A stretch of DNA of 64,000 bases from Escherichia phage vB_EcoS_AKFV33. A program made the position numbers and the translations under genes. Positions 1 to 64,000 of this stretch are shown in pieces (positions within the stretch are counted from its first letter, which is position 1; each line of letters starts with the position of its first letter). Under the pieces are notes generated by a model. It saw only the letters and a program-made list of their open reading frames with translations. It was not told where the DNA came from and did not search any database. The DNA is taken from the sequence record NC_017969.1. The stretch is one strand, 5' to 3'.

Positions 1-120
1 CCAGTGGGTTGGGGGAGAATACTTAGTCTGCTAACCGCCACCCCCGTTACTATTAGCAAGGTAATTGTTTCATCCTGCAACCATTTTAATTGCAGGATGA
101 AACTATTTCAACTTTAATTA

Positions 121-855
121 TTACGCAACTTTTAATTTCTCCATGTATTGTTGCGGGCTGCAACTATATTCTGCGCGTTCTTCCTCGGTCATACCTTCCC
201 AACATAATTTCAAACGATCAGCTAGGAATTGATAATCATTATCATCATCGAGGGATTCATCAATAAAGGTTTCACCTATTAATGCCACGCCGATTGATAG
301 AATATCGTTAACGGCTTGTGCGTCCAGTGTTTTAAATCCGTATGACGCTGCCGCTGATAGCACGCCTTTATGATCATCAATCATTGTAAAATCAGCGTTC
401 GGATATAACTGTTTAAATAACTCAAAATAATAAGATTTATACACTGCGTCCTTGCTGTGGTATATTTCGCTAACCTTATCAGCTTTAAAATATTTATGCA
501 GTGTGTCGCGGGAAAACACGCGGATATTGCTTTTATCACGACCACGCAAGCCTTGTTTGCGCAGGAAGTAATAATCTGATTTGCTCATTAGTCGAGCGGT
601 GCAAATAATGTTTAAAGTATTTGAGTCATTCATGCACTGGCGCATGTATTCAACTAATGGTAATAAAGTATCTTGCATTATTAAATGATGTTTGCAGGCT
701 TCATTTTTATACTTATTTAAATCTAAATTACCCTCATTATCAAAGCAAGGCGCTACACGATGGAAAGAATTAATGATAGTGCCGTCTAAATCCCAAATCA
801 TGACGCGGGAAATATGCGGGAAGCTGCGGGAAATATTCATAATAGCTTTATTCAT
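121..855 (-). CDS. dmp: 5'-deoxyribonucleotidase, HAD-family phosphatase (pre-early)
   Basis: 244 aa ORF; N-terminal HAD motif I (WDLDGTII); first gene of leftward pre-early operon as in T5-like phages. Confidence 0.8.
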   Translation of the reverse strand: MNKAIMNISRSFPHISRVMIWDLDGTIINSFHRVAPCFDNEGNLDLNKYKNEACKHHLIMQDTLLPLVEYMRQCMNDSNTLNIICTARLMSKSDYYFLRKQGLRGRDKSNIRVFSRDTLHKYFKADKVSEIYHSKDAVYKSYYFELFKQLYPNADFTMIDDHKGVLSAAASYGFKTLDAQAVNDILSIGVALIGETFIDESLDDDNDYQFLADRLKLCWEGMTEEERAEYSCSPQQYMEKLKVA

Positions 856-941
856 TTGTTACGTTCTCCATTTAAGGGATTAGATTAATTCAATCTAGCC
901 CACTAATTATATTTTATTAGTGGGCTATGTTCAATTAACTA

Positions 942-1343
942 TTAGAACACCAGACCAAAAGCAAGAGCATCAGCGATAAAACTAACATCCTCACCTGATA
1001 CATGGGAACGAATACCCGCGCAGGTATATACTTTTGCACTGATCAATTGATCATCGAGGCAAGCGAGGCAAGGCGCGACAACTGCAAAGGCTAGGCCGGA
1101 TTTTACGGCGTCGATGATAATCGTTTCTTGTTTCACAGTGTCAACATAAACACCTTTTGCTTTAATATGGCTGGTTAGTTTACCTTGCATATATGCAAAG
1201 GTAGTAACCTGCAAGGCGTCGTTAAAGTCCAATAGCTCATCAATAACGTGCCCCGCCTCGACGTGGTAACGTTCGCCATTAGAATAAACCAGAACAATTG
1301 AGGATTGAGCGCGATCGAATGGAATGCGATTAGATTTAGCCAT
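942..1343 (-). CDS. hypothetical pre-early protein
   Basis: 133 aa ORF; conserved AATCCC..GGAG-type leader upstream. Confidence 0.5.
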   Translation of the reverse strand: MAKSNRIPFDRAQSSIVLVYSNGERYHVEAGHVIDELLDFNDALQVTTFAYMQGKLTSHIKAKGVYVDTVKQETIIIDAVKSGLAFAVVAPCLACLDDQLISAKVYTCAGIRSHVSGEDVSFIADALAFGLVF

Positions 1344-1379
1344 GTTTATAACTCCAATTAGTTTAATAAGGGGTTTAAT

Positions 1380-1637
1380 TTATTTGATAATAATCTGCAT
1401 CTGGTACGGCGTTAATTCACCGTTTACGGGTAAGTTATTATCGCTTAGCCACTCATAAAAAGCACCATCATCATCAAAAGGGACAATATCGTTATCACGG
1501 GAATCGACGGAAATAATACCATCCGTATTAGTTTTGGCGGCTAGGATAGGTCCGAAGCTGTAAACTTTATCGGATTCCATTTCATCCGGTGAAATGAATA
1601 CTTTTTCGTCCAATGTTTTGGGTAATGTAACTTTCAT
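1380..1637 (-). CDS. hypothetical pre-early protein
   Basis: 85 aa ORF, acidic, SD upstream. Confidence 0.45.
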   Translation of the reverse strand: MKVTLPKTLDEKVFISPDEMESDKVYSFGPILAAKTNTDGIISVDSRDNDIVPFDDDGAFYEWLSDNNLPVNGELTPYQMQIIIK

Positions 1638-1694
1638 TCTAATTTAGCTCCTATAATAGCGGCTATATTTCAAGCCGCTAGGGTAATAATTTAA

Positions 1695-3359
1695 TTATGC
1701 AAAGAATTTACCGTTTTTAAAGTCAATCAAAGTGCGCTGACCGTTTGCATAGGTAATTAAATGCGTTTGCGTCCAGCTTGACGCGCCAACGTTGTAACCC
1801 ATGTCCAGACTACCAGCTACGCCAGCGGTGTATACGCCACCGTAAATGCTGGCGGTATGAGTGTGTCCAGTGTTCAGTTTACCCAATTTCTTAAACTGTT
1901 TCGGATTGCCACGGCTGCCGTTAATGCCGTTGTGACCGTGTACGCCGCATTCAATGCCTGCAATCTTGAAAGATTGATCAGTAGTCAGGAAAATGGCGTT
2001 AAATTCACAACCTGCAACCTTGCGCAGCGCATAATCTAGCACGTTGAAGGTGTCGTCTTTTTCTGCAATAGCTCCATAAATCGCGGCATTTAGGCGGTGA
2101 TATAGTTCGGCGTTGGCGGGATCGTCTTTGATGTTAGCATTACGATCATCCAGCCAACGGGATAACGCCAGATCATGGTTAGATTCAACAATGATTGTTT
2201 GAGAAAAATCGCGCTCCATTGACTCCAACACGCGCCCCGTATCGATAAGATCATCCAGAACTTTATCACGTCCGGCGGCATACTGTTTTGCTAGGAATAC
2301 ACCGGATGCGCGGTTATGATGATTGCGGGATGTAAAATCATGCACGTCATGCACAAACTGATATTTTGGTTTAAGAATATCAAGCAAGCTATTTTCGCCA
2401 GCCCATGACGCAACGGCACAATCATCATCCAGTTTTTCGGCGTGAATATCGCCATATTGCAAGCCTAAAACATGCCCCGACGTTTCATAGCATCCGGCAG
2501 GAGTAGCGCAAACATTCAGATCATAAAATACCCCGCTTTCATCCATCGTTTCAAGCTGGCGAACAAAAAACTCACCGTCTTCGTCGAACTCGACAACAAG
2601 CGCACCGAAATTATGCAATGCTTCGGCTTTTTGTCCTGCCTTCTGCTGAATGTAGTTTTTGAGCGTTGCCGTTCCAGTTGAATACATACGGCGCACTACT
2701 TCACCTTTTAAAGCTGGCACGCTTTCGGCGGTAATTTTAGCGTGACCAATTGCCAGACCTTCCAGATTAAGCGCCGTTGCAGTTTCAGCGAATCCAGAAA
2801 GCGGATAATCTGCGGTGGGCAAAACGTTAATTTCAGCCATGAAAGCAAAACGGCGGTTATTTAAAAACACGTTTTTGCTGCAAATATATTTATCGAATGC
2901 GGAATCATATTTTATCCCATCCGCGCCCTCGCCATTTTGGAATCCGTTTTTATTATAAATATACTTAGAAACAAGCAAATCAGCACCGATAAATTGGGCA
3001 TATTGCTCCAGACTTGCTAAAAAGTTTTTATGCGGGAAAGTATTATTCTGAATCGATGTAATAATAAAGCGTTTGCCCTGCTTTACTTCCCAGCTTTCCA
3101 CCGTGCTAGAAACAATCCCCGCCGCTTCTGGGCGCTCATCGTTTTTAATGGCTTTTGCTACTTTTGCCGCTTTTGGTTTGACTGGTTTATTTGCTTCCAG
3201 CCAATCACAAATGGCGGTGGAGTGTTTAGTAGTATCGTATACCGCTTTCGAAATATCGTCACAAACTTCCAATTTAGTGGCGCGCAGACGTTTACCGTAG
3301 AAATTGAAGTCAGCGGCCATTTTCAGGATAACGGTTTGTTTTTCTGCGGAAATAATCAT
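1695..3359 (-). CDS. A1: A1-like pre-early protein with C-terminal calcineurin-like metallophosphoesterase domain
   Basis: 554 aa ORF; phosphoesterase motifs (GDIH, HGHNG, GHTH) in C-terminal half; lies between dmp and A2 as in T5. Confidence 0.8.
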   Translation of the reverse strand: MIISAEKQTVILKMAADFNFYGKRLRATKLEVCDDISKAVYDTTKHSTAICDWLEANKPVKPKAAKVAKAIKNDERPEAAGIVSSTVESWEVKQGKRFIITSIQNNTFPHKNFLASLEQYAQFIGADLLVSKYIYNKNGFQNGEGADGIKYDSAFDKYICSKNVFLNNRRFAFMAEINVLPTADYPLSGFAETATALNLEGLAIGHAKITAESVPALKGEVVRRMYSTGTATLKNYIQQKAGQKAEALHNFGALVVEFDEDGEFFVRQLETMDESGVFYDLNVCATPAGCYETSGHVLGLQYGDIHAEKLDDDCAVASWAGENSLLDILKPKYQFVHDVHDFTSRNHHNRASGVFLAKQYAAGRDKVLDDLIDTGRVLESMERDFSQTIIVESNHDLALSRWLDDRNANIKDDPANAELYHRLNAAIYGAIAEKDDTFNVLDYALRKVAGCEFNAIFLTTDQSFKIAGIECGVHGHNGINGSRGNPKQFKKLGKLNTGHTHTASIYGGVYTAGVAGSLDMGYNVGASSWTQTHLITYANGQRTLIDFKNGKFFA

Positions 3360-3449
3360 AGTAATAAAACTCCATTAAAGGGATTAGGTTAATAACGGCA
3401 ATATTGCCAAATATAACGCCTCGAACAATAGGCGTTATAATTTGCAACA

Positions 3450-3647
3450 TTAATTTAAAGGCATAAGGCTAGAACTAACACCACAAGCAACGGCGGCAAT
3501 AAAACAAATCAGACCTAAACGTTTTGCTAATTTAGATTTACGTTTAAAATAATACGAATCTAAATCATTTTGAAAATAAGCGAACAATAACGAGGCCGCC
3601 ATAATAAATAAGCCTAGAATTAAAGATTCAGTAGGGAAGAAAACCAT
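3450..3647 (-). CDS. small membrane protein
   Basis: 65 aa ORF with hydrophobic segments; conserved leader motif upstream. Confidence 0.4.
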   Translation of the reverse strand: MVFFPTESLILGLFIMAASLLFAYFQNDLDSYYFKRKSKLAKRLGLICFIAAVACGVSSSLMPLN

Positions 3648-3738
3648 TTTTTAAAACTCCTGATTTAAGGGAAGAAAATAACTATCGCTAAACAGTTATA
3701 TTATTGCCCCCTCACTAGAAGGGGGCAAGGTATAACTA

Positions 3739-4146
3739 TTATTCCCCTGCGGCTTGTTTTACTTCATCGGCAACGCCTAGCAGTTGCGCTACGGCGTCCA
3801 GCGTTTCAAGTTTTGCACTTTCCAGACTTGCCAGATCATCGGCGTCTTTGATAATGCCGGAATCAATAGCATGTTTAGCGATAACGCGCACATAGTGAGC
3901 TTTACGCACAGAGCTACCGCCGCCAACTTTACGCGGCTTATCGCTTTTTTGATAGGCTTTTGCACTGGTCAATTTTGACCGAACGGATACGGGAGAAGCC
4001 GCGCCTACTGCTTTTGCAATCTCTTTTAAACCGTCGCTATTTGCGAAATCTAAACCGTTTTCATTGATTAACTGCTGGTACATAGAAACAGCTTTCTGAG
4101 TGTTTTCTTCGTTCCATGCGAATTTTGCGGTTTTTGCGTTAGTCAT
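3739..4146 (-). CDS. A2: A2-like pre-early protein
   Basis: 135 aa ORF directly upstream of A1 in operon order; size and position match T5 A2. Confidence 0.65.
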   Translation of the reverse strand: MTNAKTAKFAWNEENTQKAVSMYQQLINENGLDFANSDGLKEIAKAVGAASPVSVRSKLTSAKAYQKSDKPRKVGGGSSVRKAHYVRVIAKHAIDSGIIKDADDLASLESAKLETLDAVAQLLGVADEVKQAAGE

Positions 4147-4247
4147 GATTGTAGCTCCTGTTAGTTTAATTTAAGGGATAAGATTAACATAATGTTAATC
4201 GTTATATACCCCGAACTACTGGGGTATATAAAGTTAACACTATAAAT

Positions 4248-4499
4248 TTATGCTACGGCTTCCCATTTTTCGTTGCGTTGAACAACCTTTACAACGTCGC
4301 CGGATTTAACGCGAACGCTAAAAACGGTTTTGCCGTTGTTACTACGTTCATTTTCAGCGTATACCGCGTCGATTGTATCAAATGGCATAAGCGCCGCGCC
4401 TTTAATGCGTTCGGCCTTTCCGGTTAATTCATCCGTTTTAGTAACGAAAGGAATAAAAACGGATTGACCAATTTTAGGCGCGGTAATAACGTTTTGCAT
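4248..4499 (-). CDS. hypothetical pre-early protein
   Basis: 83 aa ORF; conserved leader motif upstream. Confidence 0.45.
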   Translation of the reverse strand: MQNVITAPKIGQSVFIPFVTKTDELTGKAERIKGAALMPFDTIDAVYAENERSNNGKTVFSVRVKSGDVVKVVQRNEKWEAVA

Positions 4500-4732
4500 A
4501 GTATAAACTCCAGTTATTTAGGGGATTGTTCCGCATTACCTGCTAGAAAAGTAGTGGCAGGTAATAAGTAACAATCCGCTCGCCAATATAATCAATTTAA
4601 AGAACTCCACGCAGGCTGCTATATCCCAGTTAGGGGGCAGGATGATTTATGGGGAATCACCTAACCGTCAAATTTTATCAAGTTATCGCTCTTTTCGAAC
4701 TGGGTACATCTTAAAACCTATCGGCTAGGTTG

Positions 4733-4936
4733 TCAAACGGTTTTTTGCAGTTTTTTATGATTTTCTTTTAGGTCAATCATAATATTTCGCCAGATCATTT
4801 CCAGACCTTGCTGGCGACCTTTCTTGTACTGCGTGAATCGGTATTTTACCGATCTTTGCGCTACTGTCAACAAATTTTTTGTTTTGCTATCTAGTGCCTT
4901 AATAGGCTTGCCAGTGATCAAAAGCGTTTGTTTCAT
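4733..4936 (-). CDS. hypothetical protein
   Basis: 67 aa basic ORF. Confidence 0.3.
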   Translation of the reverse strand: MKQTLLITGKPIKALDSKTKNLLTVAQRSVKYRFTQYKKGRQQGLEMIWRNIMIDLKENHKKLQKTV

Positions 4937-5223
4937 ATCGTCGATTCCTTATAATGAATAAGTTTACCGCCGATAGGCTTTAAGATATACCCAATTTTTA
5001 AAGAGCGTGGCGGTAAACTTCCCGCCGTGTAGTTCGTCATTGCCGCCCTACGAGATAAATAATAGGGGATTCCCGAAAATGGCGCAACCTTATTTTTGTA
5101 AAGAAACGTAAAGACACGATCCACCGAACGGCGTGCGGCGACCTGGGCGCGGCGCATTAAAATTAAAAGAAACGGGCGCGCGAATACCACAAAACAAAGC
5201 AAATAGGCAAGTAATTTTTTCAT
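4933..5223 (-). CDS. hypothetical protein with N-terminal signal/TM segment
   Basis: 96 aa ORF, N-terminus MKKLLAYLLCFVVFA. Confidence 0.35.
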   Translation of the reverse strand: MKKLLAYLLCFVVFARPFLLILMRRAQVAARRSVDRVFTFLYKNKVAPFSGIPYYLSRRAAMTNYTAGSLPPRSLKIGYILKPIGGKLIHYKESTI

Positions 5224-5393
5224 TTATATTTGCTTTCCCCTACTTGACAAAATCTAAAAAGCTCGTGGTAGCGATAAACGGCTTATCCCCTTATGATGGG
5301 ATGGCTAAAAACTTCATCGCGTTCTAGGGCGTTTTAGACGTGTTCTAGCCCTGTTGATAACTTATCCCCAAAAGCAAAAATGAAATTTTCCTA

Positions 5394-5429
5394 GTTATCC
5401 ACTTGACTTTTATTTTCCAGTGGATAACT
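5394..5429. promoter_or_regulatory. inverted pair of DnaA-box-like sites (AGTTATCCAC / GTGGATAACT) with 16-bp spacer
   Basis: perfect 10-bp inverted repeat containing TTATCCAC. Confidence 0.45.
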
Positions 5430-5678
5430 ACTTATTTTATAAAATTAATTAATTGACTTTTATTTGTTAGTATGTATCGGAAAGATAGCAGACTAATAAT
5501 TACTAGAATAATAACCATGCTGGTGGATTGTAACGGCCTAAACTATCAGCAGACTATTAATCACGAAAAATCTCGTTAGCTAACTAACTATTTCATGATG
5601 TATAATATACATATAAATTAATGAGAAATAATAACTATAAGAAACTATCGGCCTAAGTGAGAACCACTATCATTTAAG

Positions 5679-5771
5679 TTATCCACAAGTTTATTAACAG
5701 CACAAAATGATTTGACACGATAGGCGGCGATATAAAGACTTATCCACAGACTTATCCACAGGTTATCCTAC
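5679..5771. promoter_or_regulatory. cluster of DnaA boxes (TTATCCACA x3 plus TTATCCTAC)
   Basis: exact matches to DnaA box consensus at about 5679, 5740, 5752. Confidence 0.5.
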
Positions 5772-5786
5772 TGTATAAATATACAG
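5740..5786. repeat. left arm of inverted repeat (CTTATCCACAG..TTATCCTACTGTATAAATATACAG)
   Basis: reverse-complement copy found at 8876-8911. Confidence 0.5.
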
Positions 5787-6053
5787 GGTAGAAAGGTAGT
5801 GTTAACAACTGCAATCAATTTTAAGCGGCCTAAAACGCTTTCTAACGAGCTAAATGCGGTGGGATAATATTAAAGTAAAGCCTTCACCCGTCGCCCTGGT
5901 GGCTTCGCCGTGGTTTGCTCTTTATTACACCGCTGCGCGGTTAGCATAAAACTAGGCGCTAGGCAAGGAAAATAAAAAGGTAAAATAATATTTGCCCCTA
6001 GAAAGAAAATACCTTTATCATTCACTCACCGATTAACGAGGGAGGCCGAACAA

Positions 6054-7046
6054 ATGAGGCTTTATAAACCTGATAATGCCACCGTTTTAAAAGGTGCATT
6101 GCGTAACCTGCTGGACGGTAGCAGGTCAACCAGCATCAAACATTTTGTTTTCAATATTGAAACTATTCATCGTAATTTTATTGATGATTATGATGCTTAT
6201 AATATGAATAGTTTTCTACCGTTATATAAACAAGGGGCAACGCTTGTTTTATATAATCAGGATTATCAATTGCTTACTAGCAGGGGGTCGGATACTGATT
6301 TCATAATCGTAAAAGGTAGCACAGTAAAAGCCTATGATACCGGGGCGGGCTTAGAAGTTTTCACAATAGAAAACTATGAGGCTAATGATAATGATCTTTA
6401 TGATGTAGAAAATTTTCTCGATTCATTTTGGCGTTATTTATCAGTTGGCTGGAATCGATCAGATTATGACGGGTATCGTTTTGCGGCTGTAATGGCTTTT
6501 GATGATAACGGTAATTTTTTGTTACCGTCGGAATTATGCCCTTATGTATATAATGATCTAATAGAAGAGGCTGGTTTTTCTTTCTGGAAAGATGATGATC
6601 AGCCCATTGACAATACAGAAAAACATGCTGTAAATTCTAACACTCAAAGCGTTAATACTCAAATCACTGAAAACAAAGGAAAAAACACCATGACCAAGAT
6701 CGCTAATATTGTTGCCGCTAATAAATCCGCTGTTGTAAATGCTGCAAAACTGGAAGCGGGTAAAATTGCACTGACTCAAATCACGAAAGTAGCGGCTAAA
6801 AAAGCACCGTTTATTATCAAGGGTTATATTGATACGCCGATTGGTCGGGTAGTGATTGCCAACCTGCTGAGCGTAGCGGTTGACCAGTACGCCCCTAGCA
6901 ACCAAAAAGCGAAAGCGGTAGCGGGCGCAGCTATGGAAGCGGCCATGTTAGAAATGGTGCAATCTTTTAACATTGCTGAGATGATTGATGAAATGGTGAA
7001 AGGTATTGATATTTCTACTTTTACCGTTAACAACGAAAGCGAGTAA
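6054..7046 (+). CDS. hypothetical protein (rightward pre-early cassette)
   Basis: 330 aa ORF with strong SD (GAGGGAGG) 7 nt upstream of ATG; Ala/Lys-rich C-terminal half. Confidence 0.6.
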   Translation: MRLYKPDNATVLKGALRNLLDGSRSTSIKHFVFNIETIHRNFIDDYDAYNMNSFLPLYKQGATLVLYNQDYQLLTSRGSDTDFIIVKGSTVKAYDTGAGLEVFTIENYEANDNDLYDVENFLDSFWRYLSVGWNRSDYDGYRFAAVMAFDDNGNFLLPSELCPYVYNDLIEEAGFSFWKDDDQPIDNTEKHAVNSNTQSVNTQITENKGKNTMTKIANIVAANKSAVVNAAKLEAGKIALTQITKVAAKKAPFIIKGYIDTPIGRVVIANLLSVAVDQYAPSNQKAKAVAGAAMEAAMLEMVQSFNIAEMIDEMVKGIDISTFTVNNESE

Positions 7047-7073
7047 TAGCTAACCTAGTGTAAAGTTTTGTAA

Positions 7074-7100
7074 AGGTCGCCTTTTATGGTGGCCTTTTTT
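7074..7100 (+). terminator. rho-independent terminator candidate
   Basis: hairpin AGGTCGCC/GGTGGCCT (with G-U pairs) followed by TTTTTT. Confidence 0.45.
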
Positions 7101-7162
7101 GTTATAATGCCTTTACACCAAAACGGTGGATTGAAAATTTCCCAAAAAATTGGAGGCTTATA

Positions 7163-7393
7163 ATGGTTGCTTACTCTTCTGCTAGTCATCTGTTCACCGC
7201 TCAAGGCTGGGTATCTAACCGCGTTATTATTCACGAAATGGTGCAAGAATATGGCATTGCTAAAACTTATAACACCATTCAGGAATTATATAACGCTGAT
7301 AAGATTGATCAGCAAACGGCTGGCTTTTTGCTAGATACCCTGAAAGCTGAACATTGCACTAAAAAACAAGCCGCTAAAATTGTTTTAATGTAA
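7163..7393 (+). CDS. hypothetical protein
   Basis: 76 aa ORF, SD GGAGG upstream. Confidence 0.45.
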   Translation: MVAYSSASHLFTAQGWVSNRVIIHEMVQEYGIAKTYNTIQELYNADKIDQQTAGFLLDTLKAEHCTKKQAAKIVLM

Positions 7394-7400
7394 TTAATAA

Positions 7401-7421
7401 CGGGGGATATTATATCCCCCG
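7401..7421 (+). terminator. stem-loop (CGGGGGATAT/TATATCCCCCG), terminator-like
   Basis: perfect 10-bp palindrome just after stop of 7163-7393. Confidence 0.3.
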
Positions 7422-7442
7422 ATAACTAGGAGGCTATCACAA

Positions 7443-7592
7443 ATGGTTATTTTTCGAGCTATTTTAGCGGGTATCTTGGGCGCTATTTTATCTTTGTTTG
7501 CAATAGCTTTCGGCGTTCACGCGGTTATTATCGGCGCGGGTATCGCTGTATTTTCTTATCTGCTGGGCTGCATGACTAGTAAAGGAGAATAA
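7443..7592 (+). CDS. small hydrophobic peptide (49 aa)
   Basis: ATG preceded by SD AGGAGG; product MVIFRAILAGILGAILSLFAIAFGVHAVIIGAGIAVFSYLLGCMTSKGE; below ORF-track size cutoff. Confidence 0.4.
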   Translation: MVIFRAILAGILGAILSLFAIAFGVHAVIIGAGIAVFSYLLGCMTSKGE

Positions 7593-7594
7593 AA

Positions 7595-7807
7595 ATGATC
7601 CGCAACGTTTCTCTTGCACGTTCGAAAGGCTTTAAGCTGGTGGATGCTAACACGTTCGAGCGTCCAGATTGTAAAATCGAATATGTAGCACGTAATAAAA
7701 ATGCCTTTCGTGTTACCGAGAAAAAATTCGACAAGCGCGGCAACGTGATCGCTGAAACGGTTAAACACTTTGCCACCTTTTACGCTGCGTTTCGTGGGGT
7801 ACTATGA
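7595..7807 (+). CDS. hypothetical protein
   Basis: 70 aa ORF, SD AAAGGAG upstream. Confidence 0.45.
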   Translation: MIRNVSLARSKGFKLVDANTFERPDCKIEYVARNKNAFRVTEKKFDKRGNVIAETVKHFATFYAAFRGVL

Positions 7808-7947
7808 AAAGCGTTATTGTTATTATCCTTGCAATGGTTAGCGGTTTTACCGCCACCTTATTTAAAAATGACCCCATTTCGTTGGGGATCTTTATGCTTT
7901 TATCTGGCTATCTGATCGGGAGGCTAACAAATGATTCAGCAAATTAA
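7804..7947 (+). CDS. small membrane peptide (47 aa)
   Basis: ATGA start/stop overlap with upstream gene; hydrophobic product MKSVIVIILAMVSGF... Confidence 0.35.
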   Translation: MKSVIVIILAMVSGFTATLFKNDPISLGIFMLLSGYLIGRLTNDSAN

Positions 7948-8053
7948 AACGGCTTTTCGTTTTTGGGGCGTCCTGCCTTCAATCGGTTTTATTCTGATAA
8001 TCATTAGTCAGCTAATGATTATAGGAGGAACTATTTGGGAGCTATGCAAATGA
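7931..8053 (+). CDS. small membrane peptide (40 aa)
   Basis: ATG with SD GGGAGG upstream; hydrophobic product MIQQIKTAFRFWGVLPSIGFILIII... Confidence 0.3.
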   Translation: MIQQIKTAFRFWGVLPSIGFILIIISQLMIIGGTIWELCK

Positions 8054-8394
8054 TAATTTATGAAGGCAATCGCTTTGTTGCTAATTGCCGTACGGCATTA
8101 CTAGCAAATTACTTAAATCAGCTTTCCCCAGCTTACAAGGGCGTTATTAATATTTATGAGGGCAAGGCGCATTATAAAATCAATGCGGTCGTTGCCCGTG
8201 AACTAGCGTTTCAATTTTTGACCTTTGCATCTTGTGACGTTCAGGTTATGGGTGAGGCATTAATTGCAGAAAATGAAGATGATTTTATTAATATTTTCCG
8301 CAAGATATGCACCGAGCGGCTGATAATGAAAGGCGCATATATTCAATCCACTGCGGATAGCATTGAAACAGCATTTCGAAAGGTGGCGCAGTGA
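8044..8394 (+). CDS. hypothetical protein
   Basis: ORF track 8035-8394 begins at a TTG; ATG at 8044 has SD AGGAGG upstream. Confidence 0.5.
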   Translation: MQMIIYEGNRFVANCRTALLANYLNQLSPAYKGVINIYEGKAHYKINAVVARELAFQFLTFASCDVQVMGEALIAENEDDFINIFRKICTERLIMKGAYIQSTADSIETAFRKVAQ

Positions 8395-8422
8395 GATAAT
8401 CAACTAATAACGGAGCGTTATT

Positions 8423-8617
8423 ATGAGCAATAAAATTATTGTAACCAAAACTAGTACAATGGTTGATATTTTTTACGTGCCCGATACGCCGGAAAACCGA
8501 CAAGCGGTCGAGCGTGGCGAATATGATAAAGTGATTTATGATCACGATGGTTATTATCATTATTTGGTAGATTCCTATGGGGAGGAGGAAAAAATCACGC
8601 ACCGACTACCGGACTAA
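8423..8617 (+). CDS. hypothetical protein
   Basis: 64 aa ORF, SD GGAG upstream. Confidence 0.45.
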   Translation: MSNKIIVTKTSTMVDIFYVPDTPENRQAVERGEYDKVIYDHDGYYHYLVDSYGEEEKITHRLPD

Positions 8618-8658
8618 TAATCACGGGGCGCAACTATCAGGAAGTGCCCCCAATTCTC

Positions 8659-8679
8659 AAATGAGAATGATTCTCATTT
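8659..8679. repeat. perfect palindrome AAATGAGAATGATTCTCATTT
   Basis: operator-like dyad symmetric site. Confidence 0.5.
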
Positions 8680-8875
8680 GACCGCGCTCGCGATGGTTAG
8701 CCTGCTAATGGTTAGGGTGTTACGTGTCGCCTTGTGTGATCGTTAGCGGGCTAACTAATTTTCAAGCCTCCTCCAATTTTGCCCTTGTTTTAGTATCTCC
8801 ACCAAAATTAAACGCGTTAGAATGCGATCTAGGACGTTTTAGCGGTATATTAGAATTATTCACTACATAGGAATA

Positions 8876-8911
8876 CTGTATATTTATACAGTAGGATAAG
8901 CTGTGGATAAG
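8876..8911. repeat. right arm of inverted repeat with DnaA box (CTGTATATTTATACAGTAGGATAAGCTGTGGATAAG)
   Basis: reverse complement of 5740-5786 region. Confidence 0.5.
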
Positions 8912-9002
8912 TCTGTTAATAACGCTTCAAAATGGCTAGGATTCTGTCAAATCAAATCGTGCTGTTAATAAGTCTGAGGATAACTTAAATAATAGTGTTT
9001 CT

Positions 9003-9175
9003 CACTTCCATTCTTAAATGCGAATCATTATCATTCGCATTTCACTATCTAACCGATAATCACTCCACTTTTTAAATGAGAATCATTTCACTTTTTGAAT
9101 AGCTCTCATTTCACTTCTTAAATGAGAATAATTATCATTTGCATTCCACTTCTTAAATGATAATGATTCTCATTC
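9003..9175. repeat. four direct copies of ~22-bp motif CACTTCTTAAATGAGAATCATT (some internally palindromic)
   Basis: copies near 9003, 9063, 9107, 9148. Confidence 0.5.
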
Positions 9176-9180
9176 AAAGT

Positions 9181-9200
9181 CGCAGGGCAATTGCCCTGCG
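9181..9200 (+). other. perfect 20-bp palindrome CGCAGGGCAATTGCCCTGCG (hairpin, terminator-like)
   Basis: followed by CTTTTG. Confidence 0.35.
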
Positions 9201-9205
9201 CTTTT

Positions 9206-9943
9206 GTGCAAATCCGACATTGCTCCACGGGTGTTACGTGCGGGCATGTATGTGCGAATCCGACAATTTTTGGTAGTGTGCAAATCCGACCCGAAAAATT
9301 TTTATAGTGTGCAAATCCGACAATGAATTTTCCCAAAAACTCCAGCAATCCGATGCTGCGCATCAATCCTGTGGAATTAGCTAGAATATGTGCAAATCCG
9401 ACATGGGTTTATTTGTGCGAAACCGACAAGATTTTTGTGACTTCGATTGGAGGGTGTGTGATTGTATGGGTTTGGGGAGAAGATAAGAGAGCGAGAGAAA
9501 TTTGGGAGGCTAGAAGGATGGGGCGCATGTTTGGTGCGGAGCACCTGATTTGCGGGGATTTTGGGGAAGAGTTGAGAAGATTTGGGTTAATTTGAGATAA
9601 GTGCAGAAAAAGTAAAATTTTATTAGCAAAATGGGGCAAAATAGCTTGACAAGTGAAAATTTCTGTGGCTCTAAAAACTCAGGCAATCATGGGCCTTCGG
9701 CCCGAAATAATGCTGCCATTTTCAGGAGATTATGTGTCCATGAAAACTTAGGCAATTGTGCAAATCCGACCAGTTTTTAAACTTATGTCAGTGTGCAAAT
9801 CCGACAGTAATTTCTGTAAATGTGTTTTCAAAAAATGTCTCCTAGAAATAACCGCCCTCCCAATAACCGCCCTGTATAGGAAAACCGGCCTAGGATATTT
9901 ATAGCAGGAGAGAAACTGCCCTATAATATGTGCAAATACGACA
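9206..9943 (+). repeat. array of nine direct 14-bp repeats GTGCAAATCCGACA (iteron-like)
   Basis: copies at about 9206, 9251, 9277, 9308, 9389, 9414, 9767, 9792, 9930, all in the same orientation, 0-2 mismatches. Confidence 0.6.
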
Positions 9944-10281
9944 GGATTTTCCTAGAAACTTAGGAGTCTACTAGAAAGTGTTGTGCCATCCTAGGAAGAG
10001 CGGTGGCAACAAGTGTATCATCTTGAATGTAAATTATGTGGTCAAAAGTTTTACCTTTAATTTAAGTATAAGATCCCCCAAAGATTGGAAGAGATGCTCC
10101 ACCCCTGGGATACGAATTGCGTGAGATGGTACAAAACTTCTTAAGATTTCCCTAGCCCTTCGACAAGCTACGGGGGAAATAGAAGTTTCCCATCCACTAT
10201 CCGTATCCGGGTGGATCTCTTTATTCTATGTTATTTCATAGAGTTATTATAACATGCAGAAATCATAACGTCAAGTAGAGT

Positions 10282-11172
10282 TTATTCATCGAACATGAGA
10301 TTTCCTTTCATCCCCATCTCCGCATACTCCATGAGTTCTTTGATGGATCTCACGGGGTAATCTACTTTACTAAAGTTATCATAGATCTTGCACGAACTCT
10401 CGTACAACTCGTTAGGTATCTGCAATTTGTTATCTGTTAGCTTCTCATAACGTGCAGAAGAATTTGTACCCTCAAATAGAACTGCGATAACTGCGGCGAT
10501 TTGTTTAGTAAGATCATCTGCTCCTAGAATTATTCTATTAATAGCAATCGTTACTTCATGCTTAGGTTTAGCAGGCGGAAGGATAGGTTTGAGATCCTTA
10601 GGTAAAGGTTCTGTTCCTAGGAATCCTTCTTTTGTGCGGAACCAATAATTATCTAGATCAGATATCGTCTTAGACTTATTCCAAATAGTAAAGCAGGGTT
10701 TATTTCCTTCACGATCTCTGTATTCACGAACTGGAAGGTAATGATCAGGGAATGAATTGAGTGCATCATGCATCGGTGAGCCTGTCTTTTTGAAGGACAA
10801 ACCATATAACTCATTATAATTCATAACTTCATCTTCGTAAACATGGAAATCTTTATATGCTGGAAGATTAAACCATTCCTGAAGTGAATGAACTGCAAAA
10901 CGTTGTGCCCAAGCATGCATCACTAGAACTCTGTATTCTTTTACTTCATCTTTTGGAGAAGTACCTTTAGCTGTTCTAGCTGAACGAATACAGAACATCT
11001 CAACAACACGTTTCTCATTTAAAGAGAGTTCAGAATAACAACGTTCATGGCAGCCTTCTAGCATTTCTAGAAGTTCACGTAGTTTCTCTACATCGACCGG
11101 TGGAAAAGGTCTTTCTTCAACTGCGAATTTACCAGTTACACCTTTTGGTTTTCTATTACTATAAAATCCCAT
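10282..11172 (-). CDS. hypothetical protein
   Basis: 296 aa ORF; translationally coupled (ATGA overlap) with upstream ORF. Confidence 0.55.
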   Translation of the reverse strand: MGFYSNRKPKGVTGKFAVEERPFPPVDVEKLRELLEMLEGCHERCYSELSLNEKRVVEMFCIRSARTAKGTSPKDEVKEYRVLVMHAWAQRFAVHSLQEWFNLPAYKDFHVYEDEVMNYNELYGLSFKKTGSPMHDALNSFPDHYLPVREYRDREGNKPCFTIWNKSKTISDLDNYWFRTKEGFLGTEPLPKDLKPILPPAKPKHEVTIAINRIILGADDLTKQIAAVIAVLFEGTNSSARYEKLTDNKLQIPNELYESSCKIYDNFSKVDYPVRSIKELMEYAEMGMKGNLMFDE

Positions 11173-11771
11173 TAATTACCTCTCTTATCTTCATTAATAG
11201 CAGCTCCCAACGCCTCCATAATAGCATCCTCTAAACTTCCATGTTTACTAGGATTATTAAAATGAATAGTACAAACAGAACTCCTAGAAACTCCAGCATC
11301 CACAGGTGCTACGCTTCGCATATCAGATTCAAAAGCTTCTTGAGTATGTTTCAACTGCACAGAAGGGCCGTAATCTTCACCAACTCGATAGGACTGATTA
11401 GATGACAGCGTACCACCACATGGAATATTGTGCAAATCCGATGATTTATTTAGCATTGCGATTGGTCCGGACGGCCATGAATCTCGAATAGTTACTGGAG
11501 CACTAGGACGGTTCACCTCAGTCTTCACGAGTTTATAACCAGCGTCTATTAGTGCATTAATCAGGTTATCAGCCGGGATGCGAGCCGTGCCAAAAATCTT
11601 ACGAGCATCTTCGAGCTTACTTTCAAGATCTTTACAGGCTTTAAGGTCGGTGTGTGCAAATGTTAGCTTCATAGATTTGAATTGTACAGTAGCAGTTAAA
11701 TCTTTAAAGCTATAATCCCATGTGTTCAGTTCATGGTCTGGTACTACTTGAATAGGTTGTTGTGTAAACAT
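11172..11771 (-). CDS. hypothetical protein
   Basis: 199 aa ORF; contains one copy of the GTGCAAATCCGA repeat within the coding sequence. Confidence 0.55.
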   Translation of the reverse strand: MFTQQPIQVVPDHELNTWDYSFKDLTATVQFKSMKLTFAHTDLKACKDLESKLEDARKIFGTARIPADNLINALIDAGYKLVKTEVNRPSAPVTIRDSWPSGPIAMLNKSSDLHNIPCGGTLSSNQSYRVGEDYGPSVQLKHTQEAFESDMRSVAPVDAGVSRSSVCTIHFNNPSKHGSLEDAIMEALGAAINEDKRGN

Positions 11772-11956
11772 TATTTATTCTCCAGTTTGTCTAACAGTTT
11801 ATGGGCTGCTAGATTATATTGTTTGAGTTCACGATTAAGGATTTGGTTCTCACACTTTAGCTCTAGATTCTTATTATTAAGAATGTTGCAGATTAGTAGA
11901 AGTGCTAGTATTAATAATAGAGAACCTACGAGCATTAAAAGAAAAAGAGTTTCCAT
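11771..11956 (-). CDS. small membrane protein
   Basis: 61 aa, single TM segment. Confidence 0.35.
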   Translation of the reverse strand: METLFLLMLVGSLLLILALLLICNILNNKNLELKCENQILNRELKQYNLAAHKLLDKLENK

Positions 11957-12189
11957 TATTTGATTCCCATGTAACGTTTGAGATATACGATGAAGTCTTC
12001 CGCTGTATGCTCTACGCTACCTTGAGCTACGAATAGCTTGAGAGCTTCACGTTGTAGTTTGATAGCAGCCAACTCACCACGCAATTTTATTAGATCTTCT
12101 GCTAGTTCTCTAGCTCTACGCATAATAGCAAAAGATATAAGTACTACGATGAATAACATAACTACTAAAATAATTGCTATGATTTCCAT
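11956..12189 (-). CDS. small membrane protein
   Basis: 77 aa, N-terminal TM segment then coiled coil. Confidence 0.4.
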   Translation of the reverse strand: MEIIAIILVVMLFIVVLISFAIMRRARELAEDLIKLRGELAAIKLQREALKLFVAQGSVEHTAEDFIVYLKRYMGIK

Positions 12190-12467
12190 ATTAACATCCA
12201 GCTTTTATCGCACATTTGGGCATATTCTATCAGTTCATTCATTGATGTATTGTTATCATAAATGCACTCTAGTATATACCTTCTGTCAAATTCGTCAACT
12301 AAATATTCTACGCTATTTATTACTACTTTATACAGATCTGGAACTAGAGGGCATGTATTTGATATTGGGCGACTGCTTAAGTCTATCTCATTATAGCCCC
12401 ATGTTGTTTTAAATAGTTTGTTACTAAGTGCTGCTAATGGATTTGACCATATAATATAGCTACTCAC
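12177..12467 (-). CDS. hypothetical protein
   Basis: 96 aa ORF. Confidence 0.4.
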   Translation of the reverse strand: MSSYIIWSNPLAALSNKLFKTTWGYNEIDLSSRPISNTCPLVPDLYKVVINSVEYLVDEFDRRYILECIYDNNTSMNELIEYAQMCDKSWMLIWKS

Positions 12468-12906
12468 TATTTATCTCCATTCTTAACTTTGAAAACTTAT
12501 TATACCAAACTATATGATTATCGTCAACTACAAATTTATGATAACATGCTGGTACGGTATAAGTTCCATAATCCGTGACACGCTGCACAACCTTGTGTGC
12601 GCACAGTCGACAACCATGCCCCTCTAAATGAGATCTAGCAGTTTGCCAGTAATAACCACCATGGTCCGGGCAGTAGATCTCGACTTGCTGTTGCATTGTT
12701 TTATAATTTACACGCTCATATCCAAAGAAAGCTCCATGAACTGTAACAGCTTTCTTGATAAATATAAGGTTTAGTGCTTCTTGCTGAAAATCGGGATGTA
12801 GCTGCTTAATCTTAGTTCTATTAATAGATCCATCTGATTTGATAAATCTATTTATTGGAAAGTTGTTAGCTTCCTCGATTAATAATTCATTTACTTTCTC
12901 TCTCAT
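12460..12906 (-). CDS. hypothetical protein with Cys/His-rich C-terminal region
   Basis: track ORF 12460-13008 trimmed to internal ATG abutting the upstream gene; CPDHG..HLEGHGCRLCAH motif. Confidence 0.45.
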   Translation of the reverse strand: MREKVNELLIEEANNFPINRFIKSDGSINRTKIKQLHPDFQQEALNLIFIKKAVTVHGAFFGYERVNYKTMQQQVEIYCPDHGGYYWQTARSHLEGHGCRLCAHKVVQRVTDYGTYTVPACYHKFVVDDNHIVWYNKFSKLRMEINSE

Positions 12907-12907
12907 A

Positions 12908-13132
12908 TTAGATATTCTCACAGCTAAGGTAAAAACATTCGTAAGCGTCTCCAGTAAACTCTTTATTTTGTAGTATACACTTAGCCTGGTCTTCTGGTAC
13001 TCCAGCATCTAATAATTGTTGTTTACTTGGCTTTTCAGCGAATACTTTTACAAAATACTCTCCATCCTGATTATACTCATTTATATCTCTAGTAAGGACA
13101 TATACTTGCATTTGAAGTTCCTTGAAACACAA
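12908..13132 (-). CDS. hypothetical protein
   Basis: 74 aa ORF. Confidence 0.4.
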   Translation of the reverse strand: MCFKELQMQVYVLTRDINEYNQDGEYFVKVFAEKPSKQQLLDAGVPEDQAKCILQNKEFTGDAYECFYLSCENI

Positions 13133-13165
13133 AAGGCCAGAACAATTAAGTCCTGGCCTCTAGAA

Positions 13166-13537
13166 TTAGTGGAGTTGTTTACCACTTCTTAAAATAGTGG
13201 CCGTTTCCATAAGATTTAACGTTGTATCACGCTTTTTGATTTGTTTGTCCAGCTCATCGGTACGTTTGCCAATGTAAGCGTTAATAGCCATATTCATAGC
13301 TGAGGCGAGATCTTCTTTGGTTATCTCTTCATTATCTAAAGCTAATTTAGCTAAAGAATCGAAAGTACTAGAAAGTCCTATAAGATCTGAGGTTTCACTG
13401 GCCAAAATAGGATTAATATTATCTACTGTTACTTCTAGCATAGAGTTAACAATATCTTCACCGTCTATTAGGCCAGATTCAATATTACTCTCCCATTCCT
13501 TCATCTGCTCCAGCAATGGATTTTTCTTTTCTGTCAT
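13166..13537 (-). CDS. hypothetical protein
   Basis: track ORF 13166-13603; start uncertain. Confidence 0.4.
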   Translation of the reverse strand: MTEKKNPLLEQMKEWESNIESGLIDGEDIVNSMLEVTVDNINPILASETSDLIGLSSTFDSLAKLALDNEEITKEDLASAMNMAINAYIGKRTDELDKQIKKRDTTLNLMETATILRSGKQLH

Positions 13538-13946
13538 GGTAAAGGTTTCCTGTGTCTGTTGGTAAGAAGGACGATTGAGCTTTAGGTGGATGTTGTTTAG
13601 CAATCCAGTTAAGAATTAGTACACGACTAGGAACAATATCAGTGTTGTACCAGAAATCATGAACCCATTGACGAGCATCCTCAAACTTACCAAATTTATA
13701 CGCTTTCTTAAACAACTCAAACCCAAAACAATCTGGTGTAAAGTCTACTTCACGATACTGAATTACTTTAGAACCAGTTAGGTCTTGGATCGCTGCATTA
13801 ATTTCTGTATGGGAGAATTTTGTTTCGTGAAACTTATTAAAGAATCGGTAGTTGAAGCGTCCGTTCGTTTCGACAAATAACTGGATAAAGAGATCGTTAA
13901 ATTGGTTATCAAACCAGTAATTCTGTAGTTGTTGTAGTGCTGTCAT
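13485..13946 (-). CDS. hypothetical protein
   Basis: 153 aa ORF. Confidence 0.45.
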   Translation of the reverse strand: MTALQQLQNYWFDNQFNDLFIQLFVETNGRFNYRFFNKFHETKFSHTEINAAIQDLTGSKVIQYREVDFTPDCFGFELFKKAYKFGKFEDARQWVHDFWYNTDIVPSRVLILNWIAKQHPPKAQSSFLPTDTGNLYHDRKEKSIAGADEGMGE

Positions 13947-14143
13947 TTACGAACTCCGTTAATTGCCACGATGATGCCTTCGTACATAAAAGGAAGTAGT
14001 TCAGAAGTGTAGAAGATATTCTCCGTTATTCCTAGATGTCGAAAAAGTATATTAAATAACGCTGTTAGAAATACAATCTGAGGCAGTAATACAAAATACT
14101 CAGTTACAATCTTTGGTGCCTGATAAACAAGACGTTTTATCAT
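13943..14143 (-). CDS. small membrane protein
   Basis: 66 aa, hydrophobic. Confidence 0.35.
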   Translation of the reverse strand: MIKRLVYQAPKIVTEYFVLLPQIVFLTALFNILFRHLGITENIFYTSELLPFMYEGIIVAINGVRK

Positions 14144-14242
14144 TGTTTTTAAGTCTCCTTATTACTTTGGCCTGCTCCACAATAATAAAAACTGCAAGCA
14201 CTAATAGTGCTATTAGCCCCGCAGTAATTGGTACTAAATCAA

Positions 14243-14569
14243 TCATGGGAGACGCCATACGTAATTAGCTGTCTGTAGAGTCTTAGCGGTATCATCATGG
14301 TACATTACTACAGACTTTGGTGAATAGCTATCAGCTAGTTCTTTACGAATCATTTCACACTCTTCACCAGTATCAATATTTTTAACTATCACTTTCATAT
14401 TAAGTGGTGTTAATACAGAAAGTGGTTTCCAAGAGTCCTCAATCTCAATTCCTACCTTTTTCTCGATTAACATGAGAACTTCTAACGTATCATCTGGAAT
14501 ACTAATGTTATTATTCACAAACTGTAATATCTCATGTAAGGTATTTAATTCATTAAAATTAAGCTTCAT
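14243..14569 (-). CDS. hypothetical protein
   Basis: 108 aa ORF. Confidence 0.45.
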   Translation of the reverse strand: MKLNFNELNTLHEILQFVNNNISIPDDTLEVLMLIEKKVGIEIEDSWKPLSVLTPLNMKVIVKNIDTGEECEMIRKELADSYSPKSVVMYHDDTAKTLQTANYVWRLP

Positions 14570-14804
14570 CTTTAATAATATCCTCTACCATATCACAAGA
14601 CTGTTGCAATTCATCAGCAATACGTTTAACATTGGTTTTTGTTACTTTACCGATTAGCATTACCAGTAACATAGAGAGGATAATAAAAGGTACTGGAATA
14701 ATAAACAAAGCTACCTTAACAACATTCTTTGGCGTCCATGTGTGGTACTTAGTAACTAGTACACCAACCACAATTAGATAAAACGCTAGAATAAACATCA
14801 TCAT
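14559..14804 (-). CDS. small membrane protein
   Basis: 81 aa, two TM segments. Confidence 0.4.
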   Translation of the reverse strand: MMMFILAFYLIVVGVLVTKYHTWTPKNVVKVALFIIPVPFIILSMLLVMLIGKVTKTNVKRIADELQQSCDMVEDIIKDEA

Positions 14805-15082
14805 TTTTTAATCTCCGTAATTATCTGTGCACGCATTACTTTATTAGGTAATTTTGTATTCCCAGCTATTGCTTCAATATTGTTTAGTTTTTCTTTTAGA
14901 ATATCTGAGCGTCTTTGTGCTAATTCAATATCTTGTTCTTGTTCTATTAAGCGGCAGTGAAGTCCACTATTAGTAATAAGCATACTCTCCATATTTTTTC
15001 GTATGCTTACAATACCAATAACCCCACCAATCGCTGCTAGTGTCATAAGCACTAGCAATCCAATGAGAATTTCAATTAACAT
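14801..15082 (-). CDS. small membrane protein
   Basis: 93 aa, N-terminal TM then coiled coil. Confidence 0.4.
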   Translation of the reverse strand: MLIEILIGLLVLMTLAAIGGVIGIVSIRKNMESMLITNSGLHCRLIEQEQDIELAQRRSDILKEKLNNIEAIAGNTKLPNKVMRAQIITEIKK

Positions 15083-15245
15083 TAAATACCCCTACATTTT
15101 TCGTTATTTGGAGTTACTTTGCAAATCTCTACGTTTAGCTCATGAAGAGACTTGTCTACTTCAGTTAAGCGTATGTTAAGAGAAACCATATTATATATTA
15201 GTATTCCTATAAGGAATGACAGTATTGAAATTGATACTCTTTCCA

Positions 15246-15515
15246 TTATTTCTTACCTTTCAGTTGCTTAACTTCACACTCAAAAGATGCTGCACGGCGT
15301 TCGGCAGTCGCCTGATGCTCTTTAGCAAAACGTGCTTCCTGTTTTGCAAGGTTGAATGCCATAGCATTCTTATTCAGAGAATCATACATCTTTTTCATTG
15401 CTGGAATAGACATCTTCATGAGCTGACCCTCAAAACCCTGCATGTCGAGGAGAATTGCCAGAACGTTAGCCATTTCATTTTTAGTCATGTTTTCCATTAG
15501 AATTTCCTCTCTCAT
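15246..15515 (-). CDS. hypothetical protein
   Basis: 89 aa ORF; early promoter motif upstream. Confidence 0.45.
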   Translation of the reverse strand: MREEILMENMTKNEMANVLAILLDMQGFEGQLMKMSIPAMKKMYDSLNKNAMAFNLAKQEARFAKEHQATAERRAASFECEVKQLKGKK

Positions 15516-15575
15516 TAATTTATGAACTTATTATACAGAATTTTAAGGCTTAAAGCAACTGAATTTTTTAATTAC

Positions 15576-16007
15576 TTACCAATCGTTAACAACGCCGGAG
15601 AACTCAGAAGCAAAAACTTTTTCAAATTTCTCTGCAATTTCAGGATGATCTTTGCAGATCAGCTCAATACAGGCTTCTGGAGTCATTCCTTCATCTTCAG
15701 GATCACCATAGTATTTATCCCAAAGATCATCAGGAATGATATGCTCCGCCAAATCTTGGAAAGAGATTAACTGATAACGTTCTGCCTCCTCAGCGATAAG
15801 AATTTCGCACAGATCTTTATCTATATCGCTACGATAATCCGCAATTAATAGGGCATTGCAAGCATGACATTCCCAGACCATCAAACGTTCAGAGATAGGA
15901 TTAGACTTATCTTGAACGTAAGACTGGAACAAGGTTCGGAAAGTTGCCTTAACTTGTTCAAACTTATCTGCTGCTGCGAAAACTAGAGCTTTATCAACTT
16001 TGTTCAT
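15576..16007 (-). CDS. hypothetical protein
   Basis: 143 aa ORF; early promoter motif upstream. Confidence 0.5.
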   Translation of the reverse strand: MNKVDKALVFAAADKFEQVKATFRTLFQSYVQDKSNPISERLMVWECHACNALLIADYRSDIDKDLCEILIAEEAERYQLISFQDLAEHIIPDDLWDKYYGDPEDEGMTPEACIELICKDHPEIAEKFEKVFASEFSGVVNDW

Positions 16008-16174
16008 TTTGATTCCTTCTCATCAATTTATAAAGTAATTATACAGAAACTTAAGCATTTTAGCAAATAAAACTTTTAATTAAAATGCCTAATCCCGTAC
16101 CAATAGCAATACAAAGGATTATAAGTATTGCTATCGCTTGTATGATTCGTTTAATAATAGCCCCAGCTATATAC

Positions 16175-16765
16175 TCAGACATTTATATCACCACGTAATA
16201 CAGCAGCTACATCTTCCCCTATTTGTAATACTTCGCCGGTAGTACAATTAACTACTCTGTCATAGCTAGTAAACTTACCAGACACAATATCCTCTAGTGG
16301 AACTGGAGTTTTACTCATTTCAAATGAGACATTAATATAACGTGGGTCACGTAAAGAAATAGTATGTACATGTCCGTGAATATTTAATTTGCCACGAAGT
16401 TCATTAGGATGTAAAGGGCAGTGAGATAGCCAAAACTTTTTGCCACCTCCAGTCTGTTTACCTAGAGCCTGAATATCATCATAAACTTCTGCTAAGTCCC
16501 TAATGCTCAGTCCTTGACGTTCCGCATCATGATTACCCATAATAAGTTGGTTAGGAACATTGTGGATAACCGACTTTAATTTGGCCAGACCTTCACGACC
16601 TACTGCAATATCCCCTAGCAAAATAAGTTTTGTTCTTTTACCAATATGCTTGGACAAAGTGTCTAGAATATACTCATCGTGCTCCTTCATGTTCTTAAAC
16701 CACGGACGGAAACGTAACGCTCCAGGGTGGTCTAAGTGCAAGTCTGACCAGAATTTAACTTTCAT
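16175..16765 (-). CDS. metallophosphoesterase (calcineurin-like)
   Basis: 196 aa; motifs DLHLDH, GDIAVG, GNHD, GHVH. Confidence 0.65.
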   Translation of the reverse strand: MKVKFWSDLHLDHPGALRFRPWFKNMKEHDEYILDTLSKHIGKRTKLILLGDIAVGREGLAKLKSVIHNVPNQLIMGNHDAERQGLSIRDLAEVYDDIQALGKQTGGGKKFWLSHCPLHPNELRGKLNIHGHVHTISLRDPRYINVSFEMSKTPVPLEDIVSGKFTSYDRVVNCTTGEVLQIGEDVAAVLRGDINV

Positions 16766-17054
16766 TACTCTTTTCCTTATTCTGTATTAAATTATCAGCC
16801 CAAGAGGTTAACACTTTGGTTTTAAACTCCTCTAGAGTCTCTCCTTCCTTAAGATCTACCTCATTAAGGTAGGTAGTAAGCCTTGTTTCTATCTCTATTT
16901 CAGCAGGAGAATTAAAACAAAAATTGACTGCTATTCCAGAATATATTACTCCGGTATCTCCTTTGACGAAAGCATTAACTAATGCCCTCCAACGAAGGGC
17001 ATCAATATGCATGGATTGTAATTCTTCTCGTACCTCTTTCATTCTATCATTCAT
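16755..17054 (-). CDS. hypothetical protein
   Basis: 99 aa ORF. Confidence 0.45.
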   Translation of the reverse strand: MNDRMKEVREELQSMHIDALRWRALVNAFVKGDTGVIYSGIAVNFCFNSPAEIEIETRLTTYLNEVDLKEGETLEEFKTKVLTSWADNLIQNKEKSNES

Positions 17055-17929
17055 TAAAGAATCCTCTGTACACCGCAGCTATTATTTTTGTCTGTAGTAA
17101 ATGTGGTGATTTTGCCAGTTTCATCGTTAACTTGCGCAACCGTCAGCTGCCCGTTGAAAACACCACCAGTATCAAGATAAACACGGTTTTTATAGAGTAT
17201 TGGGTAAGGAACCCCAGTGTGTCCGTGGAACACAAAATTTACCCCTTTAACTTCGGGCACTTCTACCATGTATTTTTCTTTAAATCCTGCATAACGCTGA
17301 AAATACGGATGTTCCTCACCGTTTTTGGACAAGTAGAAGCCTATTTCTTGGATTACATCTCGATCCCATAAATATGGTTCAATATGGTACCCAGGATGGT
17401 CATGTGGGTCTTCCTTAGCTGCTTCTACTTGTGCAATAAGATTATCCCATACTGGGGTTTCTACCTCATTACCGCATTCTTTGTATGTAAAAGGTACACC
17501 ACCGTGAACAACACCATACTTCTTACCACGATGTCTAACAGTTAGGAATACTGGCATTTTTTCAGCCATATCTTCGGCGATATTTTTAATGGTGTCTGCA
17601 TCCAGCTCTTCCATAGCCCATATACCACCGTTATACATCCAATTAGCCCAATCTCCTGCAATCATAAATTGGTCGTGATTACCACGGACACTGATAAAAT
17701 GTGGATTATACAGGAATTTGGCTAAAACTTGTAGGTTTTGTGTGCCTCGGTCAATTAAGTCACCAACACATACTAAGCAATCTTTCTTGCTATTATACCC
17801 AGCTAATTTCAACGCATCTTCCAGCAAATCATTGCATCCATGAATATCACCGACGAAAAACAAGTCGGCGTCATCCGGCACTACTAGAGTTTTATGTACA
17901 TTAAATTCTTTTTTCATAATTATTCCCAA
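17054..17929 (-). CDS. serine/threonine protein phosphatase (PPP family)
   Basis: 291 aa; motifs GDIHG, GDLIDRG, GNHD. Confidence 0.75.
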   Translation of the reverse strand: MGIIMKKEFNVHKTLVVPDDADLFFVGDIHGCNDLLEDALKLAGYNSKKDCLVCVGDLIDRGTQNLQVLAKFLYNPHFISVRGNHDQFMIAGDWANWMYNGGIWAMEELDADTIKNIAEDMAEKMPVFLTVRHRGKKYGVVHGGVPFTYKECGNEVETPVWDNLIAQVEAAKEDPHDHPGYHIEPYLWDRDVIQEIGFYLSKNGEEHPYFQRYAGFKEKYMVEVPEVKGVNFVFHGHTGVPYPILYKNRVYLDTGGVFNGQLTVAQVNDETGKITTFTTDKNNSCGVQRIL

Positions 17930-18165
17930 ATAACAGTTAAAATAGTTGTGCCATACTCATTAGATAGTTGGAGAGTATAACCCTCTTTATAGATGGCTTT
18001 TATAGCTTCATAACTAATTTCATCACGATTAAACTGTACAAAAGAACCTCCAATCTCCACAGAAGAAACTATTCTCTTTTTAACATACTTATACGTTTTC
18101 TTCTTGCTCTTAAGGAGTGCAGCTCTATTTATCCTGGCTAAACGTTTTGCTTGTTCCGCTAACAT
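17920..18165 (-). CDS. hypothetical protein
   Basis: 81 aa ORF. Confidence 0.4.
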   Translation of the reverse strand: MLAEQAKRLARINRAALLKSKKKTYKYVKKRIVSSVEIGGSFVQFNRDEISYEAIKAIYKEGYTLQLSNEYGTTILTVIWE

Positions 18166-18169
18166 TTAA

Positions 18170-18550
18170 TTATCTCCAGTGGTTAGTATGCTTCTCAGCT
18201 TCCTCATCGTTAGGCTCAAAGACAACATGGCAGTCAACTGCTTCCCAAAAAGCCTCACGGATTAAAGAGTTTTTAGCTGAAATGTCTAATTCTCCCCACT
18301 CTTCTAAAGTCTCTAGGTCTGTATCAACTTCGGTATCACAGCCAACCAGCCCCAAAGAAACAACAATAGTAACGCGATCTTCACGTTGTTCGGGATAAAC
18401 ATCAGCATATTCCCAAGCAGCTTCTTCAACATAATATTGTTGTTCCTTTTCTGGAAGTGACTTATACTTTTCTTCTGTAATACCCATCTCAACGGCGCGA
18501 GTACCACAAACTACATTGTTATTAATAATTAGATATGCATAGTTCATCAT
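18170..18550 (-). CDS. hypothetical acidic protein
   Basis: 126 aa ORF. Confidence 0.45.
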   Translation of the reverse strand: MMNYAYLIINNNVVCGTRAVEMGITEEKYKSLPEKEQQYYVEEAAWEYADVYPEQREDRVTIVVSLGLVGCDTEVDTDLETLEEWGELDISAKNSLIREAFWEAVDCHVVFEPNDEEAEKHTNHWR

Positions 18551-18690
18551 AATACTCCTACTTCTTGAGTGGCAAAGATGGCCATTAATATGACTAAAAT
18601 CCCTACAAAGATAGGAGATGTAAGCATATTAATGGCTCTTCTCTCAAATTTATATAACTATTATACCAAAATTTTTAGCAAAAAGCAAGT

Positions 18691-18721
18691 AAAATAAAAG
18701 CCTGATCAGCTAAGATCAGGC
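18691..18721 (-). terminator. rho-independent terminator candidate
   Basis: hairpin GCCTGATC/GATCAGGC followed by a U-run on minus strand. Confidence 0.45.
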
Positions 18722-18729
18722 TTTGTTTA

Positions 18730-19020
18730 TTAGTCCTCTGGGTTATCATCCAGGAAATTTTTAATAGCTTCGTGCATAGTTTCTTTACGAAGCTGACGTC
18801 CAATCAGAATATGATTAGCTTCTACTCGACCATTAGGTAAGCGATCTGCCAGAACTACTACAGGAACTTGGCGCACACCAAATTTCTGCATTAATTCTGT
18901 ATTATCAGTCTCTTTGTGGACTTCCAAATTATAGTCATTGACTACTTTATCAAATACTGGCTCAAACATTTTGCAAGGGTTGCAGGTGGAACCTTTCAAT
19001 AGATATACTAATTTACTCAT
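18730..19020 (-). CDS. thioredoxin/glutaredoxin-like protein
   Basis: 96 aa; CxxC motif (CNPC) in thioredoxin-fold context. Confidence 0.6.
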   Translation of the reverse strand: MSKLVYLLKGSTCNPCKMFEPVFDKVVNDYNLEVHKETDNTELMQKFGVRQVPVVVLADRLPNGRVEANHILIGRQLRKETMHEAIKNFLDDNPED

Positions 19021-19444
19021 AGTTATTAATGGCCTCTAAGAAGTTTTTCATAGTTTTTACGGTTGCGGTGCTCAGATCAAGATTTACACCCAAACACTCG
19101 GTTAATGCTTCCTGATAAGGAGCCTTTAATCTGCCTTCCGGGACTTCTACCTTCTTATATTCTTTATTTTTGACCTTTTTAATCATAGTCTCTAGTACAA
19201 GAAGCGGTAATTTAGCACCTTCAATATCAGTACCCAAAAGTTCAGTTAAAATTTTATTAAGATCAAGACGAGTTAACTTTTTGCCCTTAGACATAGATGC
19301 ACCTACCTTTGTATCAATAGATTTTTCCGCTTTCTTTTCGAGCTTTTTGTACTCAGGAGAGTCATGATCACGGAGTGCAATGTTTAGCTCGTAATGTGGT
19401 ATACGAAAATGTTCCGCCATTTGAGTATAGAAACGATCAGACAT
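19013..19444 (-). CDS. hypothetical protein
   Basis: 143 aa ORF. Confidence 0.45.
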   Translation of the reverse strand: MSDRFYTQMAEHFRIPHYELNIALRDHDSPEYKKLEKKAEKSIDTKVGASMSKGKKLTRLDLNKILTELLGTDIEGAKLPLLVLETMIKKVKNKEYKKVEVPEGRLKAPYQEALTECLGVNLDLSTATVKTMKNFLEAINNYE

Positions 19445-19519
19445 AATATATACCTCTCTTAACTAATTTATGTATATATTATATAATAACTAGGGCTAAA
19501 AGTCAACTACTTTTTTATC

Positions 19520-19936
19520 TTAATCTACTGCATGTATAAATTTTTTCCTAACTAGATACATAGTTATTGGGTAAATTGAGTACATAAGTATCGGGGAGAA
19601 AAGGGTGAAATACGCTGTAACTCCCCCAGCTAACATCAAAGGTATTAATGCTAGAGTAAGGGCCATAAGAATCATACCGAATGAAACAGCCAAAGCTATG
19701 GATATAGGATTCTCTAGTTCCATCCATAACCAACAATATTTCGTATCTCTATGGCAATTGCATTTACAAACGCCGAATGAACCCATAATTGTATACTCTA
19801 GTCCGTGAATAACCTTTATTAATAAGCTATTTCGGGTAGTTAATGCAATGATAGTAAAGACTATCATTAAAACGAATACTACTAGACTTATTTTCCAGAT
19901 ACCTAGCAGCATCATAGTGAATAGTTCTGCAAACAT
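19520..19936 (-). CDS. integral membrane protein
   Basis: 138 aa, several TM segments. Confidence 0.45.
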   Translation of the reverse strand: MFAELFTMMLLGIWKISLVVFVLMIVFTIIALTTRNSLLIKVIHGLEYTIMGSFGVCKCNCHRDTKYCWLWMELENPISIALAVSFGMILMALTLALIPLMLAGGVTAYFTLFSPILMYSIYPITMYLVRKKFIHAVD

Positions 19937-20013
19937 GGCTTTCTCCTATCTTCAAAAATTATTAAAGCCCCCTTTGCCTAAAAAGGCGGGAGTATTCCCG
20001 CCTAAGTTATTAA

Positions 20014-20427
20014 TTAAACTAGTTCGACATGACCGCCATCATAGGTACCACGTTTTATTTCATCGTGATAGTCTCCCGAAGCATTCCAATCAGCACCAAA
20101 ACGAAGTTTAATGCCTAGTTCTTTACCTGCTTGTTCAAAAGCCTTTTTAACTGCCCAAAATGCTTCTAAGTCATTCCAATCAATTTTGCCATTAATGTAT
20201 GGAGCAAAATCAAGAGCATCCCCAGTAATATGCTTGCTTTTACTAGGATCTTTTAAAAATGAAGTGCCATTAGCAATATTCTGGGCACTTTGTGCTACTG
20301 TACGAATACCCTGTACGATCGTGAAATCATATGGAGATAATTCTAAAGCTCTACGAGCTACTTTTTGTAGCTCTGGCTTAACGGTAGCTAATTGTTTTTC
20401 GCTATTTTTACCAAATTTAAAACTCAT
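20014..20427 (-). CDS. lys: endolysin, L-alanyl-D-glutamate peptidase (M15 family)
   Basis: 137 aa; matches size and sequence character of T5 endolysin; immediately downstream of holin. Confidence 0.8.
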   Translation of the reverse strand: MSFKFGKNSEKQLATVKPELQKVARRALELSPYDFTIVQGIRTVAQSAQNIANGTSFLKDPSKSKHITGDALDFAPYINGKIDWNDLEAFWAVKKAFEQAGKELGIKLRFGADWNASGDYHDEIKRGTYDGGHVELV

Positions 20428-21080
20428 ATTGATCTACCTAAAGATCTCTGTTGTGGTGAACAGAGCTTTGTTAAATATTCCTTAAATTTCTCAGAATCGG
20501 CTGCATCTACAGGATTATCTTTCCAAGCAATACCAATATACCCAGCATAGATATTGTTTAGATTGAAATATGGACAAGTGTATATGTAATTAAAAGTAAC
20601 GTTCTTAAACGCAGGTATATTTAACCCCGTATATTTATTTACTCTTACACTTAAATCCGATGCGTAGTTAAAGCCCTCTAAGTGACGTCTGTATAGCTCA
20701 GACGTTTTATTTACTGCTTTATCGGCCAAGTCAGCCCTATCTAATTGCGCATTGCTTTCCCATGCAATAATGTTAGAATAATCATTAATGGCATCGGGTT
20801 TATACTTGACTACAAAAACAGCATCCGCACCCGTTTGAGAAAAGAGTACCATGCTCTTTTCTCTAGCTACATTAGGAAAGTTATCTATCCTTTGAGTTTG
20901 AACATCCTGTAGAACCGCAGACGTGGAGAAAGTCTTTAAGAATGACATCACCTCGCTAGTATTACTAACAAATAAGAAAATAATGACAGCAACTAAGATA
21001 GTTAGCAGACGTTTAAGAAGCGATGCTGGATCTTTCGCTTCTTGGAGCAGTACCGTTAATAATTGTAAGAACTTTTCCAA
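20424..21080 (-). CDS. hol: holin
   Basis: 218 aa with N-terminal TM segment; ATGA overlap with endolysin gene. Confidence 0.7.
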   Translation of the reverse strand: MEKFLQLLTVLLQEAKDPASLLKRLLTILVAVIIFLFVSNTSEVMSFLKTFSTSAVLQDVQTQRIDNFPNVAREKSMVLFSQTGADAVFVVKYKPDAINDYSNIIAWESNAQLDRADLADKAVNKTSELYRRHLEGFNYASDLSVRVNKYTGLNIPAFKNVTFNYIYTCPYFNLNNIYAGYIGIAWKDNPVDAADSEKFKEYLTKLCSPQQRSLGRSI

Positions 21081-21186
21081 TTGTAACCTCCTCTAACCAG
21101 TACCATTATACTAATTTTTGAGGAAAATTACAATGGGTTTTTAAAGATCACTTCTGGAGCACAAAATTTTGTCGTTGTCAAGAAGA

Positions 21187-21216
21187 ATTTTAGATAAAAG
21201 AAAAGCCAGGGTCGTT
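21187..21216 (-). terminator. rho-independent terminator
   Basis: hairpin GCCAGGG/CCCTGGC with U-run on minus strand, downstream of ClpP-like gene. Confidence 0.5.
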
Positions 21217-21236
21217 AAACCCTGGCTTAAAATTAC

Positions 21237-21833
21237 TTACTCTTCGTTGTGCTCCTCGGATTGAGGTAACTGGGCTTTATTATATTGCTCAGATCGATAT
21301 TTCGCCAAGATTTCAATACGCTTATGGATTTCCTTGCTATCTAGATAGATATTTTTGTTGTCTTTTACCATCTCGTCGATTTCATCTATTGAGAAAAATG
21401 GATAGTAGACATCTAGCATCATATCTTCTACAAACTTGTTGTAAGATTCATAGGCTTTCTTGATTTCCTGACCTTTCTCACAGAACCCACCAGAGAACGT
21501 GTGGCCCATTAGCGTAGCATGTGGATGTACTACCCATCCATGACAGGATAGAAAAATTGTGCAGTAAGCAGAAGCACTAGGACCAACCAGATGTCCTATA
21601 ACTGTTCCACGGCAATTAGCAATTAAGTTAGATAACTGTGCAGCAGTATCAACATAACCACCAGGGCCATTAATCATCAGATTAATTTCGTCGTCCTCAT
21701 TTGCTTGCATAAGTACCATTGATAAATCACGGTATTCATCCGGCGGGCCTAATTCTTCATCAAAGAAAAAGGTATACTCATTAGATTGGCGAATGGAGTG
21801 AAACAGGTTAGTCTTTTCTTCTTTTTTAGTCAT
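21237..21833 (-). CDS. ClpP-like protease subunit
   Basis: 198 aa; ClpP-fold-like sequence (GPGGY, GPSASAY); call from motif recognition only. Confidence 0.55.
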   Translation of the reverse strand: MTKKEEKTNLFHSIRQSNEYTFFFDEELGPPDEYRDLSMVLMQANEDDEINLMINGPGGYVDTAAQLSNLIANCRGTVIGHLVGPSASAYCTIFLSCHGWVVHPHATLMGHTFSGGFCEKGQEIKKAYESYNKFVEDMMLDVYYPFFSIDEIDEMVKDNKNIYLDSKEIHKRIEILAKYRSEQYNKAQLPQSEEHNEE

Positions 21834-21845
21834 AGCGATCCTTGA

Positions 21846-22598
21846 TTATCCAACTAGTGGTTCTAGCTCTAAGTCACAGAAGTTATAAACTTCTAGTTTA
21901 AGGTTATTGATACCATCGAATTTATTAACTAATTCGTGAGTAATATATTTTGCAGGAATACCACTTTCAGATGGATGATCTGATTTAATAGTGAACTTCT
22001 GCTCAGCTGGTACTACATTTACTATCAAAGAATCCATATCTAAATGGTTTGTTTCTCTGAGTAGCTCTCCTTCATTGGGGAATCTAACATCTGTTATTAC
22101 GGCGACATCTGGGTCGTCTTTAGCGATGGATTGCTCCAGAATTATGAGCCAAATGCGTTCATGCACCAGCTGCCTTCCTAGCTCTGTTCCTATGAGCTGT
22201 AACATTTTTCTCGGAGAAATAAATAAGCTATAAAGACCATCTTCTTTATTCTCTGAGATAAGTTGTTGAGGATTAAGATACTTTTCCTCAAAAATAGGCC
22301 AAACGTACGAGAAGTCTTCAAACTTATCGATACCGTACTTAAACCACACATCTCTGGCTCGCTCCAATTGAGATTGTGTGACCGTAAACCATTGGTCAAT
22401 CTCTTTTCCCCTGCGCTCTCCTAGAAACTCTGGAGTTACACCGAGGATTACGGATGCAAGTTCATAAACGGGCTTAGCAAAACTGTAACGACGTGATAAA
22501 CACGTTGGATACGTGTCATTACACCAATCGATAATTAATTTTGCAACGGTATCTTTTCCCGAACCAGCTTCACCATGTAAACCGACTAATACTGACAT
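21846..22598 (-). CDS. dnk: deoxynucleoside monophosphate kinase
   Basis: 250 aa; P-loop GEAGSGKDT. Confidence 0.7.
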   Translation of the reverse strand: MSVLVGLHGEAGSGKDTVAKLIIDWCNDTYPTCLSRRYSFAKPVYELASVILGVTPEFLGERRGKEIDQWFTVTQSQLERARDVWFKYGIDKFEDFSYVWPIFEEKYLNPQQLISENKEDGLYSLFISPRKMLQLIGTELGRQLVHERIWLIILEQSIAKDDPDVAVITDVRFPNEGELLRETNHLDMDSLIVNVVPAEQKFTIKSDHPSESGIPAKYITHELVNKFDGINNLKLEVYNFCDLELEPLVG

Positions 22599-22951
22599 TA
22601 ATCTTTCCTATTTGTAATGGGTGGATAGTAAACTAAGCAACGTTTTTCTTGTAAATCTTGACGATAGAAGCAAACCATACTTGTCAGTCGTGAAATATAT
22701 GAATATTCTGCCTCACGGCATTTTGCCAACATATTCCAATCTTTATATGGTACAACAACTACTACGCCATCTTCCCCATTTGTAGCTAATTTCTTTTCAA
22801 ACTTAAAGTCAAAGCTACAAGGTTGAAGTCCTTTAGGCCAATCTACATGAGCTGTTGGTAGCTCATGTGTGGGTTCTGACTCTATTTCTTGTGCACAGCC
22901 TGTGATTGTGATTGCGGCTGCGAGCAGTACTCCAAGTTTCCAGTTAAACAT
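22598..22951 (-). CDS. lipoprotein (outer-membrane spanin candidate)
   Basis: 117 aa; lipobox LAAAITITGC; 5' end overlaps 3' end of upstream i-spanin-like gene. Confidence 0.45.
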   Translation of the reverse strand: MFNWKLGVLLAAAITITGCAQEIESEPTHELPTAHVDWPKGLQPCSFDFKFEKKLATNGEDGVVVVVPYKDWNMLAKCREAEYSYISRLTSMVCFYRQDLQEKRCLVYYPPITNRKD

Positions 22952-23331
22952 GCTAATCTTTCCTCGAACTCTTTATTCTGCTTTTTAGCAATTAATGTTA
23001 CCAATCCAGGCTTTGCAGCGATAACATCTTGACGACTAAGAGCTTTATCTAGCTGCTTAATCTTTTTGTCTAGATCTGCTTGCGAAATATTATTCATTGT
23101 GAAATACTGGTTCATTCGAGTCTCACGAAGTTCGCTTTCAGCTTTCACCTTATTAAGGGAAGTCTCTAGAGAGGAAATCTTTTTAGTAGCTACCGCAAGA
23201 TCTCCCGCTAAAGTCTCTACTTTATCTACTAAGTGATAAGCACCTAACCCAATGCCTATCGCTAGACCTGCTCCCAGGATATACCACTTACCGTGCCATA
23301 TTCCTGAAAGAAGTTTTTGTATCAAATCCAT
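22882..23331 (-). CDS. inner-membrane spanin-like protein (N-terminal TM, coiled coil)
   Basis: 149 aa; architecture typical of Rz-like i-spanins. Confidence 0.45.
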   Translation of the reverse strand: MDLIQKLLSGIWHGKWYILGAGLAIGIGLGAYHLVDKVETLAGDLAVATKKISSLETSLNKVKAESELRETRMNQYFTMNNISQADLDKKIKQLDKALSRQDVIAAKPGLVTLIAKKQNKEFEERLACLTGNLEYCSQPQSQSQAVHKK

Positions 23332-23986
23332 GCGCTGCTAACCTATCTTTATCTGATACTTTAATCATATCAGGCTCACCAGTTCCTAGTACACCAAAGA
23401 TATACTGTTCGAGAACTTGGTGTAAACGGTATAAGTTACTTTCAATTTCCTGCCACGGAATACCTGACTGATGGAAACGAATGTTAGTCTGAATCACGAA
23501 GTTACGAACATCATCGTTATCGTTCTTTTTAATACCTTTCACATATGCAATCGGTACACGCAGTTCGGATAAGATACGTTCTGCTTTAGGTTTTGCTTCA
23601 GCGAGCAAATCACGCATTGTTTCACGAACATCTCCACGACTCTTATCCATTAAGTAAGAGCGAGCATGCAATCCCATCTCTTCCATTTTATCGAACATAG
23701 TGTCGAGGTTGAACGTTTTGAAGCTAAACGCTGGATGCCAGCAGTACAGCTCGTGTAACCAGTAAACTTCACCTGCAACAAATAGTGGGTTTACAAAATA
23801 TTCGAAATCACCACGAAAAGATAGCGAACCATCACGAAATACCTGGCGAGTATGCACAATGTTCTTTTCTGCATCATCGGTTACTTTAACCAGTAACTCC
23901 TCAGTTTTACGTTCCCACACACGATCTGGGTCGAACAAACTGTTCTGCAAATCATACACATCGGCGAACTTAGAAATAATCCTCAT
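23288..23986 (-). CDS. hypothetical protein
   Basis: 232 aa ORF; early promoter motif upstream. Confidence 0.5.
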   Translation of the reverse strand: MRIISKFADVYDLQNSLFDPDRVWERKTEELLVKVTDDAEKNIVHTRQVFRDGSLSFRGDFEYFVNPLFVAGEVYWLHELYCWHPAFSFKTFNLDTMFDKMEEMGLHARSYLMDKSRGDVRETMRDLLAEAKPKAERILSELRVPIAYVKGIKKNDNDDVRNFVIQTNIRFHQSGIPWQEIESNLYRLHQVLEQYIFGVLGTGEPDMIKVSDKDRLAAHGFDTKTSFRNMAR

Positions 23987-24061
23987 ATTTAATCCTCTTG
24001 CCTCAATCTATAAACATATTATACAAAAGTTTGGGCATCTAAGCAACTAAAATTTTATTAT

Positions 24062-24096
24062 AAAAATAGCCCAGTCGCAAAAGTGCAGGCTGGGCT
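24062..24096 (-). terminator. bidirectional terminator-like hairpin
   Basis: AGCCCAG/CTGGGCT stem flanked by A-run and T-run. Confidence 0.45.
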
Positions 24097-24140
24097 TTGT
24101 CATTATTTGCTTTTGCTAGTAAGTTGACTTAGTGTCAATC

Positions 24141-24521
24141 TTATGTAATATTAGTTTTTCTAGCTTTGTACAGTACCCCTGCATTTCTCCACAATTTGAT
24201 GTCAGCAACTGTTTCCTTATATGGAACAATGGTAGGACCAATTGGGCCAGCAACTAATAGTCCAAAGAACCCTACAATACGCATATAGAACAAACATTCT
24301 TTGGCTGTCATATTATTTACTGCTTTTTTCTGTCTTTCATCTTTAAACTTCTGTTCTTGATCATCAATACGCAGATACTTAACAAACCATTCAGCAGAAT
24401 ATTCATCCAAATGTCTAATAATAGCTATCGCATATCCAGCACCGATTAAAAACCAGGTTGTAACAAGAATTAGTAATATAGTCATATTATCTCCAGTTAG
24501 GGCTAGCAGCCACCTCACCAC
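24141..24521 (-). CDS. membrane protein
   Basis: 126 aa, TM segments. Confidence 0.45.
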   Translation of the reverse strand: MVRWLLALTGDNMTILLILVTTWFLIGAGYAIAIIRHLDEYSAEWFVKYLRIDDQEQKFKDERQKKAVNNMTAKECLFYMRIVGFFGLLVAGPIGPTIVPYKETVADIKLWRNAGVLYKARKTNIT

Positions 24522-24595
24522 TTACCGCACTAAGGGGCACGACTCCCTTATCCGTAACAGTTGCAGGTGACGCAACTCGGTCCTACGCGAGTTCT

Positions 24596-24880
24596 TTAGG
24601 TATTCTGCATTTCAGCTTTAAATTTTTTCATATTACGAGTTTTTCTATAAAAGAAGAATACAGATGCTGGGCCTAGCAGAATATCCACAATAAATATCAT
24701 AGATCTAGCACATCTGAGTAATGTTTTATCATCAAGAGGTGGCAGATCTAACTGTCGAGTTTTATGTATAACGTATAATATTACATCTTTATTCTTAGAA
24801 ATATACAGATCATCAACCAAGCTGTAAATAGCAACCACAGACCCAATGACGAACCAAAGAGCAAACGGAGAAATAATCAT
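24596..24880 (-). CDS. membrane protein
   Basis: 94 aa, TM segments. Confidence 0.4.
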   Translation of the reverse strand: MIISPFALWFVIGSVVAIYSLVDDLYISKNKDVILYVIHKTRQLDLPPLDDKTLLRCARSMIFIVDILLGPASVFFFYRKTRNMKKFKAEMQNT

Positions 24881-25173
24881 TTCAGATCCTTTTCATTAAT
24901 TAGAATATTAGTAAACAGTGGAGTAACTCCTAGACTCATAGTGGGTCCAAACGTATTCATGGCTACCCACAATTGCATAGTAATCATCCCATCTTTAATC
25001 TCTGGATCTTTATATTCTTCGATACGTTTCTTGGCAAAAGAAACTATGCCTGGATTATTTTTATTTTCCTGAATATAGTCATGCCAAAATTGGGTATTCT
25101 CACTACGTAGGAATGTTAAAACATCCTTAGTTGCTGGAATCTGCACTGTGCTATTGATGTTTAGTCTTTTCAC
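24877..25173 (-). CDS. hypothetical protein
   Basis: 98 aa ORF. Confidence 0.4.
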   Translation of the reverse strand: MKRLNINSTVQIPATKDVLTFLRSENTQFWHDYIQENKNNPGIVSFAKKRIEEYKDPEIKDGMITMQLWVAMNTFGPTMSLGVTPLFTNILINEKDLK

Positions 25174-25570
25174 GTTCTTCTCTCCTACGTTTACTTTCTT
25201 TCATCATATGAGCTGCTACAACTTCATGGTAGTAGTCATTAATGTTACCTTCTGGCAAGAAATGTTTAATAGTCTCTAACTGACAAATAACTCGATGGAG
25301 ATGGTTATTTGGTAGACACAATTTTATACCTGCGACAAATCCTGAGAAGCCTGGAACACTGAACATGGGTTGGGCCTCTACCCTACCTTCAGAGTTGATA
25401 TTAAGCTCAATTGAGATACCCATTTTCATGCTATAAAGCTGGCAATATTCTCCATTACCAGACCTTGACCAAACAGTAAAATCCTCATCAATTTGATCTT
25501 GGATTTCTGTAATTGCAAATTTAATTCTAGGGTCTAAATTATTCATCTTCACCTTCAAAGTCGCAATCAT
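25151..25570 (-). CDS. hypothetical protein
   Basis: 139 aa ORF. Confidence 0.45.
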   Translation of the reverse strand: MIATLKVKMNNLDPRIKFAITEIQDQIDEDFTVWSRSGNGEYCQLYSMKMGISIELNINSEGRVEAQPMFSVPGFSGFVAGIKLCLPNNHLHRVICQLETIKHFLPEGNINDYYHEVVAAHMMKESKRRREEREKTKHQ

Positions 25571-25841
25571 AACGACAAGTAAAAGAATCAGAACTATTAG
25601 TACGTTGAGTGGTTATTTCACCGCGTTTGCTAATAGTAACGGCTGGAGTAGAGAAATTTTTATTAGTATATATTTCTACTTTACCATTACGTTCCTTAAC
25701 ATCACGAACTTTACCATACTCGGTAATAATGCCGTTCTGTTGAACTTTAACATTACCATTTTTCATAGAAACTTTGGTAGATGCCAGAGAGCCGAAACTA
25801 ACTGCGGAGATCATCAGTGCAATAATAAACTTATTCATCTT
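25539..25841 (-). CDS. secreted/periplasmic protein
   Basis: track ORF trimmed to internal Met giving signal peptide MKMNKFIIALMISAVSFGSLAS. Confidence 0.4.
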   Translation of the reverse strand, partial: KMNKFIIALMISAVSFGSLASTKVSMKNGNVKVQQNGIITEYGKVRDVKERNGKVEIYTNKNFSTPAVTISKRGEITTQRTNSSDSFTCRYDCDFEGEDE

Positions 25842-26112
25842 CATCCTCCCCACTACAATCACGACATACATCATAATCATTGAAAGAGTGTTCGTGAGCT
25901 TCGCACCACCAAGAACAAGAATCGCAGAGGAACATTTCGGTTTTCTCAATTGCTTGGCCTAAAAGATCATCAGCTTCCTCAGCAGTAATCTTCAATCCGC
26001 ACACATCTGCCACACGTTCTTTAATTAAACGACCTGCTTCATGGTAAGACATACAGGTTCCAGCAACATCATGTTCAAGAACATGAATGGCACAGTCTAG
26101 GCGATTTTTCAT
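25831..26112 (-). CDS. Cys-rich hypothetical protein
   Basis: 93 aa; early promoter and SD upstream. Confidence 0.45.
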   Translation of the reverse strand: MKNRLDCAIHVLEHDVAGTCMSYHEAGRLIKERVADVCGLKITAEEADDLLGQAIEKTEMFLCDSCSWWCEAHEHSFNDYDVCRDCSGEDEDE

Positions 26113-26142
26113 TTCAAACCTCTCTCATCAATTTATAAATAT

Positions 26143-26172
26143 ATTATAGCAAGAAAAGAGAGGTTTAGCAAA
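26143..26172 (-). promoter_or_regulatory. sigma70-type early promoter (-35 TTTGCT, extended -10 TGCTATAAT)
   Basis: reverse complement shows TTTGCT-n17-TATAAT with A-tract upstream; member of a family repeated more than 20 times. Confidence 0.55.
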
Positions 26173-26188
26173 TGAATTATTTCAGAAT

Positions 26189-26536
26189 TTAGTCATAGCA
26201 CCACCATAATCCACGCTTACGCATGTCATGATCGCGATTATAGTCATAATTTTCTGGATCTTTCATCACGCGGTGGAGTTCTTGACGATTCCCTTGACGA
26301 ACCATTTTATTAGAATGCCACTTAACATTCTTACTAATAGAATTCCAGCTATAACCATCCTTTTTCTCATTACGAATGGTTGCTTCCTTCATTTCCTGTT
26401 CTACATCATCCCAGGATTTAGCATAAATAACACGAATCCAGTAGCCATTTTCTTTGAGGAAAGAATATTCTTGAGAGAATTGTTCTTTAGATTTCCACCA
26501 CTGATCACCAGATTGTTTACGATAAGTACGGCTCAT
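26189..26536 (-). CDS. hypothetical protein
   Basis: 115 aa ORF. Confidence 0.45.
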   Translation of the reverse strand: MSRTYRKQSGDQWWKSKEQFSQEYSFLKENGYWIRVIYAKSWDDVEQEMKEATIRNEKKDGYSWNSISKNVKWHSNKMVRQGNRQELHRVMKDPENYDYNRDHDMRKRGLWWCYD

Positions 26537-26613
26537 ATTACCTCCATTAAGTCTTTTAAATTAACCTAATGTGGATGAATTTTATTATACATATATTATG
26601 TACCTTTATACAG

Positions 26614-26646
26614 AAAAACCCCAGACTACTTATTCAATAGCTGGGG
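26614..26646 (-). terminator. rho-independent terminator
   Basis: CCCCAG/CTGGGG hairpin with U-run on minus strand. Confidence 0.45.
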
Positions 26647-26657
26647 TTTGTTATTAA

Positions 26658-26972
26658 TTACAGATCGGGGCGTTCATCTTCGAAACAGCCTGAGCTGATT
26701 CCTTCTCCGAATCCTACAAAGCCATCAAATTCATCATTTGAGGTGCTCATAATCATTGCTTCCATTTTCCGGATCTCCGAGGTTTTCATGCCTGCTTTAC
26801 TATTCTTATAGTACTTGTGAGGGTTCCCACACATCCAACAAGAACAGATGCAAGGAGTAGTAGTGATGATACCTAACCGCTTAGGGCTTTCTTCATGTGG
26901 AAAGACTGTCCAGTACTTCTTGCGGTTGTTCTTCACACGTTGCCGGTGATGACGTCTTAATGCTCGATCCAC
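26658..26972 (-). CDS. Cys-rich hypothetical protein
   Basis: 104 aa; CICSCWMCGNPH cluster. Confidence 0.45.
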   Translation of the reverse strand: MDRALRRHHRQRVKNNRKKYWTVFPHEESPKRLGIITTTPCICSCWMCGNPHKYYKNSKAGMKTSEIRKMEAMIMSTSNDEFDGFVGFGEGISSGCFEDERPDL

Positions 26973-27053
26973 ACATTTCTCCTAAAACTTGGGAGATAAA
27001 CGGAGTTTGCTCGACTACCTTGCGTAGCTGGGAGAAATCGTATCCAAACCCCA

Positions 27054-27422
27054 TTACATCGCCTGAGTAAATGTACGACTAATAACGTCGTTCTGTTGTT
27101 CACGAGTCAGTGCATTAAATCGAACAGCGTAGCCAGAGACACGGATGGTCAACTGAGGATATTTTTCAGGATGTTTCTGCGCATCCAAAAGCTGGTCACG
27201 GCTTAATACATTAACATTTAGGTGCTGACCACCTTCGATTTGAGGGGCGATTTCCACTTTGACCTCACGGAAGGCTTCGGGATCGAATTGTGGTGTGATA
27301 CCTTCTAGATCTTCAACTAGAACTTTCTGTTTAAGTTCACCGTTATCGGAGTATAGCTGAATGATCTGATTTTCATGAACGAGGTTGATTACGCCAGATT
27401 TAAGATTTTGATAAGCTTTCAT
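27054..27422 (-). CDS. grcA: autonomous glycyl-radical cofactor protein (GrcA/YfiD-like)
   Basis: 122 aa; C-terminal [31 protein letters not shown] glycyl-radical signature. Confidence 0.7.
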
Positions 27423-27607
27423 TAGATCTCCCTGATGTTAGAATTTGGCTCAGCTTTTTGTTAACCCAGAAGCAAGATAAAAACTGGAAGGCAGGCTGTT
27501 TATTAAGTGAATACCCGATAATCGCTCGTAGTCCGGCTTGTGGATTGATAGTCCCATTCAGCTTAATAAACATAGAGATCAGGCACAAAGGCCTGATATT
27601 TTATTCT

Positions 27608-27802
27608 TTATACTTTTCCATAGTATACGGAAACTGTCTTACCAGTTTGGTTCATGACATATGCTACTTCATCTTCTTTTAAAAAGATGGCTTGGTCTAC
27701 TCCAACTATAGCCAATCTTTTATTTCTAGGATTAAAGCTTACACTTTTTCCTGTATGAATCTGCTCCCCATTCTTGGCTGACATTATTTTAATTGTTAAC
27801 AT
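27608..27802 (-). CDS. hypothetical protein
   Basis: 64 aa ORF. Confidence 0.4.
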   Translation of the reverse strand: MLTIKIMSAKNGEQIHTGKSVSFNPRNKRLAIVGVDQAIFLKEDEVAYVMNQTGKTVSVYYGKV

Positions 27803-27839
27803 AGCTGCTCCTAAATTTAGCTATCTCTAGCTATTTTAA

Positions 27840-27915
27840 TGGTAATTAGTAGTGGATTTGAACCACTGTAGTCGCTCCGTATGAAGGAGGTGCATAACCA
27901 CTCTGCCAACTAACT
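27840..27915 (-). tRNA. tRNA-Met or Ile2 (anticodon CAT)
   Basis: hand-folded cloverleaf; T-arm AGTGG-TTCAAAT-CCACT; anticodon loop TTCATAC; CCA encoded. Confidence 0.7.
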
Positions 27916-28011
27916 GTTATGTTTTACTAGACTAAGTAAGTATTCTTTATACTCTTTAGACCAATTAGCTTTTTTAAACTTTCCTGGACGCATAGTCTTA
28001 ATTCCTAAATT

Positions 28012-28088
28012 TGGTACTCCGGGAGGGATTTAAACCCCCGATCTCTCGGTTATCAGCCGAGTGCTTTAGATCGCTAAGCTACCGAAGC
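28012..28088 (-). tRNA. tRNA-Ile (anticodon GAT)
   Basis: anticodon stem CTCGG/CCGAG, loop CTGATAA; CCA encoded. Confidence 0.75.
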
Positions 28089-28089
28089 A

Positions 28090-28317
28090 TTAACATTTCA
28101 CAGCAGAACGTTTGCCATTTCTAGGTGCACCTGGAAGTCGTGCACGTTCTGCCATTCTTCGCTTAATCTTTGAGATATTTTCTAGTGTTTGTTCTTCAGG
28201 CTTAATACCTGAAACACTACACCACTGATTACCGTCCCATGCGGTAATGATCATAACACCATTACTCATGATCTTTTCTGTAAAAGTAATCCTCATTATA
28301 GCAACTCGTCTAAGCAA
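28090..28317 (-). CDS. hypothetical protein
   Basis: 75 aa ORF. Confidence 0.4.
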   Translation of the reverse strand: MLRRVAIMRITFTEKIMSNGVMIITAWDGNQWCSVSGIKPEEQTLENISKIKRRMAERARLPGAPRNGKRSAVKC

Positions 28318-28589
28318 GAGGTATATTTAAGTTTACCATCTTTATCTACTTTGATTTCGACTTCCGCCCGTGGTACTTGACGAACTACACCATGAATCAT
28401 CTTATAGCGAATGCCTTTAGCTAATTCATGATCTTTTGGAAAGACTTGCTTAACCGTTACTACCTTGTACCCATCACGCGGTGTTAATACAACTACTTGA
28501 TCACCTTCTTTGATTTTCCAAGAGCCAGGAAATTCGTAAGTATAGCGTTGACCACCAGTTTGGAACACAACAGAAAGATAACGTTTCAT
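28296..28589 (-). CDS. hypothetical protein
   Basis: 97 aa ORF; early promoter upstream. Confidence 0.45.
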   Translation of the reverse strand: MKRYLSVVFQTGGQRYTYEFPGSWKIKEGDQVVVLTPRDGYKVVTVKQVFPKDHELAKGIRYKMIHGVVRQVPRAEVEIKVDKDGKLKYTSCLDELL

Positions 28590-28619
28590 TTGGCTTCCCT
28601 CTCATTAATTTATATAAAT

Positions 28620-28649
28620 ATTATAACAATAAATAAGAGAGAAAGCAAA
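28620..28649 (-). promoter_or_regulatory. sigma70-type early promoter
   Basis: conserved ATTATAACA..AGCAAA (reverse complement TTTGCT-n17-TATAAT). Confidence 0.5.
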
Positions 28650-28663
28650 TGAATTTTTAAATT

Positions 28664-28738
28664 TGGTGCTCCCACCAGGAATCGAACCCGGTTCAGATGC
28701 TTACAAGGCAACTGCATCGCCAACAATGCTTTAGGAGC
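28664..28738 (-). tRNA. tRNA-Thr (anticodon TGT)
   Basis: T-arm with TTCGATT loop; anticodon loop CTTGTAA; CCA encoded. Confidence 0.7.
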
Positions 28739-28747
28739 GATAGCCCG

Positions 28748-28912
28748 TTATTTCAACGGGATTTCTTTTTCAATAACAGGAGACTTATCAGTCATGACTG
28801 TCATTGCCATTTGTTGTAGAAATTCAAAGGTGAAGGCTACACGTTCTTCACCAATCTCTACTTCGACACGTTTCTTTTGTTTATCGATCTTGACTTTTAG
28901 GTTATCAGCCAT
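28748..28912 (-). CDS. small hypothetical protein (54 aa)
   Basis: unlisted ORF MADNLKVKIDKQKK... between tRNAs. Confidence 0.3.
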   Translation of the reverse strand: MADNLKVKIDKQKKRVEVEIGEERVAFTFEFLQQMAMTVMTDKSPVIEKEIPLK

Positions 28913-28928
28913 CTTCGGGTTCTCGTTG

Positions 28929-29126
28929 CTACGCTACTTCTAGCCAGTCTGGTAGAAGAAACTTTGTACGAAATTCTTCGTAAGTTTCTTTGGGATAAAA
29001 GCTAAAACCTCCTTTCTCGTCATTCAGGATAACAGAGCCGTCAGTTTGTTCGTATGCTCGGTATGTTTCTCCAATAACAATAACTCGTTTATCGGTACTT
29101 TTATTACGAAATTCAAAAACGTGCAT
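28929..29126 (-). CDS. hypothetical protein
   Basis: 65 aa ORF. Confidence 0.4.
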   Translation of the reverse strand: MHVFEFRNKSTDKRVIVIGETYRAYEQTDGSVILNDEKGGFSFYPKETYEEFRTKFLLPDWLEVA

Positions 29127-29142
29127 AACATTTCCTTAAAGT

Positions 29143-29218
29143 TGGAGCGGCTAGAGGGAATCGAACCCTACTCGGCGAGGCTTGGAAGGCCTGCGACACA
29201 ACCCGTGTGCTTAACCGC
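29143..29218 (-). tRNA. tRNA-Gly (anticodon TCC)
   Basis: anticodon loop CTTCCAA; T-loop TTCGATT; CCA encoded. Confidence 0.7.
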
Positions 29219-29226
29219 TTATTGTT

Positions 29227-29302
29227 TGGCTGGAGAAGGAGGAATCGAACCTACCATTAACGGAGTCAAAGGCCGTTGTGCTAACCGTTACACTACTCTC
29301 CA
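29227..29302 (-). tRNA. tRNA-Gln (anticodon TTG)
   Basis: anticodon loop CTTTGAC; CCA encoded. Confidence 0.7.
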
Positions 29303-29308
29303 ATTATT

Positions 29309-29384
29309 TGGCTGGAGTGCCTGGGATCGAACCAGGAACCTTCGGAGTCAGAGGCCGACGATCTGCCAATTGATCTACACTCCA
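29309..29384 (-). tRNA. tRNA-Gln (anticodon CTG)
   Basis: tandem paralog of previous; anticodon loop CTCTGAC; CCA encoded. Confidence 0.7.
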
Positions 29385-29396
29385 ATAATTTTTATT

Positions 29397-29591
29397 CTAC
29401 GGAAAAATTGTTGTTGGCTCAGATTCTTCTAAACGTTTGCCTTCATGATCTACTCGAATAACTCCGCATCCTTCGCAAATCACAACTGCACCATAACCTT
29501 CTTTGACCTCAGCTTCTGTAATCAAACCAGAAAGATCACCAGTATCTCTGCCCCACATATCAATGGAGCATTGTTTGCAGAAATCAGCCAT
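29397..29591 (-). CDS. small zinc-ribbon-like protein
   Basis: 64 aa; CKQC...CEGC. Confidence 0.4.
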   Translation of the reverse strand: MADFCKQCSIDMWGRDTGDLSGLITEAEVKEGYGAVVICEGCGVIRVDHEGKRLEESEPTTIFP

Positions 29592-29616
29592 ATTTTATTT
29601 CCTATTTAAGTTAATT

Positions 29617-29693
29617 TGGGGTGGCTAGTGGAATTCGAATCCACATAGGCCTGATTCACAATCAGGATCATTAACCAATTATGATATAGCCAC
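29617..29693 (-). tRNA. tRNA-His (anticodon GTG)
   Basis: anticodon stem CCTGA/TCAGG, loop TTGTGAA; C73 discriminator; no G at position -1 encoded. Confidence 0.75.
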
Positions 29694-29922
29694 AATTGAA
29701 AACTCGCAGGGTTAGCGAAACCTTCCTCAATTAGCATGTTCTAGAATACTAATCAAGTTATCTCCTATTGCACGCAGCTCAAGACGAGTACGAATTTTCA
29801 ATTGTGGCGGCTCTCAGAAACTCTTCTACTCTAGCCTTAGCAGCTTACTCCCGAACGCATGTCGGGGAAGTCTTACTAAGAGCTTCGAATAGCACCGTTA
29901 CACTTTGAGCCATAGATGTATC

Positions 29923-30054
29923 AAGAAGTAGAAGGACTTGAACCTTCACGAGATAGACCATTTATCTCAGCCGCTTTATGAGGTATGTTGCGGGGAGTGG
30001 ATGTTCCCCATAAACCTTTTAGGCAGCCCCGTCTACCAATTCCGGCATACTTCA
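29923..30054 (-). ncRNA. atypical tRNA-like element (T-arm-like hairpin with extra hairpins)
   Basis: T-arm GAAGG-ACTTGAA-CCTTC, 6/7 complementary acceptor-like ends ~130 nt apart; no canonical anticodon loop found. Confidence 0.25.
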
Positions 30055-30059
30055 AGATT

Positions 30060-30154
30060 TGGAGGTAGGTAAGGGGATCGAACCCTTACACCGTATCACT
30101 ACGATCAACCGATTTCAAGTCGGAGTCCAGCGCCAGCCATTGGATTGACCTACC
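30060..30154 (-). tRNA. tRNA-Ser (anticodon TGA), class II
   Basis: long variable arm; anticodon loop CTTGAAA; CCA encoded. Confidence 0.7.
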
Positions 30155-30165
30155 ATTAAGTTATT

Positions 30166-30256
30166 TGGCGGAAGAGGAGAGATTTGAACTCTCAAGCCGT
30201 TTTACCAGTCAGCCACTTTCCAAGTGGTTTTCGTCGCCAATTCGATTTGCTCTTCC
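30166..30256 (-). tRNA. tRNA-Ser (anticodon GGA), class II
   Basis: perfect 7-bp acceptor stem; anticodon loop TTGGAAA; long variable arm. Confidence 0.65.
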
Positions 30257-30292
30257 AATAATAAGATGATGCCTCTATCACACCAGGCAGTT

Positions 30293-30367
30293 ACGCCTCG
30301 CTGGGATTCGAACCCATTAAAACAGCTCAACCGAGATAGTAGGTTTAATTTACTCTGACCATCAAAT
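30293..30367 (-). ncRNA. tRNA-like fragment (T-arm and 3' acceptor half without matching 5' half)
   Basis: TTCGAAT T-loop with flanking stem, but no complementary acceptor 5' strand. Confidence 0.25.
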
Positions 30368-30368
30368 T

Positions 30369-30445
30369 TGGTGCGTGACAAGGGATTCGAACCCTCAAAA
30401 CCCGACTTCTAAGGACGGTATGTATGCCCATTCCATCAATCACGC
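30369..30445 (-). tRNA. tRNA with anticodon TAG (Leu-type anticodon, class-I architecture)
   Basis: anticodon loop CTTAGAA; short variable loop; A73 discriminator; CCA encoded. Confidence 0.6.
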
Positions 30446-30450
30446 GTATT

Positions 30451-30529
30451 TGGTGGAGAATAACGGAATCGAACCGTTCTGATGTCCTCGGTGCAAGCGA
30501 GGTGTCCACTCCATGCAGACCCATTCCCC
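30451..30529 (-). tRNA. tRNA-Ala (anticodon TGC)
   Basis: anticodon stem CCTCG/CGAGG, loop CTTGCAC; G3:U70 identity pair present. Confidence 0.75.
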
Positions 30530-30767
30530 AAATTCTTTAGTTTACTAAGGCTATTAGCTCGGCGTAACTACAGCACCTTCGCTTAGAGCGGAAGGAACTA
30601 CGTCATCTCGCAAACCCAATACACTATTCAGTTGCCGCTGAATCTAGTGGACCAATCTAGAACTTCTCCCGAATCGTAGGGATCGTGCTTTTTGGCAGCC
30701 AGTCCTAGGTCGAGCTAATACCTTAGTGAACTATGATGAGGATTTCTCCTCATCAATTTATATAAAT

Positions 30768-30797
30768 ATTATAACAAGAAATTAAGCATCAAGCAAG
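30768..30797 (-). promoter_or_regulatory. sigma70-type early promoter facing a non-coding island
   Basis: conserved promoter motif; only a 12-codon ORF, then ~200 nt of GC-richer non-coding sequence downstream. Confidence 0.45.
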
Positions 30798-31142
30798 TAC
30801 ATTTTTGCAGACTTCTTGTATTTCCTTAACATCGCTAATGAAAAGGTAATCGGAACTTCCAGAGTGCATACTAGACATTAGTACACCACTATCTGGTGCA
30901 TCTTCTTTTAACGTAATGCCTAACCAGAACTCGGCAAAACTAGGTGTTACCTCACCTTGACTTGCCTTGAATACATCGGCTTCTGTGATCTCCTGACCAG
31001 TAGAAAGTCCCATGTACGGTACGTTCAGATCAATATCTTTGTAGAACTCAGCTAAATCTTGTTCGAAGTCCCAACCTTTAGAGATAGCGAACTCCATTGT
31101 CACATGACCGAAATAACCTTGAATCTTGCTTGATAATTGCAT
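30789..31142 (-). CDS. hypothetical protein
   Basis: track ORF starts at a TTG (31148); first ATG at 31142. Confidence 0.45.
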   Translation of the reverse strand: MQLSSKIQGYFGHVTMEFAISKGWDFEQDLAEFYKDIDLNVPYMGLSTGQEITEADVFKASQGEVTPSFAEFWLGITLKEDAPDSGVLMSSMHSGSSDYLFISDVKEIQEVCKNVLA

Positions 31143-31167
31143 TTGCAATTCCTTATTTTGAGTTAAT

Positions 31168-31241
31168 TGGTACCCGGTGATAGAATCGAACTATCTCAAC
31201 CGCCATGTAAAGACGGGGTTCTCCCATTAAACTAACCGAGC
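31168..31241 (-). tRNA. tRNA-Val (anticodon TAC)
   Basis: anticodon loop TTTACAT; CCA encoded. Confidence 0.65.
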
Positions 31242-31245
31242 AAAT

Positions 31246-31324
31246 TGGTAGATCGCCTGGGACTTGAACCCAGAACCTTCCGATTAAAAGTCGGATGCTA
31301 CTAAACCTATTGAGCTAGCGATCT
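31246..31324 (-). tRNA. tRNA-Lys (anticodon TTT)
   Basis: perfect anticodon stem TCCGA/TCGGA, loop CTTTTAA; CCA encoded. Confidence 0.75.
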
Positions 31325-31513
31325 ATTAGTAACCATTGTATACTTCTTTAATAGAGTGAACTTTCAAGTAAGGGTGATTAGTACTAAACTCTGCCATTAC
31401 TTCATCCCAATTTCTACCATAATGAGCAAGTAAGGATTTTGATGTATTCTTACCTAAGCGTTTGTCACTTACTACTAATCGAAATACTTTCATTTCGAAA
31501 TCCTCTATTAAAA

Positions 31514-31591
31514 TGGAAGCGGGTGCAGGAATCGAACCTACCTCTTTCTAGCTTATGAGACTAGCGATCTCTACCAGAGATCTAACCCGCA
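31514..31591 (-). tRNA. tRNA-Met (anticodon CAT)
   Basis: anticodon loop CTCATAA; position 1:72 mismatch; CCA encoded. Confidence 0.7.
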
Positions 31592-31597
31592 ATTGTT

Positions 31598-31675
31598 TGG
31601 TCTCCGTGGGAGGATTTGAACCCCCGACCCTATCGCCCCAAACGAAACGCTCTGGCCAAACTGAGCTACACGGAG
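31598..31675 (-). tRNA. tRNA-Pro (anticodon TGG)
   Basis: perfect acceptor stem; anticodon loop TTTGGGG; CCA encoded. Confidence 0.75.
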
Positions 31676-31679
31676 AATA

Positions 31680-31838
31680 TTATTTCTTCAACCACAACAA
31701 AGATAAGCCAAGCATACTAAAGCCACTAACTAATCCGATACATTTTTCTTCTATAGTAAAAGTATCTAGATTAAATGCTGTTATAGCTATTGGCATACAC
31801 CATAATGCCATAAAAACTTGAGCTATCTTGTGTTTCAT
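31680..31838 (-). CDS. small membrane protein (52 aa)
   Basis: unlisted ORF MKHKIAQVFMALWCMPIAITAF... directly downstream of early promoter. Confidence 0.3.
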   Translation of the reverse strand: MKHKIAQVFMALWCMPIAITAFNLDTFTIEEKCIGLVSGFSMLGLSLLWLKK

Positions 31839-31870
31839 TTTGCTTTCCTTCTCTTCACTTTATAAAATAT

Positions 31871-31900
31871 ATTATACAGATAGTTAAGCAGAATAGCAAA
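31871..31900 (-). promoter_or_regulatory. sigma70-type early promoter
   Basis: ATTATACAG..AGCAAATGAATTTTT motif. Confidence 0.5.
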
Positions 31901-32048
31901 TGAATTTTTAATAAATTTACTTATTGTGTAGGCCACCTGGAGGCTACCAACCCCACGGCTGACAAAGAAGTTTGCGAGACCTCTCTTAAATGCCAGAATA
32001 GACCCGCCGATCTATCGGAACCTACATAATAAGTAAACTTTATAGTGT

Positions 32049-32169
32049 CATTCTAGACAGGACTCGAACCTGTTATCACTTGTGCGGACTTACGAGAACC
32101 ATTCTTTCACTCGAATCGAACGAGCTTCTGCCCTCGCCAAGCTGGTTTCCCCACCAACCACGCTAGAAT
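32049..32169 (-). ncRNA. long tRNA-like RNA (~121 nt): perfect 7-bp acceptor-like stem, D-arm, T-arm and an extra internal TTCGATT hairpin
   Basis: ATTCTAG/CTAGAAT ends, T-arm ACAGG-TTCGAGT-CCTGT; no canonical anticodon loop. Confidence 0.35.
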
Positions 32170-32291
32170 GTTTGATTGTTTTCAGTGCAAGAGTCCGAGT
32201 CTTGGACACGACCGCTTTGCAAGTACATAGGCAGCTTATCATGAGTCAGCACTTCCGAATTGCTAGCTCCGTGTTCTGCACTGAAATTTTA

Positions 32292-32639
32292 TTAGTTTAA
32301 CCTTAAAGTATTATCTACTTCACCATTAATTGTTCGGCATTCCTCTGGAATTGCTGGAGTAGCCTTGTATTCCCACCACTCAGCTCCATCATATTCCCCA
32401 CGTTCTAGCCAGGTTCCATCGGCAAACCATACATTACCATAAAGTAGTTGTCCACCATAACCAGAATCATACTCAAAGTCTAGGTTATTAAGAAAATCCC
32501 CAATATCTTCTTCTGTATACCCCAGAGGTAATACCCAAACTTTTTTGTCCCCATAATACCCGAATTCTATTTTAATACACTTAACTTCAGAATTAGTATT
32601 TTTTAAGGCAAGTAACAACTCTTCTTTAGCATTACGCAT
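32292..32639 (-). CDS. hypothetical protein
   Basis: 115 aa ORF. Confidence 0.45.
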   Translation of the reverse strand: MRNAKEELLLALKNTNSEVKCIKIEFGYYGDKKVWVLPLGYTEEDIGDFLNNLDFEYDSGYGGQLLYGNVWFADGTWLERGEYDGAEWWEYKATPAIPEECRTINGEVDNTLRLN

Positions 32640-32665
32640 AGTATATTTCTCGTGCTAGTTTAGTT

Positions 32666-32741
32666 TGGTACACCCACTAGGACTTGAACCTAGAACCCTC
32701 CGCTTAAGAGGCGGTAGCTCTAACCATTGAGCTATGGATGT
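32666..32741 (-). tRNA. tRNA-Lys (anticodon CTT)
   Basis: anticodon loop CTCTTAA; CCA encoded. Confidence 0.65.
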
Positions 32742-32918
32742 ATTAAATTACTTTTTCCAGTTCATCAGCTATGGCTTTGATTTTTTCAAAGTTTACATCA
32801 CTAATAATGATACCTTCTAGTGACAGAGATATTCTAGCATTTTTCGTAGCAGATTCTTTTATCTGCTCTATCTCTTCTGGAGTAAACTCTCTACGTTCCA
32901 TAGCTAACCTACCTTATT

Positions 32919-32995
32919 TGGCGCGACCGATGGGATTTGAACCCACATTCCCTCCCGTGACAGGGGAGTACCATTACCAAGCCAGCCCCGGTCGC
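32919..32995 (-). tRNA. tRNA-Asp (anticodon GTC)
   Basis: perfect acceptor and anticodon stems; loop CTGTCAC; position cross-checked against ORF-track frame. Confidence 0.8.
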
Positions 32996-33004
32996 ATAAT
33001 TCAT

Positions 33005-33190
33005 TTACTCAGCTTTGAGTTTTTCAATAGCTGCATTAAGTTCTTTAAGAAACTCTTTTCGTACATTAAGACGGTTGAGACTTACTAGTATATCATGTTT
33101 AAGTTCTTCGATGTATTTCTTCTCAACTTCAATATTGTTGATAGTGCTATCACGATGAACTTCTAGCTGCGCAATTACATTCTTGGACAT
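33005..33190 (-). CDS. hypothetical coiled-coil protein
   Basis: 61 aa ORF. Confidence 0.4.
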   Translation of the reverse strand: MSKNVIAQLEVHRDSTINNIEVEKKYIEELKHDILVSLNRLNVRKEFLKELNAAIEKLKAE

Positions 33191-33292
33191 GCTTGTTTCC
33201 TCAGTTATTAATGAAAATGGTATCTGTGGCTGAATTCGATGTCAGCAATGATAGCTGGTTGGCTACCGGTTTACTTAACTCTACACAGAATT

Positions 33293-33375
33293 TGGCGGGC
33301 CGTGTAGGATTCGAACCTACGTTGTCTTTCGACATGGATTAACAGTCCACCGCCAAACCGCTTGGCTAACGACCC
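33293..33375 (-). tRNA. tRNA-Asn (anticodon GTT) with extended variable region
   Basis: D-stem GCCA/TGGC, anticodon loop CTGTTAA; 83 nt. Confidence 0.6.
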
Positions 33376-33381
33376 TGAATT

Positions 33382-33456
33382 TGGAGCACCCTGCTGGAAT
33401 TGAACCAACCTAGACGATTTTGCAGACCGTCACCTAAGCCACTCGGACAAGGATGC
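33382..33456 (-). tRNA. tRNA-Cys (anticodon GCA)
   Basis: anticodon loop CTGCAAA; CCA encoded. Confidence 0.65.
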
Positions 33457-33458
33457 AA

Positions 33459-33647
33459 TTATTCTTTATCTTCCGGCCATGAAAAGTGGATTAGATTTGC
33501 TGGCCCAAGAGTCCTGCAATAATATCCATCACCATGATCATAACCACATGTTCCACATTCACACATCTTAAATTCACCAAACTTAGTGAATAAGATTTCT
33601 GTGTCACAACAGTCGAACTTAACTAATTTAGCTTTTGGCTTCTTCAT
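33459..33647 (-). CDS. Cys-rich small protein
   Basis: 62 aa; CCDTE..CECGTCGYDHGDGYYC. Confidence 0.4.
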   Translation of the reverse strand: MKKPKAKLVKFDCCDTEILFTKFGEFKMCECGTCGYDHGDGYYCRTLGPANLIHFSWPEDKE

Positions 33648-33886
33648 TTAACACGCTCCGGTAGATCTTCGAGGTTATATTCCGTTGCTACACCAGCAGC
33701 ATCTAATAGTAAACCCATATGTTTAAGGATTTTAGTGATAGATTCACCTTCTGCTTCTTCTACAAAAGAACGTAGATGAACAAAGTCAATACCCCCATCC
33801 ATACCAGAGAAAATGTTTAGTAAGCGGAGCATTACCAGCTTACGTTCATTCAATTCTTGTTCTGTCATGTTGCTTCTCCAGTTCAA
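33644..33886 (-). CDS. hypothetical protein
   Basis: 80 aa ORF; early promoter upstream. Confidence 0.4.
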   Translation of the reverse strand: MNWRSNMTEQELNERKLVMLRLLNIFSGMDGGIDFVHLRSFVEEAEGESITKILKHMGLLLDAAGVATEYNLEDLPERVK

Positions 33887-33918
33887 TTTATGTAATTATT
33901 ATACAGAACTTTTGGAAA

Positions 33919-34206
33919 CTAAGCAACTACATTTTTTAAGAATTTGATACCTTTCTTTTTCTTCTTATATTTCCACGTTAATGGATTCTGTCGATTGTGA
34001 ACGCTTGAGATCTTTGTCTCGTCAAAGTTCTTCAATATCATGTAATCACAGGATAATTGTTCTAATGGAATGTGATTACCGTCAAAAGCATATACATAAG
34101 GCTGTTGACTAGCACGATAATGATAGACTTTGTTAATTCTACGTTTCAGCGACTTATCCGCGCAGTAAATAAAGAAGTTTTCAGGATGCATCAGCAGCTC
34201 CTTCAA
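33919..34206 (-). CDS. hypothetical protein
   Basis: 95 aa ORF (TTG start in track). Confidence 0.4.
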   Translation of the reverse strand: MKELLMHPENFFIYCADKSLKRRINKVYHYRASQQPYVYAFDGNHIPLEQLSCDYMILKNFDETKISSVHNRQNPLTWKYKKKKKGIKFLKNVVA

Positions 34207-34208
34207 TT

Positions 34209-34284
34209 TGGTGCACCCTGTTCGTATCGAACGAACCTCTCAAGCTCTTCAGGCAAGCGCTAATCCATCTCAGCTAAAGGTGCA
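34209..34284 (-). tRNA. tRNA-Phe (anticodon GAA), tentative
   Basis: anticodon loop CTGAAGA with weak stem; T-stem GTTCG/CGAAC. Confidence 0.5.
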
Positions 34285-34289
34285 AATTT

Positions 34290-34366
34290 TGGCAAACCTA
34301 CTAGGACTCGAACCTAGACCGTACGGTTTTGGAGACCGACATGCTGTCCAGTAACACTCTAGGAAT
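34290..34366 (-). tRNA. tRNA-Trp (anticodon CCA)
   Basis: anticodon loop CTCCAAA; two mismatches in acceptor stem. Confidence 0.7.
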
Positions 34367-34374
34367 GCAGAAAT

Positions 34375-34451
34375 TGGCGTCCTGTGCGGGGATCGAACCC
34401 GCAAATCCTACCTTGAAAGGGTAGTGACTTTACCAGTTTGTCTAACAGGGC
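34375..34451 (-). tRNA. tRNA-Glu (anticodon TTC)
   Basis: perfect anticodon stem CTACC/GGTAG, loop CTTTCAA. Confidence 0.75.
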
Positions 34452-34458
34452 TTAAATT

Positions 34459-34549
34459 TGGTGTTGGATGATGGAGTCGAACCACCCGAGACCCTTCCGA
34501 GTCGGCAGATTTACAGTCTGCTTCGCTACCTCTACGATACTAATCCAAC
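34459..34549 (-). tRNA. tRNA-Tyr (anticodon GTA), class II
   Basis: perfect acceptor and anticodon stems (GCAGA/TCTGC), loop CTGTAAA, long variable arm. Confidence 0.8.
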
Positions 34550-34677
34550 ATATTTAAAAATACTAAAATACTAGTTTAAACACTTTTAAATATGTTTCCA
34601 AATTAGATAACTATTATACCAAGTTTTAAGGCACTGAGCAAGTCAAATTTTAAAGAACTTGCTCAGTGCTGTATTAG

Positions 34678-34953
34678 TTAGTCGAACTTAGGAGTGACAG
34701 CTAAGGAGAATGGAAGTTCGAAAACTTCTTCACCCTCATCACTAACAGTAATTACACGGCCTTTAAGTTCAGACATTGAAATATCAATATCAGCTTTTGC
34801 ATCTGGAGCCATTCCAGCTTCAACACATTTAGCTTTAACTTCCGGCAGAAGTTCTACATCGTAGAAATAAAGCCATTCAATCTCACCTTCCCAGCCTTCC
34901 CAGGATTTACAGATTGCACTTTCAATACCAGTTGCTATAACACGATTTTGCAT
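34678..34953 (-). CDS. hypothetical protein
   Basis: 91 aa ORF. Confidence 0.45.
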   Translation of the reverse strand: MQNRVIATGIESAICKSWEGWEGEIEWLYFYDVELLPEVKAKCVEAGMAPDAKADIDISMSELKGRVITVSDEGEEVFELPFSLAVTPKFD

Positions 34954-35043
34954 TAGTTAACTCCTTCATCAATTTATATAACTATTATATCAGAAATTTA
35001 AAGCAAAAGGCAAGTACATTTTTAAAAATTCTATTTGGAGGAG

Positions 35044-35250
35044 CTAAACTCCAGATTCTTCAGCCAAGTCTAGACTAATAAGAGATATAGCCATAATTGC
35101 TGCTGTGTGCTCTTTTTCTCCAGTCTCTTTAGCTAGAGTTATAATATCAAGAATTTGCTTATGAAAGTCTGCAACCTCTTGAGTCATACCTGCTTCAGCA
35201 ATCATGCCTTTAAGCATGAAACGTTGTGCGGTAATTTCAGGATTAGCCAT
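35044..35250 (-). CDS. hypothetical protein
   Basis: 68 aa ORF. Confidence 0.4.
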   Translation of the reverse strand: MANPEITAQRFMLKGMIAEAGMTQEVADFHKQILDIITLAKETGEKEHTAAIMAISLISLDLAEESGV

Positions 35251-35425
35251 GTTGTTTCTCCAGTTTCATCTTTAATAGTCTACAAATAAAATCAATGTCT
35301 TCATCCGTGCCTAAATCTCTATCTTCAAGAGTTGCCTTGAAGTTTTTAGTCAATTCCATGAGGATAACTTCTCTAGAACGACGTGTTGGCGGAGGTGGAG
35401 GTCTATACATCTTATTTCCTTAATT

Positions 35426-35502
35426 TGGTAGGGGTGGTGGGATTCGAACCCACAAAACCTGAATTTTAAGTCCAGTACCTATGCCAATTCGATTACACCC
35501 CC
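35426..35502 (-). tRNA. tRNA with anticodon TAA (Leu-type anticodon, class-I architecture)
   Basis: anticodon stem CTGGA/TTCAG, loop CTTAAAA; A73; CCA encoded. Confidence 0.6.
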
Positions 35503-35603
35503 GTGTAATCAGTTTATTAGTTGATACATATTATAGCCTAGTGAAAATCCTACTACTAGTCCCACAAACCAACCAATATAATAATCTTTTAGTTTCACAG
35601 ATA

Positions 35604-35789
35604 TTACCCTCTTTCAATATCTAGAGAAATACCACAGTTAGGATTAATACCTGTACCATTGCAATTTGGGCAAACCCAGATATTGCAAAAAGTATCTCCT
35701 GCTTCTGCATCAGAACTTTCACCAATTCCCCTACACTCAGGGCAGGCACATTCTTCTAGCTCTTGCTTGAGTTCTTGAAACTTGGACAT
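35604..35789 (-). CDS. DnaJ-type zinc-finger small protein
   Basis: 61 aa; CPECRGIG and CPNCNGTG repeats. Confidence 0.45.
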   Translation of the reverse strand: MSKFQELKQELEECACPECRGIGESSDAEAGDTFCNIWVCPNCNGTGINPNCGISLDIERG

Positions 35790-35798
35790 ATAGTCTCC

Positions 35799-35987
35799 TT
35801 AGTCAATTACTTTTGAGGCCTCAAGGTAGTCGATATAGTGTACGTTTTCTACCGTAATCATATAATCTGCCACTTTATCCATAGCTTGGGCTTCAGAGGT
35901 AGCTCTGGCTAACCTATATCCTTTTTTATATTCATCAGGGTATTCTCTATCTTGAATAAACACAACATAAACTATGTATAATTCCAC
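35799..35987 (-). CDS. small hypothetical protein
   Basis: track ORF 35799-36134 reads through a tRNA gene; trimmed to GTG with SD AGGGGA. Confidence 0.35.
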   Translation of the reverse strand: MELYIVYVVFIQDREYPDEYKKGYRLARATSEAQAMDKVADYMITVENVHYIDYLEASKVID

Positions 35988-36007
35988 TTGTAATCCCCTA
36001 ATTAAGT

Positions 36008-36085
36008 TGGTGGCTCCCCGAGGATTCGAACCTACGTACCTTCCAGTTATGAGCTGGGTGCTCATACCATATGAGCTTGAGAACC
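36008..36085 (-). tRNA. tRNA-Met or Ile2 (anticodon CAT)
   Basis: D-stem GCTC/GAGC, anticodon loop CTCATAA; position cross-checked against ORF-track frame. Confidence 0.65.
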
Positions 36086-36091
36086 AGAATT

Positions 36092-36180
36092 TGGCGGAAG
36101 AAGTGGGAATCGAACCCACAAGGCTATATTTCAAACCGACAGATTAGCAATCTGCTGCAATACCGTTATGCTATTCTTCC
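36092..36180 (-). tRNA. tRNA-Ser (anticodon GCT), class II
   Basis: perfect 7-bp acceptor stem; anticodon loop TTGCTAA; long variable arm. Confidence 0.75.
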
Positions 36181-36201
36181 GAATTTATAAGATATATTAT
36201 A

Positions 36202-36720
36202 TTAGAAATTTAGCTTCATAGCAAGAAAATTTTTCAAGTTTTCGGTAGACATCTCATCCACATCTACAGGAGAAACAAAGCCGTTTAATTTTCTAGCAAA
36301 TTTTTCACCCGCAGGATCGTTATTCCCGACAGCTACCAATTTAAAAGGTAATAATTTCAGTTGCTTTAATAACGCTTTTCCTGGAGAAGAACCCAACATT
36401 GCTAGGGCTGGATAACCAGCGTTATGTAACGCAACTGCCTTAAATACAGATTCAGCGATCAATACTACTTTTTCATCTCCATTGAGAGTTTCTAATCCCC
36501 ATACACACTGGGTAGTAGAATAGGTAAAATATTTAGCTTCAAAGGGACACTTACCATGACCTTTTGGAGCAGAAGGATTATAAGTTTGATAGCCTCTCAA
36601 CATCCCAGAGAAATCATACAACGGGACTGTTAGCCATCCTTCCGGACTTAACCAGCAATGATATTTATCTGCATCAAATCCTCTAGATAGAAGATGTTGT
36701 GTTAATTCATCAACACCCAT
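36202..36720 (-). CDS. small TOPRIM-like domain protein
   Basis: 172 aa; VVLIAESVFKA..YPALAMLGSS..LVAVGNNDPAGEKFARKL resembles the TOPRIM acidic motif arrangement; call is low-certainty. Confidence 0.5.
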   Translation of the reverse strand: MGVDELTQHLLSRGFDADKYHCWLSPEGWLTVPLYDFSGMLRGYQTYNPSAPKGHGKCPFEAKYFTYSTTQCVWGLETLNGDEKVVLIAESVFKAVALHNAGYPALAMLGSSPGKALLKQLKLLPFKLVAVGNNDPAGEKFARKLNGFVSPVDVDEMSTENLKNFLAMKLNF

Positions 36721-36816
36721 GTTTAATCTCCTAGTTAGTTTTATAATTACATTATATAGAAAAGCCCTGCGCTCTCCAGGAAACGCAGGGCTTACTTTAG
36801 ATGTTACATGCGGGTA

Positions 36817-37764
36817 TTATTTATTACGCATATCCATGATCATTTGGCCATCATAACCAGTACCAACTACCGTCTGTGGTACACCACCTTGATACTTCTG
36901 AGCACGGATCATTTCAACTTCCAGTTGCTTCCAGCGAATCATCTCAGGAGTAATGGTACGTTGCAATGCGGCGTTAGCTTCAGCTTCTTTCTTAGCTGCG
37001 TACAGTTTAGCATCTGCGTCACGTTCATTAGCAATAGCTTGGTTGTTGCGAGCTTCACGATCTGCTTCTGCTTGTTTAACTTTTTGCTGTGCTTCCTGTT
37101 CAACACGAGCTAATTCAGCTTTAGCAGCATTAACCTGTTCTTCACGAACTTTGGTATTCTGTACCTGTTCCATGATTACCGGTGGCAAAGTAATATCCTG
37201 AAGGAACACCTGCTTAACTGTGTAACCATATGGGCGTGCATACTCTTCAACTTCCTGTTGAATTGCAGTTTGCAATTGAGCCTGAATTTTAGCATCAAAT
37301 AAATCTTGTGCTTTAGGTACAGACTTACCAAACTCACGAATAGTAGACAGTAATTTTTCAGTTACATATTTGTCTAACGCTTGATCCTGAGTACCTGCAT
37401 TAATACGGTTAATCGGTGCTTTAGAACCATCAAACTGCAACATAACAGTCAGGTCAACAGTGGATTTAAACTTATCCTGACTAGGAACCTGAAGTTTATC
37501 TAATTTTAGAGCAATATCTTTAGTACTAAAAGTATCAAAAGAAGCAAAAGGATTTACAATATGGAAACCAGGTAATACTGGATTAGGATCAACTTTACCC
37601 AAGAAAGTCTGGGTCTTAACAGTACCGTCTTGAACAACGGTATAGGAGTTAAGAGCTAGAACTAAACCTGCTAAACCAACTACAGCACCAATCCCCCAAC
37701 GTTTAATAGTACGAATTACTTTCTGCTCAGAAGTCAGTTCTTTCATATTTTTAGTATTAAACAT
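36817..37764 (-). CDS. SPFH/band-7 family membrane protein (prohibitin/HflC-like)
   Basis: 315 aa; N-terminal TM segment, SPFH-like core, C-terminal Ala/Glu/Gln-rich coiled coil. Confidence 0.65.
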   Translation of the reverse strand: MFNTKNMKELTSEQKVIRTIKRWGIGAVVGLAGLVLALNSYTVVQDGTVKTQTFLGKVDPNPVLPGFHIVNPFASFDTFSTKDIALKLDKLQVPSQDKFKSTVDLTVMLQFDGSKAPINRINAGTQDQALDKYVTEKLLSTIREFGKSVPKAQDLFDAKIQAQLQTAIQQEVEEYARPYGYTVKQVFLQDITLPPVIMEQVQNTKVREEQVNAAKAELARVEQEAQQKVKQAEADREARNNQAIANERDADAKLYAAKKEAEANAALQRTITPEMIRWKQLEVEMIRAQKYQGGVPQTVVGTGYDGQMIMDMRNK

Positions 37765-37798
37765 ATATTTCCTTTGTTTTAGTTACAGTTAATAAAAT

Positions 37799-37873
37799 TG
37801 GCCGAGGTGACAGGATTCGAACCTGCATAAAGGAATTTAGAAGACTCCTGCCTCTCCCTTAGACTACACCCCG
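37799..37873 (-). tRNA. tRNA-Arg (anticodon TCT)
   Basis: anticodon loop CTTCTAA; CCA encoded. Confidence 0.7.
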
Positions 37874-38375
37874 TTTAAGTATTTTTAAGAACTCTCGTAA
37901 AAACTCTTAAAAATACAGACGATACCGGGAGAGTCATAAGTCTCACTCATTAAGTATTTCAAGACAAAATACAGTAACGTCTATTATTTTCCAGTTTAAG
38001 TCAGGGTGACTTAGTGGTTATGTCCTGCGGTATATTGAGGACTCGGTTAGGCTTGGGGTCATGACTTCCCGCCTTTTGCTGCTACTCAACAGGAATTATC
38101 GCGAATTACCTGTGCTATTGTGCACCATTAGTGACATCTCTCATGTCAGCATTTCCCACTTTGTGGATAGCTTGAAAAACTACTCCGATGTGGAGAAAGA
38201 ACTTCACTATCCTAGAATACCTTCTAAAGTTCTTCTTTAGCCTGGACATAGTTAAACCGTAATAAAACTATTCAGCAGACTGGTTGGTTAGTCTGGAACC
38301 AACTACCGCGTGGTTTAGGCAGTGCGCAACTAACCTCGGAAGCTTTTACGTTAAAAGCATCAGTTATCCAGTTCT

Positions 38376-38447
38376 TACCGACCGTAGGATTCGAACCTAC
38401 ATCTTCCACCAGTTACGGCTTGATAATACCAATTATACTAGGACGGC
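38376..38447 (-). ncRNA. tRNA-like element with canonical T-arm but no resolvable anticodon arm
   Basis: T-arm GTAGG-TTCGAAT-CCTAC; acceptor pairing 6/7. Confidence 0.3.
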
Positions 38448-38525
38448 AGTGTTACTACATAAGTGATTTCCACACCCCACTATTTATAAATTAGATGCCT
38501 AATTATCATCTAATTTATGAATATA

Positions 38526-38554
38526 TTATATAGAATTTATAAGCATTTAGCAAA
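38526..38554 (-). promoter_or_regulatory. sigma70-type early promoter reading into the tRNA cluster
   Basis: ATTATATAG..AGCAAATGAATTTTT motif. Confidence 0.5.
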
Positions 38555-38561
38555 TGAATTT

Positions 38562-38996
38562 TTAGAAAAATTCGCTAGCAATCAAAGCAGTTGTTTTACC
38601 TTCATAACGCCCTGGAAACTCTGCCTTAATGGTTTTCATTAAGAGAGCTTTGGTAATGCCGGGGTTTAGCTTAACCAGTTCTGCAAAGTATTTACGAATT
38701 TCAGTTTCAGTCAGTTGACTTGGCTGATACTCTTGCAGCATGGAATAAAGCAGTTGCTCATAGTCTACATCAGTAGGAACTTTCGTACCAACTTTAATAG
38801 CGCGCTGCTTTGCATTTTCTAGAGCCTTAATCTGAGCTTTCAGATAGGCTACGAACTCGGTTCGAGTAACAATATCTTTATCAATACGTTGCAGGTCGCC
38901 AATCATGGTCTGAAGATTAAGCGCCCGCTCTTTATCACCGTGAGTACGTGCTAGACTAAGCAGTCCACGAAGGGTCATTAGGATATTTTCACCCAT
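38562..38996 (-). CDS. hypothetical protein
   Basis: 144 aa ORF. Confidence 0.45.
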   Translation of the reverse strand: MGENILMTLRGLLSLARTHGDKERALNLQTMIGDLQRIDKDIVTRTEFVAYLKAQIKALENAKQRAIKVGTKVPTDVDYEQLLYSMLQEYQPSQLTETEIRKYFAELVKLNPGITKALLMKTIKAEFPGRYEGKTTALIASEFF

Positions 38997-39234
38997 TATT
39001 TCATCCCCAGTGCTTGGTTAAAAGATTGCTCTGTCATAACTGCTGAGACTTTGGCGAAATCAAACTTTTTAGGGTTCGTAGTGATTTCAGCAACGTTAGA
39101 AGTTTTAACAGTTTTCGTAGTACGAATACCGCGAGTGTTAACACCAATAATTACAACTGATTTCATATTTCGCTTCCTCTCATTAATTTATGAAAGTATT
39201 ATACAGAAATTTAAGTAGTTAAGCAAGTAACTTT

Positions 39235-39702
39235 TTAAGTTTTAGTGACAACAGGTTTATAGAATGTATGTCCCTTAATCTTAGTTGTTTTCTTAAATTT
39301 CTTTGTCCAGTAAGGTTTATCTTTACCACTATGGAAGTATAGTGCTCCATGTGTAGGATCTTGTGGTAAATCAACGTAGTATATCACTCTAGCTAAATTC
39401 TTAGCGGTTTGCCAAGCCTCATCAGTTTTATCAACTTTTGGTCTCTTAGATACCCAAGAGAACTGGTTAGACTGATATACTACTTTACAGTAGGAATCTG
39501 GGAATTTACCGGAGTTTACACGGTTTTTAGTAACATGTGCAATTGCCGTCATTCCCTTTATGCCCTCACCACGACTCTCGAAATAGATATTTTTAGCAAT
39601 GCAATCTATTTCTTTTGCATCGTGCGATGCCTGACTACTAAAGCTGAAGGTAAGGGCAGCTACTAAAAGCAAAGCTGCCTTCATTCTTTTTACTCCTGCC
39701 AA
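39235..39702 (-). CDS. cell-wall hydrolase, SleB/Hydrolase_2-like, with signal peptide
   Basis: 155 aa; signal peptide; NIYFESRGEG..VTKNRV..QFSWV motif. Confidence 0.6.
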   Translation of the reverse strand: MAGVKRMKAALLLVAALTFSFSSQASHDAKEIDCIAKNIYFESRGEGIKGMTAIAHVTKNRVNSGKFPDSYCKVVYQSNQFSWVSKRPKVDKTDEAWQTAKNLARVIYYVDLPQDPTHGALYFHSGKDKPYWTKKFKKTTKIKGHTFYKPVVTKT

Positions 39703-40007
39703 TCATATTCAACACGATTGGGATTTTCTTTATACCCTAAGTCAAGCAAATCATTACGCATATTTTGCTTAGCTACTGGGTTCGAGGTTACTAGTACCAC
39801 TTTCTTTGGTCTCTGCCCAAATTCTAAGAGTAAACGAAGAATTTGATAACCTTCCATACCATCTACAGCCAAGTCATTATCCATATAAACGAAATGGCCG
39901 GTGGTATCAGTTTTATTCAGAAACTCTACAGCGGCTTCTGGGGTTCGAATGATAATGTCCATTCCGTGAAGATTACGCACATCATCAATCAAAATATGAA
40001 AAGTCAT
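39690..40007 (-). CDS. receiver (REC)-like domain protein, tentative
   Basis: 105 aa; acidic pocket LIDD, central D, LVTSN. Confidence 0.35.
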   Translation of the reverse strand: MTFHILIDDVRNLHGMDIIIRTPEAAVEFLNKTDTTGHFVYMDNDLAVDGMEGYQILRLLLEFGQRPKKVVLVTSNPVAKQNMRNDLLDLGYKENPNRVEYDWQE

Positions 40008-40449
40008 AATAGCCTCGTTTCATCAATTTAAAAATATATTATACATATAATTTAGTAGATTAGCAAATACATTTTTAAATTGTGAAACTAGTAAACCGAT
40101 AAACAGCCTAGAGGCGCCACAGGCCATATCTTATGAGCCATGTACCTTTGATCTAGGGTTTGAATCATCAACGAATACTTTGCATCTTTTAGCTTTAGAA
40201 GTTTAGAAGTTTGAGTTCTTTAAACTTTTCAGCTTTCATACTTAAATGTTGATCTTTGAAGTTGTGTCGGTAATATCAACGACGCTTTGTTCTTACGTGT
40301 CAGCTTAAAAGGCTGGTGTAATAAACATAATCTCCAATAGATTATACTTTATAGTATGGTCAGCGGTCTTATTTAACCTCGTATTTCAACCGCTGCTGCG
40401 AGGTAAGATGCTTGGGCTTTCGTCTACCGATTTACTAGCTTTTAAATTA

Positions 40450-41088
40450 TTACTCTACTTCAATGAAGGTAGAAGCGTTAGACTCGGACAGAACAAAGTC
40501 AACATTTGTTGCAAAGTCCTGATATTCCTCGTCATGCTGCTTAATCAGCTTTTCCAGTTCCAGCGGATCAATCAAGAATGGAGTATTCTTGAGTTCCAGC
40601 AGGTTGAGCTGCATTTTAACTTCATCTTCGGAAGTTTTCTTATCGCGGGTAGCCATGCTATCCTGCAAACGCTCATATTTAGCATCAAACTGTGCTTTCT
40701 GCGTATTAAACTTAACCGTAGCGGCATGGAACTGCTTACGCATGTTAGCCAGTAGTTGGGCTTTAAGTTCCATAGAACGCTTAGCTTCAATTGCTTCCGC
40801 AACAGTCATCTTACGAGAGCCAATCTCAACGATTGTTTCCGCATTGCTTTTAATCAGAGCAGCTTTGATACGATCACGCTGGGACATCATATCCAGCAGA
40901 GACTGGAAATCAGTCTTAATACGAGTAGACAGATCAGCTACTTCGATTGCAGCGCCAACTACAACTTGGTTTTTATCCTTACCTTCACCAACAGCGATCA
41001 GAAGCTGCTGTTCAGTAGCTTTACGGATTTTAGCTTCCAGAGATTTGATAGTTGCCAGAGCGCGAGTTTTAGAAATACGAGTAGTCAT
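40450..41088 (-). CDS. coiled-coil protein
   Basis: 212 aa ORF. Confidence 0.5.
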   Translation of the reverse strand: MTTRISKTRALATIKSLEAKIRKATEQQLLIAVGEGKDKNQVVVGAAIEVADLSTRIKTDFQSLLDMMSQRDRIKAALIKSNAETIVEIGSRKMTVAEAIEAKRSMELKAQLLANMRKQFHAATVKFNTQKAQFDAKYERLQDSMATRDKKTSEDEVKMQLNLLELKNTPFLIDPLELEKLIKQHDEEYQDFATNVDFVLSESNASTFIEVE

Positions 41089-41141
41089 TATTTGCTTCCT
41101 TATATGAAGTTTGAGATTTGAATTTGTTTAAAGTTGGTCTA

Positions 41142-41324
41142 TTACAGACCAATTGCCAGCAGAGTGCGTAGAACAGTATCATTACTGTTATCAATTTTAG
41201 GATTAGCACGATTTAGCAGATCAAAGATTTTCTGGATACCTGATTGACGTTCAGCCATACGACGGATACCCAGATTACGAGTAGCTTTCTTACCATTTTT
41301 ACGAACATTTTTAGATACTGGCAT
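41142..41324 (-). CDS. small basic protein
   Basis: 60 aa ORF. Confidence 0.35.
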   Translation of the reverse strand: MPVSKNVRKNGKKATRNLGIRRMAERQSGIQKIFDLLNRANPKIDNSNDTVLRTLLAIGL

Positions 41325-41394
41325 ATATGTTTTCCTTTTATTGTTTTCTCAAATTTATGAATATATTATACAGAATTTTGGGGCCGGAAGCAAA

Positions 41395-42096
41395 TCAAAT
41401 TTTCATTTTTTCGATCATAGCTGCAACACAATAGCTTTCAACTAAGGCATCAAATGCAGGATCATGCTTAACCGGATAGATCCCATAACGAATAGTGTCC
41501 ATCTTCTCCATTTTAGCTATTGCCCAGCTAATACCTTCGGTCTCTAGAGCCTTATAACTGTATCCAGCTTGCATCCAGAGATTACGAAGAGATCGAACAT
41601 TGCCCAAATTCCAGAATTTCCACGGAACTACCTCTTCATTGGTTCCAGCATGGAACGTGTTTGCAGAGTAGATAGTCATATCAAACTCTGGGCCATTGCC
41701 ATAATACAAAGCATTTTCACCTAGAGCCAACTCCATAATATTTTGAGCCATAGAGAAGGCAGCATAGTTTGAGCCTAATTTATTAGTGCAATGATGTTTA
41801 CCATTTTGGAAGGCAATCAGTTTTGGATTACGTTCCTTCATGGCTTCCATAATGTGGATAGCAGACGGGCTATTTTTAGCTTGATCCATCCAGAATGCTA
41901 GAGTAGATGCTGTAACTTTGGCACCAGAATTAAGCTGATCCTGCACATCCAAAGTAGCAAATACTAAGTCAGGGTCTTTATCAATCCCATGCATAGCCAC
42001 AAAAGCGAAAGAAGGCATTGCGATATGAGTAGTACCACAATCTCCTGGAGTTCCTAGAGATTCAATATCTAGCATACCAAATGGTTTTACTTTCAT
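41395..42096 (-). CDS. DEDDh-type 3'-5' exonuclease (DnaQ/RNase T-like), tentative
   Basis: 233 aa; Exo I-like LDIES and Exo III-like HDPAFDAL motifs. Confidence 0.5.
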   Translation of the reverse strand: MKVKPFGMLDIESLGTPGDCGTTHIAMPSFAFVAMHGIDKDPDLVFATLDVQDQLNSGAKVTASTLAFWMDQAKNSPSAIHIMEAMKERNPKLIAFQNGKHHCTNKLGSNYAAFSMAQNIMELALGENALYYGNGPEFDMTIYSANTFHAGTNEEVVPWKFWNLGNVRSLRNLWMQAGYSYKALETEGISWAIAKMEKMDTIRYGIYPVKHDPAFDALVESYCVAAMIEKMKI

Positions 42097-42124
42097 AACT
42101 TATCCTTTATTGTGTAGAAAACTA

Positions 42125-42361
42125 TTAAAGAGCTGTCTCTTTAATAGACTCCCACTTCTTGGGGTCTTTAAAACCAGGAAGCATATCCTCACTGACATCC
42201 CAGTTCTCTTCCATAGAGAAGTCGGGCCAGTCATTCCAGCTACCTTCCAGCTCTTCATAACAGGTATCCATTACTTCATGACTAGAAAGTCGTATATAAT
42301 CCCTAGCTGACTTATGGGTGCTAGCACGGTTAAAATCATTCTTTGCTACAAAATTACGCAT
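42125..42361 (-). CDS. hypothetical protein
   Basis: 78 aa ORF. Confidence 0.4.
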   Translation of the reverse strand: MRNFVAKNDFNRASTHKSARDYIRLSSHEVMDTCYEELEGSWNDWPDFSMEENWDVSEDMLPGFKDPKKWESIKETAL

Positions 42362-42402
42362 AGTTTCTCCAAATAAGAGGGGCTTTCGCCCCCTGATTTA
42401 AA

Positions 42403-42618
42403 TCACTTGCCCAGCAGTTTAAGGATATTTTCCATAATAGTTTGGGCAGATTTTTCGCTCTTGTTGGTTTCAGCCAACTTTAAAGCGAGTTCTTCCTGCT
42501 GTTTCTGAATATCCGCAGCAATTTTTTGATCAGCCTCAATACGAGCTTGAAGCTCATCAGTGATAGTGGTAAAGGAAGCAACGATTTCAGTAACGGAACG
42601 TGGTTTCTTAGAGAACAT
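42403..42618 (-). CDS. hypothetical coiled-coil protein
   Basis: 71 aa ORF. Confidence 0.4.
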   Translation of the reverse strand: MFSKKPRSVTEIVASFTTITDELQARIEADQKIAADIQKQQEELALKLAETNKSEKSAQTIMENILKLLGK

Positions 42619-42681
42619 AAAAATATCCTTGATTAGTTAGAGAATTAGTAGATTGTAGGGGCTTCTGCCCCTATTTATCTA

Positions 42682-43197
42682 TTACTTCGCTTTACGCTTG
42701 CGAGCTGGTTTAGCAGATTTACGAGCAGAATCACCCGTGAACTTAATGCCTACACCGTAACACAGAGCACGAACATTATCTTTACTATACTCTACGCCAA
42801 AGATATTTGGCTTAACAGAACCAAACTGTCCACGAGTATCACGCAATACATCTGCTGTTGGTTTACGCTTCTGGTTAACTGCCTTCTCATAGTCTTTCAT
42901 AGACATACCATTACGAGAGAACAATTCAGCCCCAGCGTTGAAGCTCAGGGAAACTGGGACAGATTTGTGGCCGTAATTTTCTACATACATAACCATTTTG
43001 TAGGATTTACGGGTGGCATTTTTAGCTTTAGGCTTCTTACGAATCGGAGCCGGATTATTCAGTGCTTGCGCAGCCTGAGCATCGGTAGGATGCTTACGCA
43101 GGTGGCGTTCCAGACGAGCTTTGCGATTAGCCTCGGTCTGCGGGAAAGTTTTAACTGCCGGAGCTGCTTGAGTTTTTGCGTTTTTCTGCTTAGCCAT
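42682..43197 (-). CDS. basic (putative nucleic-acid-binding) protein
   Basis: 171 aa; Lys/Arg-rich termini. Confidence 0.45.
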   Translation of the reverse strand: MAKQKNAKTQAAPAVKTFPQTEANRKARLERHLRKHPTDAQAAQALNNPAPIRKKPKAKNATRKSYKMVMYVENYGHKSVPVSLSFNAGAELFSRNGMSMKDYEKAVNQKRKPTADVLRDTRGQFGSVKPNIFGVEYSKDNVRALCYGVGIKFTGDSARKSAKPARKRKAK

Positions 43198-43280
43198 TAT
43201 TTGTTTTCCTTTTTGTTTATCAATTTATGAAGTATATTATACGAGAATTTGAAGCGTTTAGCAAATGAATTTTTTAAAAA

Positions 43281-43559
43281 TTATCTACCAACCATCTTAG
43301 CTTGTTCGGCATCTGAGACATATTGATACGCTCCTTTATTATACGCTGGAGCAGTACACATTTTCTTACGCTCAATCTCTTCTTGAGCTTTTCTTTCGCG
43401 TTCAGCTAATTCTTCATCCAGGTAAACTAAACGTTGCTCTGGAGGAGGTGGGAGACGTGTTTCTGGCTCACCAATATTAGCCTTTCTTATTTGACGAGGT
43501 GATTGTGCACGTTTTCTCAATGGCTTAAATCCTAATGAATTTGAGTTATAAATCCGCAT
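43281..43559 (-). CDS. hypothetical protein
   Basis: 92 aa ORF. Confidence 0.4.
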   Translation of the reverse strand: MRIYNSNSLGFKPLRKRAQSPRQIRKANIGEPETRLPPPPEQRLVYLDEELAERERKAQEEIERKKMCTAPAYNKGAYQYVSDAEQAKMVGR

Positions 43560-43635
43560 AAAGCCCTCCTCACTTTCAATACGAATATTATACTAAATTA
43601 GAGGGCTTTAAGCAAGAAAATTTTTAATTTATTTA

Positions 43636-44112
43636 TTACATCTCGGCAAGTTCTTGCTCGGTAATAACTGTGTTACACAATGCATCTACAGCTTCATTAC
43701 CACTAATACCAGAATGACCTTTAACCTTAATAAAGGTAGGGTTAGTATTATGAAAGTTGATATACTGCTGTGTTAATTTAAATGCTTCCTGCCAAAGTTC
43801 TAGATTAAGAGGGACTTCACCATCTGCTTTCTTCCAGCCTTTCCTTTGCCAAGAAAACATCCAACTTTCCATACCATTTTTGCAATAAGCAGAGTCAGTA
43901 TAGATAGCAATTGGTCTATTATCTTTTTTAACAGACCAACGTAGAGCTTCTACAATAGCTGTGAGTTCCATCTCATTATTTGTAGTTTTAGGATTATAAC
44001 CAGATTTAGAACCCAAACGATCGTCGTTATCATCATAGACAATAAAACCCCAAGCACCTGGACCTGGGTTAGACTTACAAGCACCATCTGTGTAAATGTG
44101 GAAAACCGACAT
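43636..44112 (-). CDS. rnh: ribonuclease H
   Basis: 158 aa; RNase H1 motifs (YTDGAC..GPG, TNNEMEL, HSG). Confidence 0.75.
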   Translation of the reverse strand: MSVFHIYTDGACKSNPGPGAWGFIVYDDNDDRLGSKSGYNPKTTNNEMELTAIVEALRWSVKKDNRPIAIYTDSAYCKNGMESWMFSWQRKGWKKADGEVPLNLELWQEAFKLTQQYINFHNTNPTFIKVKGHSGISGNEAVDALCNTVITEQELAEM

Positions 44113-44375
44113 TATTTTTCACCTTCTGTTACAACTCTAGTTTTTGGCGGAATTGGAGGCATTGGTGGAACTCTTGGGTACTCTCTTTGTGGACCATTTG
44201 ATGCTAAAGACGGCTCAGGAGGCTTAGGTTTTATAGCCTCTAATTCCCTATCCAAGAATTCCTCTATTGCTCTATCTACAAAGTAGTCATAAGGTAAATG
44301 ATAGTATTCTGATAGAGTAAGAAGTTTGTGTTCTTGCCTTTCTGTTAAATAAATTTTCTTTCTAAAGAGTCCCAT
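44112..44375 (-). CDS. hypothetical Pro-rich protein
   Basis: 87 aa ORF. Confidence 0.4.
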   Translation of the reverse strand: MGLFRKKIYLTERQEHKLLTLSEYYHLPYDYFVDRAIEEFLDRELEAIKPKPPEPSLASNGPQREYPRVPPMPPIPPKTRVVTEGEK

Positions 44376-44469
44376 ATGTATACCTCCAATTTATAAAATA
44401 TATTATATTTAAATTTCACTAAATAAGCAAATGAAATTTAAATATAATAGCCCCGAAGGGCTATTTGAG

Positions 44470-44823
44470 TTAAATTATAATCAAGATTATGAGAGCATAG
44501 GTTAAGTAATGGAGTAACTGATCAAATCCTAAAGCTATCCAAAACTTGGAATCACTTATATCGTATTTACAGCGTTGTGCTTTCCAGTAATCTATGATAA
44601 AGTGTAGGATTAATTCCATTATAGCTAAAGTTATAGCCATTCCTAGTGATGTGAACATAGTAAGAATTATAAAGGTTAGTCCAGCATGTACTAGAGAATG
44701 GGTTAGTAATGGAAGTTTCCATCCTATTTTGTGAGTCTTCCTTAACATGTATGGAGTTTGGAGGGGATAATCAGCCATAAAATGTTTCAGGAAGAATATA
44801 ACAAATAATAATATTGTAAACAT
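44470..44823 (-). CDS. membrane protein
   Basis: 117 aa, multiple TM segments. Confidence 0.45.
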   Translation of the reverse strand: MFTILLFVIFFLKHFMADYPLQTPYMLRKTHKIGWKLPLLTHSLVHAGLTFIILTMFTSLGMAITLAIMELILHFIIDYWKAQRCKYDISDSKFWIALGFDQLLHYLTYALIILIII

Positions 44824-44826
44824 ATA

Positions 44827-45681
44827 TTATACCGTAAAGGGGTATGCAATAGCAGGATGGTGTTTGTAACCACGAACAGTAAAATCATCCTTACTTACCC
44901 AGGTCAATACATCCTCCAGAGTTCGGATATTTGGATTGATTTCTAGAGTAGGATGTGCAAAAGGTTCACGATCGAATTGCTTATGCTCCATCAAAACATT
45001 ATACTGATCCTCATAGATATGAAGATTGATAATCTTCTGGCGTGCAATTCCTGGTTTAAGGCCTGTAATCTGTGCCATTAATGCTAGAAGCGTATAGCAC
45101 TGAACCATGTTAAATACTTGGCCTAACAGGAAGTCATTAGATCTCTGAAAAGAGTTCAGGTATAATGTATCTCCCAAAATAGAGAACTGATGAGTGTGCA
45201 TACATGGACGTAAGCAACCTTTCGAGAACTCTCCAGGATTCCAGAAGGTTAGAATTTCCCCACGATCATCAATGCCCTTCTTCAGGTTATGATAAATCTT
45301 GGCTAGTTGGTCAAACATAAGACCATCGGAATTAGTCCACTGACGTCCTTGAACACCATAGACTCGTCCCATATCATCCTCACCTTTGCGATATGGATTG
45401 TCTAGCCAAGCTAAGTTTTCATTTGCATTAGCATTCCATGTGTTAACACCAATAGCGCGGAATTGTGCTGCTGAATCATACCCACGCAGATACCCAATCA
45501 TTTCCATTATTGCTTGTTTTGCAAACGCCTTACGAGTAGTAATAAGGGGGAATTCCCCTGCACCTACGTTAAAAGTAAAGTCTGCGTCAATAATGGTGAG
45601 GCAACGAACCCCCGTTCTAGGATTCGTTACCCACTGACCCTCTGATAGAATATGTTTTCCAACTTCGATATACTGATCCAT
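44827..45681 (-). CDS. thyA: thymidylate synthase
   Basis: 284 aa; catalytic-region motif RPCMHTHQF and overall ThyA pattern. Confidence 0.85.
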
Positions 45682-46214
45682 TAATAGGTAACCAATTCCT
45701 GTACAAATCGCAGGCTGTTATCACTGTTTGCGCCAGTTGCGTAAACTAAACGAGTAGATTCATAGTTGTAATCTAGAATCGTATTATCCAGATGTACATC
45801 TGCCTCTAGTTTTTGATCACTAAAGATTGTGGATACGAAAGCACTTTCAATATGACCATGAATATACATTTCGTACAGTAATGTTGCGCCACCTAAAACC
45901 ACTGTCTGTTGATCTTTTAAGAATGTAGGCAATGTATCCCCAATCTTAGAAATTGGAATGTAAATATCATGCGTAATATCGTCTGGCAGTGGACGATCAG
46001 CACGAATAAATAGATCAGAAGCCCCAATCATACGTTCCCTAACGGCGTATGGAAGAGCTAAATAAGTACCAGCACCAATGATGATGTTATCTGGATTCAA
46101 CACGTCCAGTTGAGAATAGAAAGCATCTAGTTCTTCTTTGAAGGAACCCCATGGAAGTTTACCGTGGAGGCCGAACTCCCCATTCGGCCCAACTGCATAC
46201 ATTGCTGTAATCAT
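45681..46214 (-). CDS. frd: dihydrofolate reductase
   Basis: 177 aa; DHFR-like N-terminus; adjacent to thyA; ATGA overlap with nrdB stop. Confidence 0.7.
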
Positions 46215-47356
46215 AAGAAATCTCCAAATTCATTACCCAGATCTTTCAGAGTATCAGTAGAGGTTTCGGTGACTTGACCTACACGATATGCTGCACCAAT
46301 CTGGATTTCTTGTGGAGCAGGCTGTAAAGAAGTGGTATCCAACCAGTTCATGATCCACGGAATAGGGTTTTTGGTGATTACTGGTAAATGACTAGGCCAT
46401 TCTACACCGATGTGCATAAATGCATTACGTCCCACAAAATACAGATATTCTTCTAGAAGTTCTGCATTTAAACCAATCAGACTACGACCTTTGAAAATGA
46501 AATGACCCCATTCAATTTCAGTTTTCAGAGTTTTCAGAAGCTGTGCGGGTGCTTTAGCCAATGCTTCATCCACCAGATCTTTGTCAAACTGCTGGAACAT
46601 AATCTGGATGATTGCTTTAGACATCTGAGTGTGTAGAGCTTCATCTTTAGCGATTAGTTGTAGGTTTTTAGCAATACCTTGCAGAATATCGTTCTCTGCT
46701 AATGCAAAGGTACATGCAAAGGATGCGTAAAACTGCATTGCTTCCAGACCGTAGATTGCAAAGTAAGCGTCTAATAGCTTAGCCTGAGTTTCACGTTTAA
46801 CTTCAGGGAACTCAGTTTCTGGATACGTATTGTCGCCACGATGATCGCGTACTGCGATGAAATACTGACCTAACTGATATAGCTCATCAAATAGCTCAAC
46901 AGAATCAGCGATGCGTGCGAATGCTTCCTGGTTTTTGGTTACAGAATCAATAAATTCTGCTGGATCAGTCAGCACATTACGAATAATATTGCTATAAGCA
47001 CGACTATGCAGATCTTCAAAATAGCTCCACTGCTTGAGCATACCTTCCAATTCTGGGCGACTTACAAGTGGCATAATAGCTGCTTCAGGGGCACGACTGA
47101 TAAAGGAGTCAGTTTGAGTTTGCCATGCTAAGTTCAGGAGTGTAATTTCCTGAATTTCACGCGGGAGATTACCCCACTGCTTTTTATCAGCTTCAAGACT
47201 AATTTCAGTTTCAGTCCAGAACTGGGAACGCTGCAACAGAGCTAATCGCTCTAGTTCGGGGTGTGCCACACGCACATAATCTGCGATACCCAAAGAATCA
47301 CCTAGGAAAAGATCAGCGTTAGTATGGTCCCATTCTAAGTTAAGTAAAGTAGTCAT
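46211..47356 (-). CDS. nrdB: ribonucleotide reductase class Ia beta subunit
   Basis: 381 aa; di-iron ligand motifs, C-terminal tail. Confidence 0.85.
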   Translation of the reverse strand: MTTLLNLEWDHTNADLFLGDSLGIADYVRVAHPELERLALLQRSQFWTETEISLEADKKQWGNLPREIQEITLLNLAWQTQTDSFISRAPEAAIMPLVSRPELEGMLKQWSYFEDLHSRAYSNIIRNVLTDPAEFIDSVTKNQEAFARIADSVELFDELYQLGQYFIAVRDHRGDNTYPETEFPEVKRETQAKLLDAYFAIYGLEAMQFYASFACTFALAENDILQGIAKNLQLIAKDEALHTQMSKAIIQIMFQQFDKDLVDEALAKAPAQLLKTLKTEIEWGHFIFKGRSLIGLNAELLEEYLYFVGRNAFMHIGVEWPSHLPVITKNPIPWIMNWLDTTSLQPAPQEIQIGAAYRVGQVTETSTDTLKDLGNEFGDFL

Positions 47357-47850
47357 TTAGCTTCTCCGTTGTTTGCAAAGTCCCCATGAAGTTCTAGTAG
47401 TTTGATGTCTCTCCATTCTATAGCTTCTTCTAGGGTTTTAAAAGTTTTTGTGTAAGATTTGCCGTCTTTGCCTATCCTAACCTGAAATGAAGTGCCTTTT
47501 ACACGAATATTTTTCATTCCAAGCTGGTTATCCGCTCTTGCACACGAGTTCATAGAATTTTGAGAACTCGTGGCTTCACGGAGATTATCCCAGGCACAGT
47601 TGGACGGATTAGTATCTTTATGGTCGATTTTTCCTTCTGGTATTTCTCCAGTCATATACAAGAAGGCTAGGCGATGAGCTAAATATTGAACTCCTTCAAC
47701 TTTTATACGAAGATACCCTAATTTATCGTAGGTTCCTGCTTTAGCGTTCCATAAATGCTTTGCTAAAGTTTTTCTTGGGAGCCAGGTAAATTCGCCAGTT
47801 TCAGGGTCATAGGAGATTAGCTCTTTTAATCTACTCTGTGTTAATTTCAT
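47353..47850 (-). CDS. HNH homing endonuclease-like protein between nrdA and nrdB
   Basis: 165 aa; HNH-type motif (YLRIKVEGVQYLAHRLAF..IDHKD..N) plus C-terminal AP2-like region. Confidence 0.7.
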   Translation of the reverse strand: MKLTQSRLKELISYDPETGEFTWLPRKTLAKHLWNAKAGTYDKLGYLRIKVEGVQYLAHRLAFLYMTGEIPEGKIDHKDTNPSNCAWDNLREATSSQNSMNSCARADNQLGMKNIRVKGTSFQVRIGKDGKSYTKTFKTLEEAIEWRDIKLLELHGDFANNGEAK

Positions 47851-47896
47851 ATAGATATTATAGCAAATCTGGTAGCGATTAGCAAGTAAAATTTCA

Positions 47897-47930
47897 AAGA
47901 AAAAGGAGACCCGAAGATCTCCTTGTTTTT
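47897..47930 (-). terminator. bidirectional terminator hairpin
   Basis: AGGAGA/TCTCCT stem flanked by A-run and T-run, downstream of nrdA. Confidence 0.45.
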
Positions 47931-47931
47931 A

Positions 47932-50262
47932 TTAAATAGTACAACCACCGGATGCACAACCGGCTGCTTCTTCTCCAGCACCTCCACCATTTGCGGTATT
48001 GAAGTTAGCGTAATACCAAGTTTTCCACCCATACTTAACAGCAGTCATGAAATCACGAACTACTACTGGGCCAGGAATGATTTCATTCTCAAACTTGGTG
48101 TAGTCATAGTACATATTCGTACTGATAGACTGACTGAAGAATTTCTGCATAGTTGCTACCCATTTGATCCACTCGATACGATCTACATCATAAGCCAGTT
48201 TATAGCTCATTAACGTTTCCCAATCGGTTGCACCTGGAGCAATTGCAATTACTTTATTTACTGCACTACCTTTAATAGATACAATCTTACGAGGCGGTTC
48301 GATAGAGTTAGTAACTCCTAGCAGAACAGAAGAACTTTCTCCTGGCATCTGAGCAGTCAGAACAGAGTTACGCATACCATATTTCAGAATATCTGCACGC
48401 AGAGACTCCCAATCCATTTCTAGACCTACGGATACCAGTTCATCAACAGTTTTCTTGTACGTGTCGATTACCAGAATTCCTTTAGATGGTTTAGTGCGAT
48501 CAAACCACTCGCATGCACCCTGTTCTTTAGCTAGGCGTACAGAGGCTTTATGCAGGAAGTAAGACAGTTTTTCAGCCTCACGGTGAATCCAGTTACGGGC
48601 TTCAATACCTTCATAAGCCAGACCTTCTGCTGCCATTGCACCTGCTGCGTTCATTAGTCCAATACCAACATTACGACGTTTCTTAGCCGTATATTCCATA
48701 GTTGGGAACGGATAATCCTGAATTTCAATAATTGTATCAACGAATTTCAGAAGGATGTAGCAAGTTTTTTCCCACTCAGCCAGAGATTCCATGCGCCCAA
48801 GTACAACACCACCTAAGTTACACAGAGATACTTCACCAATATCCTCCGGCTTCATTTGATCAAGCTGCTCTTTTGTCTTATACAGCTCTGTGATATGATG
48901 GAACGGGCGTGTAGGCTGAGTAATTTCAACACAAAGGTTTGTCATACGGATCGGATCAAGGAAGTTACCGTGACGATTAGATTCCCCGATGTGATGAGCA
49001 TACATACGTCCTGTTTCCATTCGGATACGTAGCCAAGTATCTAGGATTTCTTTTGCAGAGACTTTAGGAGCTGCAGGAACTGTTTTTCCTTCGTGGTCGA
49101 TCTTTGTAAGAGATGCCACACGTTTCTCCGCTGCCACGTAGATTTCTTCAAATTTAGCCTCGTCATCACTATAAAACGCTTCATGAACTTCTGGAGCATA
49201 GAAGTATGACATTAGCGTAATATCTTCGTTTTTAAGATAACGTTTTAACAAAAGATTGTTAAAGCTCAGAGAATAATCCATCTTATCGATTTTATTCTCA
49301 TCTGTAGCACGTTGTTGCTTAACCTGCATCAATTGAATGATTTCAGGGTCGAAGTATGGATAAGACACTGTAGCAGAACCACCACGAGTTTGCTGAGTAT
49401 TGGCCTTTACTGAGCGGTCAATGTGTCGATAATATGGTAGTTTTCCGGAATGCGGGAATGCCCCATTTCGCACCGGATCAGCAATTGATCGGCTTTCAAG
49501 ATGATACCCGATTCCCGCTCTGGCTGCGACCATTTTGAAGACGATGTGCTCGGCGGTGTCGATTGAATCCAACGTGTCAGTGGAATCCACGAGGCAGCAA
49601 CTAGCAAATCCACGGTCACTAGAGCGCAGACCAACCAGTGGCGGCGTAGGAACGTTGATTTTGTGGAGTGACATTGCGTTGTAGAGGTCGATTGCATCTA
49701 GAATTGTCCAGTTAGGTTGAGATAACATCGCCATTGCCATACCCATGTAGGCAAACTGCGGAGTTTCATAAATTTCACCAGTGGCTATGTTACGACGGGA
49801 ATACTTATCAAAGAACTGCTTCAGTCCACCACTAGTAAAAAGACGGTCACGATCATGGTCGATAACCTGATTCAGAGCTTCAAATTGCTCATCGGTAATC
49901 CATGCACTCATGTCTTCCCATGCACCTACGCTAACCATGTGGTCATGGAAGAAGCGCAGAGAAGGCGGTTCGAAGGAATCATAAAGGCGTTTACGCATTT
50001 GCGCAAGACGTAATTCCTTTGCTGGCACATCATATGCTGGATTATCTTTAATAAGACTTTCAGCAGCTTTAATTAATGCATCCATCAGAGTGTCGGAATC
50101 TACAACCCCTTTAGGCAGAGTTTTTTGAGCAGCCATAGTAATGGCTGACCAACTTACATCAACTGTTTTGCAACCATACTCTGCCCAACCATTTAGTTTT
50201 TCAGGAGCAAAGTCTTCTACAGTACCGTCACGTTTAATTACTTTTTCAATGCGATGGCTCAT
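47932..50262 (-). CDS. nrdA: ribonucleotide reductase class Ia alpha subunit
   Basis: ATP-cone N-terminus (MSHRIEKVIKRDGT); track ORF extends to 50367 but ATG at 50262 has SD AAAGGAAAG. Confidence 0.85.
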   Translation of the reverse strand: MSHRIEKVIKRDGTVEDFAPEKLNGWAEYGCKTVDVSWSAITMAAQKTLPKGVVDSDTLMDALIKAAESLIKDNPAYDVPAKELRLAQMRKRLYDSFEPPSLRFFHDHMVSVGAWEDMSAWITDEQFEALNQVIDHDRDRLFTSGGLKQFFDKYSRRNIATGEIYETPQFAYMGMAMAMLSQPNWTILDAIDLYNAMSLHKINVPTPPLVGLRSSDRGFASCCLVDSTDTLDSIDTAEHIVFKMVAARAGIGYHLESRSIADPVRNGAFPHSGKLPYYRHIDRSVKANTQQTRGGSATVSYPYFDPEIIQLMQVKQQRATDENKIDKMDYSLSFNNLLLKRYLKNEDITLMSYFYAPEVHEAFYSDDEAKFEEIYVAAEKRVASLTKIDHEGKTVPAAPKVSAKEILDTWLRIRMETGRMYAHHIGESNRHGNFLDPIRMTNLCVEITQPTRPFHHITELYKTKEQLDQMKPEDIGEVSLCNLGGVVLGRMESLAEWEKTCYILLKFVDTIIEIQDYPFPTMEYTAKKRRNVGIGLMNAAGAMAAEGLAYEGIEARNWIHREAEKLSYFLHKASVRLAKEQGACEWFDRTKPSKGILVIDTYKKTVDELVSVGLEMDWESLRADILKYGMRNSVLTAQMPGESSSVLLGVTNSIEPPRKIVSIKGSAVNKVIAIAPGATDWETLMSYKLAYDVDRIEWIKWVATMQKFFSQSISTNMYYDYTKFENEIIPGPVVVRDFMTAVKYGWKTWYYANFNTANGGGAGEEAAGCASGGCTI

Positions 50263-50404
50263 TTGGCTTTCCTTTTTATAGTTATCAGGATTTAAGGAAT
50301 ATTCTACTTTATTATCGGTCATTAGGCAAATAAAATTTTCTGATAGAAAAGGCCCGAGTATTTTCATACCCAGGCCCTGTATATTACCAGTCTAGCTTTT
50401 TAGC

Positions 50405-50626
50405 TTATTCAATTACTTTAGCTCTAGCTACTTCTTTTAATAGAATATCTATGGAGGTGCTCAGCTCGTTATAATTGAATGGTTTATTTGGATTTGAGGT
50501 TACAATTTTCCACGCTAGGGTTGTCTTAGGACTTTCTTCCCCTTCCTTACGTGTAATCATATTAGCAGCACTCAGTGAAGTACGATGTATTTTAGTTTTA
50601 CGGCTCAGATGAACGACGTTTCCCAT
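50405..50626 (-). CDS. hypothetical protein
   Basis: track ORF trimmed to ATG abutting phoH stop. Confidence 0.4.
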   Translation of the reverse strand: MGNVVHLSRKTKIHRTSLSAANMITRKEGEESPKTTLAWKIVTSNPNKPFNYNELSTSIDILLKEVARAKVIE

Positions 50627-50627
50627 A

Positions 50628-51380
50628 TTACACCTTCCCCATGTCTTTAAAGATGTCATAGAATGCTTTAGACTCAACAGAACGAACGTTATCAATCAAT
50701 TCGATCATTGAGAATGGGGCATTTTCGTATTTCTCATAGACTTCCATAAGGAGTGCTAGACCTGAGTCACCTTTAATGTCTTTCTGAGCTATATCTCCGC
50801 AGATAATTAAACGGCAGTCTTGTCCTACACGAGTTAGAAGACAAATCATTGCCTCAACGGAAATATTCTGAGCTTCATCGACAATTACATAGGAGTTGTT
50901 GAAAGTTCTGCCACGAGCATGTTCGACAGCCAAAAATTTAATTTTCTGACGTTCGACATATCCCTTATAGGCATGATCGCCGATGGCCCATTTCATACCA
51001 TCAGCTATTGGCTCCAACCAAGGCTCTAGCTTTTCTGCTAGATCACCAGGAAGCATACCAAGAGACTTACCTAGAGGTTCATTAGGACGTACGAGGATAA
51101 CTTGCTCAATATCTGAGTGAATGTCTACGAGTTCCTGAGCTGCAAGAACGGACGGAATAAAGGTTTTACCAGTACCTGGCTCACCGATACCCACAGTCAC
51201 TGTGTTGTTCTTGATCATATTGATATATGATTTTTGCTCGCGGTTTTTACCTACTAGGGATTTAGCAACTGGGTTAGCGTAATCATTAGAAAAATCAGCC
51301 TGAATTACGTTATTCTCATACTTGTTGCCACGCTTTCTTGAACCATTGCGGTTCTCTCTTTTTTGACGTGCTTTTCCCAT
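50628..51380 (-). CDS. phoH: PhoH-like ATPase
   Basis: Walker A GEPGTGKTF; ATG at 51380 has SD AGGAG upstream (track starts at a GTG). Confidence 0.8.
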   Translation of the reverse strand: MGKARQKRENRNGSRKRGNKYENNVIQADFSNDYANPVAKSLVGKNREQKSYINMIKNNTVTVGIGEPGTGKTFIPSVLAAQELVDIHSDIEQVILVRPNEPLGKSLGMLPGDLAEKLEPWLEPIADGMKWAIGDHAYKGYVERQKIKFLAVEHARGRTFNNSYVIVDEAQNISVEAMICLLTRVGQDCRLIICGDIAQKDIKGDSGLALLMEVYEKYENAPFSMIELIDNVRSVESKAFYDIFKDMGKV

Positions 51381-51682
51381 AAATAACACTCCTATAGTGT
51401 ACTTCGCTAACAGAGGATCAACAAAAAGATCTTGTTTATCAACTTACAAATATATTATACCAATATATACAGTAAAAAGCAACTACAATTTTAAATAAGC
51501 CTATGATATTGCATTTAAATAAAAAATTTGCTTGCTTTTAACGTGAGATGTGTGATACTAGATAATCATTTTATATCGCGTACACGAGTGCGTGATTATA
51601 CAATCTTTAATAGAAATTGGCAAATAAAATTTTTTCAAAAATTGATTAAAGTCAAGTTATTTAAGAATGCTAAAAAATTTTA

Positions 51683-51712
51683 TTGACATAGTGGTATTTT
51701 TATATTATACTA
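51683..51712 (+). promoter_or_regulatory. sigma70 promoter (-35 TTGACA) for rightward genes
   Basis: consensus TTGACA followed by TATATTATAC, about 25 nt upstream of the SD for gene 51735. Confidence 0.5.
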
Positions 51713-51734
51713 TGTACTAAATAGGAGAAATAAA

Positions 51735-52403
51735 ATGCCAAAGAAATTGAGTACGGAAGAAGTCAATAATAGACTTTTAGATAGAGGAATTGTCTTAGTT
51801 GGGGAGTATATAAATGCTAATACTAAGGCTAGTTTTAGATGTTCAGTGGGGCATGTATGGGAAACAAAACCATCAGTGTTACTTAACATGGGATTTGGAT
51901 GTCCATATTGCAGTGGGAAAGCTAAACTAACTCCTGAAGTAATAAACCAGGAATTAAGTAATAAAGGAATACAAATAGTAGGCAAATATGTAAATAATAG
52001 AACTCCGACCCTTTTTAGGTGTGAAAATGGCCATGAGTGGAATACTACTATTAATGCAGTGAAAAATTTAGACAGTAATTGCCCGATATGTAAAAAAGAA
52101 GGCAGGTCTAAAACAAAACTATATGTTATGTATAGTGAATCTTTAGGTACTAAGATTGGTATCTCTAATAAACCGGGAACTAGATTAGGAAAAATTAGCA
52201 GAAATGCTAATATACCAGATCTTAAATTATTTAAAGTATTTGATATCTTAGATTATACTAAGTGCCGTAAAATTGAGAAAGCAGCACATGAGCATTTTAA
52301 AGAATGGAACTGCTATTATAAGGATTTTGATGGTGCTACAGAGTTTTTTGATATTGAACCAGATACAGCAGTAAAATTTATTGAGGAAAATATTAATGAC
52401 TGA
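51735..52403 (+). CDS. T5orf172-domain protein (GIY-YIG-like superfamily) with N-terminal zinc-ribbon repeats; homing-endonuclease-like
   Basis: 222 aa; repeated FRCSVGHVW..CPYC and FRCENGHEW..CPIC units; call from domain recollection. Confidence 0.55.
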   Translation: MPKKLSTEEVNNRLLDRGIVLVGEYINANTKASFRCSVGHVWETKPSVLLNMGFGCPYCSGKAKLTPEVINQELSNKGIQIVGKYVNNRTPTLFRCENGHEWNTTINAVKNLDSNCPICKKEGRSKTKLYVMYSESLGTKIGISNKPGTRLGKISRNANIPDLKLFKVFDILDYTKCRKIEKAAHEHFKEWNCYYKDFDGATEFFDIEPDTAVKFIEENIND

Positions 52404-54243
52404 AGCTGAATTATTCGATAATATCTATGGTATTACAGATGGCTTTGCAGACTCTACCCTAAAGCATAATAATGCTAATAAACCCTCTGAGCGTTTTCCT
52501 ACTCAGCGGGATATGATTGCAGGTGAACTAAGTAAATTTTTAACCTTGCAAGAAATGCCCGTACAGATCAGGACAGCACACTCAATCGGAGATATTCATT
52601 TCCATGACTTGGATTATTCCCTTTTGGGCATGACTAACTGTTGTCTAGTAGCTCTGGAAGATATGCTAAAAAATGGTATGAAGGTTGGTAATGCTGAAAT
52701 TAGCACTCCAAACTCTATCACTACTGCGGCGGCTATTACTGCTCAGATTATCACTCAGGTTAGCTCCCATCAGTATGGTGGTACTTCTGTAGATCGCCTT
52801 GATGAAGTATTAGCCCCTTATGTTCGTAAATCCTATGACAAAAATCATGCGTTTGCAAAACGTTGGACTAAGGATGAAGCCAAAGCATCAGTAATGGCTA
52901 CGGAGATGACTGAAAAAGAAGTCTATGACGCTTGTCAGGGTTTAGAATATGAAATCAATACCATGTTCAACTCTAATGGTCAGAGTCCATTTATTACCTT
53001 TGGTTTTGGTCTAGGAACTTCCTGGGAAGCACGTCTAGTACAGAAAGCAGTACTGAAAGTACGCATGGATGGTTTAGGTATCAATAAACGTACAGCTATC
53101 TTCCCGAAACTGGTATTTGTACTTCGCGATGGCGTAAATATGAAACCAGGAGATGTTAATTATGACATCAAGAAGTTAGCTATGAAATGTACTGCTGAAC
53201 GTATGTATCCAGATTATATCAGCTATGACAAGGTTGTAGAAGTTACTGGAGACTATAAAGTTTCTATGGGCTGCCGTTCATTCCTAGCTGCTGCAGAAGA
53301 TGGTGAAACTGCTGGCCGTAATAACTTAGGTGTTGTTTCTGTAAACTTGCCTAGAATTGCTATCGAAGCTGAAGGAAATATTGATCTATTCTTTGATTTG
53401 CTTGAGCTACGTGTGGATACAGCGTTAAAAGCATTGGAGTGGAGAGTTGATCGCTTAAAATACATCCAAGCTAAAGCTGCACCCATCCTCTATATGTCAG
53501 GAGCCTTTGGGTTACGCTTGGAGCCTGATGAATATGTATTCGATCATTTCTATAACCGTGCTTCTGTATCTCTAGGGTATATTGGTTGCCATGAAATGCT
53601 ACAGTTCATGTTCGGCAAAGATGTAGACACAATGTCAGAGACCTGCATCAAGTTTGTTCAGCGTGTATTGCAGTACATGCGAGATAGAGTCGATCAGAAG
53701 AAGGAAGAGACTAAGTTAGGTTATAGCCTGTATGCTACACCGTCAGAGTCCCTATGTGATAGGTTTTGCCGTTTAGACCGTGAATATTTCCCAGAGCATG
53801 AAGATATTCTGTCTAAAGGATACTACACTAACTCGCACCACCTTGATGTAGAGCGTAAAGTTGCTCCTAACGTGAAATTTGATTATGAATCTAACTTTAC
53901 GCCTATTGCTTCTGGTGGGTGCATTTCCTATGTAGAACTACCGGATATGAAACGATTCCCAGATGCACTGGAATGGGTTATTAATTATGCTGCTAGTAAG
54001 GTTCATTACTTCGGTATTAATACCCCAGTGGATTCTTGTGGTAAATGTGGATTCTTAGGTGAAACAATAGCATCCGAAGATGGATTCAAGTGCCCTATCT
54101 GTGGTAATCATGACCCCGAAACTCTTGAAGTAACTCGTCGAGTTTGTGGGTATCTTGGAAATCCAGGTGCTCGTCCGTTTAACCCAGGAAAACAACATGA
54201 GGTTATGGGCAGGGTGAAACATCAGGATATTCGAGCTAAGTAA
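52396..54243 (+). CDS. nrdD: anaerobic ribonucleoside-triphosphate reductase (class III)
   Basis: C-terminal glycyl-radical motif RVCGYLG and Cys-rich zinc site; ATG at 52396 with SD GAGG (track starts at a TTG). Confidence 0.85.
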   Translation: MTEAELFDNIYGITDGFADSTLKHNNANKPSERFPTQRDMIAGELSKFLTLQEMPVQIRTAHSIGDIHFHDLDYSLLGMTNCCLVALEDMLKNGMKVGNAEISTPNSITTAAAITAQIITQVSSHQYGGTSVDRLDEVLAPYVRKSYDKNHAFAKRWTKDEAKASVMATEMTEKEVYDACQGLEYEINTMFNSNGQSPFITFGFGLGTSWEARLVQKAVLKVRMDGLGINKRTAIFPKLVFVLRDGVNMKPGDVNYDIKKLAMKCTAERMYPDYISYDKVVEVTGDYKVSMGCRSFLAAAEDGETAGRNNLGVVSVNLPRIAIEAEGNIDLFFDLLELRVDTALKALEWRVDRLKYIQAKAAPILYMSGAFGLRLEPDEYVFDHFYNRASVSLGYIGCHEMLQFMFGKDVDTMSETCIKFVQRVLQYMRDRVDQKKEETKLGYSLYATPSESLCDRFCRLDREYFPEHEDILSKGYYTNSHHLDVERKVAPNVKFDYESNFTPIASGGCISYVELPDMKRFPDALEWVINYAASKVHYFGINTPVDSCGKCGFLGETIASEDGFKCPICGNHDPETLEVTRRVCGYLGNPGARPFNPGKQHEVMGRVKHQDIRAK

Positions 54244-54250
54244 GCTAATC

Positions 54251-54285
54251 AGCCGGGTTGCTAGTCGACCTGGCTTTTATTTTAT
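54251..54285 (+). terminator. rho-independent terminator after nrdD
   Basis: AGCCGGG/CCTGGCT hairpin followed by TTTTATTTTATTT. Confidence 0.5.
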
Positions 54286-54314
54286 TTGCTTTCAGCCAAA
54301 AATTTATATATAAT
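54286..54314 (+). promoter_or_regulatory. sigma70-type early promoter (TTGCTT-n17-TATAAT)
   Basis: A-tract, -35 TTGCTT, -10 TATAAT upstream of gene 54344. Confidence 0.55.
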
Positions 54315-54343
54315 AGATTTATAAATTTGAGGAGGTAGGAATT

Positions 54344-54724
54344 ATGACTTTAAAACCGTATATAGTGGAGTCTACGTGTGGCAGTTTCCACCTGGGTGTG
54401 GATGATATTGCTGAGGCTGTCTTTGCTGCCACAGGTGATTACTCTCATATAGGGGGTGCTGGGTACCCCACCGTTATTGGCGATTGGGTGGAAACAAATC
54501 TAGATGTGTCGCCTTATAACCCGTATTGCTTGTTTGATGAAGACAGAGATGAGGTAAAGTGTAATCTTGAATTTGTGTATAATAGAGTATTAAAAGTATA
54601 CCAACGTAGTCCCGAGGGGTACGAAGATATTACTTGTAGTATTAAACAGTATCTTAAAGATGTATACTCTAGTTTTTCTGACGAAGGCCTAGAAACAGTT
54701 GCAGTGGAGTTTAATAATGACTAA
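54344..54724 (+). CDS. hypothetical protein
   Basis: 126 aa ORF with SD GGAGG. Confidence 0.45.
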   Translation: MTLKPYIVESTCGSFHLGVDDIAEAVFAATGDYSHIGGAGYPTVIGDWVETNLDVSPYNPYCLFDEDRDEVKCNLEFVYNRVLKVYQRSPEGYEDITCSIKQYLKDVYSSFSDEGLETVAVEFNND

Positions 54725-54923
54725 GAATGTGAAACACCTTAAATATCGCTTAATCTATAACGGACGTATGGAAACAGAAGATCTGGCCCAATTAGCTATT
54801 AATTCTAATGAGGTTATGGTGCGTGCGCTAGCAATTGAAAAGTTGCGTGCTTCTTATGAAAATCATGTTATGGAACTAGAGGAGAAACTGTATGGACTTC
54901 TTGAATCAGAGTCTAAAAAGTAA
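54717..54923 (+). CDS. hypothetical protein
   Basis: ATG overlapping upstream stop. Confidence 0.4.
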   Translation: MTKNVKHLKYRLIYNGRMETEDLAQLAINSNEVMVRALAIEKLRASYENHVMELEEKLYGLLESESKK

Positions 54924-55086
54924 TCCAGAAAACATGCTTATTGAGCAATGGAACTTTGGTTATAATGCCGGTATAGCTACTTGTATTGCTAGATTGGATA
55001 TGCTTATTAAGCAAGAAAAGGTACGCCCGGAGGAAGCAATTTTACTCCGAAATATTATCGAAGGATTTAAGCAAGGAATCGTATAG
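54892..55086 (+). CDS. hypothetical protein
   Basis: 64 aa ORF with SD GAGGAG. Confidence 0.4.
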   Translation: MDFLNQSLKSNPENMLIEQWNFGYNAGIATCIARLDMLIKQEKVRPEEAILLRNIIEGFKQGIV

Positions 55087-55904
55087 TGCGTAGATTAATT
55101 ATTATTAGCGGTGCAGGTTTGAGTGTTGAAAGTGGTGTACGAGCTTTTCGTACTGATACTGCTAGTGGTAAAGCACTGTGGGATGATTATGATCTAGAAG
55201 AAGTATGTAATATTCATGCCTTTCGTGGTAATTTTTATCATAAAACCCATATGTTTTACAACAAGCGTCGTGAAGAGCTAAAAACTGTTGAACCCAATCT
55301 TGCACACTTGCGTATTGGTGAATGGTATAAACAATATCCAGGTCAAGTAGTAAACTTGACTACCAACGTTGATGACCTTATTGAGCGTGCTGGCGTTCCA
55401 CATAGTGACATTCTGCACATTCACGGATATTTAAAAGAGGTTGTTGTAGCTGATAGCTACAATAGTAGCAATAAACGGATTATTGATGTAGGGTATAATT
55501 CTATTGATCCAGATGATTATAAATGGGTTAAACCTAATGTTATCTTCTTTGGTGAGGTTGCTCCTGCCTATAAAACAATGTATGAGGTTTTTGATGGTAT
55601 CACCAGTCATGATATGATCATCATTGTTGGGTGCTCTAACCAAGTAATTAACTTCTACTGGGAGCTATTTCCTATTCTGAATCTTACTGCTGCAAAACTT
55701 ATGGTAGTTAACTATTACGATAGTGCAGTAGCTATGGAACCAGGCTATCAGGGCATGACTCGTAGTGAAATGTATCAGTTAGAAGAACGTGGTATTCCTT
55801 ACTGGAGTAAAGGTGCTGTGGATGCCTTTAGTGATCCCGATTTTATTGCTCGTGTGGAAGCTCATCTAGAAGGTAAACCCTATGTCCAACAAAAGCATGT
55901 GTGA
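55086..55904 (+). CDS. Sir2-like NAD-binding protein (sirtuin family) without zinc-ribbon cysteines
   Basis: 272 aa, GTG start; motifs GAGLSVESGVRAFR, TTNVDDLIERAG, HIHG, KPNVIFFGE, IIVGCS. Confidence 0.7.
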   Translation: MRRLIIISGAGLSVESGVRAFRTDTASGKALWDDYDLEEVCNIHAFRGNFYHKTHMFYNKRREELKTVEPNLAHLRIGEWYKQYPGQVVNLTTNVDDLIERAGVPHSDILHIHGYLKEVVVADSYNSSNKRIIDVGYNSIDPDDYKWVKPNVIFFGEVAPAYKTMYEVFDGITSHDMIIIVGCSNQVINFYWELFPILNLTAAKLMVVNYYDSAVAMEPGYQGMTRSEMYQLEERGIPYWSKGAVDAFSDPDFIARVEAHLEGKPYVQQKHV

Positions 55905-56044
55905 TCTTTTAGTGTGGCCGGACGGTAGTTGGTGCTACCGTTTCGAATTTGCTACCGATGATTTCTCATGGAAGAGTGATGATTTCTGTGTTATCTATGA
56001 AGATACAGCAGAATGGAAAGAGTTCCTTATTAAGGAGGGAGAAT

Positions 56045-56230
56045 ATGGTGAAGAAGATTTTTAAGGGTATCTGGAAAGGTCTAGTATGGTTTGTCAACCT
56101 AATCGGTATGATTACCATTTATTCTCTGTTCCTATCTGTTATGTGGGGTAAAGGTGAATTGAAGGTTCCAGTTCCTTTTACTGATGAAGTTAAAGTCTGG
56201 ACGTGGGATGCTACTGGTGGAAATAAGTAA
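56045..56230 (+). CDS. small membrane protein
   Basis: ATG with SD AGGAGGGAG; hydrophobic product MVKKIFKGIWKGLVWFVNLIGMITIYSLF... Confidence 0.35.
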   Translation: MVKKIFKGIWKGLVWFVNLIGMITIYSLFLSVMWGKGELKVPVPFTDEVKVWTWDATGGNK

Positions 56231-56723
56231 TACTCCTGTGATTTTCCTGGATATTGATGGGGTGCTCAATTCGAGCATCTCCCACCATCATGCACCTGAT
56301 GATGAAAAGATTTTCTTTGGGAGTGACTGGGTTTTCAAACCGCTTCTCAAGGCTTTTCAAGATTTTATTCGTCCTTCCTCGATAATGATTGTTGGGGTAT
56401 CCTCATGGTTCTCTGTCAGGAATGAGATGGAGAACGTTCAGATTATGACCGGATTAGGTCTTATCGATCGTTTTCTTGGTACAACGGATTTTACTGGTGG
56501 TGGATTATCTAGGGGTAATTCTGTTCTTCGCTTCGTTGAAAAGCATAAGCTCAAACATTGGTGTGTACTGGATGACGCTGGTGCTATGATGTATCAGTAT
56601 CCAACGGTTATAGTCAATGGTAGAACTGGAATAAATCTTCAAGATTTAAAAGCTGTTAGCTATATGCTAGAATTTAGCCCAGATCTTGAAATGTGTAAAT
56701 CCTTACAACAATTTAAGGTGTAA
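56184..56723 (+). CDS. HAD-like hydrolase (phosphatase)
   Basis: 179 aa; HAD motif I VIFLDIDGVLN. Confidence 0.5.
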   Translation: MKLKSGRGMLLVEISNTPVIFLDIDGVLNSSISHHHAPDDEKIFFGSDWVFKPLLKAFQDFIRPSSIMIVGVSSWFSVRNEMENVQIMTGLGLIDRFLGTTDFTGGGLSRGNSVLRFVEKHKLKHWCVLDDAGAMMYQYPTVIVNGRTGINLQDLKAVSYMLEFSPDLEMCKSLQQFKV

Positions 56724-56725
56724 AT

Positions 56726-57154
56726 ATGTTCAATAATGTATTCTCTAAAGAAGCTAACCCAATTTTGGTTAACTTTTGGCGTACTCTCCCAGCTAGCCTG
56801 TATAATGAGGCTATTAACTCTTTGAAAATATGGTGTGAGAATAACGAAATCTCCTTTGCTTTTAAAGATGATATTGATGAGGCTCCCTGTATTGGTTTAA
56901 TTGTGCAGGTAGAGGAGGGTCTTGAAGAGATTGTGGGCTGGAAAGAGTTAGACGAAATGGGCTTAGTTTTTGCGTTAAATTATAAACTGTTTATGCCTGC
57001 TAAGCATCGCCTTGTTGTTAACTATAAAACTAGTGAATCTCCTGGTTTTCAGGTTAATGAACGTTATGGTTGGTCTTACTCACCGGAAGAAGTAAATGAG
57101 GGGATTCAGAAACTTCGACGTTTCGGGTATATGATCCCGGGTTTAACTGCTTAA
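56726..57154 (+). CDS. hypothetical protein, paralog A
   Basis: 142 aa; shares DDPCIG..ALN..LF.P and C-terminal G-x-x-I/V-PGL with the next ORF. Confidence 0.5.
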   Translation: MFNNVFSKEANPILVNFWRTLPASLYNEAINSLKIWCENNEISFAFKDDIDEAPCIGLIVQVEEGLEEIVGWKELDEMGLVFALNYKLFMPAKHRLVVNYKTSESPGFQVNERYGWSYSPEEVNEGIQKLRRFGYMIPGLTA

Positions 57155-57163
57155 GGAGGCAGG

Positions 57164-57556
57164 ATGGAACAAGTATATTGGCGTCAGATTGACCCTAGTT
57201 TGGTGAAACGTGCGGAGAAGCTGCTACAACGTTGGTTGGGGGTAAGGCAAGCCTCCTTCTCTTTTCCGGAGCAGCAAACGGATGATCCATGCATTGGCGT
57301 TTTCCTGTCTGGATATGCCGGGGAATGGGAGATGGATTGGAATGAATTGTCCGCTATGAGTTTAATTGTTGCCCTAAATTTCTCTTTGTTCCATCCACGT
57401 GGTTTGGCCATATGTCGTGTGCCTGATGACGGTTGTTCGCCCCATCTTTTACAGGTGGAAGATGATATTTGGGAGTACACTCCAGATATTCTCAAAGAAG
57501 CTAAAGAACAATTAAACCGTGTTGGGATTTATGTTCCAGGCCTAAATGATGAATGA
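57164..57556 (+). CDS. hypothetical protein, paralog B
   Basis: 130 aa; tandem paralog of the previous ORF. Confidence 0.5.
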   Translation: MEQVYWRQIDPSLVKRAEKLLQRWLGVRQASFSFPEQQTDDPCIGVFLSGYAGEWEMDWNELSAMSLIVALNFSLFHPRGLAICRVPDDGCSPHLLQVEDDIWEYTPDILKEAKEQLNRVGIYVPGLNDE

Positions 57557-57695
57557 TTTTTATTAGCTGAAATTTGTAATCCGGGCTATTAGTGCTCGGA
57601 TTATTACATAATCTTTCCAGTCGATTGACAGTCAAAATAAATTGTCGTTGACAATTTGGATGGATTATGTAATAATATATGTATTGGAGGTGAGG

Positions 57696-58148
57696 ATGTC
57701 ATTCACACAGCAAGAACTTTTAGATAACTTCCGATATGAAGATGGTAAGTTATTTAGAACTACAGGAAGAAATGCAGGGAAAGAATGTTGTGTTTCTACG
57801 GGTAACGGATATTATCGTATATCTCTAGGGAATAGGACTATGCTTCGGCATAGAGCAATATTTTTAATGCATCATGGATACTTACCTGATTTAGTAGATC
57901 ATGTGAATACTATAAAAGGTGATGATCGTATTGAAAATCTTAGAGAGCAGACAGTGTCCGGTAATCTAAGAAATATCAAATATAAGAAAGGAATGCATGT
58001 TTACCCTTCTGGTAGTAAGAACTGGCAAGTAGTATTTACTATTAACCGTAAACGTATAGTTAAAGGAACATATGACAACTATGAGGTTGCATGTTCTATG
58101 GCCAAGATGTTTAGAGGTCAATTATACGGTAGGGAATCAATCCAGTAA
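57696..58148 (+). CDS. HNH homing endonuclease-like protein
   Basis: ATG at 57696 with SD GGAGGTGAGG; HNH-type motif (YYRISLGNRTMLRHRAIF..DHVN..N) with AP2-like C-terminus. Confidence 0.65.
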   Translation: MSFTQQELLDNFRYEDGKLFRTTGRNAGKECCVSTGNGYYRISLGNRTMLRHRAIFLMHHGYLPDLVDHVNTIKGDDRIENLREQTVSGNLRNIKYKKGMHVYPSGSKNWQVVFTINRKRIVKGTYDNYEVACSMAKMFRGQLYGRESIQ

Positions 58149-58155
58149 AATTTCA

Positions 58156-58186
58156 TTTGCAAGGGAGTATTATTTTATAGTATAAT
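58156..58186 (+). promoter_or_regulatory. sigma70-type early promoter (TTTGCA-n19-TATAAT) at the start of a ~0.5 kb leader
   Basis: -35 and -10 hexamers with A/T-rich upstream region. Confidence 0.45.
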
Positions 58187-58681
58187 ATTCCCATAAATGA
58201 GAGACATTAGTAAAAATTGATTTTGCTAATTTTTCTTGTTTACAATCCGCGATACGGAACAGTTAGGCTGCCCCATTAAGGGTTGTTTTAACTATTACTA
58301 GTGTTTATATTGCATTAGTTAATCTTCAATTAAGTGATCTGTGTACCCTGAATTCGGAAAGGTAAATCCAAACCGTGCATATTTAGCTCGTTATATAGGC
58401 AGAGCTTTATATGGGGGTGCGAACGAAAAGAGCAGCGAATGGCGGCACGTACAGTAGTCACCTACCAATAGGATAGTGAGGACAAATAGAATCGGCTTAG
58501 CGGCCAATGACCTAGGTTCTATTCTGTATATGAGCGAAGAGAGCACAGCACTGAGATATGATAACTTATTCATATTGTTTGATGATAATTGATGTTTACG
58601 TAAATAGTAGTAATAGTTGTTCTATTCTTTCTGAATAGTCCTAAAGAAAAGATTTCTATTAATCAACACAGGAGTATTGTT

Positions 58682-61471
58682 GTGTTTTCTATCCTCCAAG
58701 GTCACGCCGGGTTTTCTCGTGATTTAGCAACAGGTATTTGGCGAGAAATCAAAGCGGAAGATTATACCTTTGCCAAACGATTCTCGAAAGAGCATCCAGA
58801 AGGTAAACCAGCTTCTATGCCCTTCAAATTTGATGTAATAGAAGAGCACGACCCACAAAGCCTTGCCGAAATGTTACCACTTATGAGACGTTTAACGTCT
58901 GACCCTCATATCGTTGCGGTACGAGGTCGATGTCTTGCACCTAAAAATAATGTGCGACGTAAGAAAGGTAACTTTAATGTATCCAACCCTAGCAATATTA
59001 TTGCTATGGACGTGGATGGTATCCTAGATACCGGTGGGTATGACAAGTTTAATCTTGTAGGTATGGCTCGACATATTATTAGGATGTTAAATAGTATTAG
59101 TGAGGATATGTTTCCTCTTGATGCAGGGTTTATCGCTCATGCATCGTCTTCGGCTGGGCTAAAACCAGGTATCCGAATGCACTTAATACTAGAATCTAAT
59201 GTTAAGGTAACTCAGGGTCAAATCAAATTCTTATTTACATCTATCAACGAAAGTAGTAGACAAAAGTATGGCTTTGATATTGCCGACTTAGCTTATTACT
59301 CTTCCGTACAGCTCCATTATTTTGCAGATCCGTTATTTACCGATGGTATAGTAGATCCGTTTAAAGCGGAGAGTAAGCCACGTCTGGTATATGTTAAAGG
59401 TTCGAAGGTAAATTTGCCCAATAATCTGGTTGACTATGAAACAACTAGAGGGGAATTTAAGGAAGAGTTTTATTCTTTACTTGATCAAATTAAAGGCAAA
59501 AAGATTGCTTCTGATAAAGTAGAAGAAACCATCAGCGAATTGGAAGAAGCCGAGGATGGGGTGTACTTGCGTATTATCCCCAAACTCTACCATAGAGCAT
59601 TAGAGGATGGTGTTGATTTCGCATGGCTAGAACGTGAGATTAAACCCGCTTTATCTGAATATATTGCAACTAAAGATAACAGTCGTAATATTCAAGATTA
59701 CTTTAATAACGGTCGTAAGCAGGCTCTCAAAGCGTTTGTTAATAATTCTAAACGTGAGATCCCATTAAATCTGAAGGGTGTTCCACTCAAGAAATTAGAA
59801 GTGGATTCTCCACCAGAAGTTCCGTACCTGAAGATTAACATTGTGCCTCCAAAAGGCCATATAACATTTGTTAAGGCAAGTCTTGGTACTGGTAAGACTA
59901 CGGCAGTAACTAAATGGCTGGACGCAGGTGTTCTTCCTGGCAACTTTTTAGCAGTTACAAATACTAGAGCACTGGTATCTTCAAACGCTAAGAAATTTAG
60001 CGCAGGACAATATGATAAGTCTGTAGATATGCTCAACTTTAAACGTGGAGCTATTGATCGTATGTCTACAACTATCCACTCTTTGCATAAGTTCAAAAGT
60101 TTTATTGGTCAAATAGATACCATTTTTATTGATGAATGTGATGCTGTAATGAATGATCTATTATTCGCACCTGTTGTTAAGCAACGTCGCGAATGTATTC
60201 AAGTTCTACGTGACATCCTCATGACAGCTAAAACTGTAATTCTATCTGATGGGGATATTAGTGCAGAAACAATTGAAGCATATGGTTCTCTAATTGATTT
60301 TGATAAACCAGTAGCATTTTATAATCATCACCGTAAGATGCTGTCAAAAGCTCATGCTTATGAGTTCCCGGATGAATCCAGTATTTGGGTTGCACTTCAG
60401 ACCTCTCTAGAGATGGGTGAGAAATCTATCCTAGTATCTGATTGTGGGCCGGATGAACTGAATGAGAAGGGCATGGCGTTGCGTCGTAATACGGGTGCGT
60501 TAGTTAAGGAAATCCACTCAAACTCTACGTCTGATGTAGATATTCGACGTATTCTGGATTACACAACTAATGAGCTAATTGACCAACAAATTGATTGCTT
60601 ATTATGTAGTCCATCCGTAACTAGTGGTGTTGACTTCAACTATTTTGATAACGTATTCGTTATTACTAGAACCAGCAACCAAGCGCCAAACATGCGTTTC
60701 CAAGCAATCAGGCGCGACCGTGGTGCTCAGAACATTTATTATTTTATTGATAAATCTACGAGTGGATTCTCCGCAGGTTCTGAACAATATAATATTGATG
60801 AGGGTTGGCTGGAGTTAGCACAGCAATTATACGCACGTCGTAGGGAGCTGGAATCTAGGAATTATACTAGTACCTTACGTTATTACTTGCTTGATCAGGG
60901 TGCAACTATTGATATTTTCAGTGAAAGCTGGGGAACTATCGAAGGTGCAGGCAAAGAGTATACAGAAGAGCGAATCAAAGCCATTTTGTATTCAACTCCT
61001 GATTATTGCGCTCCACGTCATGCGGATGCGTATGAAGCTAAACTACTTCTTGTTCGCTACTATCATCTTGAGTCTATTAAAGATGTAACAGTTGAGCATG
61101 TTGAACAATATATCAAGGATAAACCTAATGATCGGGCTGCATTCTTCCATAAAATGCACGAGATGTTCTGGGAAGATATTAAGAAGTGTTCAAATGTCAC
61201 TATCAAACCATTCATAGAAGCTCTGAAAGGTAAGAAGAAAGATTTCTTCCTTAAAACAGGTCAGAGTGCTAACCCAAAATATGCCAGAATGTATCTTGGT
61301 ATGATGGGTATTGGTAAAGATATGAACACGGAGAATATTGTAGACTGGTACAGAACTTATTGTAAAATCGAGTGTATGCCAATCCCATATAAGTTTATGA
61401 CTGATGAGGAGAAACATATGCATGATGAAGCAATGGCAGAGCTAGGTGCTAGAAATGACAGTGAAGAATAA
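58682..61471 (+). CDS. large SF2-type helicase/ATPase; putative replication origin-binding/initiator helicase
   Basis: 929 aa, GTG start with SD AGGAG; Walker A ASLGTGKTT and DExD-type FIDECD. Confidence 0.7.
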   Translation: MFSILQGHAGFSRDLATGIWREIKAEDYTFAKRFSKEHPEGKPASMPFKFDVIEEHDPQSLAEMLPLMRRLTSDPHIVAVRGRCLAPKNNVRRKKGNFNVSNPSNIIAMDVDGILDTGGYDKFNLVGMARHIIRMLNSISEDMFPLDAGFIAHASSSAGLKPGIRMHLILESNVKVTQGQIKFLFTSINESSRQKYGFDIADLAYYSSVQLHYFADPLFTDGIVDPFKAESKPRLVYVKGSKVNLPNNLVDYETTRGEFKEEFYSLLDQIKGKKIASDKVEETISELEEAEDGVYLRIIPKLYHRALEDGVDFAWLEREIKPALSEYIATKDNSRNIQDYFNNGRKQALKAFVNNSKREIPLNLKGVPLKKLEVDSPPEVPYLKINIVPPKGHITFVKASLGTGKTTAVTKWLDAGVLPGNFLAVTNTRALVSSNAKKFSAGQYDKSVDMLNFKRGAIDRMSTTIHSLHKFKSFIGQIDTIFIDECDAVMNDLLFAPVVKQRRECIQVLRDILMTAKTVILSDGDISAETIEAYGSLIDFDKPVAFYNHHRKMLSKAHAYEFPDESSIWVALQTSLEMGEKSILVSDCGPDELNEKGMALRRNTGALVKEIHSNSTSDVDIRRILDYTTNELIDQQIDCLLCSPSVTSGVDFNYFDNVFVITRTSNQAPNMRFQAIRRDRGAQNIYYFIDKSTSGFSAGSEQYNIDEGWLELAQQLYARRRELESRNYTSTLRYYLLDQGATIDIFSESWGTIEGAGKEYTEERIKAILYSTPDYCAPRHADAYEAKLLLVRYYHLESIKDVTVEHVEQYIKDKPNDRAAFFHKMHEMFWEDIKKCSNVTIKPFIEALKGKKKDFFLKTGQSANPKYARMYLGMMGIGKDMNTENIVDWYRTYCKIECMPIPYKFMTDEEKHMHDEAMAELGARNDSEE

Positions 61472-61688
61472 AAAATGGGAAACAAGGAAGTTCCCAGTAA
61501 AAGAACGTAAAGTTCCTGTTTACGACACTTCGGAAAAGCTATGTAGGGTGGTACCGCCCAGATTAGCTGGCATCCCTAACATATCCGAATGGTTACTTAA
61601 ACAACGGAAAACCAACGTGTCTCTTCGCATCGGCTTTGAGTTAGATAAAGTCTATGCTGAACTTGCTTCTTTGCTCAAGGAATCGTAA
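61455..61688 (+). CDS. hypothetical protein
   Basis: track ORF 61446-61688; overlaps helicase 3' end. Confidence 0.4.
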   Translation: MTVKNKKWETRKFPVKERKVPVYDTSEKLCRVVPPRLAGIPNISEWLLKQRKTNVSLRIGFELDKVYAELASLLKES

Positions 61689-61696
61689 AAATTTAT

Positions 61697-61725
61697 TTGC
61701 TTTCAGGAAAATTTTTCTGTATAAT
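61697..61725 (+). promoter_or_regulatory. sigma70-type early promoter (TTGCTT-n17-TATAAT)
   Basis: upstream of gene 61757. Confidence 0.55.
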
Positions 61726-61756
61726 AGATTCATAAATTTGAGAGAGGAGTTTAAAT

Positions 61757-62461
61757 ATGGCCGGTTCTCGCAGAAAGAAACATATCCATGAAATCCCGGA
61801 TGAAGTCTTCAAAAAAGTTATAGAGCATCTAGAGAACGGTGGTACTAAGAAAGCAGCATGTGAAATGCTTGGCGTATCATCCAATCCAACTATGGAAAGG
61901 ATGATTGAAGAATGGCAAGACCGCCAGATTCAAGTTGCCGAAATGAAGAAAAAGAAACGTGGCACACTCATTGAAGGCATTGAGTTAGCTAACGTTATTG
62001 AGCAGTATTTATCTGGTGATTCTTTTGAAGAGATTGCCGATCGTAATTATCGATCTGTAGCAATGGTTAAATCTGTTCTGGAACGCTATGGTGCTTTGCT
62101 TCGTTTGAACGATATTGTAGACCCATTGAATCCTCCAATTATTCCTGATGATGCTGTAGCAGAAGAATTTGCAGTTGGTGAGCTTGTTTGGGTTCCTGGA
62201 TACCAGTGTATCGGTGAAATCAAAAAAGCAATGGATAATCCTGTTGGTTGTTACCGTGTATGGCTTCTATCAGAAGGCAAACAACAGAACGTTCATTATA
62301 TGAATTACGAGCTGGCTTCTGTTAAACATCTGGAAAAGCTAGGGGTTGATGTAAAATCTCTGGGATACAAGTGGACTCGTGAAGAAGTAATTTCGTTGAT
62401 TAACGAAGCTGTTAAGGCTGCCCTGAAACTTGATAAAGAAAAAGGAAAACGCCGTGAGTAA
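61757..62461 (+). CDS. putative HTH DNA-binding protein
   Basis: 234 aa; N-terminal helix-turn-helix-like segment (GGTKKAACEMLGVSSNPTMERMI). Confidence 0.5.
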   Translation: MAGSRRKKHIHEIPDEVFKKVIEHLENGGTKKAACEMLGVSSNPTMERMIEEWQDRQIQVAEMKKKKRGTLIEGIELANVIEQYLSGDSFEEIADRNYRSVAMVKSVLERYGALLRLNDIVDPLNPPIIPDDAVAEEFAVGELVWVPGYQCIGEIKKAMDNPVGCYRVWLLSEGKQQNVHYMNYELASVKHLEKLGVDVKSLGYKWTREEVISLINEAVKAALKLDKEKGKRRE

Positions 62462-62705
62462 ACTAACAGATTTGCTTAAAGATGGGGAAGTAAAAACTCT
62501 GTATCGTAGAAGCTGGGATAATGACAATAATGGCTTAGTGTTACTAACTTTAGACGCTGACTCAGATGTAGTTACCCAACATACCTGGGTAGCTGGTAGT
62601 TATCCCTATAGTGAGGTTGTTACGTTAACAGTATGCGAAGCTATTGCTGACGATTGGGAGATTGCCAGCATTGATGATATGCTTGCTGTTGGCCTGGTGG
62701 AGTAA
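62454..62705 (+). CDS. hypothetical protein
   Basis: GTG start with SD AAGGA; track ORF begins at an upstream TTG. Confidence 0.4.
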   Translation: MSKLTDLLKDGEVKTLYRRSWDNDNNGLVLLTLDADSDVVTQHTWVAGSYPYSEVVTLTVCEAIADDWEIASIDDMLAVGLVE

Positions 62706-62722
62706 CTACAGAAAAATTTCAG

Positions 62723-62751
62723 TTGCTTAATCCTATAATTCTTGATATAAT
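62723..62751 (+). promoter_or_regulatory. sigma70-type early promoter (TTGCTT-n17-TATAAT)
   Basis: upstream of gene 62809. Confidence 0.55.
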
Positions 62752-62808
62752 ATTCTCATAGTTTGAAAGAACTATTCTGTTTAATTCTTAATTAAGGAAA
62801 TATAAAAT

Positions 62809-63219
62809 ATGACTACTCCAACTCAGTGGACTGATGAACTGTTCGAAAAAATGTCTTCCGAATACGTTGCTCGTATGGAGCAATTCCCAGAGGATGAACG
62901 TCCGGGTGTTAGCATGGAAATTGTTAGCGAAATTGCCCAGGAAAATGGTGTAACTCCGAACGGTTTTCGTATGAAGCTGACTAAAGCAGGTTTGTATATC
63001 AAGAAAGCTGCTGGCTCTGCTTCTAAATCTAGCGCATCTACTGGAGAAAAAGCTTCCGGTGGTTCTCGTACCTCCAAAGCCCAAGCTCACGCCGATCTTC
63101 GCTCAGCATTCTCTGATGCTGGCCTAGCACCAGATTTTCTGGATGATGCAATTATCGACAAACTGACCGGTAAAGCGGCTGCTCATCTGGCAGAAGCAAT
63201 CCGAGCTATCACTAAGTAA
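62809..63219 (+). CDS. hypothetical protein
   Basis: 136 aa ORF with SD AAGGA. Confidence 0.45.
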   Translation: MTTPTQWTDELFEKMSSEYVARMEQFPEDERPGVSMEIVSEIAQENGVTPNGFRMKLTKAGLYIKKAAGSASKSSASTGEKASGGSRTSKAQAHADLRSAFSDAGLAPDFLDDAIIDKLTGKAAAHLAEAIRAITK

Positions 63220-63255
63220 TTTTTAGATAAATCCACCAACAAAAGGAACACAGTT

Positions 63256-63552
63256 ATGACCAAAGCTGAAATTATCGCACAATGTGAAAAATTTGGTGAG
63301 TTTTATCTTCATTACGAGAAACTTCGTCAGAAAGGAACCACGTACCTTCAGGGTACGATGGAATTTGATCCAGCCCAAGATAAATATCTAGCTGAGCGTA
63401 TTAAACGTGAACGTATTCGTAAAGCGAAAGATGATGAGATCCTTGTCTTCTCTCGTACTAATGATAGCTTCCGTTTTATTCCTGTCGAGAAAGTCCGTCG
63501 TGTGACCAGCCTCCAATCAGAGTTAGATCGTGCTTCTCCAGTAGGCCGATAA
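63256..63552 (+). CDS. hypothetical protein
   Basis: 98 aa ORF with SD AAGGA. Confidence 0.45.
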   Translation: MTKAEIIAQCEKFGEFYLHYEKLRQKGTTYLQGTMEFDPAQDKYLAERIKRERIRKAKDDEILVFSRTNDSFRFIPVEKVRRVTSLQSELDRASPVGR

Positions 63553-63562
63553 GAAACCAATT

Positions 63563-63586
63563 AGCCCCTATATGGGGCTTTTTGTG
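63563..63586 (+). terminator. rho-independent terminator
   Basis: AGCCCC/GGGGCT hairpin followed by TTTTT. Confidence 0.5.
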
Positions 63587-63602
63587 TATTTGGGATATGT
63601 AA

Positions 63603-63911
63603 ATGAGCGAACAGGTAAATCAAAACTATGAAGGACACGTTGATGACCAGTCCATCATACTTTGGGAGAAGGAGGGGGAACAAGTAAGATTAACAGTATC
63701 TGAATTTCGTGGGAATCTATACATGGGTATTCGTTACTGGCTTCTTGATATTAATGATGAATGGTTTCCAACGAAATCTGGCTTCTCTTTTCCTTACACC
63801 CTAGAAACAACATCACAGCTTTTCTATGCGTTTACACAGATTCTTAGCGAATCTGAGGTTTTACATGAAGTACAGAAACGAGCTGAAGAACTCAAAGCCA
63901 AGAATGCCTAG
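63603..63911 (+). CDS. hypothetical protein
   Basis: 102 aa ORF. Confidence 0.45.
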   Translation: MSEQVNQNYEGHVDDQSIILWEKEGEQVRLTVSEFRGNLYMGIRYWLLDINDEWFPTKSGFSFPYTLETTSQLFYAFTQILSESEVLHEVQKRAEELKAKNA

Positions 63912-63938
63912 TTCTTGGCTTTTTCTTTATAAATGTAC

Positions 63939-63967
63939 TTGCTTTCAACTCAGTTTTGTTATATAAT
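63939..63967 (+). promoter_or_regulatory. sigma70-type early promoter (TTGCTT-n17-TATAAT)
   Basis: at window edge; drives a gene beyond position 64000. Confidence 0.5.
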
Positions 63968-64000
63968 ATTTATATAAATTAACGAGAGATATAAATAAAT

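What the first reader, a model, noticed from the sequence alone, without database searches (positions are those of the whole stretch)
29923..32169. Long tRNA-like RNAs with acceptor and T-arms but no canonical anticodon arm
Region 32049-32169 (~121 nt) has a perfect 7-bp acceptor-like stem (ATTCTAG/CTAGAAT), a D-arm-like hairpin, a canonical T-arm and an extra internal TTCGATT hairpin. Region 29923-30054 has a T-arm plus extra hairpins, and 30293-30367 is a T-arm with 3' half only. These could be stable tRNA-like ncRNAs, tRNAs carrying insertions, or decayed tRNA genes.
Basis: seen in the sequence. Interest (0 to 1): 0.6.

Follow-up and report, generated by a model that had tools for sequence, protein, structure and literature searches.

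The report
Phage T5 tRNA-like stable RNAs
These are this phage's copies of T5 RNA1 and RNA2, two tRNA-shaped RNAs annotated in phage T5 as stable RNAs of unknown function, in which a conserved folded module replaces the anticodon loop; the third site is a separate, unannotated tRNA-derived structured RNA.

Summary
The window is a T5-like phage (Demerecviridae) with its tRNA cluster on the minus strand.

- **32049-32169** is the orthologue of T5 rna2. **29923-30054** is the orthologue of T5 rna1. RefSeq annotates both as "tRNA-like stable RNA with unknown functions", so they are already known.
- **Structure.** Across 24-27 distinct homologues, both keep every tRNA helix, including a covarying 5-bp anticodon stem. 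The 7-nt anticodon loop is replaced by a conserved 55-nt module in RNA2 and a 48-nt module in RNA1. RNA2's module contains a second genuine T-arm. RNA1's module is a hairpin with an invariant GGAACAUCCACUCC tip.
- **Function.** They cannot decode. Covariation and invariant loops argue against decay. The most likely role is a non-decoding tRNA mimic, matured like a tRNA, that presents its module to a tRNA-binding factor. That last step is inferred.
- **30293-30367** is not a half-tRNA. It is part of an unannotated, conserved element of about 100 nt: a T-arm stacked on a capped 7-bp acceptor-like hairpin, closed by a covarying 8-bp helix.
- **Bonus.** RNAs with two T-arms inside one acceptor stem recur in tRNA arrays of many unrelated uncultivated phages.

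The parts
32046..32170 (-). RNA2 orthologue (125 nt by the T5 annotation): a tRNA-shaped RNA with a 55-nt module in place of the anticodon loop
   Evidence: 96% identical over 125 nt to T5 rna2. T5 and BF23 annotate it as a tRNA-like (stable) RNA of unknown function. Covariation. Global Rfam tRNA alignment with a 55-nt insert.
32163..32169 (-). RNA2 acceptor 5' strand ATTCTAG, pairing with 32050-32056 CTAGAAT. C32170 (position -1) pairs with G32049 (position 73), giving 8 bp.
   Evidence: All 7 pairs show changes on both sides, for example AGACAAU/AUUGUCU and UACGGGG/UCCCGUA. The -1:73 pair is C-G or U-A in 22 of 24 sequences.
32143..32160 (-). RNA2 D-arm TGGTT-GGTGGGGA-AACCA
   Evidence: 4 of 5 pairs covary. 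The GGGGA part of the loop (G20, G21, G23, A24, with G22 nearly so) is invariant.
32138..32142 (-). RNA2 anticodon-stem 5' strand GCTTG, pairing with 32078-32082 CAAGT
   Evidence: 99.2% paired and 4 of 5 pairs covary. Variants are GUCUG/CAGAU, GCCUG/CAGGU, GCCAU/GUGGU and GCUGU/GCAGU.
32083..32137 (-). RNA2 55-nt module replacing the anticodon loop. It contains helix GGGC/GTCC, the second T-arm, GAA-TGG-TTC, and the block CTCGTAAnTCCGCA, invariant except at position n.
   Evidence: Invariant columns. Coordinates verified.
32109..32125 (-). Internal second T-arm GCTCG-TTCGATT-CGAGT inside the RNA2 module
   Evidence: Three fully paired variants occur: GCUCG/CGAGU, UACGG/CCGUA and GCUUG/CAAGU.
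32057..32073 (-). RNA2 terminal T-arm ACAGG-TTCGAGT-CCTGT, abutting the acceptor 3' strand
29912..30056 (-). RNA1 orthologue (144 nt in the T5 annotation; the window match spans 145 nt): a class-II (long variable arm) tRNA-shaped RNA with a 48-nt hairpin module in place of the anticodon loop
   Evidence: 85% identical over 144 nt to T5 rna1. Annotation. Covariation. Rfam tRNA 27.4 bits with a 45-nt insert and a 19-nt variable arm.
30048..30053 (-). RNA1 acceptor 5' strand GAAGTA, pairing with 29925-29930 TACTTC. The helix continues through a UU/UU internal loop to 10-12 bp. No CCA is encoded.
   Evidence: 5 of 6 pairs covary. The extended helix was read from the alignments.
30029..30045 (-). 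RNA1 D-arm CCG-GAATTGGTAGA-CGG
   Evidence: Conserved and 100% paired. The likeness to the E. coli tRNA-Leu D-loop rests on my memory and was not tested.
30023..30027 (-). RNA1 anticodon-stem 5' strand GCTGC, pairing with 29970-29974 GCGGC
   Evidence: 3 of 5 pairs covary: ACUGC/GCGGU, GCUUC/GAGGC and ACUAC/GUGGU.
29975..30022 (-). RNA1 48-nt module: an A-rich internal loop, a 3-bp helix AGG/CCT and an apical hairpin (29992-30009) with the invariant tip GGAACATCCACTCC
   Evidence: The helices covary (AGG/CCU with GGG/CCC and GAG/CUC; three apical-stem pairs). The loop is invariant even in Pectobacterium phage DU_PP_V.
29950..29968 (-). RNA1 long variable arm GAGATA-AATGGTC-TATCTC
   Evidence: 2 of 6 pairs covary and the loop is invariant.
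29931..29947 (-). RNA1 T-arm GAAGG-TTCAAGT-CCTTC
   Evidence: 100% paired.
30267..30364 (-). Third element: an unannotated conserved structured RNA between tRNA-Leu(UAG) and tRNA-Ser(GGA). In T5 the HNH endonuclease gene hegC occupies this position.
   Evidence: 100% identical to the unannotated gap in the BF23 record. Found in 245 phage records. Absent from T5.
30335..30343 (-). Closing-helix 5' strand CCT-A-CTATC, pairing with 30272-30279 GATAG-AGG
   Evidence: 8 of 8 pairs form in all 13 distinct sequences. Compensatory variants are CUACU/AGUAG, CGGCU/AGUCG, CUGCU/AGUAG and CCC/GGG.
30302..30316 (-). T-arm TGGG-TTCGAAT-CCCA of the third element
   Evidence: 100% paired and 2 of 4 pairs covary (CAGG/CCUG, CGGG/CCCG).
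30282..30301 (-). Capped 7-bp acceptor-like hairpin GCGAGGC-GTAACT-GCCTGGT, directly abutting the T-arm
   Evidence: 6 of 7 pairs form, with a constant G.G mismatch. One pair covaries (A-U with G-C) and three vary on one side only.

Best explanation
The two long elements are this phage's orthologues of T5 RNA2 and RNA1.

They are transcribed with the early tRNA operons. Because they keep the acceptor, D, anticodon-stem and T helices and the D-loop GG and T-loop residues, they should fold into a tRNA-like L-shape. They should then be matured and stabilised by the host tRNA machinery: RNase P, 3' trimming, and T-loop modification. This step is inferred; T5 and BF23 annotations call them stable RNAs.

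The 7-nt anticodon loop is replaced by a conserved folded module. In RNA2 the module holds a second T-arm plus a GG-containing segment that could form a second tRNA 'elbow'. In RNA1 it is a hairpin with an invariant 8-nt loop. Neither RNA can therefore decode.

The most likely mode of action is a non-decoding tRNA mimic or natural 'tRNA scaffold'. The scaffold would display the module to a tRNA-binding partner and bind or titrate it. The partner could be a host tRNA-targeting nuclease or toxin, or a tRNA-processing or modifying factor. The function is accessory and dispensable in laboratory hosts. The partner is unknown and this step is inference.

The third site is a separate tRNA-derived structured RNA: a T-arm coaxial with a capped acceptor-like hairpin, closed by an 8-bp helix.
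For: Identity: 96% and 85% identity to T5 rna2 and rna1, with the same synteny.

Structure: covariation is strong in all helices. The Rfam tRNA model aligns end to end, with the insert exactly in the anticodon loop.

Constraint on the modules: CUCGUAAnUCCGCA (invariant except n), GGG, and the T1 loop in RNA2; GGAACAUCCACUCC and AAAUGGUCUA in RNA1.

Distribution: RNA2 matches 465 phage records and RNA1 491. They span Tequintavirus, Epseptimavirus, Sugarlandvirus, Erwinia phage KEY, Pantoea phage AAS21, Pectobacterium phages My1 and DU_PP_V, and Enterobacter phage KKP_3711. A full RNA2 homologue (108 bits) also sits in a 164-kb contig whose flanks match no isolate phage.

3' end: RNA2 carries N-CCA in three lineages.

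Dispensability: viable T5 deletion mutants remove RNA1 (deletion 29191-32442) or RNA2 (deletion 30661-38625) (PMC11464382).

Context: the T5 tRNA region is an anti-defence locus. tRNA-Lys counters PARIS (PMC11464382) and tRNA-Tyr counters retron Eco7 (cited in PMC10644984).

Recurrence: two-T-arm tRNA-like RNAs recur in tRNA arrays of unrelated phages.
Against: No binding partner, phenotype or expression data could be examined here. 'Stable RNA' rests on GenBank notes, and I could not read the 1980s primary papers.

In the PARIS work, rescue was mapped to a fragment carrying four tRNAs and to tRNA-Lys, not to RNA1 or RNA2.

The 3' CCA of RNA2 is ACA or ACU in the T5-like phages and My1.

RNA1 has an extended closed terminal helix and no CCA, so canonical tRNA end-processing is not assured.

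No complementary target of the RNA1 loop stands out in the window. No similarity to E. coli genomes was found.
Confidence: 0.55

Rival explanations
1. Processing or punctuation elements. The tRNA-like folds exist only so that RNase P and other tRNA-processing enzymes cut the polycistronic transcript and release or stabilise neighbouring RNAs (RNAI, RNAIII, RNAIV, tRNAs). The capped acceptor and T-arm of the third element would be an internal RNase P site.
For: In the T5 annotation RNA1 abuts RNAI directly, and RNA2 lies 18 nt upstream of RNAIV. The third element sits between two tRNAs. M. smegmatis YrlA, which has a capped 7-bp acceptor-like stem, is cut by RNase P (PMC4201824).
Against: RNA1 and RNA2 are conserved far more widely than RNAI, RNAIII or RNAIV, which gave no match in Sugarlandvirus and no or only partial matches in phiR2-01 and AAS21. 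The strongest constraint falls on the insert loops, which a cleavage signal would not need.
Confidence: 0.15
2. Chargeable tRNA-like RNAs. RNA2 at least is aminoacylated and delivers an amino acid, or binds EF-Tu or the ribosome, outside normal decoding, in the manner of tmRNA.
For: A 7-8-bp acceptor stem directly stacked on a T-arm. N-CCA is encoded in AAS21/KEY, most Sugarlandvirus sequences, and KKP_3711/UTK0010. Several synthetases (Ala, Ser and Leu, from textbook knowledge) do not read the anticodon.
Against: The CCA is replaced by ACA or ACU in the T5-like phages and My1. The discriminator base varies (G, A or U). There is no G3.U70. RNA1 has no CCA and a closed extended helix. ARAGORN finds no tmRNA.
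Confidence: 0.1
3. Decaying tRNA pseudogenes with junk insertions, carried along in a recombination-prone, dispensable region.
For: The region is deletable (PMC11464382). It is riddled with HNH homing endonuclease genes. The 5' edge of the RNA2 insert reads N-C-(G/U)-A-G-G, which resembles the remnant of a Leu (NAG) anticodon loop.
Against: 19 of 31 and 15 of 33 helix pairs carry compensatory changes, with 96-99% pairing. The insert loops are invariant across subfamilies. A homologue is present in an otherwise unrelated 164-kb contig.
Confidence: 0.07
4. Intron-containing tRNA precursors that are spliced to working tRNAs.
For: The inserts sit exactly in the anticodon loop.
Against: No U33 and no conserved anticodon flank the insert. 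RNA1 reads CUAAA, CGAAU or CUAAC, and RNA2 has an invariant C at position 33. There is no group I intron hit and the inserts are far too short. From general knowledge, enterobacteria lack the bulge-helix-bulge splicing endonuclease. T5 annotates the full-length 125- and 144-nt forms as the stable species.
Confidence: 0.05
5. For the third site only: a DNA-level element, either a homing-endonuclease target or a repair scar, rather than an RNA.
For: T5 carries the HNH endonuclease gene hegC exactly here. T4 SegB recognises the DNA of a tRNA T-arm motif (PMC2330249).
Against: Compensatory changes preserve an 8-bp long-range helix, the T-stem and one pair of the capped hairpin in four lineages. 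That is selection at the RNA level.
Confidence: 0.08

Closest known systems
Phage T5 RNA2 (rna2, T5s06) and RNA1 (rna1, T5s03); same features in the BF23 and Salmonella phage 5 tRNA-region records
   Same: Orthologous. They are 96% and 85% identical over the full annotated lengths, in the same order within the tRNA cluster, and on the same strand as the tRNAs.
   Different: Only allelic differences. This phage lacks ORF T5.063 between tRNA-Ser1 and RNA1, and it has the gap element where T5 has hegC. The records give no structure or function.
Canonical tRNA (Rfam RF00005)
   Same: Acceptor, D, anticodon-stem and T helices, T-loop UUCRANU, D-loop GG, and a location inside a tRNA operon. The model aligns end to end.
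   Different: Scores fall below the gathering threshold. A 45-55-nt structured module replaces the anticodon loop. There is no U33 or anticodon. No CCA is encoded in this window, whereas the neighbouring tRNAs I read (Ala, Leu, both Ser) encode it.
Phage T4 species 1 and 2 stable RNAs (rnaC, rnaD)
   Same: Stable RNAs of about 120-140 nt at the end of a phage tRNA cluster. Species 1 has a T-arm and acceptor-like pairing. That their function is unknown is my recollection.
   Different: No detectable sequence homology to RNA1 or RNA2, and the architecture differs.
Bacterial Y RNA YrlA tRNA-like domain (Chen et al. 2014, PMC4201824)
   Same: A non-decoding tRNA mimic. The third element shares the order V region, T-arm, capped acceptor stem-loop, all inside a closing stem.
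   Different: No Rfam hit. No D stem-loop. No GNCGAA Ro60-binding motif. I did not look for a Ro60 gene in the window. RNA1 and RNA2 are not permuted.
Engineered 'tRNA scaffold' RNAs (an RNA of interest inserted in place of the anticodon loop; recalled from the literature, not checked here)
   Same: The same design: an intact tRNA body with a foreign structured module replacing the anticodon loop. In E. coli this design confers processing and stability.
   Different: These phage RNAs are natural and conserved, and their payload has no known ligand.
Intron-containing tRNAs (bacterial group I introns; archaeal bulge-helix-bulge introns)
   Same: An insertion in the anticodon loop.
   Different: No intron family hit, a small insert, and no anticodon remnant. 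The full-length form is the annotated stable species.

Membership tests
T5 RNA2 (rna2) | Sequence homology to the annotated T5/BF23 rna2 over its full length | tested here: met
   96.0% over 125 of 125 nt, mapping to window 32046-32170. Search rows H53, H55 and H56 are annotated 'rna2: RNA2'.
T5 RNA2 (rna2) | Synteny: downstream of the T5.067 ORF, followed by RNAIV and promoter P13a | tested here: met
   T5.067 maps to 32292-32639, RNAIV to 31925-32027 and P13a to 31844-31918. A promoter-like site TTGCTA-17-TATAAT lies at 31899-31871.
T5 RNA2 / RNA1 | Accumulates as a stable RNA of about 125 or 144 nt in infected cells | not testable with these tools
   Only the GenBank notes say 'stable RNA'.
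T5 RNA1 (rna1) | Sequence homology to the annotated rna1, and synteny tRNA-Ser1 > RNA1 > RNAI > RNAIII > tRNA-His | tested here: met
   84.8% over 144 nt, mapping to 29912-30056. RNAI maps to 29805-29911, RNAIII to 29695-29800 and tRNA-His to 29617-29693.
Canonical tRNA (RF00005) | Score at or above the Rfam gathering threshold (29 bits) | tested here: not met
   RNA2 scores 20.6 bits and RNA1 27.4 bits. ARAGORN does not call either.
Canonical tRNA (RF00005) | A 7-nt anticodon loop with U33 and an anticodon | tested here: not met
   A 55-nt and a 48-nt module sit there instead. Position 33 is an invariant C in RNA2 and is U or G in RNA1.
Canonical tRNA (RF00005) | Acceptor, D and T helices supported by covariation | tested here: met
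tRNA with group I intron | A match to the group I intron model inside the anticodon loop | tested here: not met
   No Intron_gpI hit in the window at E up to 10. The same tool did find one in locus L126.
YrlA / bacterial Y RNA | A match to an Rfam Y-RNA family | tested here: not met
   Nothing relevant at E up to 10 for 30240-30385, 29905-30062 or 32030-32185.
YrlA / bacterial Y RNA | The Ro60-binding motif GNCGAA(N)G on the 5' strand of the closing stem | tested here: not met
   By reading the sequences. The motif is as defined in PMC4201824.
YrlA / bacterial Y RNA | Permuted order V - T-arm - capped acceptor - D-arm inside a closing stem | tested here: inconclusive
   The third element has the V region, T-arm, capped 7-bp hairpin and closing helix, but no D stem-loop. 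RNA1 and RNA2 are not permuted.
YrlA / bacterial Y RNA | An adjacent Ro60 (TROVE) gene | not tested
   I did not screen the window's proteins.
tmRNA | A tRNA-like domain plus a tag reading frame, detected by ARAGORN | tested here: not met
   ARAGORN reports no tmRNA.
T4 species 1/2 RNAs (rnaC/rnaD) | Sequence homology | tested here: not met
   nhmmer finds no hit at E up to 10. Only words of 7-10 nt are shared.

The most novel reading that the evidence does not exclude
RNA2 is the first-described member of a widespread, undescribed class of phage 'two-elbow' tRNA mimics, with two T-arms inside one acceptor stem and always embedded in tRNA arrays. Together with RNA1, these RNAs would act as non-cleavable decoys or inhibitors of host tRNA-targeting immunity (anticodon nucleases, PARIS- or retron-type effectors) or of tRNA-processing factors. 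The third element would be a permuted, Y-RNA-like tRNA mimic of the same toolkit.
Probability: 0.2. Interest if true: 0.8.

Novelty: already known. Interest (0 to 1): 0.45.

Why it matters
T5 RNA1 and RNA2 are annotated in T5 as stable RNAs of unknown function, and T4 species 1 and 2 RNAs sit at the same kind of position in that phage's tRNA cluster. Phage tRNA clusters are now recognised as anti-defence loci.

This analysis turns the label 'tRNA-like RNA, function unknown' into a precise, testable model. The tRNA body is intact, the anticodon loop is replaced by a conserved module, and specific invariant loops are available to mutate.

It also adds an unannotated third structured RNA. And it shows that tRNA-like RNAs with two T-arms recur in tRNA arrays of many unrelated phages, so any function found in T5 is likely to generalise.

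Practically, these loci are often mis-annotated as tRNAs or as hypothetical proteins.

Tried and rejected
- **Rfam searches.** The whole window at gathering threshold, 27-39 kb at E up to 10, and each element alone gave only sub-threshold tRNA matches. There was no intron, Y RNA, tmRNA or other family.
- **Host origin or mimicry.** BLASTN of RNA1 and RNA2 against 5,426 E. coli genomes found nothing at E up to 1.
- **Parent tRNA within the phage.** Aligning the insert-less bodies to all window tRNAs gave no clear closest relative.
- **Antisense target of the invariant RNA1 loop.** The complement GGAGTGGATGTT matches the window no more often than chance.
- **Alternative RNA2 pairings.** GCUU/AAGC, and the CGAG/CUCG pairing that the single-sequence fold predicts, were rejected. 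They have mismatches in most lineages, whereas GCUUG/CAAGU is 99% paired.
- **First model of the third element.** The hairpin CAGUG/CACUG was rejected in favour of the covarying long-range helix. The two are mutually exclusive.
- **Exact-motif scans of IMG/VR for RNA1 and RNA2.** These returned only T5-like genomes. Homology to T4 rnaC and rnaD was also absent.
- **Literature.** Full-text searches found no study of RNA1 or RNA2 function. I could not reach the 1980s primary papers.
- **Uncultivated two-T-arm family.** It has no BLASTN match among the 50,697 isolate phage records.


Full report
**What the window is.** A 2.6-kb stretch around the finding is 99.2-99.3% identical to Salmonella phages PK7 and PK8 and Escherichia phage IME178, and it matches 528 phage records. 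These are T5-like phages of the family Demerecviridae. ARAGORN finds 23 tRNA genes, all on the minus strand, between 27.8 and 37.9 kb. Rfam adds two more. All three sites of the finding lie inside this cluster and read sensibly only on the minus strand.

**Check of the observation.**
- At 32169-32049 (minus strand) there is a perfect 7-bp acceptor stem ATTCTAG/CTAGAAT, a D-arm, a terminal T-arm ACAGG-TTCGAGT-CCTGT and an internal hairpin GCTCG-TTCGATT-CGAGT.
- At 30054-29923 there is a 6-bp acceptor stem, a D-arm, a long variable arm and a T-arm.
- At 30316-30302 there is a T-arm.

On single sequences the folding energies are not unusual (z = -1.2, -2.0 and -0.1). The case therefore rests on comparison with relatives.

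**Identity: already annotated in T5.** The RefSeq record of T5 (NC_005859) and the BF23 tRNA-region record carry misc_RNA features here:
- rna2, 125 nt, and rna1, 144 nt. T5 notes both as 'tRNA-like stable RNA with unknown functions'; BF23 as 'tRNA-like RNA with unknown functions'.
- rna3, rnaI, rnaIII, rnaIV and rna2H, annotated as other RNAs of unknown function.

Mapping these features onto the window gives, all on the minus strand:

| T5 feature | Window coordinates | Identity |
|---|---|---|
| RNA2 | 32046-32170 | 96% |
| RNA1 | 29912-30056 | 85% |
| RNAI | 29805-29911 | 90% |
| RNAIII | 29695-29800 | 99% |
| RNA2H | 30549-30720 | 97% |
| RNAIV | 31925-32027 | 98% |
| RNA3 | 33218-33290 | 100% |

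The first two items of the finding are therefore T5 RNA2 and RNA1. Full-text searches found no paper on their function.

**Distribution.** RNA2 matches 465 phage records and RNA1 matches 491. They include Tequintavirus, Epseptimavirus, Sugarlandvirus, Erwinia phage KEY, Pantoea phage AAS21, Pectobacterium phages My1 and DU_PP_V (Mccorquodalevirinae) and Enterobacter phage KKP_3711.

**Structure of RNA2 (24 distinct sequences, alignment A4).**
- The acceptor stem covaries at all 7 pairs.
- The D-stem covaries at 4 of 5 pairs.
- A helix GCUUG/CAAGU lies in the position of the anticodon stem. It is 99% paired and covaries at 4 of 5 pairs (GUCUG/CAGAU, GCCUG/CAGGU, GCCAU/GUGGU, GCUGU/GCAGU).
- A 4-nt variable loop and the terminal T-arm follow.
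- Overall, 96% of cells are paired and 19 of 31 pairs carry changes on both sides. None of 500 shuffles reaches this, and slid controls give 32-44% paired.

The anticodon stem encloses a 55-nt module instead of a 7-nt loop. The module contains:
- a short helix GGGC/GUCC;
- a second true T-arm, which occurs in three fully paired versions: GCUCG/CGAGU, UACGG/CCGUA and GCUUG/CAAGU;
- a segment GAA-UGG-UUC, whose AA and GG residues are invariant;
- the block CUCGUAAnUCCGCA, invariant except at position n.

The Rfam tRNA model independently produces the same layout. It aligns globally at 20.6 bits with 55 nt inserted in the anticodon loop.

Position -1 pairs with position 73 (C-G or U-A in 22 of 24 sequences). 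This makes an 8-bp stem that matches the 5' end annotated in T5.

The 3' tail is N-CCA in AAS21/KEY, most Sugarlandvirus sequences, and KKP_3711/UTK0010. It is G-ACA in the T5-like phages and in this window, and G-ACU in My1.

**Structure of RNA1 (27 distinct sequences, alignment A5).**
- Acceptor stem: 5 of 6 pairs covary.
- D-arm: CCG-GAAUUGGUAGA-CGG.
- Anticodon stem: GCUGC/GCGGC, with 3 of 5 pairs covarying.
- Variable arm: long, 6 bp with an invariant loop AAUGGUC.
- T-arm: 100% paired.
- Overall, 99.4% of cells are paired and 15 of 33 pairs show changes on both sides. None of 500 shuffles reaches the observed value on four of the five measures.

The anticodon loop is replaced by a 48-nt irregular hairpin. 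Its two helices covary, and its tip GGAACAUCCACUCC is invariant even in DU_PP_V. Rfam's tRNA model aligns it globally at 27.4 bits, with a 45-nt insert and a 19-nt variable arm.

The terminal helix continues beyond the acceptor stem through a UU/UU internal loop to 10-12 bp. No CCA is encoded. This fits the annotated 144-nt length, which is longer than a tRNA-type product would be.

**What this excludes.**
- *Decay.* Compensatory substitutions in every helix, together with invariant insert loops, are not what decaying pseudogenes look like.
- *Splicing to working tRNAs.* Neither insert is flanked by U33 or by a conserved anticodon. No group I intron is detected. The full-length forms are the annotated stable species.
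- *Host mimicry by sequence.* There is no similarity to E. coli genomes.
- *An obvious antisense target.* None was found for the RNA1 loop.
- *A clear parent tRNA in the phage.* None emerged.

**Most likely mechanism.** What is shown: both are conserved RNAs with the tRNA helices and a conserved module where the anticodon loop should be. They lie in the early tRNA operons.

What is inferred: the RNAs fold into a tRNA-like L-shape. They are excised and stabilised by the tRNA maturation machinery, and because they cannot decode they act as tRNA mimics that present the module to a partner.

In RNA2, the second T-loop and the nearby invariant AA.GG could form a second T-loop/D-loop 'elbow'. That would suit an elbow-binding or tRNA-body-binding partner. 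A related motif, AAAUGGU, sits in the variable-arm loop of RNA1 and in RNA2 of several lineages.

The tRNA region of T5 is a documented counter-defence locus. T5 tRNA-Lys neutralises PARIS (PMC11464382) and T5 tRNA-Tyr counters retron Eco7 (cited in PMC10644984). Viable T5 deletion mutants lack RNA1 (deletion 29191-32442) or RNA2 (deletion 30661-38625) (PMC11464382). An accessory, host-dependent role such as a decoy for tRNA-targeting nucleases is therefore plausible but untested.

The rival explanations are processing punctuation, a chargeable tRNA-like RNA, pseudogenes and spliced precursors. They are weighed in their own section.

**The third site.** The stretch 30259-30368 is 100% identical to an unannotated gap between tRNA-Leu1 and tRNA-Ser2 in BF23. 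It is absent from T5, where the HNH endonuclease gene hegC sits. It occurs in 245 phage records, including Sugarlandvirus, KEY and DU_PP_V.

It is not a tRNA 3' half. It has three structural parts:
- A long-range helix CCU-A-CUAUC (30343-30335) with GAUAG-AGG (30279-30272). It forms 8 of 8 pairs in all 13 distinct sequences, with compensatory variants in four lineages.
- The T-arm (30316-30302), which covaries at 2 of 4 pairs.
- A capped 7-bp hairpin GCGAGGC-GUAACU-GCCUGGU (30301-30282) directly abutting the T-arm. One of its pairs covaries and three vary on one side only.

A T-arm stacked on a capped, acceptor-length helix inside a closing stem is the topology described for the tRNA-like domain of bacterial Y RNA YrlA (PMC4201824). 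However, this element has no D stem-loop, no GNCGAA Ro60-binding motif and no Rfam match. I file it only as a tRNA-derived structured RNA. It could be an internal RNase P site or another mimic.

**A wider class, found while following up.** I scanned IMG/VR for two T-loop motifs 36-50 nt apart. Among the 115 hits outside the loci I already held:
- the first motif is flanked by a fully complementary 5-bp stem in 68 cases, against about 2 expected by chance;
- a perfect 7-bp acceptor helix encloses both T-arms in 40 cases, against about 6 expected.

In all 14 loci I checked, the RNA sits in a large tRNA array, and Rfam sees nothing there except tRNA and one group I intron. Several of these RNAs appear as 114-146-nt tRNA hits of 32-37 bits.

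One coherent family of about 120 nt carries an invariant mini-hairpin AGUA-UGG-UACU just before the second T-arm. In 19 sequences, 92.7% of cells are paired and 20 of 26 pairs show changes on both sides. None of 500 shuffles reaches this. A representative of the family has no BLASTN match among 50,697 isolate phage records.

A covariance model of RNA2 finds full-length homologues in a 164-kb contig (108 bits), whose flanks match no isolate phage, and in a second contig (51 bits). RNA2 is thus one instance of a recurrent phage design.

T4 species 1 and 2 RNAs occupy the analogous position in that phage's tRNA cluster, but they show no sequence homology to RNA1 or RNA2.

**Verdict.**
- The interpretation 'stable tRNA-like ncRNAs' is correct and already annotated, so the finding itself is not new.
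- Added here: a covariation-backed architecture, a corrected description of the third site as an unannotated structured RNA, and evidence that tRNA-like RNAs with two T-arms are widespread in phage tRNA arrays.
- The function remains unknown. The decoy or mimic mechanism is inference.

Noticed in passing
IMG/VR loci L056-L170 and L172-L270 (examples: L079:8196-8319, L088:2267-2390, L126 near 7778-7819, L097 near 3472-3515): RNAs of about 95-150 nt with two T-arms enclosed by one 7-bp acceptor stem recur in tRNA arrays of many unrelated uncultivated phages. One family of about 120 nt, with an invariant AGUAUGGUAC mini-hairpin, shows strong covariation (92.7% paired, 20 of 26 pairs). A representative has no BLASTN match in isolate phages, and none of the 14 loci checked has an Rfam family other than tRNA (plus one group I intron).
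   Followed up: partly
L067:3707-3830 and L154:1057-1179: Full-length RNA2 homologues (108 and 51 bits with the RNA2 covariance model) occur outside recognisable T5-like genomes. L067 comes from a 164-kb contig in which only the RNA2 segment matches any isolate phage.
   Followed up: partly
window 33218-33290 (-): An orthologue of T5 RNA3 ('putative tRNA-like RNA'), 100% identical to T5, sits next to tRNA-Asn. It folds with an acceptor-like stem, an anticodon-like hairpin and a T-arm-like hairpin with an 8-nt loop, has no D-arm, ends in ACCA, and has z = -3.0.
   Followed up: partly
window 29695-29911, 30549-30720, 31925-32027 (-): Orthologues of T5 RNAIII, RNAI, RNA2H and RNAIV, annotated in T5 as 'stable RNA with unknown functions'. 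They flank RNA1 and RNA2 but are much less widely conserved across genera than RNA1 and RNA2.
   Followed up: partly
window 32171-32291 (-): A 120-nt non-coding stretch between the T5.067-like ORF and RNA2 is 98-99% identical to T5 and BF23 and is unannotated there. It contains inverted repeats (cagtgcagaacac ... gtgtccaagactcggactcttgcactg).
   Followed up: no
window 30064-30154, 30166-30258, about 29143-29219, 36011-36085, 38376-38447 (-): ARAGORN misses several real tRNA genes. These are tRNA-Ser(UGA), tRNA-Ser(GGA) and a tRNA-Gly(UCC)-like gene, which Rfam scores as weak tRNA-Sec matches. Two more are found only by the Rfam tRNA model.
   Followed up: partly
L040:251-320 (Enterobacter phage KKP_3711); L003:6986-7132 (phiR2-01 g056); other records: Public records mis-annotate these RNAs. 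Part of RNA2 is called tRNA-Arg(ccg) in KKP_3711, and 'hypothetical protein' coding sequences are drawn over RNA1 or RNA2 in several genomes.
   Followed up: partly
L046:136-260 (Klebsiella phage vB_Kpn_3): A chimeric RNA2. The acceptor stem and 5' D-arm are of the Sugarlandvirus type, while the core module is of the T5 type. This suggests recombination within the RNA gene that nonetheless preserves pairing.
   Followed up: no
window 29950-29968 and 32096-32104 (-); L171:1409-1672 (T4 rnaC/rnaD): A shared AAUGG / AUGGU(U/A) motif occurs in the RNA1 variable-arm loop, in the RNA2 module, in the uncultivated two-T-arm family (UAUGGUAC) and in T4 species 1 and 2 RNAs. It may be a D-loop-like partner for T-loops, or it may be coincidence.
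   Followed up: partly
window 30369-30445 and 35426-35502 (-): Both tRNA-Leu genes called here, (UAG) and (UAA), are 77 nt long and have no long variable arm, which is unusual for bacterial-type tRNA-Leu. RNA1 does have a class-II body with a long variable arm.
   Followed up: no

What the first reader, a model, noticed from the sequence alone, without database searches (positions are those of the whole stretch)
30369..35502. Two class-I (short variable arm) tRNAs carrying leucine anticodons TAG and TAA
tRNAs at 30369-30445 (loop CTTAGAA) and 35426-35502 (loop CTTAAAA) are about 77 nt with 5-nt variable loops and A73. Bacterial tRNA-Leu normally has a long variable arm, and no class-II Leu tRNA was found in the cluster. 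They may be unusual Leu tRNAs or have a different identity.
Basis: seen in the sequence. Interest (0 to 1): 0.45.

Follow-up and report, generated by a model that had tools for sequence, protein, structure and literature searches.

The report
Short-armed leucine tRNAs of T5-like phage
The two genes are real, already catalogued leucine tRNAs of T5-like phages that lack the long extra arm textbook leucine tRNAs carry but keep every feature the E. coli leucine-charging enzyme is known to need, so they are unusual in shape but most likely ordinary in function.

Summary
The window is a T5-like phage. At 30369-30445 and 35426-35502 (minus strand), ARAGORN and Rfam both find 77-nt tRNAs, CCA included, with anticodons UAG and UAA, 5-nt variable loops (GUUUU) and A73. 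The cluster holds about 26 tRNAs and none is a long-armed tRNALeu.

These genes are not new. The UAA tRNA is 100% identical to tRNAL2 of Salmonella phage 5. The UAG tRNA differs by one D-loop base from tRNAL1 of BF23 and phage 5. The GenBank notes say both become effective amber suppressors once the anticodon is replaced.

Both tRNAs keep the E. coli LeuRS identity set: A73, U8/A14, A15:U48, and a 3-bp D stem with the loop N13-AAYNGGYA-N-A22. That D arm is shared with E. coli leuZ/leuW and the T5 class II tRNALeu, and occurs in about 0.5% of non-Leu phage tRNAs. CUA and UUA make up 19% and 27% of the phage's Leu codons. In NrdA these codons align with Leu in distant homologues.

The best reading is that they are genuine leucine tRNAs charged by host LeuRS. 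Charging with leucine is inferred, not shown.

Two capped scans found about 190 distinct short-armed tRNALeu in viral contigs. In a control sample chosen without regard to Leu, 34 of 35 tRNALeu were long-armed.

The parts
30369..30445 (-). tRNA-Leu(UAG), class I. It is 74 nt plus an encoded CCA, with a 7/3/5/5 cloverleaf, variable loop GUUUU, A73 and a U30.U40 mismatch. It is the orthologue of BF23/phage 5 tRNAL1 with one D-loop difference (U17 to G).
35426..35502 (-). tRNA-Leu(UAA), class I. It is 74 nt plus an encoded CCA, with variable loop GUUUU, A73, a G1.U72 pair and A36-A37-A38 in the anticodon loop. It is 100% identical to tRNAL2 of Salmonella phage 5.
30451..30529 (-). tRNA-Ala(UGC), lying 5 nt upstream of tRNA-Leu(UAG) on the coding strand. 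It is probably part of the same precursor transcript (inferred from spacing and from the T5-group annotation).
30751..30796 (-). Partial match (46 of 75 nt, 100% identity) to the promoter annotated as P13b in phage 5. It lies upstream of rna2H, tRNA-Ala and tRNA-Leu(UAG). Promoter function is inferred from the annotation of the relative, not tested.
36169..36243 (-). Full-length 100% match to the promoter annotated as P15b in phage 5. It lies upstream of tRNA-Ser(GCU), tRNA-Ile2(CAU), ORF trn2.2* and tRNA-Leu(UAA). Function is inferred from the annotation of the relative.

Best explanation
Both genes are functional leucine isoacceptor tRNAs of a T5-like phage. They have lost, or never had, the long variable arm. 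They are transcribed with neighbouring tRNAs and small ORFs from early phage promoters, and processed to 77-nt tRNAs with a gene-encoded CCA. The host leucyl-tRNA synthetase charges them with leucine. That enzyme ignores both the anticodon and the variable arm; it recognises A73 plus the tertiary 'elbow' (U8:A14, A15:U48, G18G19 in a Leu-type D loop with A20a). The tRNAs decode CUA (perhaps other CUN codons) and UUA/UUG. These are the leucine codons the AT-rich phage uses far more than E. coli does, so the tRNAs keep phage translation supplied. Shown here: the genes, their fold, their identity with annotated and tested T5-group genes, the presence of the Leu identity set, and the Leu meaning of CUA and UUA. 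Inferred: charging by LeuRS with leucine, the transcription units, and codon supply as the selective benefit.
For: The fold and register are agreed by two independent methods. RNAalifold on 40 short-armed Leu tRNAs, including these two, predicts a 7/3/5/5 cloverleaf with a 5-nt variable loop. All 20 pairs show compensatory changes, and U8, G18G19 and A73 are invariant. A14 was tabulated separately: 136 of 155 unique class I Leu tRNAs.

The UAA tRNA equals phage 5 tRNAL2 at 100% identity. The UAG tRNA equals BF23/phage 5 tRNAL1 apart from one base. The GenBank notes state that replacing the anticodon with CUA makes each an effective amber suppressor. This means they are processed, charged independently of the anticodon, and used by the ribosome in E. 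coli.

A structural line-up with E. coli leuZ and leuW and the T5 class II tRNAL1 shows the same U8, 3-bp D stem, 11-nt N13-A14-A15-Y-N-G18-G19-Y-A20a-K-A22 loop, U48, A73 and CCA. Only the variable region differs: 15/13/13/11/5/5 nt.

That D-arm signature occurs in 100 of 155 class I Leu tRNAs, 22 of 43 class II Leu tRNAs and 6 of about 1100 non-Leu tRNAs from viral loci. In the window it occurs only in the two Leu tRNAs and in Glu, which has G73.

A73 is present in 155 of 155 unique class I Leu tRNAs and in 95 of 95 class I UAA tRNAs. In the UAA set, positions 15:48 co-vary: A:U 64, G:C 20, G:G 11.

The review PMC9976931 states that E. coli LeuRS needs A73, A15-U48, G18G19 and A20a, but neither the anticodon nor the long arm. 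It also reports that truncated tRNALeu lacking both arms stays active.

Codon use in 79 window ORFs gives UUA 27% and CUA 19% of Leu codons. In NrdA, CUA and UUA positions align with Leu in homologues of 37-50% identity as often as other Leu codons do: 0.48 and 0.67, against CUG 0.59 and CUU 0.44.

Conservation is high. The UAA tRNA is at least 99% identical in 290 phage records. The UAG tRNA is at least 95% identical in 160.
Against: No aminoacylation data were available to me. The GenBank notes do not say which amino acid the suppressor forms insert, and CUA-anticodon tRNAs are known to be prone to mischarging by GlnRS or LysRS.

Fan et al. 2019 (PMC6614811) found that E. coli LeuRS could not charge the natural short-armed tRNALeu(CAA) of Streptomyces coelicolor. 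They describe EcLeuRS as charging only long-armed tRNALeu. Charging of a natural short-armed tRNALeu by EcLeuRS therefore cannot be taken for granted.

The crystal structure discussed in that paper shows the LeuRS C-terminal domain touching the tip of the variable arm, so efficiency may be lower.

A15:U48 alone is not Leu-specific in these AT-rich phages: up to about two thirds of Arg and Gln tRNAs have it.

The NrdA codon test rests on only 10 CUA and 6 UUA positions.
Confidence: 0.85

Rival explanations
1. The tRNAs are leucine acceptors as above, but the short variable loop is itself an adaptation. Losing the arm would let the phage tRNALeu escape host factors that grip the long arm of class II tRNAs, such as tRNA-targeting toxins or nucleases. 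The phage would then keep a protected leucine-decoding pool during infection.
For: A toxin of the abortive-infection-related MenT family uses the long variable arm of tRNASer as its anchor; deleting the arm abolishes modification and grafting it confers modification (PMC11541572). Phage tRNAs are known to counter tRNA-cleaving defences (PMC10644984 citing van den Berg 2023 and Azam 2023; PMC13056530). The phage keeps long arms on Ser and Tyr tRNAs, whose synthetases use the arm, and drops it only for Leu, where the synthetase does not need it. Short-armed UAG tRNAs 82-86% identical to this one occur in unrelated enterobacterial phage families: Felixounavirus, PVPSE1 and Pectobacterium Wc4. At the L1 site, the short-armed allele is commoner among T5-like records than the T5-type long-armed allele: 160 against about 52 records at 95% identity or more.
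Against: I found no defence system known to target tRNALeu through its variable arm. MenT3 prefers Ser over Leu. The one bacterial Schlafen studied cuts Lys, Met, Ala, Val, Phe and Ile tRNAs in the anticodon arm, not class II tRNAs specifically. The pattern is equally explained by neutral loss of a dispensable arm. In a sample of viral loci chosen without regard to Leu, 34 of 35 tRNALeu kept the long arm, so there is no general pressure to lose it.
Confidence: 0.15
2. The tRNAs have a non-leucine identity. They would be charged by another synthetase and insert a different amino acid at CUA and UUA/UUG codons, a sense-codon reassignment or deliberate mistranslation.
For: The class I shape is atypical for bacterial tRNALeu. 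EcLeuRS failed on a natural class I tRNALeu from Streptomyces. The UAA anticodon shares A35 and A36 with tRNAPhe(GAA), and both tRNAs have A73, which many class I tRNAs also have.
Against: CUA and UUA positions in NrdA align with Leu in distant homologues at the same rate as other Leu codons; no other residue exceeds 13% at CUA positions (I) or 8% at UUA positions (F). These codons make up 46% of the window's Leu codons, and host tRNALeu reads them too, so a second meaning would scramble the proteome. Determinants for Ala (G3:U70), Ser, His, Gly and Cys are absent. The Leu-type D arm is present. The suppressor activity after an anticodon change rules out synthetases that depend on the native anticodon.
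Confidence: 0.04
3. They are decayed or non-translational tRNA-like elements, such as pseudogenes, decoys or processing signals, rather than working adaptors.
For: One related record labels the UAG gene 'tRNA-OTHER' (NBEco001). The UAG tRNA has a U.U mismatch in the anticodon stem and a 3-bp D stem. The T5 tRNA region does contain several tRNA-like stable RNAs of unknown function.
Against: Both give full-length matches to the tRNA model well above threshold and have an encoded CCA. Sequence is near-invariant across hundreds of phage genomes. The wider family shows compensatory changes in every stem. GenBank notes record effective suppression by the anticodon-swapped forms. The 3-bp D stem is the normal tRNALeu state.
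Confidence: 0.03

Closest known systems
tRNAL1 of phage BF23 and Salmonella phage 5, and tRNAL2 of phage 5 (GenBank NC_042564.1 and AJ604531.1, tRNA gene regions)
   Same: They occupy the same genomic positions and have the same length (77 nt). The UAA tRNA is 100% identical and the UAG tRNA 76 of 77 identical. Both are annotated as tRNA-Leu reading CUA and UUA, with notes that CUA-anticodon versions are effective amber suppressors.
   Different: There is one D-loop base difference (U17 to G) in the UAG tRNA; that variant is itself found unchanged in 19 phage records. The records do not comment on the missing long arm, and they do not name the amino acid inserted.
tRNAL1(UAG) of phage T5 itself (NC_005859), 85 nt, class II
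   Same: It has the same locus next to tRNA-Ala, the same anticodon, A73, U8, 3-bp D stem, Leu-type D loop, U48 and encoded CCA.
   Different: T5 has a 13-nt variable arm, and the stems have unrelated sequence. The short-armed gene is therefore an alternative allele at this site, not a simple deletion derivative. A third, 83-nt allele with an 11-nt variable region occurs in phage STP-SP2. T5 and BF23 lack the UAA tRNA and carry the HNH endonuclease gene hegA in that interval.
E. coli tRNALeu(UAG) leuW and tRNALeu(UAA) leuZ
   Same: The anticodons match. So does the LeuRS identity set: A73, U8:A14, A15:U48, G18G19, A20a and a 3-bp D stem with 13:22 unpaired (identity set from PMC9976931).
   Different: The host tRNAs have 13- and 15-nt variable arms and are 85 and 87 nt long. 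There is no detectable sequence homology. leuW has G37, whereas the phage UAG tRNA has A37.
Type I tRNALeu(CAA) of Streptomyces coelicolor (Fan et al. 2019, PMC6614811)
   Same: It is a natural bacterial-system tRNALeu with a 5-nt variable loop. It coexists with long-armed tRNALeu and is served by a single LeuRS.
   Different: It is a chromosomal actinomycete gene with a different anticodon. Its LeuRS does not use A73 and has a special leucine-specific domain, and E. coli LeuRS could not charge it. The phage tRNAs work in E. coli and Salmonella and keep the E. coli identity set.
Animal mitochondrial tRNALeu(UUR) and tRNALeu(CUN)
   Same: They are class I leucine tRNAs whose identity rests on A73 and A14 (PMC9976931).
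   Different: They are served by a dedicated mitochondrial LeuRS, have degenerate elbows and lack an encoded CCA. They have no relationship to phage or enterobacterial systems.
Engineered minimal E. coli tRNALeu lacking the variable and anticodon arms (Larkin et al. 2002, as summarised in PMC9976931)
   Same: These show that EcLeuRS can leucylate tRNALeu without the long arm, provided A73 and the D/T-loop tertiary contacts are intact. This is the mechanism proposed here.
   Different: They are laboratory constructs tested in vitro. The phage tRNAs would be natural equivalents.

Membership tests
tRNA (Rfam RF00005 cloverleaf) | Full-length match to the covariance model above the gathering score, with a canonical 7-nt anticodon loop | tested here: met
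   47.7 and 57.4 bits against a threshold of 29, model positions 1-71 of 71. ARAGORN gives the same register.
E. coli-type tRNALeu (substrate of enterobacterial LeuRS) | Discriminator A73 | tested here: met
   A73 is present in both. It is invariant in 155 of 155 and 95 of 95 related short-armed Leu tRNAs.
E. coli-type tRNALeu (substrate of enterobacterial LeuRS) | Tertiary core: U8:A14, the A15:U48 Levitt pair, and G18G19 placed in a Leu-type D loop with A20a on a 3-bp D stem | tested here: met
   The line-up with leuZ, leuW and T5 L1 shows identical architecture. The signature is found in about 0.5% of non-Leu phage tRNAs, against 65% of class I Leu and 51% of class II Leu.
E. coli-type tRNALeu (substrate of enterobacterial LeuRS) | Long variable arm (class II architecture, more than 10 nt) | tested here: not met
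   The variable loop is GUUUU, 5 nt, in both. According to PMC9976931 this arm is characteristic of tRNALeu but is not an identity element for E. coli LeuRS.
E. coli-type tRNALeu (substrate of enterobacterial LeuRS) | Is aminoacylated with leucine | not testable with these tools
   Only indirect support is available: suppressor activity noted in GenBank and the Leu meaning of CUA and UUA in NrdA.
T5-group tRNAL1 / tRNAL2 genes | Sequence identity and conserved position within the T5-type tRNA gene region | tested here: met
   76 of 77 and 77 of 77 nt identical. The neighbours are the same: tRNA-Ala upstream of L1, and ORFs trn2.2* and trn2.3 flanking L2.
Class I (type I) tRNA | Variable region of 4-5 nt with no helix | tested here: met
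   5 nt in both.
Nonsense-suppressor or recoding tRNA | Anticodon complementary to a stop codon, or evidence that the codon read has a non-standard meaning | tested here: not met
   Anticodons 5'-UAG-3' and 5'-UAA-3' pair with the sense codons CUA and UUA/UUG, not with stop codons. CUA and UUA positions align with Leu in homologues.
tRNAAla, tRNASer, tRNAHis, tRNAGly or tRNACys (other identities that do not depend on the native anticodon) | G3:U70 (Ala); G73 plus long arm (Ser); G-1/C73 (His); U73 (Gly, Cys) | tested here: not met
   Both have G3-C70, A73, no 5' extra G and a short variable loop.

The most novel reading that the evidence does not exclude
Short-armed tRNALeu may be a recurrent, selected viral design rather than a neutral curiosity. 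On this reading, tRNA-rich phages of enterobacteria and many uncultivated viruses replace the class II leucine tRNA with a class I form. Host LeuRS still charges it, but arm-dependent host factors (toxins, nucleases, or regulators of class II tRNAs) cannot grip it. A T5-like infection of E. coli would then also be a natural case, not recognised in the literature I could search, of a proteobacterial LeuRS serving both architectures in one cell. That would contradict the published statement that EcLeuRS charges only long-armed tRNALeu.
Probability: 0.15. Interest if true: 0.65.

Novelty: already known. Interest (0 to 1): 0.35.

Why it matters
For this window the result is mainly a clarification. 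The two odd-looking genes are catalogued T5-group leucine tRNAs, and their shape is compatible with what E. coli LeuRS is known to require.

Two points may interest tRNA specialists. First, a current review states that tRNALeu carries a long arm everywhere except animal mitochondria (PMC9976931). A 2019 study presents Streptomyces as the only case of one LeuRS serving both architectures, and describes E. coli LeuRS as restricted to long-armed tRNALeu (PMC6614811). Phages that grow on E. coli and Salmonella carry natural short-armed tRNALeu that work as suppressors in E. coli. They offer a ready test of those statements. Second, the same architecture recurs in about 190 distinct viral tRNAs with invariant A73, so it is a lineage under selection, although a minority one.

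Tried and rejected
1. Host origin. BLAST of both tRNAs against 5,426 complete E. coli genomes found no chromosomal relative, only a 23-nt T-arm match to plasmid 'tRNA-OTHER' genes. Recent capture from the host is rejected.

2. Simple deletion of the arm from the T5 class II allele. The stems are unrelated in sequence, so this is rejected in favour of allele replacement.

3. Escape from a Schlafen-type nuclease specific for class II tRNAs. The only bacterial Schlafen characterised cuts Lys, Met, Ala, Val, Phe and Ile tRNAs in the anticodon arm. There is no support, so the idea is kept only as a low-probability variant.

4. Prevalence. A first estimate held that short-armed forms dominate phage tRNALeu(UAG): 49 of 58. 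It was conditional on the search pattern (A37 loop, TTCGAAT T loop). I rejected it after a control sample chosen through an Arg(UCU)-type pattern gave 34 long-armed and 1 short-armed tRNALeu.

5. One search was a mis-specified scan. Its gap range excluded 5-nt variable loops. It was repeated correctly.

6. Literature. Searches for an explicit description of short-armed phage tRNALeu found nothing beyond the Streptomyces paper. Older T5 and BF23 tRNA papers are not in the searchable library, so such a description may exist.

7. A15:U48 as a Leu-specific marker. It is common in Arg and Gln tRNAs of these phages, so I relied on the whole D-arm signature instead.

Full report
**What the window is.** An 8-kb stretch around the finding matches 594 phage records. 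The best match is Escherichia phage IME178 at 96% identity, and all close matches are T5-like siphoviruses (Demerecviridae, Tequintavirus and relatives) of Escherichia and Salmonella (taxonomy). G+C content is about 39%. The region from 27.8 to 38.5 kb is the T5-type tRNA gene region, all on the minus strand.

**Checking the observation.** ARAGORN finds 23 tRNAs. They include tRNA-Leu(tag) at 30369-30445 and tRNA-Leu(taa) at 35426-35502, each 77 nt. Rfam's tRNA model matches both from the first to the last model position in the same register, at 47.7 and 57.4 bits against a threshold of 29.

The drawn cloverleaf and my segment-by-segment parse agree on:
- a 7-bp acceptor stem and a 3-bp D stem with an 11-nt loop;
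- a 5-bp anticodon stem, with a U30.U40 mismatch in the UAG tRNA;
- anticodon loops CUUAGAA and CUUAAAA;
- a 5-nt variable loop GUUUU, a 5-bp T stem, the T loop UUCGAAU, A73 and an encoded CCA.

Only five bases separate the anticodon stem from the T stem, so a hidden long arm is impossible. Rfam and BLAST against T5 add three tRNAs that ARAGORN missed: Gly(UCC), Ile2(CAU) and a divergent long-armed Ser(UGA). None is a tRNALeu, so the phage has no class II leucine tRNA.

**These genes are already catalogued.** The tRNA regions of T5, BF23 and Salmonella phage 5 were deposited with detailed annotation. The window's UAA tRNA is 100% identical to 'tRNAL2' of phage 5. That gene is annotated 'codon recognized: UUA; replacement of the anticodon with CUA sequence converts this tRNA into effective amber suppressor'.

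The UAG tRNA differs at a single D-loop base from 'tRNAL1' of BF23 and phage 5. That gene is annotated as reading CUA and as an effective amber suppressor after the same change. The one-base variant is itself found unchanged in 19 phage records.

Such suppression requires four things: the RNA is made, it is processed, it is charged by a synthetase that does not read the anticodon, and the ribosome accepts it. The notes do not name the amino acid inserted.

**The locus is polymorphic.** T5 itself has an 85-nt long-armed tRNALeu(UAG) at the same place beside tRNA-Ala. Phage STP-SP2 has an 83-nt form with an 11-nt variable region. The window, BF23 and phage 5 have the 77-nt form.

The stems of these alleles are unrelated in sequence, although the downstream flank is shared by the window and the STP-SP2 allele. 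The short form is therefore an alternative cassette, not a deletion derivative. Among phage records, the short allele is at least 95% identical in 160, and the T5-type long allele in about 52.

The UAA tRNA is at least 99% identical in 290 records. T5 and BF23 lack it and carry the HNH endonuclease gene hegA in that interval.

**Identity.** I could not run isotype-specific tRNA models, so I tested the known determinants directly. The review of tRNA identity (PMC9976931) states that E. coli LeuRS depends on A73 and on the tertiary core: A15-U48, G18G19 and A20a, plus the D/T-loop contacts. Neither the anticodon nor the long arm matters, and truncated tRNALeu lacking both arms remains active.

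I fetched E. coli leuZ and leuW and aligned them by structure with the T5 long-armed tRNALeu and the two window tRNAs. All share U8, a 3-bp D stem, the loop N13-A14-A15-Y-N-G18-G19-Y-A20a-K-A22, U48, A73 and CCA. Only the variable region differs.

To see how specific this D arm is, I ran ARAGORN on 1,303 tRNAs from viral loci and applied a pattern for it:

| tRNA group | With the Leu-type D arm |
|---|---|
| Short-armed Leu | 100 of 155 |
| Long-armed Leu | 22 of 43 |
| Non-Leu | 6 of about 1,100 |

In the window the pattern fits only the two Leu tRNAs and tRNA-Glu, which has G73. A15:U48 alone is less specific, because Arg and Gln tRNAs of these phages often have it. Determinants for the other anticodon-independent identities are absent: G3:U70, G73 with a long arm, C73/G-1 and U73.

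**Do the codons mean leucine?** In 79 long ORFs of the window, UUA and CUA make up 27% and 19% of leucine codons, and CUG 16%. From general knowledge, E. coli uses roughly 13%, 4% and 50%. The two tRNAs therefore match the two codons most over-used relative to the host.

In the ribonucleotide reductase large subunit (47932-50367, minus strand), positions encoded by CUA and UUA align with Leu in homologues of 37-50% identity at rates of 0.48 and 0.67. The rates for CUG and CUU are 0.59 and 0.44, and no alternative residue stands out. The sample is small (10 and 6 positions), but it gives no hint of reassignment.

- For UAG, 102 of 120 hits fold as cloverleaves and 92 are unique.
- For UAA, 103 of 117 hits fold as cloverleaves and 95 are unique.
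- All 187 have A73 and U8.
- In the UAA set, positions 15 and 48 co-vary: A:U 64, G:C 20, G:G 11.

RNAalifold on 40 of these, including both window tRNAs, independently predicts the 7/3/5/5 cloverleaf with a 5-nt variable loop and finds compensatory changes in all 20 pairs. Short-armed Leu tRNAs with CAA, GAG, AAG and CAG anticodons occur in the same loci, often beside long-armed ones.

In bacterial and archaeal genome contigs the same pattern gave only 31 tRNAs among 120 hits. Most of these lie in dense tRNA arrays, and a few are single genes in actinomycetes.

**A necessary correction.** A first estimate suggested that short-armed forms dominate phage tRNALeu(UAG), at 49 of 58. That count was conditional on my search pattern. 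In viral loci selected through an unrelated Arg(UCU)-type pattern, 34 of 35 distinct tRNALeu were long-armed, as were all 19 tRNASer and 8 of 9 tRNATyr.

Short-armed tRNALeu is thus a recurrent minority lineage. It is concentrated in tRNA-rich phages: the loci that carry it have a median of 11.5 tRNAs.

**Mechanism.** The most likely account has four steps. The genes are transcribed from the early promoters that the T5-group records annotate. Homologues of P13b and P15b lie upstream at 30751-30796 and 36169-36243. The transcripts are processed to CCA-ending tRNAs and leucylated by host LeuRS through A73 and the elbow. The tRNAs are then used to read CUA and UUA/UUG. The A36-A37-A38 motif of the UAA tRNA suggests the usual i6A37 pathway, which is an inference only.

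The main caution comes from Fan et al. 2019. They found that E. coli LeuRS could not charge the natural short-armed tRNALeu(CAA) of Streptomyces coelicolor, and concluded that the E. coli enzyme handles only long-armed substrates. That tRNA belongs to a system in which A73 is not even an identity element, so it is not a close model. It does show that charging must be measured rather than assumed.

**Why the arm is missing** remains open. Neutral loss of a dispensable arm fits all the data. An adaptive reading, escape from host factors that hold class II tRNAs by the arm, has a precedent in the MenT3 toxin and tRNASer. It has no direct support for leucine. The one bacterial Schlafen studied is not class II specific.

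**Verdict.** The feature is real and its genes are already known. It is unusual in architecture but most probably conventional in function. I found no paper that comments on the missing arm in phage tRNALeu, but the older T5 and BF23 literature is outside the searchable library.

Noticed in passing
window 33293-33375 (-): tRNA-Asn(GUU) is 83 nt with a 12-nt variable region that contains a GUC-GAAA-GAC hairpin. It is a normally class I tRNA carrying a small extra arm, the mirror image of the Leu case. Phage 5 has the same 83-nt form, annotated as convertible to an amber suppressor, whereas T5 has a 78-nt form.
   Followed up: partly
window 30451-30529 (-): ARAGORN calls tRNA-Ala(UGC) here: 79 nt, G3:U70 present, 3-bp D stem, 7-nt variable loop. 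Rfam does not list it even at E-value up to 1. The T5 counterpart was reported to be cleaved by a bacterial Schlafen more efficiently than the host tRNAAla (PMC13056530).
   Followed up: no
window 29143-29218, 36008-36085, about 30060-30154 (all -): ARAGORN missed three tRNAs. Two are orthologues of T5 tRNA-Gly(UCC) (98.7% identity) and tRNA-Ile2(CAU) (100%). The third is a divergent 91-nt long-armed tRNA with anticodon loop CUUGAAA (Ser UGA), of which only the 3' half resembles T5 tRNAS1. It apparently has U73 rather than G73.
   Followed up: partly
window 38376-38447 (-): A tRNA-like element (RF00005, 35.5 bits) lies inside the homologue of the T5 stable RNA 'RNAX' (37874-38495). ARAGORN does not call it, and its anticodon-loop region looks irregular.
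   Followed up: no
window 29695-30056, 30549-30720, 31925-32170, 33218-33290: Homologues of the T5 'stable RNAs of unknown function' are all present at 85-100% identity: RNAIII, RNAI, RNA1, rna2H, RNAIV, RNA2 and RNA3.
   Followed up: no
window 35426-35968 compared with L002 (T5) 10380-11063 and L004 (BF23) 9166-9849: In this window and in phage 5, the interval holds tRNA-Leu(UAA) and ORF trn2.2*. In T5 and BF23 the same interval is occupied by the HNH homing-type endonuclease gene hegA. Neither hegA nor hegC gave a BLAST match in the window.
   Followed up: partly
phage records (e.g. NC_016071.1 PVPSE1, JN225449.1 UAB_Phi87, MN270891.1 Wc4): Short-armed tRNALeu(UAG) genes 80-86% identical to the window's occur in unrelated enterobacterial phage groups: Felixounavirus, PVPSE1 and Pectobacterium Wc4. 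This suggests exchange of the tRNA cassette between phage families, or a common source.
   Followed up: no
L257, L262, L282, L304 (genome contigs of Pseudonocardia, Jatrophihabitans, Pseudonocardiaceae): Single short-armed tRNALeu(UAG) genes with no tRNA array around them occur in actinomycete contigs. This recalls the Streptomyces coelicolor type I tRNALeu(CAA). Other genome hits sit in arrays of 10-31 tRNAs within 8 kb, mostly in Acidobacteriota MAGs.
   Followed up: no
L001 1154-1240 and L003 1936-2022: tRNA-Thr(UGU) is 87 nt in phages STP-SP2 and phage 5, but 75 nt in this window (28664-28738) and in T5. This is another tRNA locus with alleles of different length.
   Followed up: no
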